A stretch of DNA of 63,955 nt, the filler included, from Reticulomyxa filosa (Eukaryota > Protista > Foraminifera): assembly GCA_000512085.1 (NCBI GenBank). It is 23 parts of 23 records of this genome, joined end to end, with 100 filler letters (N's around TTAATTAATTAA, not from the genome) between each part and the next. Parts side by side here need not be neighbours in the genome. Positions count along the whole stretch, not along the records: positions 45,628 to 47,332 come from ASPP01002363.1; 22 more parts are not named here. One strand, given 5' to 3'. The notes under the pieces were generated by a model. It was not told the DNA's origin, made no database searches, and was given only the letters and a program-made list of their open reading frames with translations. Made by a program: the position numbers and the translations under genes. Of the stretch, positions 1 through 63,955 are shown piece by piece. Position 1 is the first letter of the stretch; every line of letters begins with the position of its first letter.

Positions 1-376
1 CTCTTAATATAATATTGTCATATGCACACATAATCTGAAAATTCTTGCTATAATTTTGTTTTTGTACAAACGCAACTGTACATTAATACTTTTTTCTTCA
101 AAAAAAAAGGCTTTCTAATCGAACATTTGCCAATATTGGCTTTATTCATCTTACAAGACTTATAATCAAGGTTCTGAAAAGAAAAAGATAAGGATTGAAT
201 GTTGTATGACAGATCGAATTCTTTATTATTTGAATCATTAGAGAAAGTGAACATGAACCATTAACAAAAATAAGGACATATAATGAATTTTCTAATTCAA
301 GTGATTTTTTTGTTTCACAAGAAAAAAATTCAAGTACAAAATTTTTAAATTTATTTGGAAGAAAAGCTTATAATTT

Positions 377-830
377 TTATCTTCGGATACGACGAGCTAA
401 ATGGATATCTTTGGTCATATTGATGACTCGCTTTGCATGAATTGCACACAGACTTGTACTCTCAAACAACGACACAATATATGCTTCGGTCGCTTCTTGC
501 GTGCCATTATGCGGATGACTGAAATCGCAAGTCTTTTTTGGATTCTTGTGCAATATCACGAGCAAATCGTTGAAAAGGCAGTTTCCTAATTTAAAATAAA
601 AATAAAAATATCAAAATATTACTATAAATGAATAAATTTATACCTGATCAATAATTCTGTTGATTTTTGATACTTTCGAATTTCTCTTAAAGCAACTGTT
701 CCTGGTCGATAGCAGTGTGGTCTTTTGGCTCTCCCAGCGACTGTGTTTTGCAAGATGCTTCTGTGGAGAATATTGTACATCGACGTCCTAAGGCACAAAA
801 ATTTTTTGCTGTTAGTTTTGTTCGGGCCAT
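377..830 (-). pseudogene. H3: Histone H3 pseudogene (one intron, frameshifts)
   Basis: ATG at 830 gives MARTK; then in a different frame [28 protein letters not shown]; GT-AG intron 643-586; [25 protein letters not shown]-stop; a shifted frame resumes [40 protein letters not shown]. Frame breaks in the tail and near 500-515. Confidence 0.85.
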
Positions 831-1226
831 AGACTTTTAATGTAGGTTTTTTTATTTGAATAAGTGCAAATTTTAAGAAGGCAAAGTTTTATATTTTGTT
901 TTGAATTGCGATATTTTAGCAAATTCTTCAATTACTTGTTCATGAACAATAATCAACAGTGAAATAAGTTGAAAATTTTTTATTTTCAGCTGTTGAGAAT
1001 AAAGCATACTTAAAGATGAATTTTATTCACAAAAATAAACCAAAATATTCCACCATATTGTTTCACAAGCAGTATTTGTTCATCTTTCAAACCTTTTGTG
1101 TTTTTCCAATATTGTCTTTCAATGTTGACTAAAACGCGAAAGAGGTAAGAAAGGGAGTTTTAAAAAAACTGGAGTATGCGCAGAATTTGTTCATCATAAC
1201 TCATAACCACAAACCAAAACAAAAAA

Positions 1227-1505
1227 ATGTCGTACAAGGCTTTTGTTTACTTTGAAAAAAAGATGCATCGAGTACTACTTGCCTCTTTGAAATTAAAAAG
1301 ATTGGAAAAAAAAGTGGTGGAGATCATTAACAGTACTAAAAATGACAATGATAAAACAGTGAATTATACACCACGTTTTAAAATTGTTGACAATAATAGT
1401 CGAGAAATTACCAACGATAAGCAATTAAAAACTGCATTTAACGCTGAAGATGTTTTCTTTTTTGTTCATCCCATTGGTATGTTTGTTTCTATTTTCTATT
1501 TAGTA
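1227..1505 (+). CDS. Hypothetical protein, 5' part (possible PB1-like fold)
   Basis: ORF with ATG, likely GT donor at about 1478 and truncation at the contig end; FKIVDNNSREITNDKQLKTAF weakly resembles the PB1 OPCA region. Confidence 0.4.
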
Positions 1506-1605
1506 NNNNNNNNNNNNNNNNNNNNNNNNNNNNNNNNNNNNNNNNNNNNTTAATTAATTAANNNNNNNNNNNNNNNNNNNNNNNNNNNNNNNNNNNNNNN
1601 NNNNN
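1506..1605. other. Artificial contig spacer (N44-TTAATTAATTAA-N44); repeated at 9802, 11669, 16005, 20009, 21810, 23088, 25217, 34186, 35562, 38640, 40516, 42966, 44241, 45528, 47333, 48913, 55186, 57637, 58947, 60471, 62294
   Basis: Identical 100-nt N/stop-linker blocks with stops in all six frames. Confidence 0.99.
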
Positions 1606-2150
1606 GTTGGAGCATCCGTTGGAGAGAATGTCGGAGCACCCGTTGGAGCATTCGTTGGCGAATAAGTTGGACTGAATGTCGGAGCATTAGTCGGTGACTC
1701 TGTCGGACTATATGTTGGAGCACCCGTTGGAGCATTCGTTGGCGAATAAGTTGGACTAAATGTTGGAGCATCAGTTGGTGAATGCGTTGGGGCATTCGTT
1801 GGTGAATAGGTTGGAGAAAAGGTCGGACTGTATGTTGGAGCATCCGTTGGCGAATAGGTCGGAGAGAATGTCGGAGCATCAGTTGGAGCACTTGTTGGCG
1901 AATAAGTTGGACTAAATGTTGGAGCGTCCGTCGGTGAATGCGTTGGAGCGTTTGTTGGGGCATTTGTTGGAGAAAAGGTCGGAGAGAATGTCGGAGCATC
2001 TGTTGGCGAATAAGTTGGAGAATAAGTCGGACTGAACGTTGGGGCATGCGTTGGGGAATAGGTTGGAGAATAAGTTGGACTGAATGTTGGTGAGAATGTT
2101 GGAGCAATAGTTGGTGACAGTGTCGGCGCGTTTGTTGGTGCCAAAGTTTC
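1606..2150 (-). repeat. 12-bp coding tandem repeat (S/A-P-T-x)n
   Basis: [15 protein letters not shown]... tetrapeptide periodicity with synonymous variation. Confidence 0.95.
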
Positions 2151-5100
2151 ACAGTTTGTGTTGACCAACAAGTTGATGTCATTTCTGTACTTGGTCACAT
2201 CCCAAGTTGGGTTGTCAAACAAGTGATCATGGACATCCGTCGTTGGATTTCCATGTTCGTCAAGTCCTTCAACTAAACACGTATAATCCGTTGATTTTGT
2301 CAATGTACCACTCACATAAATGGAAATATGTGTTGCTTTTAATCTTCCAAATCCAACTCTTTCTGCATCACAAAGTGGAATACCATGGACATCGGGGCCA
2401 GTTGAATCGCAAATTGGATAAATGATCAACGATCGTGCAACTTCGAGTATTTGGCCAGTGCTTTGGTCGACTATTCTTTTTTGGCCATCCAACATTCCAA
2501 TGGCATCATCAACTCCATCAGCAAGATCATGCTCACTGAAATAGTTTGTGGAGCAGTCAATGTTCAAAATTTTGTTTCGAATTATTGTTTTCGATGTTCC
2601 CGCTTTCAAGTCTAATTTTACAACACCATTACGTCGGTAGGTGATAATTCCGATTCTTGTGTCAAGGGTTAATCTTGGTCCAACATTGTATTCATAAACC
2701 AAATCGATCAAATGTTGTTTGAGTCGATTGCAATTTGTTACTGTCGTATTTTTGCCACATGACTCATCAACAATCAAAACGACATCATTTGGAATTGCGC
2801 ACACTGTTGGAGACGAAGTCGGGCTCGAAGTTGGATGTCTGGTTGTTTTTTTTGTTTGTTGTTTGTTAAATCTTTTGGAAAAAAATATACATATCACTGC
2901 CGTACCTGGTTGGTGGTTGGGTTGGGTGTCTTGTTGGTGATTTAGTGGGATGTTTGGTCGGATATTTCGTTGGGTTCTTTGTGGGGGGTTTGGTTGGAGG
3001 TTTTGTAGGATGCTTCGTTGGGTGTTTGGTAGGTTGTTTAGTTGGATGCTTTGTAGGAGATTTAGTTGGAGGTTTTGTTGGATATTTGGTTGGGGGTTTT
3101 GTTGGATGCTTTGTCGGATGTTTGGTTGGGGGTTTTGTTGGAGGTTTTGTTGGATGTTTCGTTGGATGCTTGGTCGGTGGTCTGTTGCAAGTCAAAACAT
3201 ATATTTATTGTTTTGATCCAAAAAAATATATGCTATTGCGCAAAAAACAAAACTTGGTTTGACACATAAGACATTGTGAAGATCGCCAGTTCTTCAAGGT
3301 GATGATTTGGTTGGAAGTGACAACACGTTGAGTTGCAGGTTTCAGCAAACAGGAAAACAAATCGTTGTAAGGGGCATCTTTTCGACAGGAACCCACCAGA
3401 AATCAGTCAATTTGTTTTGAAATTTAACACCACGATAACCAGCCAAACAAGGGTTTTGGTTGGTATCAGGACCCGTGCGATAACTTTGTGGTTGTCCATC
3501 AGTCAAAGCAATTCCATAAAAGCTGGAACACGTTTTGTTGCTCGAGTTATACATCAGCAACGCACCGTCCAAGGCATCTCGAATGTGTGTTCCTGCAAAA
3601 CGGGTGGTGGCCGTGTGTGGACGTCCAATTGCCGATATGATGTTATTACCTGTTGTAATGTCGTATCCTCCAGATTTGCAATCCCATGTTGAAAAGTTCA
3701 TTGGCATTGCAATCAAATACGAAAATGTTACAATCCCCGCTCTGAAACAATATCGATCAGGGAAGCCTTGTGCCGCCATAGCCGCATTCATTCGATCGTA
3801 TTCGCGTTTAATTCTTGCAAATAACTGTTGCACCCACAACTTTTCTCTTTGGAAACTGTCATCCGAAATGGACTTGGACGCGTCCACAATTACAAACAAG
3901 TCCATGTCTCCTGTTTGACAAGGAATGCCGGTAAAGTTGAGGATGGGCAACGTTTTGATGGTAGGCGCTGCAGTCGACGTAAATGGGGTTGGGGGGCGGG
4001 TTGGAGGCTTTGTTGGAGCCGGCGTAGTTGTGTAAGTACATTGCGAGATATCCGGACAAGTGATTCCTGCTTTATCAACAAAGTACTGTTGATTCAACAT
4101 ACCAAATTTGCCTGTGTCGCCATCAGTTGATGCAATCCATGTGAAACAGGTTCGATTTCTGAGATCTTGTTCAAAAGGATTTGGAAGAGGTGGACTATAT
4201 GTAAATGGGGACACCCATTTGTTTCCATTCGGGTTTACCCATTGACGGAACCAACAACCATGAACGTAAGGGACCTTTGCGGTGCCCAAATTGATCAAAT
4301 CTCCAGTAATGTAGCTGTATACTGTTGCCTGCGACACTACGACCAATTCCATACTGCGGTTAAATGTATGTGTCAATTGCAAATCCACGTTATTCGATTT
4401 AGGGAGTCGGTACGCTTCTGCTGGTTGTCCGGTCAGTGACAAATCGTGAAAAATTTGTGCTTCGAAAAATGCCCAACTGAACACTGGGTCTTGATCCGTA
4501 TCGCCAGTATTCAAAAAGGTGTTATTTCCAATACATTCATCCCAACAATTGTTGTTTGGCGAATTTGTTCGTTGAGCGACAAAGTCATACGTTTCTGGAT
4601 TCGAATAGCCCGCGGCACTGATACACTGATAACATTGATTTGGCGCGTTTGAAAATATTTGTGCTACGAAGTGGCAAAGGGGGGGAACAAAAAACGTATA
4701 CAAAAAAAAAGGGGTGCATACAAACCCTCTCCCTTCCACAGAAAAAAAGAAATATCTTCATCAAACCTGTTGTTGCATAACCAGACCAAAATTGATAGGG
4801 ATACCAAAATTCGGTGAATATCCAATCTGGGGTCATGCGGACGTACACTTGCCCAGCGTTATTGTAATAACGAAATCGTGTTTCGTACACTATTTTTTTT
4901 TAACATCAAAATAGCACGCGAAAAATTTGCAAAAGGGATACAAACAATTTTTTTAGTACACACTTTTGGATTGGCAAGGCGCTGAAAGGAAATTCGTCAA
5001 AGAATGAAACGAAAGCTGGTTGCGAAGGTCTACCCACCACAAATCTCCATCAGGATCTAATTGTGAACCTGTTGCTGATATTGTTATTCCAGGTGTTACT

Positions 5101-5303
5101 GTAACTTGTTGTGCCGAACCTGTTAAAATCACAAAAATATTTTCATATACATTTGTGCTTGTTGTCCATTTGCAGATTGCCGATTTTTCGTGCCCACAAA
5201 AAAAAGGTCACTTTTTGCAGGTAAATATTGTTTTTTCTTGTAAGAGAGTTTCACACTAACTTATTCCGACACTCAACAATAACGCAATCAATTTATGCGT
5301 CAT
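1606..5303 (-). CDS. Large secreted protein: signal peptide, Cys/Trp-rich N-domain, vWA-1, (PTKH/PTKP)n linker, vWA-2, (SPT-x)n mucin tail; multi-exon, 3' truncated
   Basis: [15 protein letters not shown] signal peptide at 5303; vWA-1 [12 protein letters not shown]...GIVTFS...GTHIRDAL...LTDGQP; vWA-2 [11 protein letters not shown]...RIGIITY; Pro/Thr repeats at 2880-3185 and 1606-2150; one apparent -1 frameshift near 3383. Confidence 0.85.
2900..3185 (-). repeat. 12-bp coding tandem repeat (PTKH/PTKP)n
   Basis: [16 protein letters not shown]... in ORF 2866-3195. Confidence 0.95.
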
Positions 5304-5644
5304 CTTTGTCTTGTTTCTGAAAAAATCCAAAAGTCAAATATTTGGTCAATAAACAACAGAGACAAAGGAAAACTGAAAGCAAAAAAGTAAAAAGGAAGAG
5401 AACGCCAAAACTTATTGTTTAAAAAAATTTTTATACTTTTGGAAAATCCTCCGTTTAAATAGTTGTTCTAATCTTAACAGTTGATGAGAAGAAGAAAACT
5501 ATAACAAACAAGTTCTATGAGCGAATAAATTAGTCACTCAACCTGTATTTCATTCACTGCAAACTTTACAAGCTTACACGCGTGAACGTAGAGTTGTTTT
5601 AACAAGAACATAAAAGGGAAGTGAATCAGTGCTTTTTTCCAAAG

Positions 5645-6087
5645 ATGACACAAAGTGAAGCCAATTTTGGGTTGAAGGAAAGAATTGAAGGAGTATTGAA
5701 AGAAACTTTTGATCCAAGTGTTTTGGAAGTGAAAATCACTGGAGCCTGTGGTGGAGCAGTTTGTCAATGTAGCTCTTACAGTTCTTAAGTCTATTTTTTT
5801 AAAATAGGTTTGTATCGTTTTGGGGGCACGGTAAAAGGCACACGTTCAGGTGCTAATAGTATCCAAAAAATTTGAGGGATTGTCAATAACTGAAAAACAT
5901 CAAGCTGCAAATAAAGCATTGCAGGTGTGACTTCTTTATTACATTACATATGCTTATGTTATCGACCGCTGGGTAACCACCTTTCTGCGTTGTTTTGTGA
6001 CAGGGCTTCAAAAGTGATGTTGTGCATTCATGGGACAAACAAATGTATACTCCTGAAAAGTATGCCGCAAAAACAAAGACAAAGTGA
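5645..6087 (+). CDS. BolA-family protein (3 exons; absent from the ORF track)
   Basis: MTQSEANFGLKERIEGVLKETFDPSVLEVKITGACGGA / VLIVSKKFEGLSITEKHQAANKALQ / GFKSDVVHSWDKQMYTPEKYAAKTKTK*; matches the BolA pattern GxCG...IVSxxFEG...H...H...TP. Confidence 0.8.
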
Positions 6088-6527
6088 TTATCGAATCTTT
6101 TTTTTTCTCTTGTGCCGTAAGAATCTTCATTTTTTCACAATGGTACACAAGAACACCACGATTTGTTCAACGAAAATTGAAGCATTCAAAATAAAGCACT
6201 TACTTAATTTCATTTAAAAATCTCTTACCATGCCAATTTACAAAAAAAAAAGAAAAAAGTAAAAGTGAAAACAGATAAATATTTAAGTAGTAGGGATTAG
6301 AAAAGACTTCCATGATTTTTGTAGTTTTAAATTCACTATCTAACTGTACTTCTGGGTTAAAGCGCGTACATGGCATATTTTCATTAGCAATGTGTACTGC
6401 CAATACTGTTCTCAGGGCTTTACTTCCTTAAAAAGATTAGGTTGAAGAATGGCTTTTTTGCAATCTTTGTAAGTGAACAAGATCTCCTCATTTCAAATAG
6501 AATTAAAAAAATTATTGAACTGTCTCT

Positions 6528-8149
6528 TCAATTGAGCAATTTTCTTTCAAAAAATAAAAAAAAAGTAGCAATGATGCAAAAAGCATAAAACCAATAAAGT
6601 GGTGACATACTGGTCACATAATGTTCAAAAAGACTTGACCAGTGTGTCCATTGTATTGCCCATATATCGTTTTCAAAAGTAAGTTTAGTTTCCAGCTCCG
6701 CAATATCCCACGGGACATTAGTTTCCGGTTTTGAAGAAAGGATTGCATTTGTTTCCAATGACTGATTCGAAAAGATAGGCACATCAATTACATCCACATC
6801 ACTTGCAGCACCAAAAAAATCAGTTACTTTCACCTTTTTGAACACCACCCCAAATTAACACGACAGTAAAAATAACAATTTTTTGAGAAAACTAATACAT
6901 ATACACATAAACAAACAGTATGAGGATCTCTATCAGAGAGTCGATATTCCCATTTGGCATGTGATTTCAATTTGTCGGGCGTCAATGAATTGAACTAAAC
7001 TTGCGTCCATACAAACAACACCAGCAATCAAAGACGAAATTTATGTATCACATCTTTCATTCTTATTGTGTATACATATGACATATGTACATATATAACT
7101 AATTGATCCAGCGTTGTATTTTCAATTTTATGTAACCTTTCTTCAAAAAACATCAACACATGATGAGTAAACCGATCTGCGATGGTAACACCAACTTCCG
7201 GATCTGCGCTATGCTGCAGAGTGGATCATTATTACATGACAACATTCATTCCAAAAAACAAACAAAATGATTCTCATTTTTTTAATAAAAAAAAAAAAGG
7301 ATAAACACAAAACCAAACAAACTGAATAAGCACTTTCTCCTTTCAAACTGGAGCCAATGGCAATGATATTAGGTGCTGTAAAATGTGAATACAAAGTAGC
7401 AGCCTGACAAGTGTCAACAATGAATAATATCTCATTGTATCGACCCTTTTTTTTTTTTATTATTTAAAATATAAATATATGTTATATGTTCGAATCAATA
7501 ACAAAAAAAGGAAAGATACGACAAGAAAAAAAGAACACTTGGGAGTGCATGATATTGAACGCATCGGCTAAATCTTGAGATTGAATTTCGTCTTTGTCAT
7601 GAAATTTCAGGAAAGTGTTGCCTCCATGTCCGTCCAAATATACTAATATATTCGATCGGCTGTCCGTGTTTAGTTTTTTACTGTTTGGCGTTGCATCAAA
7701 GTGACGATGTGTCAATACGCGCAGTAAATTTTCGGCGTTGCATTCCAACCCTCGGTAGTCCACTTCGACGTCTTCGTCGTAGACAGAGAGCATTGTGTTT
7801 TTTGTCGTTTTTTTGCTTCCGATTATTGATGCCTTCAGAACGTTGCGATCATTACATGCTATGTCGTCTGCTAACATTAGTATTATCTGACTGTCGGGGA
7901 TACCCAAATTCTTTACTGTGTGGTACATTGATAATGTGTTGGCCGTGTGTCGATAGTTAAACCAATATCGTGAGGCGCCAACCTATCTTTTTTTTTATTC
8001 AAAAAGATTTTGTTTTTTTTTTGTGCCAGGTTCAGTCGACAAACCAAAACAGCCCAGTTGTTATCATGTTTGCTAGTTGTGCCTGAATTACAATGGATAA
8101 TGCAAAAGGAAAATGAAATACAAATTGTCAAGATATATTTGAGGGACAT
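6528..8149 (-). CDS. PIGK: GPI-anchor transamidase catalytic subunit (peptidase C13)
   Basis: Signal peptide; [48 protein letters not shown] catalytic motifs; C-terminal TM helix; multiple introns. Confidence 0.95.
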
Positions 8150-8151
8150 CT

Positions 8152-8330
8152 TGAGGTTTTTTCCTATATTTCAATCAATTCTTAGTTCCCTCGTGGAAAT
8201 CTTTTTTCCTAAAATTTTCTTCACTTTTACTTTTCATCTACTTTCTACTCGTTCCTCATTTTATCTCTTTATTTAAATTACTTTCATTTTTGAAACTTCG
8301 CTCAAGATGCAAAAGTCCTTTCGTATTACA
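8152..8330 (+). mobile_element. Degenerate copy of the ~175-195-bp TG...CA solo-LTR-like repeat
   Basis: Ends CTTTCGTATTACA like copies at 12449, 26519 and 50294; start TGAGG...TCCTATAT resembles the 50294 copy. Confidence 0.5.
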
Positions 8331-8581
8331 CTTCTGCAATTGATCACTCCCTACACTCACATTTGTATCTTACAACTGTCAACATGTACATTTATTGATA
8401 AATAGAAATAAACTTGTTATAGTTACTCTCGTTGTGACCATTTAATCAATTTCAAATTGATACCCACTCTTTCTCTCTTTCTAGTTTTGAATTTAGTAAT
8501 TGAAGTTGTGCCATTTTTAAAAAACGAGAATTGATAAATTCAAAACAACCAAAAAAATAAAAATAAATTGAAAAAGCTAAT

Positions 8582-9780
8582 TCATTTGAACACAAAAACA
8601 AGCAATGGGATAGCAGAGACCAATTGCCCTCCAATCATGGTCAAAGACCAATAAAAGCACACCATTTTAAATCTATAAAGAATTAATTCGTTTTGTTCAT
8701 GTTTGGAAGTAGGTTTTTCTTTTCCAGGAAGATGTGGCAGTCTTGCTAACATGAACAATTGCGCAATCAAAGACGACATGGTTGTAAAAGCACCACAAAA
8801 TCCTCCTGTTACTCCACTAATTGCAATTCTTTGATGGCTTTCCAAATCGGTGATCGTGTGGTTCAGCACAAACATAACTGTAAATAAACACGATCCTATC
8901 AGATTCGCCGCAAGGGTACCTTTTGGTAGCGTGCTCTATGATTGTACGTACACATATGAGCCCTTTTTTCTTCCAACTTTTTCAAGCAAGTACGCAATAC
9001 AAAACATCGAAGAGATATCCCTCTCAAAAATAAAAAAAAAGTGCGTATGCATATATATACGTATATACGTAGCAATAGAAATGAAAAAAAGTATACATTA
9101 ATATCGAATTTGATGTTAAGATACCAGCGAGACATGGCGCCAAACATGCCAAAGATAACAGCAAAATAAAGTTCATTGTGAAGCAGCACGACGACAATGC
9201 CAATATTAACAACGATTGCAATAACTGCAAAACAAAGCGGGTGATACATACTCCGAAGTGGTTCATTTTTTTCCACAAATCGGCTCAATGTCTCACATCC
9301 ATTCGATCTCGTCACAACAAGTCGAACAGGGAACATACAATTAAATACCCTATTTATCATGGCTTTTACTCGGCGGTGAATAAGTTTTCCTTTTTTTTTT
9401 TTATTAAAAAAAAAGAGACATACACATTATTTGTATAAGGGTAGCAATTACGTGCACACATATATATTTGTATAATTAAACCTAATAATTCTCCCACAAA
9501 ATAACAAAGAGAACACGTGAAAAAAGTGAGGAACATTCCAAAGAAATACTTTCCGATCCCACTCTGATGGATGGGATCGGACTCACGGATCGATCCGCTT
9601 TTTTTTGAATGATCATCAACAGTAATTCGTTGTTGAATGTACTGAATGTCGTCAAACTCCCACAAAATCCTGTCATCAATGCCACGTTTACAAACGGATT
9701 GCCCAATGACATTTCCCTCACCAATCCCAAAGTAAAGCTTCCTATCATTGAGTATTTAGCATTATCAATAATTCCTTACT
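8582..9780 (-). CDS. FEX: FEX-type fluoride export protein (two CrcB/Fluc domains), 5' truncated
   Basis: Repeat 1: IGSFTLG...TGFCGSLTTFSTF. Repeat 2: GMFGAMSRWYL...PKGTLAANLIGS...GGFCGAFTTMSSL...YWSLT. Confidence 0.9.
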
Positions 9781-9901
9781 TTTTGTAAAAAAAAAAAAAA
9801 ANNNNNNNNNNNNNNNNNNNNNNNNNNNNNNNNNNNNNNNNNNNNTTAATTAATTAANNNNNNNNNNNNNNNNNNNNNNNNNNNNNNNNNNNNNNNNNNN
9901 N

Positions 9902-11600
9902 AAAAAAAAAAAAAAACTAGGAATAGCGTTATTTGAAGATTATTTGCACACGCACACGGAAAATATTGGTGTTGGTAGCAAATATTTTGTAAATGTGTCG
10001 GAAAAAGAGCGAACGAAGAAAGCCATTCAAGATGAAATCCAACGTCGCATGGACCGGGTGGTCATCCGACTGGTATTGCGCGATACGCAAACCAAGCCGG
10101 ATACGTATTTGGTCGGTAAAGGAGGGTTCATTAAGTGGTGTCATTGGGTCGTGTCCAATGACTTTTTCTCTTCCTTCATTCTGCTGACCATCTTCATGAA
10201 CGCCTTGTCACTCAGTGTGACTTGGCCAACCATGCCAGGCCGTTTGCGCAACTCCATGGACTTTGTCAACAACTTGTGCACCGTGGTGTTCATTGTCGAG
10301 TTTATTTTGAAGCACATTGGCTTTGGGCCTACTGCGTATTGGACAAACGAGTGGAATCGATTTGATGGCACAGTTTACTTTTTTTTCTCTTCATTGATTG
10401 CATAGAAAATATTTGTGTGAAGAAAGAGAGAAAGAGAGAGGAGAGGAGAGGAGAGAAGAACAAAGAGGAAATTTTTTTTTTTTTTTTTAAAATAAAAATA
10501 AAACAATTGGCAAACATTGTCATTCATCATATCACTCCATTCATAATAAACACAGATAGTAATTGTATCAGTGGTGGATCTTGGAGTCCAACTCTTTGCG
10601 TCAAGCAGAGGAGTAAAGCTGAATGAAGTCACCGCCTTGAGGGCGTTTCGACTGTTCCGAGTGCTGCGAATTTTGCGCGTGGCCACGCAAACGCAGCGCT
10701 TGCGAAAGCTGATGGACGGTGTGATGAGATCTATTTCCTCCGTCTTGTGGTTACTCGTCTTATTTTTCCTCTTAGTGTTTGTAGTTGAGTTGTTTTTTTT
10801 TTTTTTTTTTTTTTAATGTTTGTCGTTGTTTGTAATGACCGATAAGGTAGCGAATCAAGTGCTTCGCCTTAAAAAAAAAAAAAAAAAATTTATATTCCTT
10901 GTGTATGTATACGTGTTGATAGTTTGGACTCCTCGGATTAAACCTATTTGCAGGCCAACAAAAAAGTGAGGAGGTGCGCAGCAATTTTGACAGCATGTGG
11001 TACTCATGTCTGGCAGTCATGCAAACTGTCACATTTGACAAATACCGAGAGATCATGTTATGTTCAATCCTTGTCCAGCTTGTATTTATCTTTTGTATAC
11101 CAAATTTTAATTTTTTTTTTTTTTTAAATCTTTGTTTGTCTCCTCTCTATAATATTATATATGTACATATACATATATTTTGAATTGTGTATAGGGGGGC
11201 TCTCAAGGAATCCTATCACCACGAAGGGAGTGGCCTTCTTTGCCTATATTTTGTGCTATGTGCAGGACTTGGAAATTTGCTGATGGTGAACATGATCGTC
11301 GCCATATTGCTGAATAGCATGAACGAAGCGATAAACAGCGACTGGGACAACTATCGTTATTTATTGCCAAAGGCACAGTTCGTGCAACAGGAACATCCCT
11401 ATTGGACCGCGCAAGAATATCAACTGTTCTTACTGCAAGAGCTGAAGCTTCGACGACAACGACGAGCGTGGCAAACCCATGTCGCCGTGTGGAACAAACG
11501 GCGCAACAAACATCAACTCATGGGTCTGTCTCTCGGCATTTTTGGCCCGCACAGCAAATTCCGCCAAGGCGCTTATCGTTTGGTTCAACATCGAGTTTTG
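9902..11600 (+). CDS. Four-domain voltage-gated Ca2+/Na+ channel alpha subunit, internal fragment (probably repeat II and the start of III)
   Basis: S1-S3 FILLTIFMNAL...EFILKHIGFG...WNRFDG; S4 LRAFRLFRVLRILR; S5 GLLGLNLFAG; pore NFDSMWYSCLAVMQTVTFDKY; S6 GNLLMVNMIVAIL; SLGIFGPHSKFRQ precedes the next repeat. Confidence 0.9.
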
Positions 11601-11630
11601 TCATAACAACAATGATATAACTAGTTTTTC

Positions 11631-11668
<38 letters not shown>

Positions 11669-11808
11669 NNNNNNNNNNNNNNNNNNNNNNNNNNNNNNNN
11701 NNNNNNNNNNNNTTAATTAATTAANNNNNNNNNNNNNNNNNNNNNNNNNNNNNNNNNNNNNNNNNNNNTTTTTTTTTTTTTTTTTTTGTAATCTTGAGCT
11801 ACAATTTT

Positions 11809-12213
11809 TCATTTAATATTCTGATCCCCCTTTTTTTTTTCCAACTTGCACTGCGTGTGCAATGCTAACAGACCTAAATTAATAACGAAAACAGGGTTCA
11901 ATCGGGGTTCCCAGTATTTCTCTTCTACGGCAGTCTTTTTTTTAAAATCATATTGATCCTCCAATGGATTGCTTGCCGTTATCATCGAAATTGTTTCTGA
12001 CTTTAATATATACTCGAGTTTCCAAACTGTTGCGTCATTATCTCCACATGTTATCAGATACTTGCCGTTACCACTTAAACAGCCTTTGCGGTGTCCACTA
12101 ATCGAACCCATATTAATAGTTGTATTTGACGGCAGAAACGGTACTCCGTTTGCGATATTACTAATTTGGTCCCATTGTTTCTTCGGAAGTTGAACTTGTG
12201 GAGTGTTGCCCAT
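11809..12213 (-). CDS. Hypothetical protein, first exon (N-myristoylation-like MG start, one WD-like segment)
   Basis: MGNTP...; SGNGKYLITCGDNDATVWKL is WD40-like. Confidence 0.5.
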   Translation of the reverse strand: MGNTPQVQLPKKQWDQISNIANGVPFLPSNTTINMGSISGHRKGCLSGNGKYLITCGDNDATVWKLEYILKSETISMITASNPLEDQYDFKKKTAVEEKYWEPRLNPVFVINLGLLALHTQCKLEKKKGDQNIK

Positions 12214-12448
12214 TATGTTACAAGCCCAAAGTTTTTTTACAGAAAAACTGGTTCTTGTGCAAAGACCAGAAAAAGAACAACATTTTTATCATCGTTTCAA
12301 CTGACTGAAAAGCTGTTTTTTAGAGAAAACTTTGGCATAAATTGGATAGTGTGCAGGGGTAGAAAAAACATTTGTTATTATGATAATTTATGCTATATCC
12401 CAGAAATATTATTCGAATAAGAAAAGAATAAAAATTTTTGAATACAAG

Positions 12449-12626
12449 TGTAGGGAAAGGCTATACTGTTTAATGTTAAAGTTCAAGTAAACTTTGAAAT
12501 TTTCACAAAACTTCTCTTACCACTTGCTTTTCCTTTTCTCTTGTTTTGCTGTTGTTATCCTTTTTGATTTAATTTACTTGTTTTCTTTGAACGATCATTC
12601 AGAAAGCAATATCTTTTCGTATTACA
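12449..12626 (+). mobile_element. Solo-LTR-like repeat copy (TGTAGG...TTTCGTATTACA)
   Basis: Shared termini and pyrimidine-rich core with the 26519 and 50294 copies. Confidence 0.6.
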
Positions 12627-12894
12627 CTTTGTGCCAGTCAGCACTCCACATACCAGGAATATATGATTACAATTTCAAAATTTTTTGTTGAATTATTGTG
12701 ATTTATTTTGTAATTTTTCATTTTCTACAAAGAATTTTTCAACAAAATTCCAAAAGTTTCGCAAGTCTGCAAGCAATGCCATATTTGAAAAAACAATAAT
12801 CTGGATAACACAACTGCATATTACAGATCCAAATCAATTAAAAATTTATCTAAAGAATTCATTGAATTATTGTCAAAACTTGAAAAAAAAGTAA

Positions 12895-13060
12895 TAATAT
12901 ATGGTGAAATTTCACACAATACACATAACTCGAATGATTGAATTTGTTTGTTGTTATCGACATCCCATATATGAACTGTTTTATCAATTGAACTAGAACA
13001 AATGAATTAACAATAATCGAATATTAAATAATCAATACTATACACCCAATTGGAAAATGT
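12895..13060 (-). pseudogene. Degenerate WD40 paralog fragment
   Basis: ICSSSIDKTVHIWDVDNNKQIQSF...KFSPY-like sequence with deletions, similar to 14750-14900. Confidence 0.7.
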
Positions 13061-13922
13061 CTTGAGCAATTGGATGATGAACAAAACAAAGTAAAGTTGA
13101 ATGATATATTATATTTTGATTGTAATAATTGATTGTTGTACTTATTTTCTTTTTTATCTTCGTTATGATTAATATTCATTTAATTATTTTTTGATTTAAT
13201 TTCTTTTTTCAATTGTTCAATTTTAGTAAGTTGATTATTCTAATTGACATAATTTATTATGTGCTTACGTTTTGAAATTGAAATCGGAAAATGAAGTATA
13301 CCAATGGTCGTTTTAATATTAGATTCATTTTCCATTTTTGAAATTTCTTCACTTTGTTTTTTTATTTATTTTTCGATTTAATTATTTGTGAATCTTTTTT
13401 CATAGATTCATGTTGTAAATAATCGATTTATTTCTATTACATTTTAATTATTCAAATAGTAAATAATAAAATAAAAAATTCACAAAAAATAGATATGTAC
13501 ATTACATTGTTGAGTTTATTTTCCTTTTTTTCCTTTATAATTGCATTGGCTTTTTGAATTCAATTCGACTTATCTTCTTTTTCGCCGGATTTGTTCCTTC
13601 TTTTAATTGCTTTCGTTTTAGTGGTTATTTGCAACTTGTTCGCAAATACAGCAGATTAATGGATTTAATTTCTATGGTTTGTTGTTAACAAAATCCAGTC
13701 TTTGTTATAACAAACAGAACTAGAAAATGTTTCTTTTTCATTTTCCAGCTTTTTTTCATTTCTTTCCACATTCAAATTTATTTGTTCTTATCCAAAAAAT
13801 GTCTTATTCATCTGACGCTGTGTGATAAAGTATGTAGATGATGAAATATAAAAGTGTTACTTGAAGCGGAAAAAAATTATTTAATTTGCTCAAATATGTT
13901 TTTTATTGTTGAAAAAATGATA

Positions 13923-15250
13923 TTATCCCCAAAAACGAATAAGACCCTTACCTGAACCATAACACAAATTAATATTACGACCACGAATCCTATTTTTTTT
14001 AATTGTAAAAATTTAAGACAATATATTCCATTGTCTTCTTTATCATCTTTGAGCAAATGTAATTCTTTCTTATTTGATCGAATATCCCAAAAATATATTG
14101 TTTTATCTGCTGATCCAGAACATATCACATTTGAACTACCACCAATTTCATTATTATTATTTATAAATGGCGAATATTCAACATCACAAACAGTAGATTT
14201 ATGTCCATTGAACAATTGAATTTGTTGACCAGATCGAATATCCCATAAACGAACACTTTTATCTGATGATCCGGATAATATTGTATTTATACCATCAATG
14301 TTTACTAATTCATTTGATCCATATTTTACACTATTCACAAAACTTTCATGTCCTTTGAATGCAATCAATTGTTTTGTTGTTTCAATATCCCATATACGAA
14401 TAGTTTCATCATATGATCCAGAACAAATTGTATATCCATTACCACCAATCACACCAATGTTATTACTTTTATTGCTTTGTAATGGCGAAATATCAACACA
14501 TCTAACAGTCATTGCATGCCCATTAAAAATATATAATGATTTGGATGTTTCAACATCCCATAAACGAATAGTCGTGTCAGATGATCCAGAACATAAATAT
14601 CGACCACCACTAAATGATGAAAATTCAATGCTGCCAACCCAACCCATATGTTTACTGAATATTTGTAATTGTCGATTACTTTTGATATCCCAAAAACGAA
14701 TGATTCCATCATATGATGAAGAGCAAATGATATTGCAACAATGATTATAATAATGATATGGTGAAAATTTCACAGAATACACATAACTTGAATGTCCATT
14801 AAATGATTGAATTTGTTTGTTGGTCTCTATATTCCATACACGAACTGTTTTATCGTGTGATCCAGAACAAATGAATTGACCATAGTCAAATGTTGAATAA
14901 TCAATACTGTTCACCTTATCTGTATGTCCAGTAAATGATTTAAGTAATTTAGATGATACCCGAAATATTTCAAACATGAAAAAGTTAGTTGCCTGTATTA
15001 AATTGTGAACAACAATAAATATTTGTAATTGAATAAAACAAAAAATAAATAAATTTAACATATTTGGCAACAATTCTATCGAAATCCTGGACCCATCCTA
15101 ATTGAATGTGTAATATTCGAATCCAATGTTGGATGATTGTTTGGATTTCTTCTTCTTCTGACTAAATACATACCACATACAAGAAAAATCAAAAGAAATC
15201 GGCTTCGGAAAGATTAGAAAGAAATTTACCACTGATTGTTGCGTTGACAT
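13923..15250 (-). CDS. WD40-repeat protein with N-terminal WIR/GW box (3 exons)
   Basis: Exon 1 MSTQQSV (15250-15230); exon 2 SEEEEIQTIIQHWIRILHIQLGWVQDFDRIVAKY (15161-15060); exon 3 from 14992 with GH...SGSxDKTVRxWD repeats; the true C-terminus NLCYGSGKGLIRFWG* needs a frame change in the A-run near 14000. Confidence 0.9.
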
Positions 15251-15429
15251 TTCTTTTTTATTCTTTTGAGATCTTCTTAGATGGTGATATAAGATGAAAA
15301 ACTATTTGAACATTGTACTTCCTTTTTAGTTACGTTTTTGAACTGGATTTTTTTACATTTTTTAAAGCGTAGTAACCTCATAGCCAAACAATTTTTTTTA
15401 TTTGTAATCTTTCTAAATTAAATTCTTGA

Positions 15430-15895
15430 ATCTTCAAAAAAAAGATTTTGTCTTGCGCTTCATCGTCATACTCTTCACAATTTCAACAAACATTTCCCAA
15501 AATAGGTGAAGATATCGTTTAAACATGGAAGTGTAATGAAAATGTCAACGAGACGAAGGCTATTTTTTAACAAACTTTAATGCAGCAAATGAAATTTTGT
15601 TTACAAGGTCTTTCATAGCTAGTTATAAAAATGAGAAAACACATAAAGAAGAATATGCATTGAATGCAAAAGTAGATAGTGAAGGTGAACATACAAAATG
15701 ATATATTGACTTGGACAAGATATGACTATCCAACAGACTATGCATATAAGTATAATGTGGAATCATTCCATTGATTTTAATCTCATTTATGCTGCACAAT
15801 TTTTGTGAAGGAGATATCAATATAATTTTTAAATTATTGTTTGAATTTGAAAAATGGAAATTTCAAAATAGTAATCAATAAAAATACAAACAAAG
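15430..15895 (+). pseudogene. Relic of an expanded lineage-specific family (CUE/UBA-like helical protein)
   Basis: Homologous to 38330-38640 (IVMLTQLQHTFPKI...) and 37160-37396 (NLIY...GDxNxxxKLLxEF); contains in-frame stops. Confidence 0.5.
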
Positions 15896-16519
15896 CTTGC
15901 ACTTTAAACGTGCAGAAAACAACGACAAGTTTCGAGAGGCGCTTATCCTTTTTTTGTCGGACTAATTCTTGCCTAACTAATCATGGCTGAAAGTAACGAA
16001 GTTCNNNNNNNNNNNNNNNNNNNNNNNNNNNNNNNNNNNNNNNNNNNNTTAATTAATTAANNNNNNNNNNNNNNNNNNNNNNNNNNNNNNNNNNNNNNNN
16101 NNNNCTCTGAAGAAAATATTTTATTTAAATTCTTACATTTTTTTATTAGGTTGGTAATTACAATCAAAAAGTTTAAATATTTTCATGCTTGCTTTGGTTT
16201 TTTTCACCATCCAAATTACCGAATGTACTTGGTTTTTAATAAAGTGTAGAAAATTAAATGTATTTTTGAATTCTCTAGGATGCATATTATTTAAAAAAAG
16301 AATTTATCTTGACAATTTGCTGTGTCATTTCTAAGTATATAAATTGATCAACCAAACCTCTTTGCGATTGGGCTTTGTGATTTGTTTAATGACACAAAGT
16401 AATTCTTTTCTTCGAGGTGTAATTAAATCTTTTCCACATTCAAGTTTAGTATTGTCTTTTCTTTTTAGCGAAAATTTGATAATCAAAAAAGTATCAAATC
16501 AATTAACAACTTTATTTTT

Positions 16520-16980
16520 GTAGAGAAAACGATATTTCACCCAGGGTCGAATAGTACCTTTCCCAGTACCATAACACAGATTAATACCACGAAGACTATT
16601 ATGATTATTTTTCTTTTTTAATTGTAGAAATTTAAAACATAATATTCCATAACCTTTTTTATCTCCTTTGATTAAGTTAATTCTTATTTGATCGAATATC
16701 ACAAAATCGAATTGTATTATCTCTTGGTCCAGAACATATTACATTTGATCTACCACCAAGTTCATTATTGTTTACAATAAATGGTGAATATTCAATAGCG
16801 CTGATTGATTTTGTATGTCCACAGAACTTTTGAATTTGATTACCAGATCGAATATCATAAACGAACAATTTTATCAAATGATCTAGATAATATTATATTT
16901 GTACCACCGTTCATTCCTAATCCATTTAATCCATATTTTACTCCATTCACAATAGTTTCATATTCTTCAAATATAATTAA
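16520..16980 (-). pseudogene. WD40 pseudogene (C-terminal repeats)
   Basis: DIRSGNQIQKFCGH...NVICSGPRDNTIRFCDIRSNK and NLCYGTGKGTIRPW split across frames. Confidence 0.8.
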
Positions 16981-17205
16981 TTGTTTACGAAAGAAAACGT
17001 CGTATATGGTGCGGATGTGAGAGATTGGAGTGCGGGTGGTGTTGTTTATTATAACTTACCAGTATTTTTTGAATATAATTCAAATACAATCGCATCCAAT
17101 AATTATTGGAATATCAATATCAATGAAAGTCGTAATGTGCACGTCGTGTTGATGGATAAAAAAAATGCAGGTGATAAAGTAAATGGATTTGTATTTATTG
17201 ATAGA

Positions 17206-17830
17206 ATGAACACTTGTGGAGGCATGCAAACCAAAGATACAAATAATGGGAGTATCGATAATAATCGATATGCAAAAGAAATTGATTTATTGATGGTCAT
17301 TTGTAGTAACATTACAGATGAGAACGAACTGAGGAGTAAATTGGAAGAATTTAATGGAAATATAGCATATGTTATCTCATATCTTGCTTCAAAAAACCGT
17401 TCGGACCCAGTTAAGTCAACACAAATTCAATTGAATTATTTTTTCAATAAATTTGAAATTTTAATAAAAATAACAAAAAGGTAACTAACGAAGCGGAAGA
17501 AGAAATAAAGTCGCAAAATGAAATAGAACAGGTTTCACAACAACTCTTTTTGATTCGTATTTTATTGTATTATAAAAAAAAAAAGGTAAAAGAGATTAAA
17601 GACGAGGAAACAGTAGCAGCGAAGAAAGAAATAAACGAAAATCAAATTGAAAAAGAAGAAGAAAAGGCGGAAGTGGGACAAACAAAACCAGGAGTCAATT
17701 TGCAAGGCTATTGTACAAATGAAGATTGCTTAGCAGCAAAGGCAAAATTTCTTGTATGGATTTGGTGATATATCTTTTACATCAGATAAAACATCGTATT
17801 GCTGTTCAGATTGTGGAAAATCTTTTGTTG
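17206..17830 (+). pseudogene. UBA/CUE-like plus Cys-rich PGxNLxGxCxNxxC family gene, degraded at the 3' end
   Basis: LRSKLEEFNGNIAYVISYL (UBA-like); PGVNLQGYCTNEDCLA; the frame breaks after 17760. Confidence 0.45.
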
Positions 17831-18171
17831 TAATATTAATTATGCTTCTTGTATGTTAGTGTGTGGAATAAATAACGATTTATTTATGATTCTCAGTTGA
17901 TAAAAATGCTCATTTTTGCACAGTAAAGTTCAACTGCAAAGTTTTTTATTTTGTGACATCACAACGTCAAGACAAAAAATATTGAATGCGACATGAAATA
18001 AGACGCTTTTCCAAAATTTTTTTTACAAAATATTGTTTGATAAGTTGCGCAACTTACACAAAAGGTTTTAGAGCAATAATAATAAAAAAATAATGGAGAA
18101 AAACGAAAAGAGTGAATGAACGGACTTTGTTTAAATGTTCATTGTAAAATTTTTTGTTTAAAATATCGTAG

Positions 18172-18322
18172 AACCCTTTTTTTTTTTTTACACTAAAAAA
18201 GAGCTGTTTGCAAGCCTTGACACAAGGAATTTGTACGGACAAAAACTAAACATGAATAAAATTTAAAACTACAAACTATTATTGGTCTTACTTTTTTACT
18301 GAAAGTTTCAACCTTTCACGCA
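18172..18322 (+). repeat. Conserved noncoding block upstream of the Kelch gene; second copy at about 35267-35556
   Basis: GCAAGCCTTrACACAAGGAwTTTGTACsGACAAAAACTAAA and TTCAACCTTTCAyGCA are shared. Confidence 0.8.
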
Positions 18323-18490
18323 GTTGAATTACCACTGTTCAAATTATGTGTAATTTTTTGTTTCATTAACTAAACAATATATCCATGTAAAAAACCTTTT
18401 TTTGCTGTTTTTCAAAGGGTCATGTCACGTGCCCCTTTTTCAAAAAAGTTTGAAACTATTTTAAAAAAAAATCATCAGATTAATAACAAC

Positions 18491-19763
18491 ATGGATATAA
18501 CACAAAACTCTTCTGAAAGAGAAGCTGAACAAACTAAACAAAGTCAACAGCTTAATACCCTCTTTCAAACTTTGAAGGAGTTGCCCACTCGACTTTTTGG
18601 CTCTCCATGTGTGCTATATAAACACGAAATCCTCATTTGTGGAGGCTGGGACAAAAGAACTTGTTATTCTTATCATACGATCAAAAACGAATATAAGTTT
18701 ATCTGTGAATATCCAAGCGATATTCAATTAAATGGGCACTGTGTAGTAAAACTAGTAGATAATAACAACAAACACAGCAATCAAATTACTTTATTGTCTT
18801 TTGGATCTGATCGTTATGGAAGAGATAAACATACATTGGTGATGAAATATGTAAGTGTTTGGAGTAATATATCAAATAAATTAAACAAGTCAAATGAATT
18901 CAACAATTACAATCAATGGGTTCCTTTCACAGACAATCACAATAATCCAATTATCATTGGAAGATATCAAGATATTTATGAAGGAGCACGTGCAGTGATT
19001 AGTGGAAGCAATAATCATTTGCTATTTATCACTTATCAAACAAATAATATTAGTGTATTTAATTTAAATACATTTCAATTTAGTAAACATTATTTTTTAC
19101 CAAATACTTATATTAGTTATCATTGCTTTGTATTAAATCCAAAAAATGGACAAGATATTATGAAAACAAATGAAGAAAAAAAACAAAATTATCAAATGTT
19201 GCTATTTTGCAAAAAGATAGGATTATTAATTGAATATGACGAAGATAGCAATAATTTTCAATTTCATAAATTGCATGTATGTGATGATATTACATCATTC
19301 AAATATTATGCATATGTATGTATCGATGATGCCATTTTATTCTTTGGTGGATATGGTAATGATGTATCAAAATCAGTACTTAAGTATTCAATTCAAGAAA
19401 ACAAATGGACAATATTTCAAAGCACGCTACCTAGTCAATTACATACATGTGCTGCAATACTGAGTACAGAAGACAATTATATACACATCATTGGAGGAAA
19501 AGATTATAAGCATGCATCAGTATCAACCCACATGAAAACAAAAGTGCATGCATGGAGTCCTTCACCGTTGGTAATTTTTATTTTTATTTTTGGTCAAACA
19601 ATAAATTAATTTTATTGTTTGAAATTGACTAATAATAAATAATAAACAGGCAAAAAAAGAAATAAAATACATAATCGAATATTGGATTCGAACTTCAGAA
19701 ATAAAATTAGGATGGATCGACGATTTTGATCAAATTATTATAAAATACAGTAAAATGAATTAA
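18491..19763 (+). CDS. Kelch-repeat beta-propeller protein with C-terminal WIR/GW box (2 exons)
   Basis: ILICGG, HCVV, ILFFGG, IHIIGG Kelch motifs; intron 19571-19649; last exon AKKEIKYIIEYWIRTSEIKLGWIDDFDQIIIKYSKMN*. Confidence 0.88.
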
Positions 19764-20108
19764 TTTTTTGATAAAAAACATAATTAAAAAAAGTATAAAT
19801 CATATTCTTTTAAATATAGTTGAATTTTGTTTTGTTTCATTTTTGCCAATTTAAGTATGTTCAAAAAATATCTTTTGAAGACAAAAAGCGAGTAAATATT
19901 TTTCCTTTTTGCAGAAACTTCATGTTTTTTAAAATAAGTTATATTGGTGATGATGTGGTAATATTTGACACTTTAAAATTTCAATATTTCATCAAAACAA
20001 TTTTTTTTNNNNNNNNNNNNNNNNNNNNNNNNNNNNNNNNNNNNNNNNNNNNTTAATTAATTAANNNNNNNNNNNNNNNNNNNNNNNNNNNNNNNNNNNN
20101 NNNNNNNN

Positions 20109-20633
20109 TTATTGTTATTGTTATTATTGTTGTTGTTGTTGTTGTTGTCGTCGTCGTTGGATTCGCTTTGACCTGTGTGTTCTGATTTGTGCTTGGACTT
20201 GTCTCCATACAACAGTTGATGCATTTGCTCCTCCTGCTGCTTCGTCTGACGCTCTTGCCACTCCTTTTGCAGCTCTTGCGCAACTGGACTCAATCGACAT
20301 TGAATCTTCCATTTGTAAAAGTTGTGAAAGGGATGGTCTTTGTTCAACCATTGGAAACGCTGCTTCCCAATTTTGTCACGCAATTTCTCCTCAAATGAAC
20401 GTCCGTGCCGAATTATATACTCAATCGTCCTTTCAATCACAACTTTTTTTTTTTTTTTTTTTGTTGTCGTTGTTGTGCGTTAATTTACACAAATCACAAA
20501 CGTCAGGATGACAAAAAAAAAAAAAAAATTACACTCAACTTTCCATATCTGTCGGAGGAAAGATTACCGTTGCTGGATCAATCAACGGTTCCTCTTTTCC
20601 ATCGATTATTATTATATCTCCTGGTTTTGGCAT
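20109..20633 (-). CDS. SURP/SWAP-domain protein (SF3A1/Prp21-like), 3' truncated
   Basis: VIFPP...VIERTIEYIIRHGRSFEEKL...RFQWLNKDHPFHNFYKWKI is a SURP domain. Confidence 0.8.
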
Positions 20634-20856
20634 GTCTGAATTATTAATCTATTCCAAAATGACGGGAAGAAGTGTAAAAAAAAAAAAATTGGTTCATTGG
20701 ATAAAAAGATTACACATCACTTCCGGTTATCATACACGCACAAACCAATCTATTAAAGCACATTTTAAAAAAAAGTGAAGACGTTGATTTGTTTCTAAGT
20801 TAAGTCACACACAGACAGGGTTTTAACGAAAAAAACTCTAAAAAAAAATAAACATA

Positions 20857-21809
20857 ATGTCAGGTGATGATAATGTGAATGAAGAGATCAATGCTTCGAA
20901 TTCCCTGGACTGGGATGAGGAAGCATGGGAAAAGCGGTTGGAGCAAACGAGTCTCGCCTCGCAGCGTATGGGGGTGTTGTTATTGCAAGGTTGGACGATG
21001 TTGGCCGAGCATTGTCCGAACTGTCAGGTGTTGTGTAATCTTTTTCCAACAACAGTAACAGCAATAACAATTGGAGGAAAAAAAATCAAAGTGTCCAATG
21101 ATGAGACTGCGTAGCGGTGATGCGGAGTGTGTAATATGTAACCCACGCGATTCCGAAAAGACACCAAGCAGCAGCAGTAACATCAACAGCAATAACAGCA
21201 AGACGACAACGACATTGACGTCGACAACGCCAAACAAGACAACCAACAAACCGCAGATTGCAAGCGTTGGTAGCAATGACAAATGGAAAGGCGACGAAAA
21301 AGAGCGCGAGAAGATAGGCAAGCAGGAGAATCCAAGACTCACGTCGCGCCCAAGTCTTCGTGAACAGCTCAAGCCAAAGTCCCCTCTGTCGGTCCCCACT
21401 CCCTCCCCTTTTCGAGACCAGTCCAAACCAAAGTCCCCTGTGTCTACCGTCCCTTCTTTCGGTCCCAAAAAAGCCAAAGACATTAGCGATTCGAAACAAG
21501 CCAGCAAAGATCCGCCTTCACAAAAAAAAAGTTTCTTTTTTTTTTTCAAAAAAAAAAAAAAATTATTTTTTTAAAAAACACATCACACATGCGATTTTCC
21601 GCAAAGTGGATTTTTAAAAATTTTTTTTAAAAAAAAAAAAGATGAAGAACAACGACTTACCGCAAGTCACGAAAGTAGTTATGGCCATTACCCACCACCA
21701 CCACAACCACAATCACAGCCACAACCACAACCACAGCCAACGGCTTACAATACCGGAGGTAATGTTTATACCAATAAAAAAAAAAAAAAAAAAGTTTTGC
21801 CAATGCAAT
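20857..21809 (+). CDS. SSSCA1/ZNRD2-like (Auto_anti-p27 zinc ribbon) protein, 3' truncated
   Basis: ASQRMGVLLLQGWTMLAEHCPNCQ / CPMMR...CVIC; divergently transcribed from the SURP gene across about 220 bp. Confidence 0.8.
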
Positions 21810-21949
21810 NNNNNNNNNNNNNNNNNNNNNNNNNNNNNNNNNNNNNNNNNNNNTTAATTAATTAANNNNNNNNNNNNNNNNNNNNNNNNNNNNNNNNNNN
21901 NNNNNNNNNGTAGGGATACAAACAAAAAAATATATATGTATATATGTTT

Positions 21950-22320
21950 TTTCTTTGGGGGAATTCCTATTTCTTCACAAACACAACAACATTATATAAC
22001 AAAAGAATATAATATTCATATAAATAAATATAAATATAACAAACTGTTCTTTCTCCTCGTGGAGGCGGGGTGGATTTCAACCCCAATTCTTTTTTTTGTA
22101 TGTTGGGCAGGGACATAGAAATACGTTGAATTGAAGGACGGGGGAACCTATTTACACAACATGCAGCACACAACACTTGAACATGTTAATAAATAAATAA
22201 ATAAATAAATAATACAACTTTTGTTTCTCCTTTCGGAGACGGGGTTGTTTCTACCCCGTATTCTTCTTTTCTTTGCTTGACATTGGGGGGGACTATATTG
22301 TAAACAACACTAAATCATAG
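21950..22320. repeat. ~170-bp tandem repeat with paired hairpins (family also at 23225-23505 and 48780-48912)
   Basis: Recurring GGGGGAA(T)(C)CCTATT, ACAAAC(C)TT, CTCC-N4-GGAG and GGGGT-N-ACCCC motifs. Confidence 0.75.
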
Positions 22321-23224
22321 TTATAAGTTAAACAAAACAAAAAAACTAAAGATTACCTTCTCTTTGCATTTACAATTGCAATGGCCGCTCGCATTGCGTA
22401 CACAATCACAAGTATTCATTTGTCGCAGTTCCTATCCTCCAATCATTCGCTTAATTTTTATCACTTAGCTATACATAATCAACACAAAAAAAATAATGTC
22501 CATTATTGCAATGACAATAAAATAAAATAAATAAAAGTAACTTGGCGACGTCACAAGATATAGCCGACGTTTGCATTTAAATAGCCATTTGAATTATTTT
22601 GTACATTTTGTAGCGGACCATTCACAAATAATTTGAGCGACATTTTGGATATGAGTAGGAGGAACTTTGTGGATTTGAGAATGCGAGCCATTGTGTCCAT
22701 AGTGCGAGATATTTTTGTTTGAGGCATAAGTGCCATTGAGTATCACGCCTGGAGAAAGAAGCGCTGCTTTGCATAAAAGAGGCTGGACAATCACGATTGA
22801 CTTGCAATTAGATTGCTTGTCGTATGCGTTATCGCCCAAATCCTCCTATGCGCCAACAGCGCTTCTGTCGCCTTAAAGGCATGTACTGAGCCATTTGGCC
22901 ATGACAACGGACTATCAGCCACACTTCCTACCAACAATAGCAGCTGGTCTGACAATGTGTAATTGTCCATCGCATTGATCCATTTTTCACTTGGCAATGC
23001 CACCGCATACTCGCACACACTCTTGTGAGTTGCTTTATCATACGATCTGTACAAATTTTTTTTTGTTTGTCCGTCTTTTTTTATAAANNNNNNNNNNNNN
23101 NNNNNNNNNNNNNNNNNNNNNNNNNNNNNNNTTAATTAATTAANNNNNNNNNNNNNNNNNNNNNNNNNNNNNNNNNNNNNNNNNNNNCAATCACATTGTA
23201 TAGCAAAAGGATTAATCATAAATA

Positions 23225-23505
23225 AATAATACATACAAACCTTTTATTTATTTTTTCACATACGGGGTAGAGTTCAACCCCAGTTTGTTTTGTGTGTTTG
23301 TGTGTGGGACAGGTACATAAAATGGAACGATCTTTGGCGCATTGGGGGAATCCCTATTCAAATACACAACAAGTTATTATTTTTTAAAAAAGAAAAATAA
23401 AACAAACCTTATTTTCTCCATTCGGAGACGGGGTGGTCTTCTACCCCTTATCTTCTATTTTTTTCATCATATCGAAACCTATTGTAAACATACACAAATC
23501 ATAAT
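23225..23505. repeat. Second array of the double-hairpin repeat
   Basis: Hairpins at 23263-23281 and 23415-23447; GGGGGAATCCCTATT at 23344. Confidence 0.75.
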
Positions 23506-24349
23506 GTCACATTTTTTTAGTTATTTATATACTTATTTAAAAAATTTATAACGTATATATACAAAAAAAAGAACAGCTTATAACTGGAAAAAATTGTCGT
23601 GGAGGCAAATCGACAGTGTGTTGTGATAGTGCAGGGGCAAATACAATATTTTGTTGGCGGATCGATGCTGGCGAGATTGTGGTGATTCGCAATTGAAGTG
23701 TTTGGATTAGAAGTTGCGAAACACTTCTGCGAGATCACCCGAAGATAGAAAAAAGGCAATTAGCCTTTTCATCTCGCAATTGGAATATGTTGGAGGCTTC
23801 GATTGCATTGTCAATATTGTAAGTAGTGGGGGCTCCATCATATATATCAATCAACAATATTTTCCAGTGTTGAGCTCACCCCAATTATGAAGCCTTTGTT
23901 CTTGATTGTCATTTCCACCAATTGCTCAACGCTTTACATATCATTTCAACAAGCGGAGCATATTCCATTTGTTCGAACAGGTCATAATCTATGTTATGTT
24001 TTAAATACCAAATCAACATTTTTTTTAATAAAAAAAATAATAGGTTTCTTTTTTTTGTTACTAACTGGACATTTGTTTCGCCGAAGCCATTATTACATCG
24101 CGAAAGATGATGTCGTTTTTGCTGGTACTCCAACAACCCACAAATTTTTCTTTGGTATCTGTTTTTGCATACCATGTCCATGCATTTTTATCAACGTATC
24201 GACCTTGCCCACTATCCAGCCATTGTACTGTTTTGTTTATTTAAAATAAATGCTTTTGTGCTAGTTCTTTTTTCTACGAGAAGATTGATTGTAGTTATAA
24301 AATGAAAAAATAGATGACATTGAGAAAATGAAAAAATGAATATTTTTTT

Positions 24350-24460
24350 AATTACTCGCGCCAGTCCAATGATAAATGAATTGAAGTCAATCACGCTGTC
24401 TTTTTTGGTGCCAAATATATCCAACAATCGCCCTCCAGTAATTCCACGCAAATTGAAATA
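24350..24460 (-). pseudogene. EF-hand (NCS/calcineurin-B-like) fragment
   Basis: RLLDIFGTKKDSVIDFNSFIIGLA resembles an EF-hand of the NCS/CBL family; flanks are not open. Confidence 0.4.
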
Positions 24461-26518
24461 GTTTAAAACTACTTCATTTGCCTTGATATTATCCGGAGCT
24501 CTGTAAACAGTTATTCAATCATGAACATACGTACACATTGCAAACACACAACTTGAACAAAAAAAAAAGTAGTCTATTCCCATCAAAAAAAAAATTAAAT
24601 ATGTATGTGTAATAGTATTAAATGGACATGGCCGCAATAATAGTGCTCACTCACCTCTTGATTGGATCTTGACGCATTCGTTCTTTTTCGTTTGCCCTCT
24701 GTTCTTCTTTTGCATTGCCCTCCAAGTTCGTTTGTCTTTGTCTGTTGGTCGTTGCGTGGGCAGTTTCACTCGCATCTTCATGTGCCTTGCACATTATCCC
24801 CTCTCTCCAAATGGATTCTAATGAATAACGAGGGACAAATCTGGAGCGCTTGAAGGTTCGAAGACCAAAAAGGACTTTTTCCAACTTCTGTTTTGTTCAA
24901 TAAATATTTTATAATATTTTTTGTATTTATTGTTGCGATAGTACTATTACAATTCTCTTTTAATATATAAAACTACAAATATTTAGAAAACAGTTTTCAA
25001 AAATAAAATTGGCATAAGCAGCAACGAGAATACAAAGACAAAGGACCTTTTTTACGTTGACATCACAAGAAAAAAACATACGTAAGTATTATCAATTTTT
25101 GTTTTTTTACACATGAGAACCAAAATAGCAGTAGAATACTCATTAGAAGTCCCTATTCGGCTGCAGATGGCTCGCAACTGCTTTCTCCCGCGGAGAGAGT
25201 TGTCTCTGGTGATGAGNNNNNNNNNNNNNNNNNNNNNNNNNNNNNNNNNNNNNNNNNNNNTTAATTAATTAANNNNNNNNNNNNNNNNNNNNNNNNNNNN
25301 NNNNNNNNNNNNNNNNTGTGCATTAACCTGGAAACTCTCTTTGAAAAAAATACAATGTAATGTTATTGTCTGTTGAATTACTAAATCTTTTTCTTGATTT
25401 GGGGATAATTAAATGTTCTACAACTGACAATGACAGCATACAAATTACAATATCACTTTGACCAGACTTTCAATTATATTTGCCTGTATAACGTTAGCAT
25501 CATGTGGCTTAGCAATCGTTGGCTAATCTAGTTTTTTGGTGAATTTTTCAGCAAATCGATCTATCAAATCGAATTTACATTTCTGATCAATTCAATGCTT
25601 CCTCTCATTTTTACGGTTCCCTCTTTGCCTTCAATACAGATCCCAGCACCAGATGAGATCTTTCAAATCATCACCAACATTTTATGTGCACTTATTCAAC
25701 TTTTTTTTCTTAATTTATGTCATGTTTGTATTGTGTTAAAAAAGATTTGATATGATATATACTATTGAATTTTTCGATTATGCTTTTATTTTTTAAAAGC
25801 TTTTTCGTCGATCTTTTTTGAAATACGATATTGCAAATAAGGATTTTATCACTACACAAATACAGAATAAAATATAGCCAAAAAAGTATGATATTTAAAA
25901 CTCTGTATGAAGAATAGTGGATCCAATAATATTTCAATTGATCTGCTATTACAACATATTATTATTTGATCCATTATTTTTAAATTTTTTCATATGCTTG
26001 TTTTATTCCTTTTTAGAACTTTAAGAAATTTTTTAGAAATAATTGAATAGTAAAGCTTCCAATAGATAATTATCTCTAATTGGCGCAAAACTAAAAAAAG
26101 AATTGACTGAACTTTTTTCCAAACAACAAAATTGCCTTATGTCCAACGTGAAAATTGATGATTGCACCTTGATGCAAAGTGTAACATAAAATATTTATAT
26201 GAGTGATTTTCAACAAAAACAGGTAAAATAAATCAAGGATATAACATCAACAAAACAAGAAGATATTGGTACTTAACAAATCACAGATTATCTTTCATAT
26301 GTATTATACTATCTTATCTCTTGCATTTATTTGAAATGTTATACATTTAATTTTTTTTTCTGGCTTTTACAGCATGACTTTTTTTTTAACAAAAATTTTT
26401 TTATCAAACTGTAAAGAAAAAATAATCCATTTAACAAACGTTGCACTTGTGCTTAAAAGAAACTTTTATTTGTGATGTAAGTATATGATTTCAACTTTTT
26501 CCAGTTCTATTTTTATGT

Positions 26519-26712
26519 TGTAGGACAAGCCCTTATCACGCATGGCTGAACGCTTATGGAACTGAGGAGCTCCCTTTGGGTTAAACCTCCTCAACAAACT
26601 ACCTCTTACTTACTTGCTTTCTTTACTTCCTTTTATCCTTTGATTTATTCTTTAATTTACTTTTGTTTACTGAAAGTCACTCTCATTTCGAGTAACACTC
26701 TTTCGTATTACA
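26519..26712 (+). mobile_element. Solo-LTR-like repeat copy
   Basis: TGTAGGAC...CTTTCGTATTACA; CATGGCTGAA is shared with a partial copy at 15955-16004. Confidence 0.65.
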
Positions 26713-27554
26713 TTTAGTGAAGCTCTTCACCGTAGACTCCCCACAATGTCATTTACAGTTTCACACTTCTAAGTTACCAACCACCTGATCACTAGCCTGC
26801 GCATTTTATCACTCTAAATAGATTTTCTTCGTGATCAATGCTTTCTGTTGATATTACAATTTTTTTAAAACGCTTTTTTCCAATTTTGGACAGTTATCAA
26901 GTCAACATTGAAGTGTTTTGCCACTTTTCGCATAGACTTTCAATCAAAGCATTTGCACAGATATCACTTTTGTAAACTAATCACAGTGCTTACACATAAT
27001 GATCTTTACTTTCTTATGTGTTTATTGTGCTTTGTGACGTCGGCTGCACTGAATAAAAGGACATATTGCGAATTTTTTTTTTCTTTAATCATAATATTAT
27101 TATTCTCACTAGTACATATATAACGCTGCCTTTGTTTAGTTACTATAAATAAGGTGACACATGCTTGGTTTAAGGATCTCTATTTGAAGACGATTGAAGC
27201 ATTGTGAGCTCTTTCTTCTTTTGATCGGCTCAAATAAGAATGATCTTTTCACAATTCTTGATCTTCTTTCTACAATCGTTTCAATTTTCTTTCGCTCAGA
27301 TCCCTAATTTGAATAATAAATTAGAAAGTAATGAAATAATACCTTCATCTATAATACCTTTTGGTATATCAGTCCTTTCTATACAAGTAATATTTTGTAG
27401 AACTATGAAATATAATTATTTTCCAATAAACTTGCATACTTGGATAGTGAAGATGTTTGTAGAAACGCTTACGGGGTCTTTTTGCGTCGGTCTTAAACAA
27501 AGAAGATTATAATATTGTAAGTATTCTTGAACCTTTAATATTATTTGGAAGGAA

Positions 27555-28938
27555 ATGCCAGAAATATTAACAATCGAAATTGGTCAAGCAGGCATTCAAC
27601 TCGGAAATGCTGTCTGGGAACAATACTGTGCGGAACGCGGTGTCGACAATACAGGCAAACACAGCAGAATAAATTGGACGACACACAAAAGCTATTTTTT
27701 GAAGAAATGAGTAATGGCCAATATTCGTCAAGGAACCTGGCTGTTAAGAATTGTTTGTTTTGACTCAACATCAATAAAAAGAATGTATATTAAAAAATAA
27801 AGGTTGACCTAGAACCAAGCGTAATTGATGATATGAAAACTGGTCGATTTTCATCGCTGTGGAATCACGAATTTTTATTATCCGGAAAACAGGACGCATC
27901 AAATAATTTTGCACGGGGATACCATGCAGTTGGAAAACAAATGATCGACAAAGTAAATGATGGTATACGGAAATGGGCAGAAAAATGTGATGATCTGGAG
28001 GGATTTATGGTTTCTCACAGTGTTGGAGGAGGAACAGGTTCTGGCTTGGGCTCATTGATATTAGAACAACTTGGAGAAAACTACAAAAAAAAGTTAGAGC
28101 AGGATTTGAAATGTATCCATCGCCAAGTTTATCCACTTGTGTAATTGAACCTTACAACGCATTGTTGACAACCCATTGCTTATTGGATAATATCGAAATG
28201 TCATTAGTATTTGAAAACGAAGCAATCTACAACATTTGCAAAAATAAATTGCTCATCGCAAAACCAGATGTAAATCACTTAAATAGTTTGATTGCAAAAG
28301 TGATATCTGGGGTGAATTCATCTAATCGAGGAGATAGTTTTAATTTGAACAGTTTATGTACCGATTTGTGTTATGCACAAATACACTTTATAACAACGGG
28401 AATGGCTCCGATTCTACCTAAAGCAGATATAACAGTGAATGTACCAGATGATCTAGATATAATTACCATTGATTGTTTCGAACCTTCCAACTGGTTTGTA
28501 CAATATACTGAATTTGATCCTGAAAAAGAGAAATGCACTGGCCTTCGTGTTGTGCATCGTGCTAATGTCTACGGAAGAGACTCAAGCGCTGCTTTTTTTA
28601 GATGTAGATCAAAATACTCCTTGGTTGATTGGCCTCCAACATGTCGTAGTTGCACTTTGGATCAAACTCCCATAGCCATTTTGGAAACGGATGATATTGC
28701 TAAATTTAGCAAAAGTACTGTTTTGCTTGCCAATAACACTGGTATTCGAACGTTCATCAAACAAATTACAAAGCAATTTGATTATATGTATTCTCAAAAG
28801 GCATTTGTTCATTGGTATACTAAAGAGGGAATTGAAGAATATGAACTCGCCAATGCTCGTGAAGAATTAGAATTTTTACAAAAAAATTATTTCGAGATTT
28901 CGTCTATTGCGAATGACGAATATTCTGATAATGATTAA
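27555..28938 (+). CDS. Highly divergent alpha-tubulin (alpha2-like); one intron, two homopolymer frameshifts
   Basis: MPEILTIEIGQAGIQLGNAVWEQYCAE, VDLEP, GKQDASNNFARG, GGGTGSG, IEPYN, ENEAIYNIC, KAFVHWYTKEG; frame shifts at about 27658 and 28090. Confidence 0.92.
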
Positions 28939-30489
28939 ACTTGTTTCCTCAAAAAAACATACAGTTTTTGAATATCGCAAATTGGTTGTTTGCAAAACTC
29001 AGGTGCGTCTGTTATTTTCATCATAATGAATTGATAATCTTGTTTAAAATAATAATGCTTAAATTATAACTCTGTGTCACGTACTATGCTTTTTTGCATT
29101 TTAATTTAAATTATCTATTATATTCTTCTTGTTGTCTAAGATTGCTATAATAATCAAATAATGAAAATAATTTTTGGAAAATTTGTGATTGATTTAATTT
29201 TAACAGTGTGCAGTTGCTAATAATAACAAATTGTAAGAAAAATGTAATCTTAAATTACAAATCAAGCAATCAACATATGTGACAAAAAAAAAAACAATCA
29301 AATAAAAAACATATCAATATCATCTTATTTTTTTCTTTTCTTTTTTGTAGTTTTTTGTTTTTGATGCATTTATTCAACTATTTTTTTTTGTTCGATCGTA
29401 CATTTTTTTGTTTTTTAAAAGATTTATGCAAAAATGTATTAATATATATTTTTTGAAAATACTTAAGAAAAATTGGCAAATTTCATGATTGTGATATGTG
29501 CATAACTGTCAACTTTTTCCCAAAATTTACAAAAATCGATAAAAGATTCAAATTTTTCACACAATTTGGAAAGATGGAATAAAAAGTCAAACCTATAAAC
29601 TACATTCTTGTAGATATTCTATTAAAAAAAATTTTGACAATGATATTTCTCCATAAAGAAAATCAGTTGTCTTTAGAAGATGCCATTTTGTATGTCGGTT
29701 CTTTTGCATTCCACTGCAAGTAATTATCATTTAATGGTACTAAAATATGTGCTACATTGATTGCTAATCAAATAATTGGATTAAGTCAAAGTGAAATGTA
29801 CAATAAAAAATGTCTTTTAGGAAAAATTACAAACATTGGTAAGGAATTTTTGTTGATTGATGCTAAAAATCAAACAACATTCAAACGAGCACTGCTTGAT
29901 TTGTGGTCTAAACTAAACGAAACCTGGTTCCGGAGTTACAACCGGTGATTATTTTAGAAAGCCGTCTGGTGTAACCTTTTAAGACAAATTTATTTCCTCA
30001 AATACGTAAAGTGATCCCATGGTAACTAAGTGGAGGCTTGTTCTAAAAGCAATAAAGAAGTAACACAAACTAAAATAAAAAATTAAATGTAAACTAGTTA
30101 TCTGTGGTAAATATTTTAGTTGTGCGCTGCGTGCATGAGTTATTAGTGGCATATTTTTACGATCTGATAAAACTACGTAATATCTCCAAGTGAAAAATAG
30201 AAGCACGCTCTGAAAAAATATATGTTGCTTATGGACTCGTGCCAATAACCTGGAGGAAAATATATCCTTTCTCGTAGTGGTTAGGATTGTTTTCCCCAAT
30301 CCTTTGCAAAATTGGTAAGTCAGTGAAAAATGAAAAATTAAGCAAATGTTAGTGATATAAACAAACAAAAAAGCCAGAGATAACAAAGCGGCACAAGGAT
30401 ACGAATCAAAAATCTAAAAACAAAAACTACAACTCGTAAATGTATCCATTGAGAGGGAACTGGAGCACTTGTTTTTTATATCTTTGCAG

Positions 30490-30825
30490 CTAAATTTGGA
30501 TAAATTCTTTCTGTATAGTTTTCTCTTCTTTGAGCGTGGAGAAAAGTTTTGCAACATAGTCTACAACAACATTTTTGATTTCCGAGAATGTTGCAGAAAG
30601 ACCCATTTCTGCATAGACAGGACCAAGATACGACACTCCTGTTTCTGCGTATGTGGGGCCAATTCCGACAGACAACCCACGGCCAATTCCAAAGTCAAAA
30701 TACGGGAGGTATGCTGAGTAGCCAAATCCAATAAAAATTCCTGTTGTCTCGTGCCAAATGCCTGTTTCTGCATAAGCACCGGTTACACACATTCCAGTAG
30801 AACCATAAAATCCAATATCGAACAT
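30490..30825 (-). CDS. Orphan 111-aa Gly/aromatic-rich protein
   Basis: Intact single-exon ORF with three GxxYAE(T/M)G repeats. Confidence 0.5.
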   Translation of the reverse strand: MFDIGFYGSTGMCVTGAYAETGIWHETTGIFIGFGYSAYLPYFDFGIGRGLSVGIGPTYAETGVSYLGPVYAEMGLSATFSEIKNVVVDYVAKLFSTLKEEKTIQKEFIQI

Positions 30826-31538
30826 TTTTGCTTAATAAAATTGATATTGTAAGAAATTATGACCCTTCTCCCTTGCAAGATTTTTTTAGAGCCTAGCACT
30901 CATTTGAACGTTATGCAAATTTTTCACTCGTTTAGTGTGTGAATTTAGTTGATATTATTAAAAATTTCACTTTATTCAATCACTTGTTTGAAAAGATTAA
31001 ATTATAAATATTTATCCAGTTTAGGTTGTAGATTTTAAAAAAGTTGCAAGTAGTCCTAACTGAGTTCCATGGAATTGATTATTTTTTCTCACAACCCTTC
31101 CCACAGTGGCGAATATAAGCGTAAACTAACTTTTACTTCTATGTTCACATCAAATCTTCATTAATAATTGCATCAACCAACATTTGAGGCATCTTTGTCC
31201 TTTAGGACGAAACTACCCATTTGACGTGAGGTTAATGTTTTTGTGCTTCTGCTTCTTAATAATTAATTGATTAGCAAACATAACACGACTCCCCAAGTAA
31301 CATTTTAAAATAGCTTGTTGTTCCAAGAACACTGTGTTTGTTCCAAACAAAAGGTATCACATTTAAATTTGCAAATTGATTATTCTATAAGTAAACTAGT
31401 GTTTTCCTTAGCACTCGTCCAACAGCAAACAAAAACCTGGACAAACTCCACTTAAATGCTCTTCACTAACTGAAAAAAGGAAACAGAGATAATTTAAACT
31501 TGATAAAAACATTATCTTTATTCACAAACGATACAATT

Positions 31539-34130
31539 ATGTCAATTAGGCCTGGTCGTTTGGTAGATTATTTTGTAACGGTAGGACTTCCAGATTTGAA
31601 TAACTTGGTTCCATATCATGGGGAGTACGTCACTCAAAACTTGGAGGAAATGGGGTTGAATGAAATCAAAACAATCCGTAATCTTCGGATTATTCGAAGT
31701 AATAAACCATCAGAAATTCCAGATAATTATTATTGTTTATCCCAATCATTGGAAGGTCATTTTGTAGGAGTTGATACGGACAATTGGTTTGGAAAGTTTG
31801 GAAAGAGCAAAACGAATGGGCCATTCATAGCATTTGAAAGAGCAGATCATCAAATCTTAGCAGCTGATCAAGATCAAAATGCAGAGATGGATAAGATGGG
31901 CCAAGAAACAAATGAAAAAGAAGGAACACAACGAGAAGATAGTTTATCGAGTACTGTCCATTACAACAACTCAAGAACAAGTGATTTGTATCCAATTACA
32001 AAACTATGTATAAGAGATGTGACCGAATATCTCAAGCTCAAAACCAACAAGGACATCATTTCGTCGTCCCAGTCACAGTTGAATATTTTTTTGCAAAAAA
32101 AAAAATGCACATTCATCTGGGTGCACTGTGCACAAAAATAAAAAAAAGTGTCTGTACATGCCCTCGTAAACTTTGAAAGAAAAGAGAGAGGGAATGGTGA
32201 ATATTTTTCCCCTTTTTTTGAAAAAGAAAAACGCACCCACGAATATTACGTGTTTTTTTAAAAAAATGCAAAACATAAGAAAAAATCGATTTCCGAAAGA
32301 TGAAAGTAAAAATGTGAGAATATCAGCATCGAGGTTGAAAAGTTTACCAAAGCCATTGCCAGCAAAAAACAGAAATGGGAATGAGGTGGGGTGGCATTTG
32401 GTTGAAGGGTATTTAAATAAAGAGAATGCAGGACACATATTGCAATTGTTTGTACAAAGAGACCCAAAAGCAGACCCAATCATCGACTTAGTGATTGTGA
32501 ATGAAGTTCATAATGTGTTCCCTCTGTGCTTTACTCGCCCCCTTTTTTTTTTTAAAAGTAAGACTTTGAAATACAATGCCAAGAGGGAGCATGGCCAAAC
32601 AAACATCCCAAAAAACAACAAAACACATATGCGCATTACGCAAATGGATAGAGCAAAGGAGAGGTAATGCCTTCTGGGTACGTGAAAGTGTCGGATGAAA
32701 ATGGGAAGGTGCTGCCACTAACCGTAGGAACAAATCATAGAGACAAAATGTACTTATGCTACAAAACACGTGATCGAAAACATTTTGAATCAAAACACGA
32801 AATATTTTTAAATCCTCAAATTTTGGATCGCTATCCAGACAAAGAGTATCCGGAATTTCCTTTGAGTGAGTCTTTTGCAATGTTTTGTTTCCCTCGTGGA
32901 ATTGAAATCGTTCCCGGCAAACTCAAAACCAATTCGATGAGCGCATCATCGTCTCTTATCAATGTCAACACACTGAAAGAAAAGATTTCATCCAAAACAA
33001 AGCAATTCATCCATTCATTGAGCAAAGAGAAAAAGTTTTCTTTTGTTTTTTTTGACTCGATTTGTAAATTTTATTATTCCGTCCCCTTATGCATATGTAT
33101 ATATATTTCAAAAAAAAGAAAATTGTTTTGAATGACAGTGAGGATCCAAATGTGTTAATGGACAAAGACGATCATCTTGCTTCGATTGTGCTTCTTTTGA
33201 TTCTTCCTCTGTCGGAAAGGCGCACAGCAATAACAATCTGGCTAAAACTGCGCCAATGGATATTTATACGTCAAGACAACACACGTTTGTGTTAAGTAAT
33301 GACCAAAATGACCGCATGTATGGTGCATGCGTAATATTTTACGAAGAGCATCCCAGGACTCCCGGTATGTCTTTTTGTTGTTTGTTTGGCTTAACATCAC
33401 TGAATTTAAATTTATAATACAATACAACGCAACACAAGCAATGAAGAATGTGATATCTCCCGAATTTGAAACGGTATACATTCCAAAAGGGATTGTGTGT
33501 ACTTTCTCATTACCCATTTTACAATGGATTTTTAGTGTTTTTAAACCACGTGTACCGAGTATCATGTTCTCCTGCCAATAATGTCCCACTAGAACGTTAT
33601 GTGAGCCATTTTGTTCACAACGTGCCATTACCACTGTCGGGACATCCTGGTGTGATCTATCAATTGGGTGTGAAAACAATCCAATTTTGTCTGTCCCATG
33701 AATATGATCTGCCGACATTGAATTTTTCTCTGCAAATACTGTTTCGCTGTTTATCGATTGACGATGTCATCACCTTGATCGGACTGGTCTTGATGGAGCG
33801 CAAGATCGTTTTGGTATCCAAGCATTATCACATCATCACACCAGTCGCCGAAGCAATCCGAGCTTTGATTTTTCCATTTCAATGGAAATATACTTGTTAT
33901 CATTTTTTCAATTTTTTTTTATTTTTTTTTATTTTTTTTGTATAAAAAGAAAAGTGCTTCATTTTCGATATCAATTTGTGTGTGAACATCATGTGTGGGA
34001 CAACACACTAGTCATTCCCGTATTGCCGGAGAAATTGAAAGTATGTTTGGAAGCGGTGGTGCCTTTTGTTGTCGGAATACACCGTTCTTTTTATGATGAA
34101 GTATTTTTGGCCGATGATGTTGAGCGCTCG
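31539..34130 (+). CDS. MABP + DENN domain Rab GEF (DENND4-like), 3' truncated
   Basis: RLVDYFVTVGL; MABP-like PIIDLVIV...PSGY...YLCYK; uDENN ILDRYP...FCFPRG; cDENN YGAC, KGLCVLSHYPF, LMERKIVLVS, FPFQW, IPVLP, PFVVGIH. Confidence 0.9.
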
Positions 34131-35661
34131 CTATTCTTTTTTTTATATCAAAAAAAGGCTTTTTTTGATTTAAAAAAAAAAAAAANNNNNNNNNNNNNNN
34201 NNNNNNNNNNNNNNNNNNNNNNNNNNNNNTTAATTAATTAANNNNNNNNNNNNNNNNNNNNNNNNNNNNNNNNNNNNNNNNNNNNTATTGTCAATTAAAT
34301 TGGATGAATATCAAAACAAAAAAATTAAAGTGTCCTAAATTCAATTAATTGTATTATCGAAATTATGCAAAGCAAATATATTCTTCCAGATATCATATTT
34401 TACAGTATGCTTTTACATCACTTGATATAATTATATTTAATACAATGACCAAGAATGATATTTCAGATAGACATTGCATTATCTTCATTTAATTATTGAT
34501 GTCTACAATGTTAATCCAAATTTAATTATTTGTAATAATTTGTTATTTGTATGTACAAAAATGAGAAATGTCAATACAATCTCAATCAATGTTAAATCTA
34601 TGTAATAGTTTATTCTAATTGATGAAATAACGTGTACAATGATTATGATAATATGTTTTGAAAATAAAGATATTGAAAAAATATTATTTCAAGAATCTGC
34701 TTACATTTATTCCTTACATTATTGTTGGACAAATGACATTTTAATTTCACTTGTTGTTTTTTTTGATTAGTTTGAATATGTTATTGTTGAGATATTTAAT
34801 TATTTGGTTTTGCTAATTGATCGATACAATAATTCATTTATCATTTTAATCTAATTCAATTATTTTTTTAATAATATTCATTTTGCGCTTTAATTGATTG
34901 TCAAACACTTTTTCTCAACATCACGTTCAATTACAACATTGACCAGTTTTATTTGTTGATTGAAATAAAAATCTTTTGTTGTAATATTAATTATGCTTAT
35001 TGTATGATGATTTGTGAAACAAATAACAAATTTACTTACGGTTTTTAGTTGCTAAAAAATGTCCTTTTTTTCACAAAGTTATTTTACAAGATAACAATAA
35101 AAAATATTGACATGCAGCATGCCATAATAATGCTTTCCAAAGTTTTTAATTACAAGTTGCATGAATTCACACAAAAAGTTTTAGAATAAAAAACTAAACC
35201 ATTAACTCTAATCATTGCACAATGCAAAAAAACGAGAAAGATGGAATTTGTTTGAGATGTCATACAACCCTGTTTTTTTAATCTCACTAAAAAATAACTT
35301 GTTCGCAAGCCTTAACACAAGGATTTTGTACCGACAAAAACTAAATGTGAATATAATTTAAAGCTACACAAAGTGTAAATCATTTCAAGATCCTTAATAA
35401 CTGATTTTTACTGTCATTTTTTAAGAAAACAAGTTAATTCAAAAAGAAAGGTACAATATCCGTATTTCCGATACAAGACAGTCACAAACAATGCTTGACA
35501 AATGGTATTACTTTTTTACTGAAAATTCTCGATACAATAATTCAACCTTTCATGCATTTCANNNNNNNNNNNNNNNNNNNNNNNNNNNNNNNNNNNNNNN
35601 NNNNNTTAATTAATTAANNNNNNNNNNNNNNNNNNNNNNNNNNNNNNNNNNNNNNNNNNNN

Positions 35662-36230
35662 GATATCGTTTTAGGCGTTCAGTTTTCTTTGCAACCTACT
35701 GTATTCTATTGACATTTCTGCGTTATTGCAGAATAATATAAATTTGTTTTTTTCCAACTTTTCAAAACAATGATATCCAAGATTGTAATTATTACATGCA
35801 ATTTCTATTTTATTCTGGTGAATTTCTGATATATCATTTAAATTTGCAATTTTAATATTTTTTAGATAATATGTTATAAATAACAAATCATCATTTTGAT
35901 CACCTATTAATCCCTTGGTACCTTTAAGGTTTTCTCTATATTTTCCAATGTTCTTATTATTGTCATTTTTAATCCAATATTAAATTTTTGATTATCTTCT
36001 TTGGGGCCAACATTTGGAATATCGTTCCAAACGCTTTTATATTTTATTACAAAAGTTTATTTTACAGTTTCACAACATTGTCTTCCAAATGACAATAAAT
36101 GCATCACATCATCGTTTGTTTTATTTTTACAACACAATGTCCTATTAATTCCACATCGGCAGGATATGAACAAATATATTTGTATTTTTTTTGTAAAGTA
36201 TGATATGAATAACAATTAATGAAGATTTTT
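35662..36230 (-). pseudogene. Kelch-family pseudogene (paralog of 18491-19763)
   Basis: KKYKYICSYPADVELIGHCVV...LLSFG...KSVW matches the intact gene; many stops. Confidence 0.7.
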
Positions 36231-37159
36231 CATATAAAACTAACGAGAGTAAAAATATTATTATAATTAGACAAAGCTACAACATGGAAAATGTAAAATT
36301 GCAATATAATACAAAGTATATTTGAAACAATACAGTAATTATTGTGAGAGGATATTCATCACCTTTTATAGTGTAAATGACATTGATAATGAATAAAATG
36401 TGTAGATTAGCTTGAATATTCAAAAATGGATTGAATTGTTTGGATGAATAGATACCATCAACAAAAATATGTTAAGTGTATCAAACAGTAAGATTTGGCT
36501 CTAATTTGTCTTAAAAGAAAAAGATAGAATAAGTAATCTGCATCAAATCTTTTTTAAACTTTGCTTATTGTATTTTAAATTTTTTATTTAACATCATGCC
36601 TCAGGAAAAAATAGCCAGTTAAGGTTATTAATGTGAGAAAAAAATTCTTTTCTATACAAAACAATTTTCAGAGTCAGTGCAAGAAAAAGAGCTTAAAAAG
36701 ACAAAACAACTCGCCAATTTATTCAATTGATTTTTTTGGATAAAATTTGGAATAAATAAAGGAAAGATAGCATAAATCACGGGAAAAAATATTATCGTTA
36801 TCCTATTTATTGTATCGAACAAAATAATGCTATGTCATTTTTGAAAATATAGTAATTGAGTTATGTTGTCAATTTACTCCATGTGATTAAAATATAAGAT
36901 AGTTGTTACTTTATCGAATCTAAAATATGCTCTCGCCATAATATTTGAATAATATACTAAACTGGATAATGATAAAAACAAATGATTTTAATAATAAAAA
37001 AAAACGAAGCGAAATTTATTAATGAATCTACGCTTTCAAATATCAGAAATAGTCATTTGATAAATTCATATTCGCTTTCCTTTTTTCATTATCTTCTTGT
37101 CATTTTCGACATAAGGCAATCCGTTGGAGGCAGTACAAATAGTTGTATTTTTAACAGGA

Positions 37160-37396
37160 TTATGTCTCCTCAATACTATTTTCAGAAGGAAAACATTGAA
37201 ATAGGTTAATGGCGCGATTATAATATTGATGTTCCACAAATTCGTTTATCCTATCTTTGTATTTTTGTTTATTGTTATCATCCAGTTTCCGTTCTTTGAA
37301 TTCACACAATAATTTGATCGTTTTGTTCATATCACCATTACACAAATATTTAAATGAAATATAAATAAGATTTAAATTAATGTTATGTTTGTACAT
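37160..37396 (-). pseudogene. Relic of the same expanded family as 15430-15895
   Basis: NLNLIYISFKYLCNGDMNKTIKLLCEFKE versus DFNLIYAAQFCEGDINIIFKLLFEFEK. Confidence 0.5.
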
Positions 37397-38329
37397 GACA
37401 CTAAAGTATTAATTGTTATATAAATTGATCATTTGTGTATATTTATTTTCAATGTTTTGCTATGCAACAATTAGTTCGAGTAATGCAGAAAATGTTTGAC
37501 ATGAGATATCTCGGATGAATGCATGACCAGTTTTCTCCTCTTTGATGAAGACACTTTTTTTCAAACTAACAAACGCCTCAAATGTATTATAAATCAAAAT
37601 TCTTTGTTTAAAGATTAAATCATTACTCAAACTAGGAAATGACAAACTAATCAAAAATGACCGGTTTCTGTCCTAATTAAAAAAATTATTTACAGGCACA
37701 ATGTTCGAACATCTCCTAAATTAATTGATAGTCACCTGTTTTTTTACTTTCGCAAGATTTTTTTTTGTCAGCTGCTCTCCACGAGCAAAATAGAGACGCA
37801 GTCAAAAAGATCATTTGTATTTTTCTAACACTTTGCTTTGATATTTTTTTAAAAATGTTAAAAAAAACTAAAGCGAAAACAACTTATTCTATTGAGCAAT
37901 ATTTGTTTTGAATGCATTTTAACAAATTGAGATTATTTGAAAAAAGCAATGGTATGTTCATGTAATGATTGACCATTCGTTCAGTCTAATTCTTCAGATG
38001 TGTTTTCTGTTAATGTAGCAATCTCAAAGTTGATTCTATCTGATCAATGTTCATAAAAAACAAAGATTATATGATAAGCATTGATTCTTATTGAATCAAT
38101 TTGATATTCTACAATCTTATTTGTTGAATTAAAAATAAAAAGTATATGTTTGTTATTAAACTTAATGCATATTTAACAATATGATGTAGTTTTTACATCT
38201 GCTTGTTTGTAATCTATGTTATTGAAATGTGAAAATCTTGATATTGTCAAATTTTTTCTCTTTTTAAAACAACAATCTTCTTGATCATTAATTACATAAA
38301 TCCGTTTTTTTTGAACGTTCAAACAAAAA

Positions 38330-38639
38330 AAGGGTTTCTTTTGCAATCAAGTTCATCGTCATGCTTACACAACTTCAACATACGTTCCCCAAGATAAAAA
38401 AAGAAATCATTTCAGATGTATTGGAATGGTTTTATCAAGATGCTGAAAAGACAAAGGATGTCTTAACCTGGCTAACAGAGAACACGTAACAATACATTTC
38501 TATTATTTTCTTTTCTCTTTTTTACTAACAAAAACATTTCAATATTTTTTAACAAATATTGCTTTATATATTTTAATACAGGACAAATTTACACAAACAA
38601 CATTATTTAATGCGTTTATTCAAACAATTTGGCAATAAT
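38330..38639 (+). CDS. CUE-like domain protein, 5' fragment
   Basis: MLTQLQHTFPKIKKEIISDVLEWFYQDAEKTKDVLTWLTEN; FP motif and spacing are CUE-like. Confidence 0.45.
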
Positions 38640-38799
38640 NNNNNNNNNNNNNNNNNNNNNNNNNNNNNNNNNNNNNNNNNNNNTTAATTAATTAANNNNN
38701 NNNNNNNNNNNNNNNNNNNNNNNNNNNNNNNNNNNNNNNAAAAAAAAAAAAAAAAAAACTTTTTCTCGCTTGAGTTTTATTTATTGAGATTTTTTTAAG

Positions 38800-39149
38800 A
38801 AAAAGAAAACTTGACGCATAGGAATTGATGACTCTCTTATCCATTGTTCGATGAGCCATTGTACATACTTCTTCCCCAAAGGCCCGTACAATAGTCGGTC
38901 TGCACTTTCGTGGAGAGTCTTTTGGTTCAATTCTATTGCCTTGTTTTGAGAACGATATGCTAAAGTCAGTGCGTGCTCAAAATATTGCGTATCGAAGTTA
39001 AACAGATTATTCGCAAAGTGTGTCAGCTCTTTTATTTGCTTTTCGATTTCGTTAAATCCCGTGGACGAGACATCTTCTTTATGGTTGAAGAGAGAGTCCA
39101 TCAATTGTGTTGGTGGCTCATATGGATCAATCGAATGACAATTTCCCAT
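38800..39149 (-). CDS. Hypothetical protein, first exon (MGNC dual-acylation-type start)
   Basis: MGNCHS...; ends LIEQWIRESSI before a probable intron. Confidence 0.55.
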
Positions 39150-39513
39150 CTCGCCTTGATGATGCGATATTAACTATGAAGACCCTTTTGCCTGCTGTGT
39201 CCAAGAAAAAAGCGATATATAAAAGTTAGGTTAACCTTCACTTAAACAGAAAGAATTTGCATCTCATTTTGTGATATTATCATGGGAAAAATTTTGCTTA
39301 AAAATGCACGTTGTAAATAAAGAAAACAGTACTTTTAAGTATGTTTTGGACCATAGCTTGTATTTGATAACTTTTCTAATTCTTTAGTATTTTGGTTTTT
39401 CCATCATAAGCGGTAACGTTTGAGAGTTTTTGATGACAGACGGAGTTGTTTTTTTTTTCTTTCTCTTCTCCTTTGGATTGATCATCTTCATCCCCGGCCA
39501 AGATTGTAATTCC

Positions 39514-40515
39514 ATGGAAACATTTTTAAAGCAGCAGACGCTGTCATATCTGAATAATTTCGACTATCATTCAGCAATATTTTATAGCGAGCGACTCTTG
39601 TCAACGAAAGACTGTTTAGAGTATCGCCTTTTGCTAGCAAGATGTTACTACGCGAAGCAGCAGCTGACTCGAAGCTATCACGTGCTATGCGAGATGGTGC
39701 GAGCTGAGCAGCACAAATGTGCAATGGAAATACAAGATACAGACAACAATGAAGAGATAGAAACAAATAGAAATGGAATAGACAGTGACGACAGTAAGGT
39801 ATTATTGCAAAGCCGTTACTTTTTATCGAAAGTGTGTTTTGAGCTGCGAAGATACGACGAAGCAGAAGAATTTTTGACAGGAGATAAACTGGATCTAAAC
39901 ATGACCAAGTTGCCGGAAGGAACGAAGCTCGAAAATAACGAAAGAGCATCAACAATGACAATAAGAGCAGAAAAGATCTATCAATTGGGAATAATGCCAA
40001 AAACCAAGTTGAGCATTCCCAATGGAAGTCATGGGTTGTATTTGCTTGGAGACGTATACCGATGGAGTGATCGTCCCATCCAAGCCAAGATATATTATCA
40101 GTTATGTCTTAAGTATGATTCATTCCATTGGGGGGCCATCACCTCGTTGTGCGATTTAGGAGAAACAAATCCCAAGTGGATCGTCCAAAAGTGTTTCCAA
40201 ATCAAACAAGGAGAACGATATCATCACATCAATAACAACAATAACAACAATAATAACAATAATAAGAATAATAAGAATAATGATAATAATGATAATCTCC
40301 AATCCATTCATCTTCTCGATCGTGATCATCGAGATGTCAATGTGAACGCTAATGCTAATATCGACATTGATATAGATACGAATACTGATTTCAATAGCAA
40401 TGGCAAGACCAGCGGAAATGCGCAACAAAAACGGAATGGAAAACAGGGAAGAAAAAAAGAAAAAGGAACAGAAAAAGAAGCAGGGGAAAAAGAAGAGGAA
40501 GAAGAAGATAATGAC
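39514..40515 (+). CDS. CDC27: Anaphase-promoting complex subunit 3, N-terminal TPR part
   Basis: SAIFYSERL, LLARCYY, RYFLSKVCFELRRYDEAE, IPNGSHGLYLLG, FHWGAITSLCDLGE followed by a low-complexity linker. Confidence 0.9.
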
Positions 40516-41399
40516 NNNNNNNNNNNNNNNNNNNNNNNNNNNNNNNNNNNNNNNNNNNNTTAATTAATTAANNNNNNNNNNNNNNNNNNNNNNNNNNNNN
40601 NNNNNNNNNNNNNNNCAAATGTTTGAAACATCCTTTCGTGATTTAAAAAAGACAACTGTACTTAAAATGCTAATGTATAAAGTATTTGTTTTTCTGAAAA
40701 GAAATTATCGAGTGTTTAAAAGCAATCTGAAAAAGATTGATCGTGTACACACACTAGCAAATAAAATGAAGCAATTATTGTGATTCCGCTGCTATGTTCA
40801 ATGCGCTGAAAAGTTTTACAATATTATTTTGCAATTTTTTTTTTAGATGGGCTGCAGTCAAGTGTTGGATTACTCTATCGCTTCATCCTTCTTTTTTGCC
40901 CTCTCTACATGCACAAACTCAGGCCCTTCTAGTACTCAAAAGAAACACAAAACAAAAGAAAGACACACAAAATGTTACAACGACCAAAAGGTATTTCAAT
41001 TATTCAAATCCTTCTCTTGGTATCGACTACGAATTTGCTGACATCTTGTTTCCACGATCGATCCCCAATAATGAATTGTTTCATTGACATTGATTCTTGC
41101 GGCGTAATTTACTGTACAGCACACCAAACACAACCAGGAGAATCTGATCTTTGAATGTTATACAAATATTTAATCCAACTTTATCAGTGATCAATTGACA
41201 AATGATTTTGCGTTTACTAAATTTCAATGAATATATAACAATCTTTTCAAAAGACCAGACTAGACAGGAAATATAGGTCGTGATTATCAAGAATGCCGCT
41301 GATCTGTGTTGTTGATTTAGATATGGTTGCAATTTCTTGACCTTCTTGCAACGAGAGCATCTATTTCATCATTGAACTTTCTAAATCACAAGCAACTTT

Positions 41400-42965
41400 C
41401 ACAACTGAAATGATATCAGTATAGCAGTGAAACTGAGTAACAAATTTGAGGAAAAGTGGAAATCAAAGAATAAATTTGAAAGATGGCAGAAAGGAAACGA
41501 AAGCATGAAAGAACAAAATCTGAGTAACAAGAAAGGAAAAAAACAGGAAAGCAAAAGGATAGAGAAATACAGAAGGAAATGTTGGGCGTACCTAAACGCA
41601 CCAAAGCTGGAGAAGAAAGTACAGTCCTAGAAGTGGAAAACGCGGAAATAGACTTGATTTTTGTAGATTGAAAAGCAAGAAGAATATCACAAACATGTTT
41701 TCTATGTGGTACTGGACGATAGCAAATTACATTGCGTATACTGTACATTCGTAACGATATCATATGTGCAATTTCCAGAATCAGGAGAATTGATAAGAGT
41801 GCAATTACAGCCCAAGCTAATAAAAAGACCACAAATTGTAGCAAATTTGCGTATACAGAAAAAGAAAATATTCCTAATGACAGAAGTGGCGTTTTAGCGG
41901 ATGAATAAGGCAGTAAAAAAGACCGAAAGACAAGAAGATGGAAAGATGGAATGCACTGGGCAATATTTAATTTTAAGTCAAGAGGAACTAAAAAGTACTA
42001 ATGAATGGGAAAATAAGTCAGAAAAGCACGAAGTGGAACAAGGATGTTTGTCAACCGACAGGAAGTTCAAGAAAACAGTAAAAATGGCGATGGCACAGAA
42101 TACATTAATGGAAATAGATACAATTGTAGGACACAAATGGGTTCAGATAAATAAAGAGAAAATGAGAAAAAAGGGATGAAATAAATAAAGAAATATAGAT
42201 GGAATAGCAAACAGAAAAAGCAGATTTATGCATATCATTTGATTAAAATACAGTTACAATTAATACTACAAATAAATGTGGATAAAAGTACCATAACAAC
42301 TATAAACACTATGAATGATAATAGATACAAAAAAAGGAAGCTGAAACACTTAGACCAGCTAATTAGGAAAGCGAAGGAAATATATATAACTACATGCATT
42401 AAAAATATAGTTACAGACCAATGATTGAATATGTGATGCAACACAACTGAGACTCAACTAGAGTCAGCACAGCATAGCATGGACATATATAACAACAAGA
42501 CAAGCGGCAATTAGAATATGGATAATGCAAATAAATGCAAGGCTAGGTTTAAGACATAGTACGATACCTAAATACAGAAAAGCTATTTAAAACTTGAGAT
42601 GTAGCAAAATAAAGGTAAGAGATTTTTATGTAAAAGTATAAATAAGTGAAAATTTATGGACAACACATATTGGCAGTTTATAGATATCAGAATCCCGTTT
42701 ATTAAATAACGCGTTAATTAAAGTGAGAATAATCAATCTTCCAAAGTAGGATCTGTATATCAAATATCCAAGTTGCAGCATGTGACCAATCCAAGATATT
42801 TCACATGATCACATTCCTTCGAATTTGATTGTTGCAATGTTAATTTCATCTTTGGAAGTTTCTTTTTACTTTGATATCTGAATGTGTACATTGAGTCTAT
42901 CCGCTGCAAGCAACATCTTTCATTTATTGGCCCAAATGGATACATTCTAATTGATCATTCATTCC
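41400..42965. mobile_element. Highly degraded non-LTR retrotransposon-like relics
   Basis: Minus strand DHVKYLGLV (RT C-terminal KYLG motif) near 42790; strand-biased, stop-riddled flanks. Confidence 0.4.
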
Positions 42966-43065
42966 NNNNNNNNNNNNNNNNNNNNNNNNNNNNNNNNNNN
43001 NNNNNNNNNTTAATTAATTAANNNNNNNNNNNNNNNNNNNNNNNNNNNNNNNNNNNNNNNNNNNN

Positions 43066-44240
43066 TGCTATCCACGAAAAGAAATCACGCAACAGACATT
43101 CCAACAGCCAACCAAACGATTCCTCGACACAATTAAGCGAGATTAGAAAATCGCACTAATGATGCACCAACTGATACTGAAATCATCACTGGCAATCCAT
43201 CGAACAATAAAGATAAAGAAAAGTATCCAGATAACCTGTAATAGGAGAATACCACCAAACACGAAAGTAAATTCGACCCCATCAACTATATGGCCTGGAC
43301 AATGGGTAACAGTAAACCGACCTTCATATCCACATCAAACAAGTCTGTCCAGTCCCCAACTGCGGCAACAAATTCCCAAAAGGTACATGCATTATTCATA
43401 CGTGTCACAAGCGTGCAACCGGCCAGCTGGTTATAACAATTCCAAAAGAATTTTTCCAAAAGTACAATCGAATCATTTGCACCTATTGCAAGAAAACTTT
43501 ATTCAAGGGAGATCCACCAACAACATGCATTCCAAATGCGCCCACATCGCATTAACAGCAGATCCGAATGAACAAGCCAACACAGCGCCTGCACAAATAG
43601 ACAACCAATTCTCCTGATCTGACATAACTTTAATCCATATCGCCAAATAACCCACCAAACTCATTGCAAAAATCCAAAAGAAGCAAGGTTCCTTTTCGTT
43701 GCTGGCATCTCATCTTGTCTTCGCAATATCATATCGGACAATAACATTCAAGCATGTGTATCATGGATGCAATTTATTTGGGTAATATTGTGGCACCTGA
43801 AAGAAGAGACAAACTGCACATTAAAACACTCACAGCCAAAATCATAAACTGAATAAACAGATGGAAAGCATTGGAGAAGCAACAATTGTTTTGAATTTCT
43901 ATCACATTCACAAAAAATCAAAAACAGACAAATGACAAACAACAACACCAAACGTTCCGAAAATGCAATACGTACGACCTGTATGAAATTTGCATCACTT
44001 AAAAAATATTCCAAAACATTCCAATCGCTGACACTAACACAACCAATATTATACGAAAAGCAGACAATCTATGCATTGCAAAACAAGAATCCATACAAAA
44101 ACCTTCCGCAAATCCCCTTTACAAAAAAAAAGCAAATACAAACACAAAAGTACAAGCAATCACAGCCAAAAATAAAATATTACACACTAACTATGAAAAA
44201 ATCATATTTTATAGGTTAACGGTAAATTGAGCAATGCTCA
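43066..44240 (+). mobile_element. Possible degraded retroelement fragment
   Basis: A/C-rich strand bias and broken reading frames; no clean domain. Confidence 0.25.
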
Positions 44241-44340
44241 NNNNNNNNNNNNNNNNNNNNNNNNNNNNNNNNNNNNNNNNNNNNTTAATTAATTAANNNN
44301 NNNNNNNNNNNNNNNNNNNNNNNNNNNNNNNNNNNNNNNN

Positions 44341-45527
44341 CCAACATATAGTCCTACTTATAGTCCAACATATAGTCCGACTTACTCACCAACAGAGAGC
44401 CCAACAAACGCTCCAACGTATTCCCCGACATACTCTCCAACATACTCACCAACATACTCTCCAACATATTCACCAACGTACTCCCCAACTTATTCTCCAA
44501 CACAGAGTCCAACGTATTCACCAACTTACTCGCCTACGTATTCTCCGACAGAGAGTCCAACGTATTCGCCGACATACAGTCCGACATACTCACCGACGAA
44601 TAGTCCGACATACTCGCCGACGAATAGTCCGACATACAGCCCGACATACTCACCAACGAATAGTCCGACATACTCGCCGACGAATAGTCCAACGTACTCG
44701 CCAACCTATTCACCAACCAATTCTCCAACATACAGTCCGACATACTCGCCAACTGAAAGTCCAACAAATACCCCAACGTATTCTCCGACATACTCTCCAA
44801 CGTATTCGCCAACGGAGAGTCCAACTTATTCGCCGACCTATTCGCCAACGGAAAGTCCTACGTACTCCCCAACATACTCGCCAACTTATTCCCCGACAAA
44901 CAGTCCAACATATTCTCCAACGTATTCGCCAACAGAGAGCCCAACATATTCCCCAACAGAAAGTCCAACGTATTCGCCAACTTACTCTCCAACGTATTCC
45001 CCAACATATAGTCCAACGTATTCTCCGACGAATAGTCCGACATACTCTCCGACGTATTCTCCAACAGAGAGCCCAACATACTCGCCGACATATTCTCCAA
45101 CTTATTCACCAACCAATGCCCCAACATACTCTCCAACAAACAGTCCGACTTACAGTCCTACCTATAGTCCAACGAACAGTCCAACGTACAGTCCTACCTA
45201 TAGTCCAACTTACAGCCCAACAAACAGTCCGACGAACAGTCCAACCTATTCACCAACAGAGAGCCCGACAAACAGTCCAACGTACAGTCCAACAAACAGT
45301 CCAAGCTATAGTCCAACCTATTCACCAACGGAAAGCCCAACAAACAGCCCAACGTACAGTCCAACAAACAGCCCAACGTACAGTCCAACAAACAGTCCAA
45401 CCTATTCACCGACGTACAGTCCAACAAATAGTCCAACCTATTCACCAACATACAGTCCTACGTACAGTCCAACATACAGTCCAACGTACAGTCCAACAAA
45501 CAGTCCAAGCTATAGCCCAACCTATTC
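44341..45527 (+). repeat. Coding tetrapeptide repeat ([12 protein letters not shown])n, internal fragment of a mucin-like protein
   Basis: The whole contig reads [20 protein letters not shown]... with wobble variation; same type as 1606-2150. Confidence 0.92.
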
Positions 45528-45628
45528 NNNNNNNNNNNNNNNNNNNNNNNNNNNNNNNNNNNNNNNNNNNNTTAATTAATTAANNNNNNNNNNNNNNNNN
45601 NNNNNNNNNNNNNNNNNNNNNNNNNNNT

Positions 45629-45667
<39 letters not shown>

Positions 45668-45688
45668 CCTTATGTCTTTTCTACAAAC

Positions 45689-46059
45689 CAAATGCAAGGG
45701 GCAAACCAGCCATTCTTTTCATCATCGCTTTTACTAACCCAAAACAGTGTAGGGGTCGTGGAAAACGGATGAATGATCCATATCTTCTTTGGATCTGATT
45801 TCGGGTGCAATACTAAACCATGTCCTTCTTCCAAACGATCCAATGATGAATTGATATCTTCCAATGAATACTTTTTGCTTCCACACAGATTGTGCAAAGT
45901 CTTTACATCTGGAGCGTGGCCTACCGATGTCAAGTGTTTTAGCACCTCATAATGGATCCTTGAATCTAACACATTTTCACGATTATCTCCCGATGTGTCT
46001 ACAGCTTGAAGATGTTGCACTACTTTCTGCAATCTTTTTGTATTTTCTGATTTGCTCAT
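45689..46059 (-). CDS. MerB-like (organomercurial lyase family) protein with PTS2; exon 1, truncated in an intron
   Basis: wHTH IHYEVLKHLTSVGHAP...LDRLEEGHGLVLHP; IWIIHPFSTTPTLFWV; WFAPCIW; RLQKVVQHL at residues 9-17; GTTTGT donor at 45688. Confidence 0.8.
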
Positions 46060-46199
46060 GATTCTAAATTTTTTTTTAGATATCTTCCCCTTTTTCGAGT
46101 TTGGTCCGTCGTGCATTTATCCGAAAATATTTTTTGTCTTGTATAAGTCTTTTCGTTTTAGAAATAGTCAGATTCGAAGAAAAAGGAATATTTCAAAAT

Positions 46200-47071
46200 G
46201 AAGTAGATGACAAACTGTTAAGAATTGCTCTCTCTCTCTCTCGTAATTTTTGTTTTAATTACTGAAAGTACACCAATATACACTTACAAAGAAAAAAAAA
46301 AAAAGGAGCAGTGATTATAGCTCTTGCATTTTCTTTTCAACCATATTAATTTGTTTTTGGTAATATTCATCCAATAGTTGTTTGTCTTGAATATGCTGTT
46401 TTTTCAAACGATCCCTCATTGCGATAAACTCAGATTTGGCCATAGCTGGAGTAATGTCAAGACCAATATGCAAGGCACTAGTTCCTTCAAATATCGATTT
46501 CACATTGAGATCTTCCAAGTGATTGAAGAGAGAGAAAAAAAAAAAAAAAAAGACAAATTGATATATGTTTACATGTTATGCGTACATATATAACCGAGTA
46601 TGTATATATATAAAGTGGAGGTACGCACATAAATGTACATACTAAACTTTCAATCGAATTGTGTTCATTAGTAATCCGTGGAGACGGCGGTAATGGTTTT
46701 TGCGGTGGCAAAGACTTGACTCGTTTTGGCAATGGTCGATTGGGGGGCTGTTTGTTCCTGAGACCATTTCTAAGCCACTTATTTTTTTGATTGAGATGAG
46801 TGTTTTCTTTATCTTGGTCTTCTCCATCGGCCCCCTCCCTTTGCGCATTCGATTGTCTCTTCAACACCGTGGTTGCATATTGGTCCATCCCTTCTTCATC
46901 GTCCTTGCCTCCGTCATCTGCAAACACAACCGTTCCAGCATTGAGGGCTTTGTCGTCATTGTCATTATTGTCACTTTGTGTCCAGTGCTATTGCATAAGT
47001 ATTATTATATTTTCATGGTCCAACATCCAAAACTCCGTTTTTGGTGGATTCATCAAAATTATTATTATTAT

Positions 47072-47107
<36 letters not shown>

Positions 47108-47287
47108 CAAAGCAAACTTGAGATTGAGTCTGTTCGTCGAGCTCTCTTATTTTTTTCCGGCGTTGATCCAACAATGGCAGCGCACAGCTCACCAAGTCTT
47201 GGATGATTTGCAAGTTTTTTGCTTTGCGTATCCACATGTGCTACATTTTCACATAAGCCTAATCCAATTCTTTATTTTGGCATTGTG

Positions 47288-47322
<35 letters not shown>

Positions 47323-47332
47323 CCCCCCCCCC
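46200..47332 (-). CDS. Hypothetical acidic/coiled-coil protein, 3' exons
   Basis: Spliced coding-like ORFs 47013-47237, 46487-46927 and 46315-46518. Confidence 0.5.
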
Positions 47333-49079
47333 NNNNNNNNNNNNNNNNNNNNNNNNNNNNNNNNNNNNNNNNNNNNTTAATTAATTAANNNNNNNNNNNN
47401 NNNNNNNNNNNNNNNNNNNNNNNNNNNNNNNNATTATTGCATGACATGGTTCGACGATTTTTGATTACTACGCGATTCATGATTTAAAACTTACGCCGAC
47501 TCGAGTCCAACTAAGAAAATAAAAATTGGCGATCTTTACCCATTTTTTTCCAAATACTGGGAAAATACAACGAATACAAAGTATTATCGCATCCAACATG
47601 TTGTCGTAGTCCATATTCGATTCCAGAGACTGCCAGATAAGCGCCGATATCTTTTGCCGAATAATGTAAGGCACAAGACTCTTATAGTGATAGAGTCAGA
47701 AAATGCAAACGGCCATCTCTCTATTTTTTCTTCGAGCATCAATACTTATGCCACTCGCGAGATCACCATTCTTCCATCAGCAGCACTAACGACTCGAAAC
47801 CAAAAGCTGCGGATATGCACACGCACACAAACAGCTCGACACGAATAATTTTATTTCTATAACAACCTTGTTCGTTGAAGCCGATATGTTGCAGTTCGAT
47901 ACATGTCCGGAACGTAAAATCGCCACTTGCGGGCTTGAAGAGCCAATACCGAACTTATCCAATCTGGTAAACTAGTTTTTTTTAAAAAAATCCAACGCGA
48001 CATGATTGCAATGTTCTTCATCATCCTCCTACTAATCATCTTTTCTGATTGCTTGCCCATGTGTTGACTGACTTTCGCGCAACTCCTAACTAAATTGAAC
48101 CACTCTCAATGGAGCGATTTTCACAATGTGGCGGTTTTCTCGATCGTGATGAGTGGACATTTTTTAGCAGCTTCATCGCCTTCCAATTTTTTCTTCGCTG
48201 CTTCAACAAGTCGACTGTCGGCGCTGTAGTCGATCACTTAATAATTAAATAAAGATCTCAATGAATTTTTTGCTGCTGTTGCTTTGCTCTTCTTCACAAA
48301 CTTTTTCATTTTCATTTTTTTTCTTTTTATCTTTTTTTTCTTTTTTGCTCTTTTTTATCTTTTTTTTTTTCTTTTTTCCACATTGTCATTTTTTTATTTT
48401 TTCATTTTTATTTCCAACATTTTTTCATTTTTAAATTTTCTAATTCTTTAAATTTTTTCTTTTCTTTTCTTAAATAAAAATTATTTTCAAATTTTCCCCA
48501 CCCTTTTTTTCCATTTATTTTTTCACCAACCCTTTTTTCCCTATCCCTTTTTTCACTAACCCTTTTTTCCCTATCCCTCTCACTCAAATACAAAATAAAA
48601 ATAAAAAATAAAAAAATAAAATAAAAAAACTTTCCAATTGCTTGATCTTGACTCCTAATAACATTCACAAAGGGACATAATTTTTCATTTTTTTAAAGAA
48701 AAAAATACAAAAGCAAAACTTGATTTCTGAGCTAAAAGCTCCAATTCGAATATTTCTATAATTTTTTTTTCTTTGCAAGGGGATTTGAAGAGGGAGGACA
48801 AACATTTATTTTTGTTGATGGGGGGGATGCCTATTCATAAACAAACTTATACTTTTTATTAAAAAAAAAATAATAATAATAACAAACCTTTTAATTTTTG
48901 TTTGTGCACGGGNNNNNNNNNNNNNNNNNNNNNNNNNNNNNNNNNNNNNNNNNNNNTTAATTAATTAANNNNNNNNNNNNNNNNNNNNNNNNNNNNNNNN
49001 NNNNNNNNNNNNTTTTTTTTTTTTTTTTTTTTGACTACTTAAATAAAAAAAAAAAAAAAAACTAATGTCAATAATATGA

Positions 49080-49812
49080 ATGTTTAAAAAATGTGTATGC
49101 ACGCATGTTCAAGGGATAAGAGAAAACCGACCTAATAACATCGAAGAACTAATCGCCCAAAACAAGGGCAATAGGAAGAGAAGGGACTATGTGATTCGGG
49201 ACAATTTTCAGCTCAGAGATGAACCCCCTCGGGAACGTCCACACGATAGGGCGAGACATGCCCACCAGAAAGGACAAAGATCTCATTTCCAAAATCGATG
49301 GGAAGAAATACAAGGTATGTATGTTGTCCAAGAAACAATACATACACATACATACATGTGTATACGTATGTTCGGCTGTGTCTATTGCAACGATTGTTTT
49401 AAATAATATACTCGAAATATCAAAAACACAATTGCGTCGAATTTTTTTTTATAAAAAAAAAGATGATCCAAATGCTGGTGTACCATGTCGCGATCGCGCT
49501 TCTCCGATCATTTGTCAGCGAGCCTGGGAAGAAGGAAGCTGCGAGTTTAAAAGGGAACTTTGCGCAAAAACATGCGGCTACTGTAATGACAGAGCTGATA
49601 ACAATAATAACAATGAATATGTAGAGGCAAATCTAAATGGAAATGAAATTGATAGTAGAGATGAAATTGATAATCAAAATGATGGTGAAGGCAATGATAT
49701 TGGCAATAACAATTTCAATGATCGTGCCAGTGATGAAGATGACAACCAACCTGAAAATGAAAGAGATAACATTCTTCGCATTCGTAATAATCCACAAGCA
49801 TATCTACTTTGA
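49080..49812 (+). CDS. ShKT-domain protein, 3' fragment
   Basis: CRDRASPIICQRAWEEGSCEFKRELCAKTCGYC six-Cys ShKT motif followed by an N/D-rich tail. Confidence 0.8.
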
Positions 49813-50293
49813 TTTTTTTTTGACAGTTTTGGATTGTTCATGATCCTTTCCTTTCTCAACAGTTTGTTCAGCTTCTTTAAAAAAAATATAAACTGGATGT
49901 CTATCCTCATTTTTTTTAATAATGATAGACTTCATATTGTTTTATTTATTCCACAAATTTTTAAAAATTTTGGCGTGCTCATTTATTTTGTCACAAAAGA
50001 TCATACACTTTTCAGTCAGTCAAAATTATTCTTTCAAAGATGTGTAGTTGAATACAGTTCCAACAACTGTTCTTAACTTATAATGAGTGCATCATTTCTT
50101 TGGTATTAAGGTTTAATTCTTCCACAAATTTACTACGGTATTTTGCAAAAAAACTGAACATCTAAGATACCACATAAGATAATCAATTTCTCTGGAAAAA
50201 CAAACATTAAAACTTAGTTTTTAAAAATTTTTGTTTGTGTTGAATTTAGCTTTTTAGTGCTATTGGAAATTTATATTGCCTTTTTGTTGCTCT

Positions 50294-50466
50294 TGTAGGA
50301 TAAATCCTATATATGGTAAAGTTTTAACGGAACTGTAGACCCTAGTGGGCTAACTTTCTTCACAAACACAACCCACTTTCTCTTTTCCTTGTTTTGTTGT
50401 GATTATTGTCATTAGTTTACTTTTTTATTGAAATTTGTTTCGTAATTAAGTTCCTTTCGTATTACA
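50294..50466 (+). mobile_element. Solo-LTR-like repeat copy
   Basis: TGTAGGATAA...CCTTTCGTATTACA. Confidence 0.65.
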
Positions 50467-51562
50467 CTTAATCGCACTGACAAGGATTACAATTTAAACA
50501 GTAATTTTTCACAATAGAGTTTATGTTGAAGTTATTGTTCATATTGTAATAGACAACATTTTTCTTTTTGCTCTTTGAATAATCTAGTACTGTTAATTTT
50601 AAACACATTTCGAGGGAGATATGCATAAGAGAAATATCGTTCATTTTAATGCATCCAAAACGCAAATAAATCAAACAATTCGACTAGGCAAATGCAAGTA
50701 ATTACATACGATGACAGAAGGGTCATACCACACTCAATCAAGATCATATGTAACATACTTTCATTAGCATTAGTTGTAGCATTAATGAGCATACTAAATG
50801 AAAAAAGTTGTACAAGACAAACTGTATTGGTAGTAAACGTATGACGATATCTGCACACTGAGTACGGCTTAGGTGTAATGTTTCAGTAACAAAGTTACCG
50901 AAATAAGGTTTCTCCTTTTTCTTATTTGATTCATTTTTTGTTTACGGAAAACTTAGTGTTGGAAGTGAAAGAAGAAAAGTTTAAGGGACAAAAAGATCAA
51001 AATCCTTTCTCAGCTGGAACGGTCACAAAATGTTGTATTATTAATTTGTAATATTACATATTCTAACAAAATTTCATATTGTAGTATTATATTGTTACAT
51101 AGTCCATATAAAGTATACAACATGTTGAAGAAAAAACTGAACACATATTTTATGAAGACGATCGATTTTCTCAACGAAAATATTTATTTACAATATGTGC
51201 AACGCTGATCCTTCAATAAGAAAAATTCATATTAACATAAACAATAGCCAAAATATGTATTACATAATTTGTTTGATTGTACCGCTTTTATATTTTTGAT
51301 TTTTTTTACGTTTGTTTAATTAATTATTATATTTATGATTTTTGAACAAATCTATTTTCTATTGATGCTGTCAATTGCCACACTATGATTGAACAAGCCC
51401 ATATATTATGCCAAAAATGAACGTGATTATTGTCTTAACAATCGTCAGCCACTACTTCTGAGTCGAGTCTGGGGTGTGTTTTTTTTTTGGAGTTAAGTAC
51501 TAGGAAAAAAAGACCGGCAACCTTTTTCGTTATAAAATTTTTAAAAGTAGAGACTAGCAATT

Positions 51563-53942
<2,380 letters not shown>

Positions 53943-54819
53943 TTCAATTTGAGCAACGAGAAAACAGTTATGCATAATTGAAAAATATCGTTTGTCGAAG
54001 CACGGTTTGACTTTTCAACGTTCACCGAATTTTAAAAGAGGTTTTTTATGGACACTGTTTTGTGTTAATGTTTGTGCCAACGATATTTTGAAACACTGAG
54101 ATAACATTGTTTTTGGTGTTTGTGTCTTCAGTGGTTGAATCGTTTTTTCTGTTTTTTTCTGAAAACACAATCTCCTATTTTTTGTAAACATGGCCACCAA
54201 AAGTACAATGTCCCCCTTTTGGGACGACGAACCTTTTAAAAAAGTCTTAGATCGATATTTTTTAGAAAAAAAATTCGCATATAACTTTTCAACTAAAAAA
54301 AATTACAACGACTAAGGCTGTTGTGGTACATTTTTTTTGGCCAAGAGTTTTATTTTTATGTGCAAATAAAATAAATTTTTATCATTTAAAAAAAGAAATA
54401 GTGAAGCGGAAGCAAAAAATAAGCCTTAGGTAATAAGAAAAAAAGCCTCTATTCTGTATCGTGTTTATTGTACCTGCTTAACTAAAGAAATAACAATCAA
54501 AAACGTACATAATTGAGACAAATAACTTAAAAACATACATGCCAATTCAGAGTTAACTTATAATTTTAACCGAGTACGCTTGTATAATTAACTTTATTAT
54601 TTTACTTCTACAATACCGAGAAACGTGCTTCAGGTTTTTTTTTTTTAATTCCTTTAACTTTTTTTTTATTTTTTTACTTTTATCGTCTTCTTTCGAGGAC
54701 AAAGTGCTCAAATCTATTTGAAAAGTGAACAATTTCGTTGTTTTTTCGAAAAATCATTTTGAAACGTGCTTTCTATTTCCTTACGAAGGTCTTGATAAGG
54801 AAACAAGCAAAAAACAGAA

Positions 54820-55185
54820 ATGCCACACATAGTGGCAAGCATCATTGTCTTCTTCTCTTGTTTTATCATTATCGGTATTGTTGAAAGTCGAACATGGTAT
54901 GTGCGAGATTACGGATGTGATTATCCAGGATCTGCTTGTTATACGTGGCAAACAAATAATGCTTTGATCTGTGCAGCTTGGCGTGTTGATACAGCGCCAG
55001 TAGAATGTAGCTGTTGCAATGCAACCCATCCATGTCATCAGCGTTTTAAATCGCAATCTCGTCGTCTTCTGGATGGTAAGTCTTTTTTTTTCACGGTAGT
55101 CTCTTTTGACAACCTCAATAACAAAAGTATACTTTCCCCTTCAACACACAAAAAAAAGCAAGAGAACGTTAAAAAAAGAACCGTT
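54820..55185 (+). CDS. Secreted Cys-rich protein, 5' part
   Basis: Signal peptide MPHIVASIIVFFSCFIIIGIVES; 7 Cys in about 45 aa; RRLL before a GTAAG donor at about 55076. Confidence 0.7.
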
Positions 55186-55347
55186 NNNNNNNNNNNNNNN
55201 NNNNNNNNNNNNNNNNNNNNNNNNNNNNNTTAATTAATTAANNNNNNNNNNNNNNNNNNNNNNNNNNNNNNNNNNNNNNNNNNNNAAAAAAAAAAAAGAT
55301 CACAGAATTGAGTTTCTTTTTTTTTTCCCCCTCCAATCTGAATTAGG

Positions 55348-55880
55348 CTGTGCAAACTCTTCGATCACTACAAGATGGCATTATCAAAATACTTACAAAA
55401 CTTGGAGCAGATAAATCCGTTTCGGATATGATTGCCGCAACGGGAGTGAGTGATACAAACATATTGGAGATTTTGGGGGTTATTGAAAAAAAAACCAGTG
55501 AAATGATCGAGGAGTACTTATCTCTCAGCGCTCAGGACACTCCTCAGCCTAGCTCGGACAAAAATGACAAAGAACAAAGTTCGGCCTCACAATCCACAAA
55601 TCAGACCAAACACGTGGACGTGAAAAAAACCGAATCTTTACTTGACGATACTGAGGCGGAGGCAGCTGCATTGGGAGTAGGATTGGGGCTGGCTGCTTAA
55701 AGCCTTTAGTCACTATTCCCTCGACGATTTTTGACGATTTTAGTGACAACTCCGAAGATGAAGAAGAAGAGTTTTGTTTATTGTACTTTGATATCAAGTT
55801 CTTTTTTGATTGCAATAATCTTGTATTTTCTTGCACTACACAGACCAAGCACTCAAGACCAATCTAAATTGGTTAATTAA
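55348..55880 (+). CDS. Outer dynein arm docking complex DC2 (CCDC114/ODAD1-like), 3' fragment
   Basis: LQDGIIKILTKLGAD...GVSDTNILEILGVIEKKTSEMI and a PST+acidic tail fit the ODA1/CCDC114 C-terminus (recalled pattern). Confidence 0.6.
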
Positions 55881-56625
55881 AAAACTTAAAGCACTCATCA
55901 CTTGAAGTACACACATAACCCTTATGCTGAAAGTGTAATACTTTTTTCAAAGATATTTTTTTGGCATCTTTCTTACCCCGAATAGTTTTCTCTTAACTTT
56001 TTCTGCGTCATAGAAAAATGTTAAACCGAACTTGTAAAATGTTGCAAATTTTAAAAATATGTTAACATGTAATTAAATTAAAAGGTATGAATAGTTAATG
56101 ATTCAAGTTGTACTGCGATTATATTTTGCATTTTTTGAAAATAAAAACTTATTAACAAATAACATGAGTAGCTCAAGCTCATAATTTGCTTTTTTTTGTG
56201 GATTTACTAAACAGGACATTATTTATTTACCTTTTTTATGTCAGAAGACTATACTCAATAACACCAACACTTACAATTTTTTTTCAGCAATAGCTTTTTT
56301 TGGATGTTGTTATTTGTATTGTAAGTACACTTAATTATTTGTATTGAAATTTACTTCAATAGTATGCACATTATTCAATAGTAATGTTGTATTCTTTTTG
56401 TTTAAATTGCATTATGTTGAGTCAGCTTAGGCAAACACTAGTGTACGGAGTTAAGAAAAAAAATTGAAGTTCACCCAAAAAGCGCGAATAACAGGTTGGA
56501 TAAATAAAACAAAAATAATACTAATAAAAACGCAACGTTTAAATATTTTGTGATTTTCGCAGTTTTGCAACAAGCAACGCTTTTTTAAAAACTATTCCAG
56601 ATCTTTAATTAGGTAAGAAAAGTAA

Positions 56626-57636
56626 ATGGACGAGAAAGCAAAAAGTTTGCGAGGTGATGAAGACGAAAAGAAGAGCCTTGACATTGTTCCCTCTAATGGA
56701 AATAAAGTGACTCCCAAACTGAACTTCAATCCGGAAAGTTTGGATTCCTATCGAGGGTCGTCATCTCTGGTGAGTTCGGATGGCTATCGATCAGTACCTC
56801 TGGCGAGTTCGGATGGCTATCGATCAACATCTTTGGTGAGTGCGAATACCAGAAGTGGATTTGGTAAAATTGATTTTGTGGGTGGTGTACAACCAGCACC
56901 TTTCTTGCCGTCGAAAAATGTAACCAACACAAGCAATGAAACGGTTTATGACTTGCCCGCATTTGGCGTCAAAGGCTTACCTGAAAAAGGTTCTAAAAGA
57001 AAGAAAAAAAACATATTCTATTCAGTGTACGTGTAATAACAAAAAAAACACGCACAAAAAATCTTTTAACTTTTTTTTTCGCAATTTTGTGTACGTATGC
57101 ACACGAAAAATATGCAAGCAACATACAAAAAAAAAAACACCAAAACAAAACAAATGTCTTCCTTTTAATTGCAATTTTCTACATGCAGACGAGGCTTGTT
57201 ATTTTGGCAACTTTTCTCTTTCTCAAGTTAGAGAGGGAGAAGTTTGGCCGCAAAAGCGCAAAAAAAAAAGTTTTTTTGATAAGGGGGAAAAACAAAAATA
57301 AATAAAATACAATAATAATAAAAAATAAAAAAAACAGAACTTGAACTTATTGATGTTTGCGGCCAAGATATGGAAATTTGTGGAATGAAACGATGTGACG
57401 TATTTGTACCCTGTGCCTTATTAGAACCACTGGATGATGACATTGGCCTATTAGTACCAGGTTTGATAAGAGAAGAGAAGAAACAAGAAGCAGACGAATT
57501 GTCTCAATCTTTGAAAGTAAACGAGACCTGCTGCGTGGTTTCCAATGGCATTGGTGAATGCGTGGAATTGGTACCTTTGAGTTTGGCTCGTGTGAGTAAT
57601 GATATAAATTTGCAATTGCAATCCAATGGCAGCAAA
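56626..57636 (+). CDS. Hypothetical multi-exon protein with an internal 33-bp repeat
   Basis: ATG 56626; SSDGYRS repeat at about 56749-56850; downstream coding-like exon 57340-57636. Confidence 0.5.
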
Positions 57637-57736
57637 NNNNNNNNNNNNNNNNNNNNNNNNNNNNNNNNNNNNNNNNNNNNTTAATTAATTAANNNNNNNN
57701 NNNNNNNNNNNNNNNNNNNNNNNNNNNNNNNNNNNN

Positions 57737-57981
57737 ATCCCGATTTCACGCTGAACTTCGAGGGTTGGAGCATCGAGGACAGCAACCCGCTGCTCGACTA
57801 TCTCTATGCGCACGTGACGCGGGGCGACTTCACCAGCCGCTTCCAGTGGCGCGACGGCTCGATTGCCTTCTGGGACAACCGTGCCACCTGGCACAGCGCC
57901 CAGAACGACTATCAGGGCGAGCGTCGCCTGATGCACCGCATCACCGTCGCCGGCTGCCCGCTGCAGGCGGCGACGGCTTAG
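57737..57981 (+). CDS. Bacterial TauD/TfdA dioxygenase, C-terminal part
   Basis: LLDYLYAH...RFQWRDGSIAFWDNRATWHSAQNDYQGERRLMHRITVAG*; GC-rich, no introns. Confidence 0.92.
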
Positions 57982-57994
57982 CCGGTCTGGAAGG

Positions 57995-58507
57995 CTACTG
58001 CTTCAGGCGGATCGTCATCGCCGCGACGCCGGTCGCCAGATTGTAGCCGGCATCCTTCACGACGCCCGAGGCCAGCATGCCGATCTCGGCATTCGGACCG
58101 CCATAGATCCAGTTGCCGCCGGCCTGGGTGCCGGCCGCGACCGTGCCCTGCTCGCCGACATAGGTGCCGCCGAGCTGGGTGGCGCCGCGATCCGAGCCCA
58201 GAGAATAGACGCGCCAGATCGTGTGAACGGCCTTGGTGTAGCCGATGTCGATGCCGACCTTGTCGATCGTGCCGGTGTACTGCGCCGTCGAGACGCCGTC
58301 CTTGCCGAGGAACACGCAGTCCAGCGGCTTGGCCGAGCCCAGGATATAGCCGGTGCTGCCGCCGACGTTGCAGGTCAGCGAGCCGATATAGATACGGGAA
58401 TTGGCGTTGGTGGTGTTGAGCTGTTGCGCGCTCGACTGCTGCAGGCTGCAGGCGCCGGTCGAGAGAGCGAGGGCGGCCAGGGCGGCCGTCATGACGACGT
58501 TCTTCAT
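57995..58507 (-). CDS. Bacterial DUF992-family exported/lipoprotein (170 aa)
   Basis: AGGAG RBS before ATG 58507; lipobox-like TGAC; GSLTCNVGGSTGYILGSAKPLDCVF...YTGTIDKVGIDIG. Confidence 0.85.
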   Translation of the reverse strand: MKNVVMTAALAALALSTGACSLQQSSAQQLNTTNANSRIYIGSLTCNVGGSTGYILGSAKPLDCVFLGKDGVSTAQYTGTIDKVGIDIGYTKAVHTIWRVYSLGSDRGATQLGGTYVGEQGTVAAGTQAGGNWIYGGPNAEIGMLASGVVKDAGYNLATGVAAMTIRLKQ

Positions 58508-58572
58508 AGACACTCCTGTTGGGGAGGGCCGCCCGCAGGGGGGCCCGTCCGGGAGACAGCCACTAGCACGAG

Positions 58573-58946
58573 TCAGCCGGTCGCGCCCGTCATCACGGTT
58601 TCCTGGTCCTCGGGGGCGTAGAAGAAATCGCCGGGCCTGAAACCGTGGCCGAGGTCGCCCAGGAGGCGGCGCTGGCGCGGCGTGCAGCGGTCGAGGATCG
58701 CCGTGTAAGGCCCGCTGAAATCGTAGGCCCGCATGAACATCTGGCAGTAGTTGTAGAGCAGGGTCTTGCGCGCCTTGCCGGAATGGTTGGGCGAGGGCCC
58801 GTGCCATAGCGCGTGCGGAAAGACATAGGCATCGCCCGCCTTGCCGAGCAGCGGCACCGCGCCCGGCATGCCGGGATGGGGGATGCGCTCGGCTCTCTCG
58901 GGGAAGGCCCGCAGGTGGCTGGCCGGGGAACACCGTGAAGTTGCCG
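58573..58946 (-). CDS. Bacterial phytanoyl-CoA dioxygenase (PhyH) family protein, C-terminal part
   Basis: GNFTVFPASH...KAGDAYVFPHALWHGPSPNHSGKARKTLLYNY. Confidence 0.88.
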
Positions 58947-59046
58947 NNNNNNNNNNNNNNNNNNNNNNNNNNNNNNNNNNNNNNNNNNNNTTAATTAATT
59001 AANNNNNNNNNNNNNNNNNNNNNNNNNNNNNNNNNNNNNNNNNNNN

Positions 59047-60470
59047 TTGCAAATTGCCATTCCCCAAAGGCCATTGCATCTTTCAATTGTCTCAAACTTG
59101 TTTCAGTTCGAATTTTGTCTGCCTTGTTGACCATAGTAGAGATATTATTCAAGTCCACATCACAACATTTGCTTATCATTTTGACAAATTCTTGGCCTTT
59201 GAGGTGTAATTTCAATATGGCTTTGGCCAAGCTAGTCATATCTTCCAATGGACATTTCCACAATGTGTTTTGCATTGTGGAATTCGCACATCGCAAAGAA
59301 GTAGCCAAACCTTGAATATCATTATCTTTACTTTTGCTCAACACATTCAATGTATTCTCAAAGTGTGCTTCATCATTAAAATTTTGATTTTCCACCAATA
59401 TCTTTAATTTATCTTTACAACGATTCAAGATATCAAAAAGACCAATGTCCACGCAGGGTTTGGCACCTTCACGCACACACTCGATACAAGTATTGTAATA
59501 TTGAAATGTCTGCTCAATCGAAATACTTTATTTTCTTTTGTTACTCCTTCCATTGTGCTAATGCTTTCACATATTTTTGCCATTTCTCATCTTCTTTTAT
59601 TCTATCTTTTTGAGGATGATACTCTTTCATTTGTTCTGTCACTTTCTTCAACTCGATCCAAGACGGGAGCTGCTCTTTTAAATCAATTTCTTTTTTCAAT
59701 TTTTTTTCTACGTCATTTGCAATCTCTTGTCTCTGTTTTTCATTATAATCCGGAAATAGATACTCCATTTCATCTATCAAGCTTTTTTTAATTCCGTCTG
59801 AACTAATGTAAATCCACTCCAAATCTTGATACTTGAGTCCATTTTGGAAACCCTACAGACCCATTCAGATAGCTTATATATATCAATCGAAATGGATTAA
59901 ACAATGAGTGTGCCCTATCCTTTCTTTTCGATAAAAAAAAGTTATTGCAAACCTGCTTAAGATTTTCCCATATATTATTCATATCATCGAATATTTTGTT
60001 AAAAATAAAAAGAGGTATTTGATCTCTGATCGATTTACATTGTGCATTGTAATTTTTCCAAATTTTATTAAACATCAAACTTTTACTTCGTTCCAATGTG
60101 ATTTTCATTTTTTGTTCACACGATTTCAATAGTTGGATTTCATTTTTATATTTCTCTTTCACACTTGCAAATCCTTGAGCTTTCCAACTGTCACTAAGCT
60201 CTTTCAATCGATCTGACAAATCACATTCAAATAAATAATTGCAACGTATACACTCGAACATGCGAAGTAATTCGGAAAATTGTCGATACTCGTTCACGAT
60301 TTTTTCTAAACTTTGTAATGATGGCTCTGAGTTCATTGAGCAACGAGAAGAAATACCTTTAATGTCTTCCCAACGTTGCATCAAATATTCATAAACATGA
60401 ACAGGGAGAAGACTATCCTTTGTGACCAATTGTGCCAACACTTGATTGAAAAATGTGAACAATCGTGGCT
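59047..60470 (-). CDS. Internal fragment of a large helical hypothetical protein (spliced)
   Basis: Three long coding-like ORFs separated by short introns; no recognisable domain. Confidence 0.6.
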
Positions 60471-60570
60471 NNNNNNNNNNNNNNNNNNNNNNNNNNNNNN
60501 NNNNNNNNNNNNNNTTAATTAATTAANNNNNNNNNNNNNNNNNNNNNNNNNNNNNNNNNNNNNNNNNNNN

Positions 60571-62293
60571 TGAGAATAAAGAGAAAAAAGGAGTACAAGT
60601 CCGTATCGCGTTGGATGTATTTAAAAGAAAAAAAATAACTAGTTGAACGAAGAAGTTGAAGACGAGGAAGAAAATATCGTGAAAGTTGCAGGAAATACTC
60701 GTTGATGGCGATAGAGCAAGCGACAAGATCGTGAGAATTGGTCCATGTGAAAATGGCCCAATCGATAGAAGAGTTTGCGAAACTCGCGCCAAGATAACAG
60801 GAAATAAGAGGCGGAAGATGAAGAAAATAAAAATTATGTTAAGTTCGTATCGTGTTAGATTTGTTTTTAAAAAAACCATTCAGCAGCCGGTTTTATTCAA
60901 TTGCGCATTTCCGGACAATAATAATTCCGTCGCCAAACTCGACGATCACGTACGTAGACTATCTTCACATATCGTGCCTCAATGGAAAGTGAAAATGCGG
61001 CAATTTCAAGCAGTAGCAGCTCGAATCACTGGAAAGAACGTTTGCCATCAACATTGGCGTACAAATCTCTGCGGATAATTGTTGGAGAGACACAGCATCA
61101 AAGAGAATGTCGAAATTCAACAAATGAAAGAAGAAAAAAGAGGAAGAAGAGAACGCGGATGCTGTAAGAAAATAGTCAACGTTGCGATCGAGAAAACCAG
61201 AACTGTTCCATGTAATAGTGGTTCAATTCGATGAAAAAGTTTTGCAAAACTCACGACAGAACACCAGCAAGTAAAAATAGAAAGGTGATGAAAATGAGTA
61301 TAAGGAGAATGAAGAGAAGAAAAGGGATACCACCAACTCTGTATCGAGTTAAATTTGTTTGAAAGAAACAAAAGGCAACCAGTAGGTTGACTTAGTTGAA
61401 TTTTGTAATGAAATTGTCCTTTGTATCCAGGAACGCGCAAATTCGCCACTCGCGGGCGTGGACAGACTTCACATATCGCGCGCCAATGAAAAGTACTAAA
61501 GGAGTGTTGCAATGTCTGGAAATGGCAGCACTATTAAGTCTACGAATAACTCTTGGCGTCGAAATGCGATCTACTGGAGTCAATGAACAGGAGAAACTTG
61601 CTCATTATGGAAATGTCCCGAGATTGGTCGCGTGCATGCGCATATCCGCAACTTGCATTTTAATCATTAGTATACTGATGATAGATTGTGAGCTCGCGGG
61701 CGACATTGAACATTACTGGTTGTTGAAGAAAGATATAGAGAGAGCTTGCTGCTTTTGACGCCATCGCTGCAAGATTTGCATGCTGAGCAAGCGTATATTA
61801 TCTTTGACGAACTGCATCCGGGGGTCGACTATGAACTACGGACGACGTATTGAGTAGCAAGAAAAAATAGAGACAACGAATACGTCTAATAGTAAAATAG
61901 AATATGCAAATGTTATACTCTATCATTGCAAATGCTCACATCAATTCGACCAGACCAAATTGTGCTCATCACAACAGCGGCGAGAGCAGGTGGACTCGTA
62001 GTTGGAAAACATCGCCATATCGAGTTGGGACAATTGGCAAGATCAATCACAGACCATCTAGACCTTGATGCCGCCAAATATAAAAGCAAGCTCGCCAAGA
62101 AGAAAAAAAAAAGAAAGTGAAAACAATGTGGACATTATAGTATAGCAACGGCGGCAGTGACTGGACTGCGAAGAAATGGAAGACGATTGAAGAAAATGAC
62201 ATAAACGTTGTTAGAAAATAATCAGCATTGCGATCGAACACAAGACACTCGGCAAGCAAGAAGCTGAATAGTATGAAGATGGATAATTTGTTT
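60571..62293 (+). other. Degraded coding-like or repeat-derived sequence
   Basis: Purine-biased, higher GC than intergenic DNA, all frames broken. Confidence 0.25.
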
Positions 62294-63955
62294 NNNNNNN
62301 NNNNNNNNNNNNNNNNNNNNNNNNNNNNNNNNNNNNNTTAATTAATTAANNNNNNNNNNNNNNNNNNNNNNNNNNNNNNNNNNNNNNNNNNNNGCATTTT
62401 AGGTTTCAACTTTCTTTTTTATCTTACTGTATTATCACAACTTACTTAATAAATTCGATTGTGCTTATTGTCATTGTTTAATTTTACACTTGCACTTCTA
62501 AACATCAACCACACTACTCTAAATAATATTCATGCAATCGATGCACATAAGTATACTAATTTCACTTTTTTCATCAATTAAAGATTTTTATATTTGTTGT
62601 CTAGTAAAGCAAGCATTCTATGACTGTATTATTTTGAAAACAATATTTTTCAATTCAAAAGCGTTTGATCTTGAGCGAATGTTTTCAAAGTTATATATTC
62701 TGTTTGGTGTATAAATATTTCTTTATTTTCAAATAATAACAATAAAAGTATCAGTATACAATAAGTTTTGGATGATTTGATATACTAATCGAATGTTGAT
62801 AAACATTGATACAGTAAGTATTGTAACAGTAAGAGAATTTGCAGAAAGATTTTCAATTGATTATCTTAAAACACTTAATTCTGAATTAACAATTATTTTG
62901 TGAATAAGTTTGTTCATATTGTATTTGCAAAGACCAAATGAGTTGTTTTTGAATCTGAAATTGTAATTTAATGTTTGAAATTGTTTGACTGATAAATTGT
63001 TTTGCTTTTTCATTTTTGTATAATTTTTTAAAAATATTTTAAGGGGTGTTCTTTGAGTGTAAAAATTAAATATACGGAATTTGATATCCCAAATGTCCAC
63101 ATGACTTTTCATTTTTATATCATGCGGATAGTGCTTAAGACATCTAAGTGATAGCGCTTAAAGAATTATTATATTCTTTGTAGTGATATCATAAAAAATT
63201 AATGGCTGTGGGGGAAAGAGCATCGGATGGATTTTCTGCACTTGTGAAGATTAATTTTCCCCCCTATTTATTTCTTTAAAAATGTATTGTTTTACTTAGA
63301 TAAATTTTCAGGCTAACAAAAATTAAGCTTATGAAATAAGCACTAGAAAAAGGTACTAAATTGAATATTTACCATTTGTGGACACTTTGTCTCTATAACA
63401 ATTGTGCAGCTATTTGTCAATATAGAGCAATTGAAAATGATAAATGAGTATGGAATTATAAACATCGCAAGACAGACTGAAAATAATGCTTAAAGTGTTG
63501 ATTGTCATCTATGATACTGAGTATTGTGCATAACACCTGTTTGTTGCACATGTTGTTATGTAGTACTGTCATTGTTGTAGATACTTCAATCTCATTCAAT
63601 TATAAGGTCAAATGAAAACAAGATTTCTTCCTTTCGTGCAATTTGATGGCCTAGCAAATATCATTCAACTTCAAAAAAAAAGGAGACATTATCGAAACTG
63701 TTGAAAACGAACTTTCATTGCACACAATCGAATAGTATGTGTTTGGAGTGAATGATTTTATTAGCTTCAAAAATTGAGTATTTTTTGAATTTTTTGTGTT
63801 GAATATGAAGCATTCTACAAGGGCAACACTTGCGCGAACTGCTTGATGAAAATCGTGTCTATTCTTTGGGTATCTGATGACTGGCTTGTGATTTCAATTT
63901 GAGAGTTGACTTAACACTGTTTTCCCAAATTATTGACAATATCATTTACTTTTTT

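Follow-up and report, generated by a model that had tools for sequence, protein, structure and literature searches.

Does the foraminiferan Reticulomyxa filosa carry a nuclear, spliced relative of the bacterial organomercurial lyase MerB, and would the product of such a gene be sent to peroxisomes to act on organomercury? An earlier note, made from the sequence alone, had proposed this for one locus in the window, i.e., the whole 63,955-nucleotide stretch of joined genome parts that was analysed. The locus lies in the piece at positions 45628-47332 (35% G+C, rich in A/T homopolymers), where ORF reading gives exon 1 of a MerB-like gene as 46059..45689 on the minus strand, beginning with an ATG at 46059-46057 and comprising 123 codons and two further nucleotides, the first ones of the Trp124 codon. 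The exon encodes, in order, MSKSENTK-RLQKVVQHL, a helical segment, HGLVLHP, IWIIHPFSTTPTLFWV, and WFAPCIW, and the motifs and coordinates that the earlier note had quoted (nonapeptide at 46035-46009, exon end at 45689) are exact in the sequence. We take this stretch to be the first exon of a protist gene that is nuclear and has introns, R. filosa being its most probable source, and the identity of the gene, its family, and its intron, taken alone, are assigned with high confidence. The features of the locus are collected in Table 1.

Table 1. Features of the MerB-like gene and its flanks, in window positions and in residues counted from the ATG at 46059.
Feature	Positions	Residues	Strand	Basis
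Exon 1, MerB-like gene	45689..46059		-	ORF; 44% identity to EukProt P0158, residues 4-123
PTS2-like nonapeptide RLQKVVQHL	46009..46035	9-17	-	column-wise alignment with six orthologs; rare elsewhere
Variable linker	45967..46008	18-31	-	length and sequence unconserved among orthologs
Winged-helix-like N-terminal domain, DSRIHYEVL to HGLVLHP	45802..45966	32-86	-	aligns with MerB2 N-terminal region
HGLVLHP		80-86	-	exon 1 translation
IWIIHPFSTTPTLFWV		93-108	-	exon 1 translation
WFAPCIW		118-124	-	exon 1 translation
Start of MerB-like catalytic core, including HPFSTTPT	45689..45783	93-124	-	HMMER alignments to MerB2 5c17 and MerB 3f2g
Cys122, equivalent of MerB Cys96	45694-45696	122	-	HMMER alignment; invariant in 64 homologs
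Intron 1, 5' part: donor, in-frame stop, A40	45628..45688		-	sequence; homology ends at donor
Upstream intergenic region and 5' leader, with alternative in-frame ATG 46116-46114	46060..46314		-	sequence

The protein encoded in the window is already recorded in NCBI, UniRef, and EukProt, there on a contig of 1705 bp, and the public 148-aa gene model starts at the alternative ATG, which would put the nonapeptide at residues 28-36 instead of 9-17. In the orthologs, a Met lies 2-8 residues ahead of the nonapeptide, and this Met-to-motif distance favours the ATG at 46059 as the start. Exon 1 encodes no Met past its start at which initiation could bypass the nonapeptide, and the start codon downstream of the signal that the earlier note had named as fatal to its own reading does not exist here.

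Sequence searches of Pfam, NCBIfam, and the PDB with exon 1 alone returned no meaningful match, which for Pfam is explained by the MerB model beginning at about STTPTLFWV, so that only ~20 model residues lie in the exon. A word-indexed search retrieved three homologs carrying PF03243, and full-length homologs match PF03243 at ~1e-26 (92-93 bits). A phmmer search of 1.84 billion proteins rules out a chance resemblance, with 168 relatives at E<=1e-3, of which 31 reach E<=1e-10 and the best, P0005, has E=1.2e-26, and a profile of the family matched MerB2 (5c17) at E=3.8e-6 and the MerB of plasmid R831b at ~1e-3. With the window's protein being incomplete, the fold was tested on the EukProt ortholog P0158, the AlphaFold (AF2) model of which has a pLDDT of 92.8. 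In a fold search with this model, the only matches at E<=0.001 were to MerB2/MerB (TM up to 0.72, E down to 7e-9), and the next ones, non-significant at E ~0.03 or more, were MarR/LexA-type wHTH proteins covering the N-domain. Since homolog, profile, and fold searches agree, the reading of this protein as MerB-like with a wHTH is correct, and the claimed homology to the MerB family is borne out by PF03243 in the full-length homologs and in the last exon on contig ASPP01019428.1 (described below), as well as by the MerB2/MerB fold of the ortholog.

Within Pfam MerB, the window's protein belongs to a large subfamily that is mostly bacterial and ~230 aa in length, in which a winged-helix-like N-domain is followed by a core of the MerB fold and by ~70 aa of Trp-rich extension at the C-terminus. 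Sequence identity with bacterial and archaeal members of ~225-240 aa annotated as 'alkylmercury lyase family protein' (Flavobacterium P0304, Paraburkholderia P0205) is 37-46% over the whole domain, and the motifs HG(V/L)VLHP, HPFS.TPT, APC.WC, AWDNVH.FC, and WYG.H are invariant in the subfamily and shared by the prokaryotic members and the protein studied here.

The closest relatives of the window's protein (P0005, P0007, P0156, P0157, P0158 from EukProt, P0159, and P0097) form one clade with it, and the stem of this nonapeptide clade measures 0.72 substitutions per site with an SH-aLRT support of 93-95 in an unrooted tree. Clade members carry an N-terminal extension of ~20-45 residues, whereas bacterial, archaeal, and animal homologs, ~370 in number, begin ~30 residues later without any such extension, the bacterial and archaeal ones also having no introns. 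A nonapeptide at residues 3-17 is present in all seven clade members with an intact N-terminus (the window's protein and six orthologs), these seven sequences sharing ancestry and so not being independent trials. RLQKVVQHL aligns with RLSKIISHL, RISKIISHL, RVVRLMNHL, RICKLISQL, RVIKIINHF, and RVNKIINQL in the orthologs, and the resulting pattern, R-[LVI]-x-[KR]-[LVI]-[VIM]-x-[HQ]-[LF], is the sole conserved element of the extension, the flanks and the 14-35-residue linker being unconserved. Absence of the motif from orthologs, named at the outset as evidence that would count against a targeting signal, is thus not what the clade displays. Among 368 other homologs, a single one has R[LVIQ]xx[LVIH]xx[HQ][LAF] within its first 40 residues, and shuffling each N-terminus yields this pattern in 0.01-0.4% of cases. 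A looser pattern gave 11 bacterial matches, several of which read (K/R)IDSLIHHA and resemble the first helix of the domain (aligned to DSLVHY), not the extension.

The nonapeptide lies within about the first 40 residues, the location looked for in a PTS2, from either ATG. Positions 1, 2, 5, 8, and 9 fit a strict PTS2 in the window's protein and in all six orthologs, and position 6, reportedly confined in PTS2 signals to L, S, G, or A, a set extended by K, is V, I, or M. Owing to position 6, the strict pattern R/K-[LVIQ]-x-x-[LVIH]-[LSGAK]-x-[HQ]-[LAF] is matched by none of these seven sequences. The peroxisomal 3-ketoacyl-CoA thiolase, a PTS2 cargo, has the same R-L-x5-H-L in its first 20 residues followed by a variable linker, and its nonapeptide is RLQVVLGHL. 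In contrast to that of the thiolase, the putative signal described here carries V, I, or M at position 6.

Of the other readings, the one that survives best is that the extension serves as a presequence, mitochondrial or of another kind, or as a helix for protein interaction, its resemblance to a PTS2 being coincidental. The extension is basic, Ser/Thr-rich, and predicted to be helical, an amphipathic basic helix would fit a mitochondrial presequence, and position 6 departs from the strict PTS2 consensus as just described. However, the R-[LVI]-x5-[HQ]-[LF] spacing is kept in 7/7 sequences with flanks and linker free to vary, the extension in the window has four acidic residues, unusual for a mitochondrial presequence, and RLQKVVQHL is closely like the thiolase signal, so that we consider a non-peroxisomal role of the extension unlikely, if the most serious of the competing readings. 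The function of the nonapeptide as a PTS2 is, judged from the alignment, the somewhat favoured interpretation. Residues 4-16 of P0158 are modelled as a helix at low pLDDT, the value across its N-terminal 20 residues being ~55. PEX7 transcripts are reported for two other foraminifera (bioRxiv 10.1101/2022.07.20.500910), and this preprint was the one source that a literature search for PEX7 in Reticulomyxa turned up.

Two features of the N-termini were seen along the way. The called start of P0156 (L008 653-721) is too far downstream, and an upstream in-frame ATG adds MMTSLASK-RISKIISHL. In five of the seven sequences (P0005, P0156 [L008 653-772], P0157, P0158, and P0007), one to three Cys follow 2-10 residues past the nonapeptide, and in the window's protein and P0159 there is no Cys just after it; these Cys may be a processing site or may be there by chance.

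The second part of the question concerns the chemistry. The working definition of MerB requires Cys96, Asp99, Cys159, and Cys117, with only the 99Ser and 117alt variants recognised (Christakis et al. 2021, PMC8261052). C116, W118, C119, and C182 (P0158 numbering) are among the residues invariant in 64 aligned homologs, and in one ungapped HMMER register against both MerB and MerB2, C116, C119, and C182 fall on Cys96, Asp99/Ser99, and Cys159. The three invariant Cys are placed as C-x-W-C at the Cys96 and Asp99 positions and as HHFC at the Cys159 position. Cys96 has its counterpart in Cys122 of the window, and Cys159 in the HHFCG encoded on ASPP01019428.1, a column that is invariant in the family. 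The Asp99 column is an invariant Cys in 64 of 64 homologs, the position-99 codon of the window's own gene falling just past the splice site in unassembled sequence, and where MerB has Cys117, the family has Leu, Phe, or Ala. Judged by these residues, the subfamily is a '99Cys' tri-cysteine variant and a non-canonical MerB, and this '99Cys' branch of the MerB family has more than 1,600 database matches. Many further Trp and His are invariant in the family, alongside its conserved C-terminal extension. An alternative alignment of WCALG to WCALD of MerB, which places Gly at position 99, was considered and rejected given the single ungapped HMMER register and the downstream L-I-G matches.

No mer genes were found beside the bacterial members (Flavobacterium, Paraburkholderia, 84 soil loci, and 24 immediate neighbours of 16 non-redundant loci, these last judged from the best 25 of 43 families), and the family gave no NCBIfam equivalog match. 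In Flavobacterium, the family gene follows a chloramphenicol acetyltransferase gene in 4/4 places, and acyl-CoA ligase, SDR, AraC regulator, and thioesterase genes recur as neighbours at the soil loci. At the 16 non-redundant loci, the immediate neighbours, as seen in the best 25 of 43 neighbour families, are heterogeneous and form no conserved operon.

Some details of these bacterial loci are worth recording. On the Flavobacterium/metagenome contigs L010-L013, the member lies 17-20 bp downstream of the chloramphenicol acetyltransferase gene (PF00302) in four of four distinct neighbourhoods, and the loci are ringed by many small unannotated ORFs, as in a cassette array or resistance island. 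In Paraburkholderia ginsengiterrae (L014 4581-6723), the MerB-like gene shares 8 bases with the 3' end of a cytochrome P450 gene, an overlap suggestive of translational coupling.

Because the CxxC and the third Cys recall a TRASH ancestry, a metal-binding or other thiol role is at least as likely as Hg-C cleavage. In its strictest form, this idea makes the protein a structural or regulatory metal-binding protein, with a Zn or Cu site or as a metallochaperone, and not an enzyme, the CxxC knuckle being of an ancestral treble-clef/TRASH type. The intact C-x-x-C, the third invariant Cys, and a nearby invariant His are consistent with it, the MerB D99S mutant and MerB2 have been deposited metal-bound, and a TRASH-like, zinc-chelating treble clef has been put forward as the ancestor of the MerB site (PMC4999995). 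Nevertheless, the many invariant Trp and His and the conserved C-terminal extension suggest a substrate pocket, and we give a purely metal-binding role only a tentative place among the alternatives, somewhat below that of a non-peroxisomal extension.

Less probable again is the reading that the earlier note put forward, a true organomercurial lyase from bacteria that would cleave methyl- or phenylmercury inside peroxisomes. The MerB fold, the Pfam membership, and the invariant equivalents of Cys96 and Cys159 speak for it, and the invariant Asp of AWDN, or one of several invariant His, might give the proton. Against it, Asp99, which is required (PMC8261052), is an invariant Cys, Cys117 is absent, the genes seen beside the bacterial members are not mer genes but genes for chloramphenicol acetyltransferase, P450, acyl-CoA ligase, SDR, AraC, and others, a MerA partner is not known here, and there is no NCBIfam equivalog match. 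We regard this reading as improbable; from the residues and neighbours, another role, in thiol-based chemistry or metal binding, appears likelier than canonical methylmercury lyase activity. The name 'organomercurial lyase' and the proposed organomercury detoxification thus find no support in the catalytic residues or in the gene neighbours.

The reading that we prefer, on balance and by a modest degree of belief, is that of a MerB-fold, tri-cysteine protist protein with PTS2 import into peroxisomes. The nonapeptide would act as a PTS2, bind PEX7, and bring the protein into the peroxisomal matrix, where the tri-cysteine site might bind a soft metal or metalloid, an organometal, or another thiol-reactive substrate. 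The analysis demonstrates homology, fold, invariant residues, exon boundary, and motif conservation; both the import and any chemistry are things that we infer. A more specific form of the same reading, in which a protist clade of foraminifera and marine relatives would import this protein by PTS2/PEX7 expressly for metal, metalloid, or organometal chemistry, is a doubtful proposition.

Several known systems bear comparison with this protein. It shares with the MerB of plasmid R831b (PDB 3F0O/3F2F; EC 4.99.1.2; PF03243) the fold (TM up to 0.71), the two-domain layout with a winged-helix-like N-terminus, and the equivalents of Cys96 and Cys159. It differs in having ~15% identity, Cys for Asp99 and no Cys117, a conserved extra C-terminal region of ~70 aa, bacterial relatives without mer-operon context, and a nuclear, spliced gene with an N-terminal targeting-like extension. 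MerB2 of Bacillus megaterium (the 99Ser variant; PDB 5C17), the best profile and fold match, likewise lacks Asp at position 99, but has Ser there instead of the invariant Cys seen here, and its gene lies in a mer locus. The MerB-like selenoprotein SaoL (NF040728) is also a divergent MerB-fold family with proposed organometallic chemistry outside mer operons; unlike the present family, SaoL retains the Asp and carries Sec where MerB has Cys159, and its match was marginal (E=0.024, one bacterial homolog).

The statement in the earlier note that MerB-family proteins are prokaryotic did not hold, given that annotated members of the family exist in Adineta vaga and Dimorphilus and that one atlas cluster is 61% eukaryotic, mainly Ascomycota. 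The Adineta vaga and Dimorphilus copies nest among prokaryotes, apart from the nonapeptide clade. Acquisition of the gene from bacteria, as the earlier note had it, is unsupported by our tree, which is unrooted and in which the sister relationship is weak (SH-aLRT 71); lateral transfer is plausible. The six metagenomic and EukProt relatives are eukaryote-like by composition and EukProt membership only, their contigs are compact and mostly without Pfam matches, and the neighbouring genes gave no decisive taxonomy. A scan of JGI metagenomes for more PTS2-bearing orthologs returned bacterial-type members only. A giant-virus origin of the AT-rich, compact ortholog contigs was considered and set aside, a search of IMG/VR having found no relative.

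As for individual ortholog contigs, P0159 lies on L007 (1-12761; 27% G+C, compact, apparently intron-free) within an array of six paralogous ORFs arranged in tandem (~460-520 aa, no Pfam matches), and the array adjoins a Pro/Thr/Ser-repeat protein. On L003 (~820-920), the P0005 ORF loses homology right after HHFCG, where the sequence is more G+C-rich, and an intron or the end of a chimeric contig could account for this.

Eukaryotic relatives of MerB are in themselves not new because members exist in Adineta vaga, Dimorphilus, and Ascomycota. Our literature searches found nothing linking alkylmercury lyase with PTS2 or describing a MerB-family PTS2 cargo, and nothing on a eukaryotic MerB-like clade or on an organellar MerB relative; the novelty lies in the clade bearing the putative PTS2 and in the recognition of the family as a tri-cysteine variant. 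Should the signal be functional, the peroxisome has recruited a MerB-fold protein of bacterial type. With metal, metalloid, or organometal chemistry there, this would be the first case of a MerB-family protein directed to an organelle, and the function would be new for peroxisomes. In foraminifera, peroxisomes occur in unusual abundance and are not well understood, and the organisms concerned are known for abundant peroxisomes at chemoclines. Independently of targeting, automatic annotation names '99Cys' proteins organomercurial lyases despite the missing catalytic Asp, and this mislabelling bears on surveys that use merB counts as a measure of methylmercury demethylation potential.

There remains the gene itself, of which the window holds the first exon. 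The donor GTTTGT at 45688-45683 splits the Trp124 codon in phase 2; past it, the frame runs into FVEKT-stop, followed by 40 A on the gene strand up to the edge of the piece. None of the 150 phmmer alignments listed passes query residue 128, and most end at 125/126, at the W of CIW, so the homology ends at the GT donor site. GTTTGT is a donor of the host type since the introns of an upstream gene on the same strand of the piece use GTTTGC and GTATGT.

A profile of the C-terminal half of the closest relatives retrieved P0269, 'RFI_22218, partial [Reticulomyxa filosa]', from the 1916-bp contig ASPP01019428.1 (label L009). This contig opens in a middle exon (…KLKQVKIFVKDDKIIRNT) and has the donor AG|GTTTGTA at 58-64, with heptamer and phase 2 as in the window, then an intron of ~120 nt with poly-T and poly-A, and a last exon encoding SGSTQLYGHF, AWDNVHHFCG, and …QKF-stop. 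The last exon matches PF03243 at 33.7 bits (cutoff 27 bits) and is 57% identical to P0158, and exon 1 of the window is 44% identical to the N-half of P0158, the exons of the two contigs having been searched separately and never joined. The two contigs hold complementary parts of the gene without overlap, and each half was found once in the searches. Lacking between them are ~21 codons (C-A-x-G…LIGG…), including the second Cys, and the rest of intron 1 with its acceptor. The 3' part of the gene thus appears, on circumstantial grounds, to sit on ASPP01019428.1, and if that part belongs to the same gene, the encoded protein would be ~250 aa. The intron that the earlier note had placed right after CIW is supported by the ends of the homolog alignments and by the recurrence of the |GTTTGTA donor in phase 2 on the likely 3' contig.

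We infer that the gene is interrupted within intron 1 by a gap in the assembly, and the gene is split in the assembly because the contig probably breaks at homopolymer runs. That the locus is a dead fragment, pseudogene, or contaminant is very improbable: the piece has exon 1 only and its contig ends in homopolymers, but no stop interrupts the 124-codon frame, which keeps every residue that is invariant in the family, a second contig of this assembly has the complementary 3' part in intact form, and the introns together with the neighbouring spliced gene exclude bacterial contamination.

That second spliced gene, also reported by the earlier note, is indeed present upstream on the minus strand. 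It spans 46315-47237 with at least three exons (~47237-47116, ~46986-46643, and ~46519-46315), and its product, without a Pfam match, is of low complexity, basic and acidic. Its introns are homopolymer-rich, and long A/T homopolymers stand at 45628-45667, 47068-47112, and 47289-47332, together with a terminal C10, at both contig ends and inside introns.
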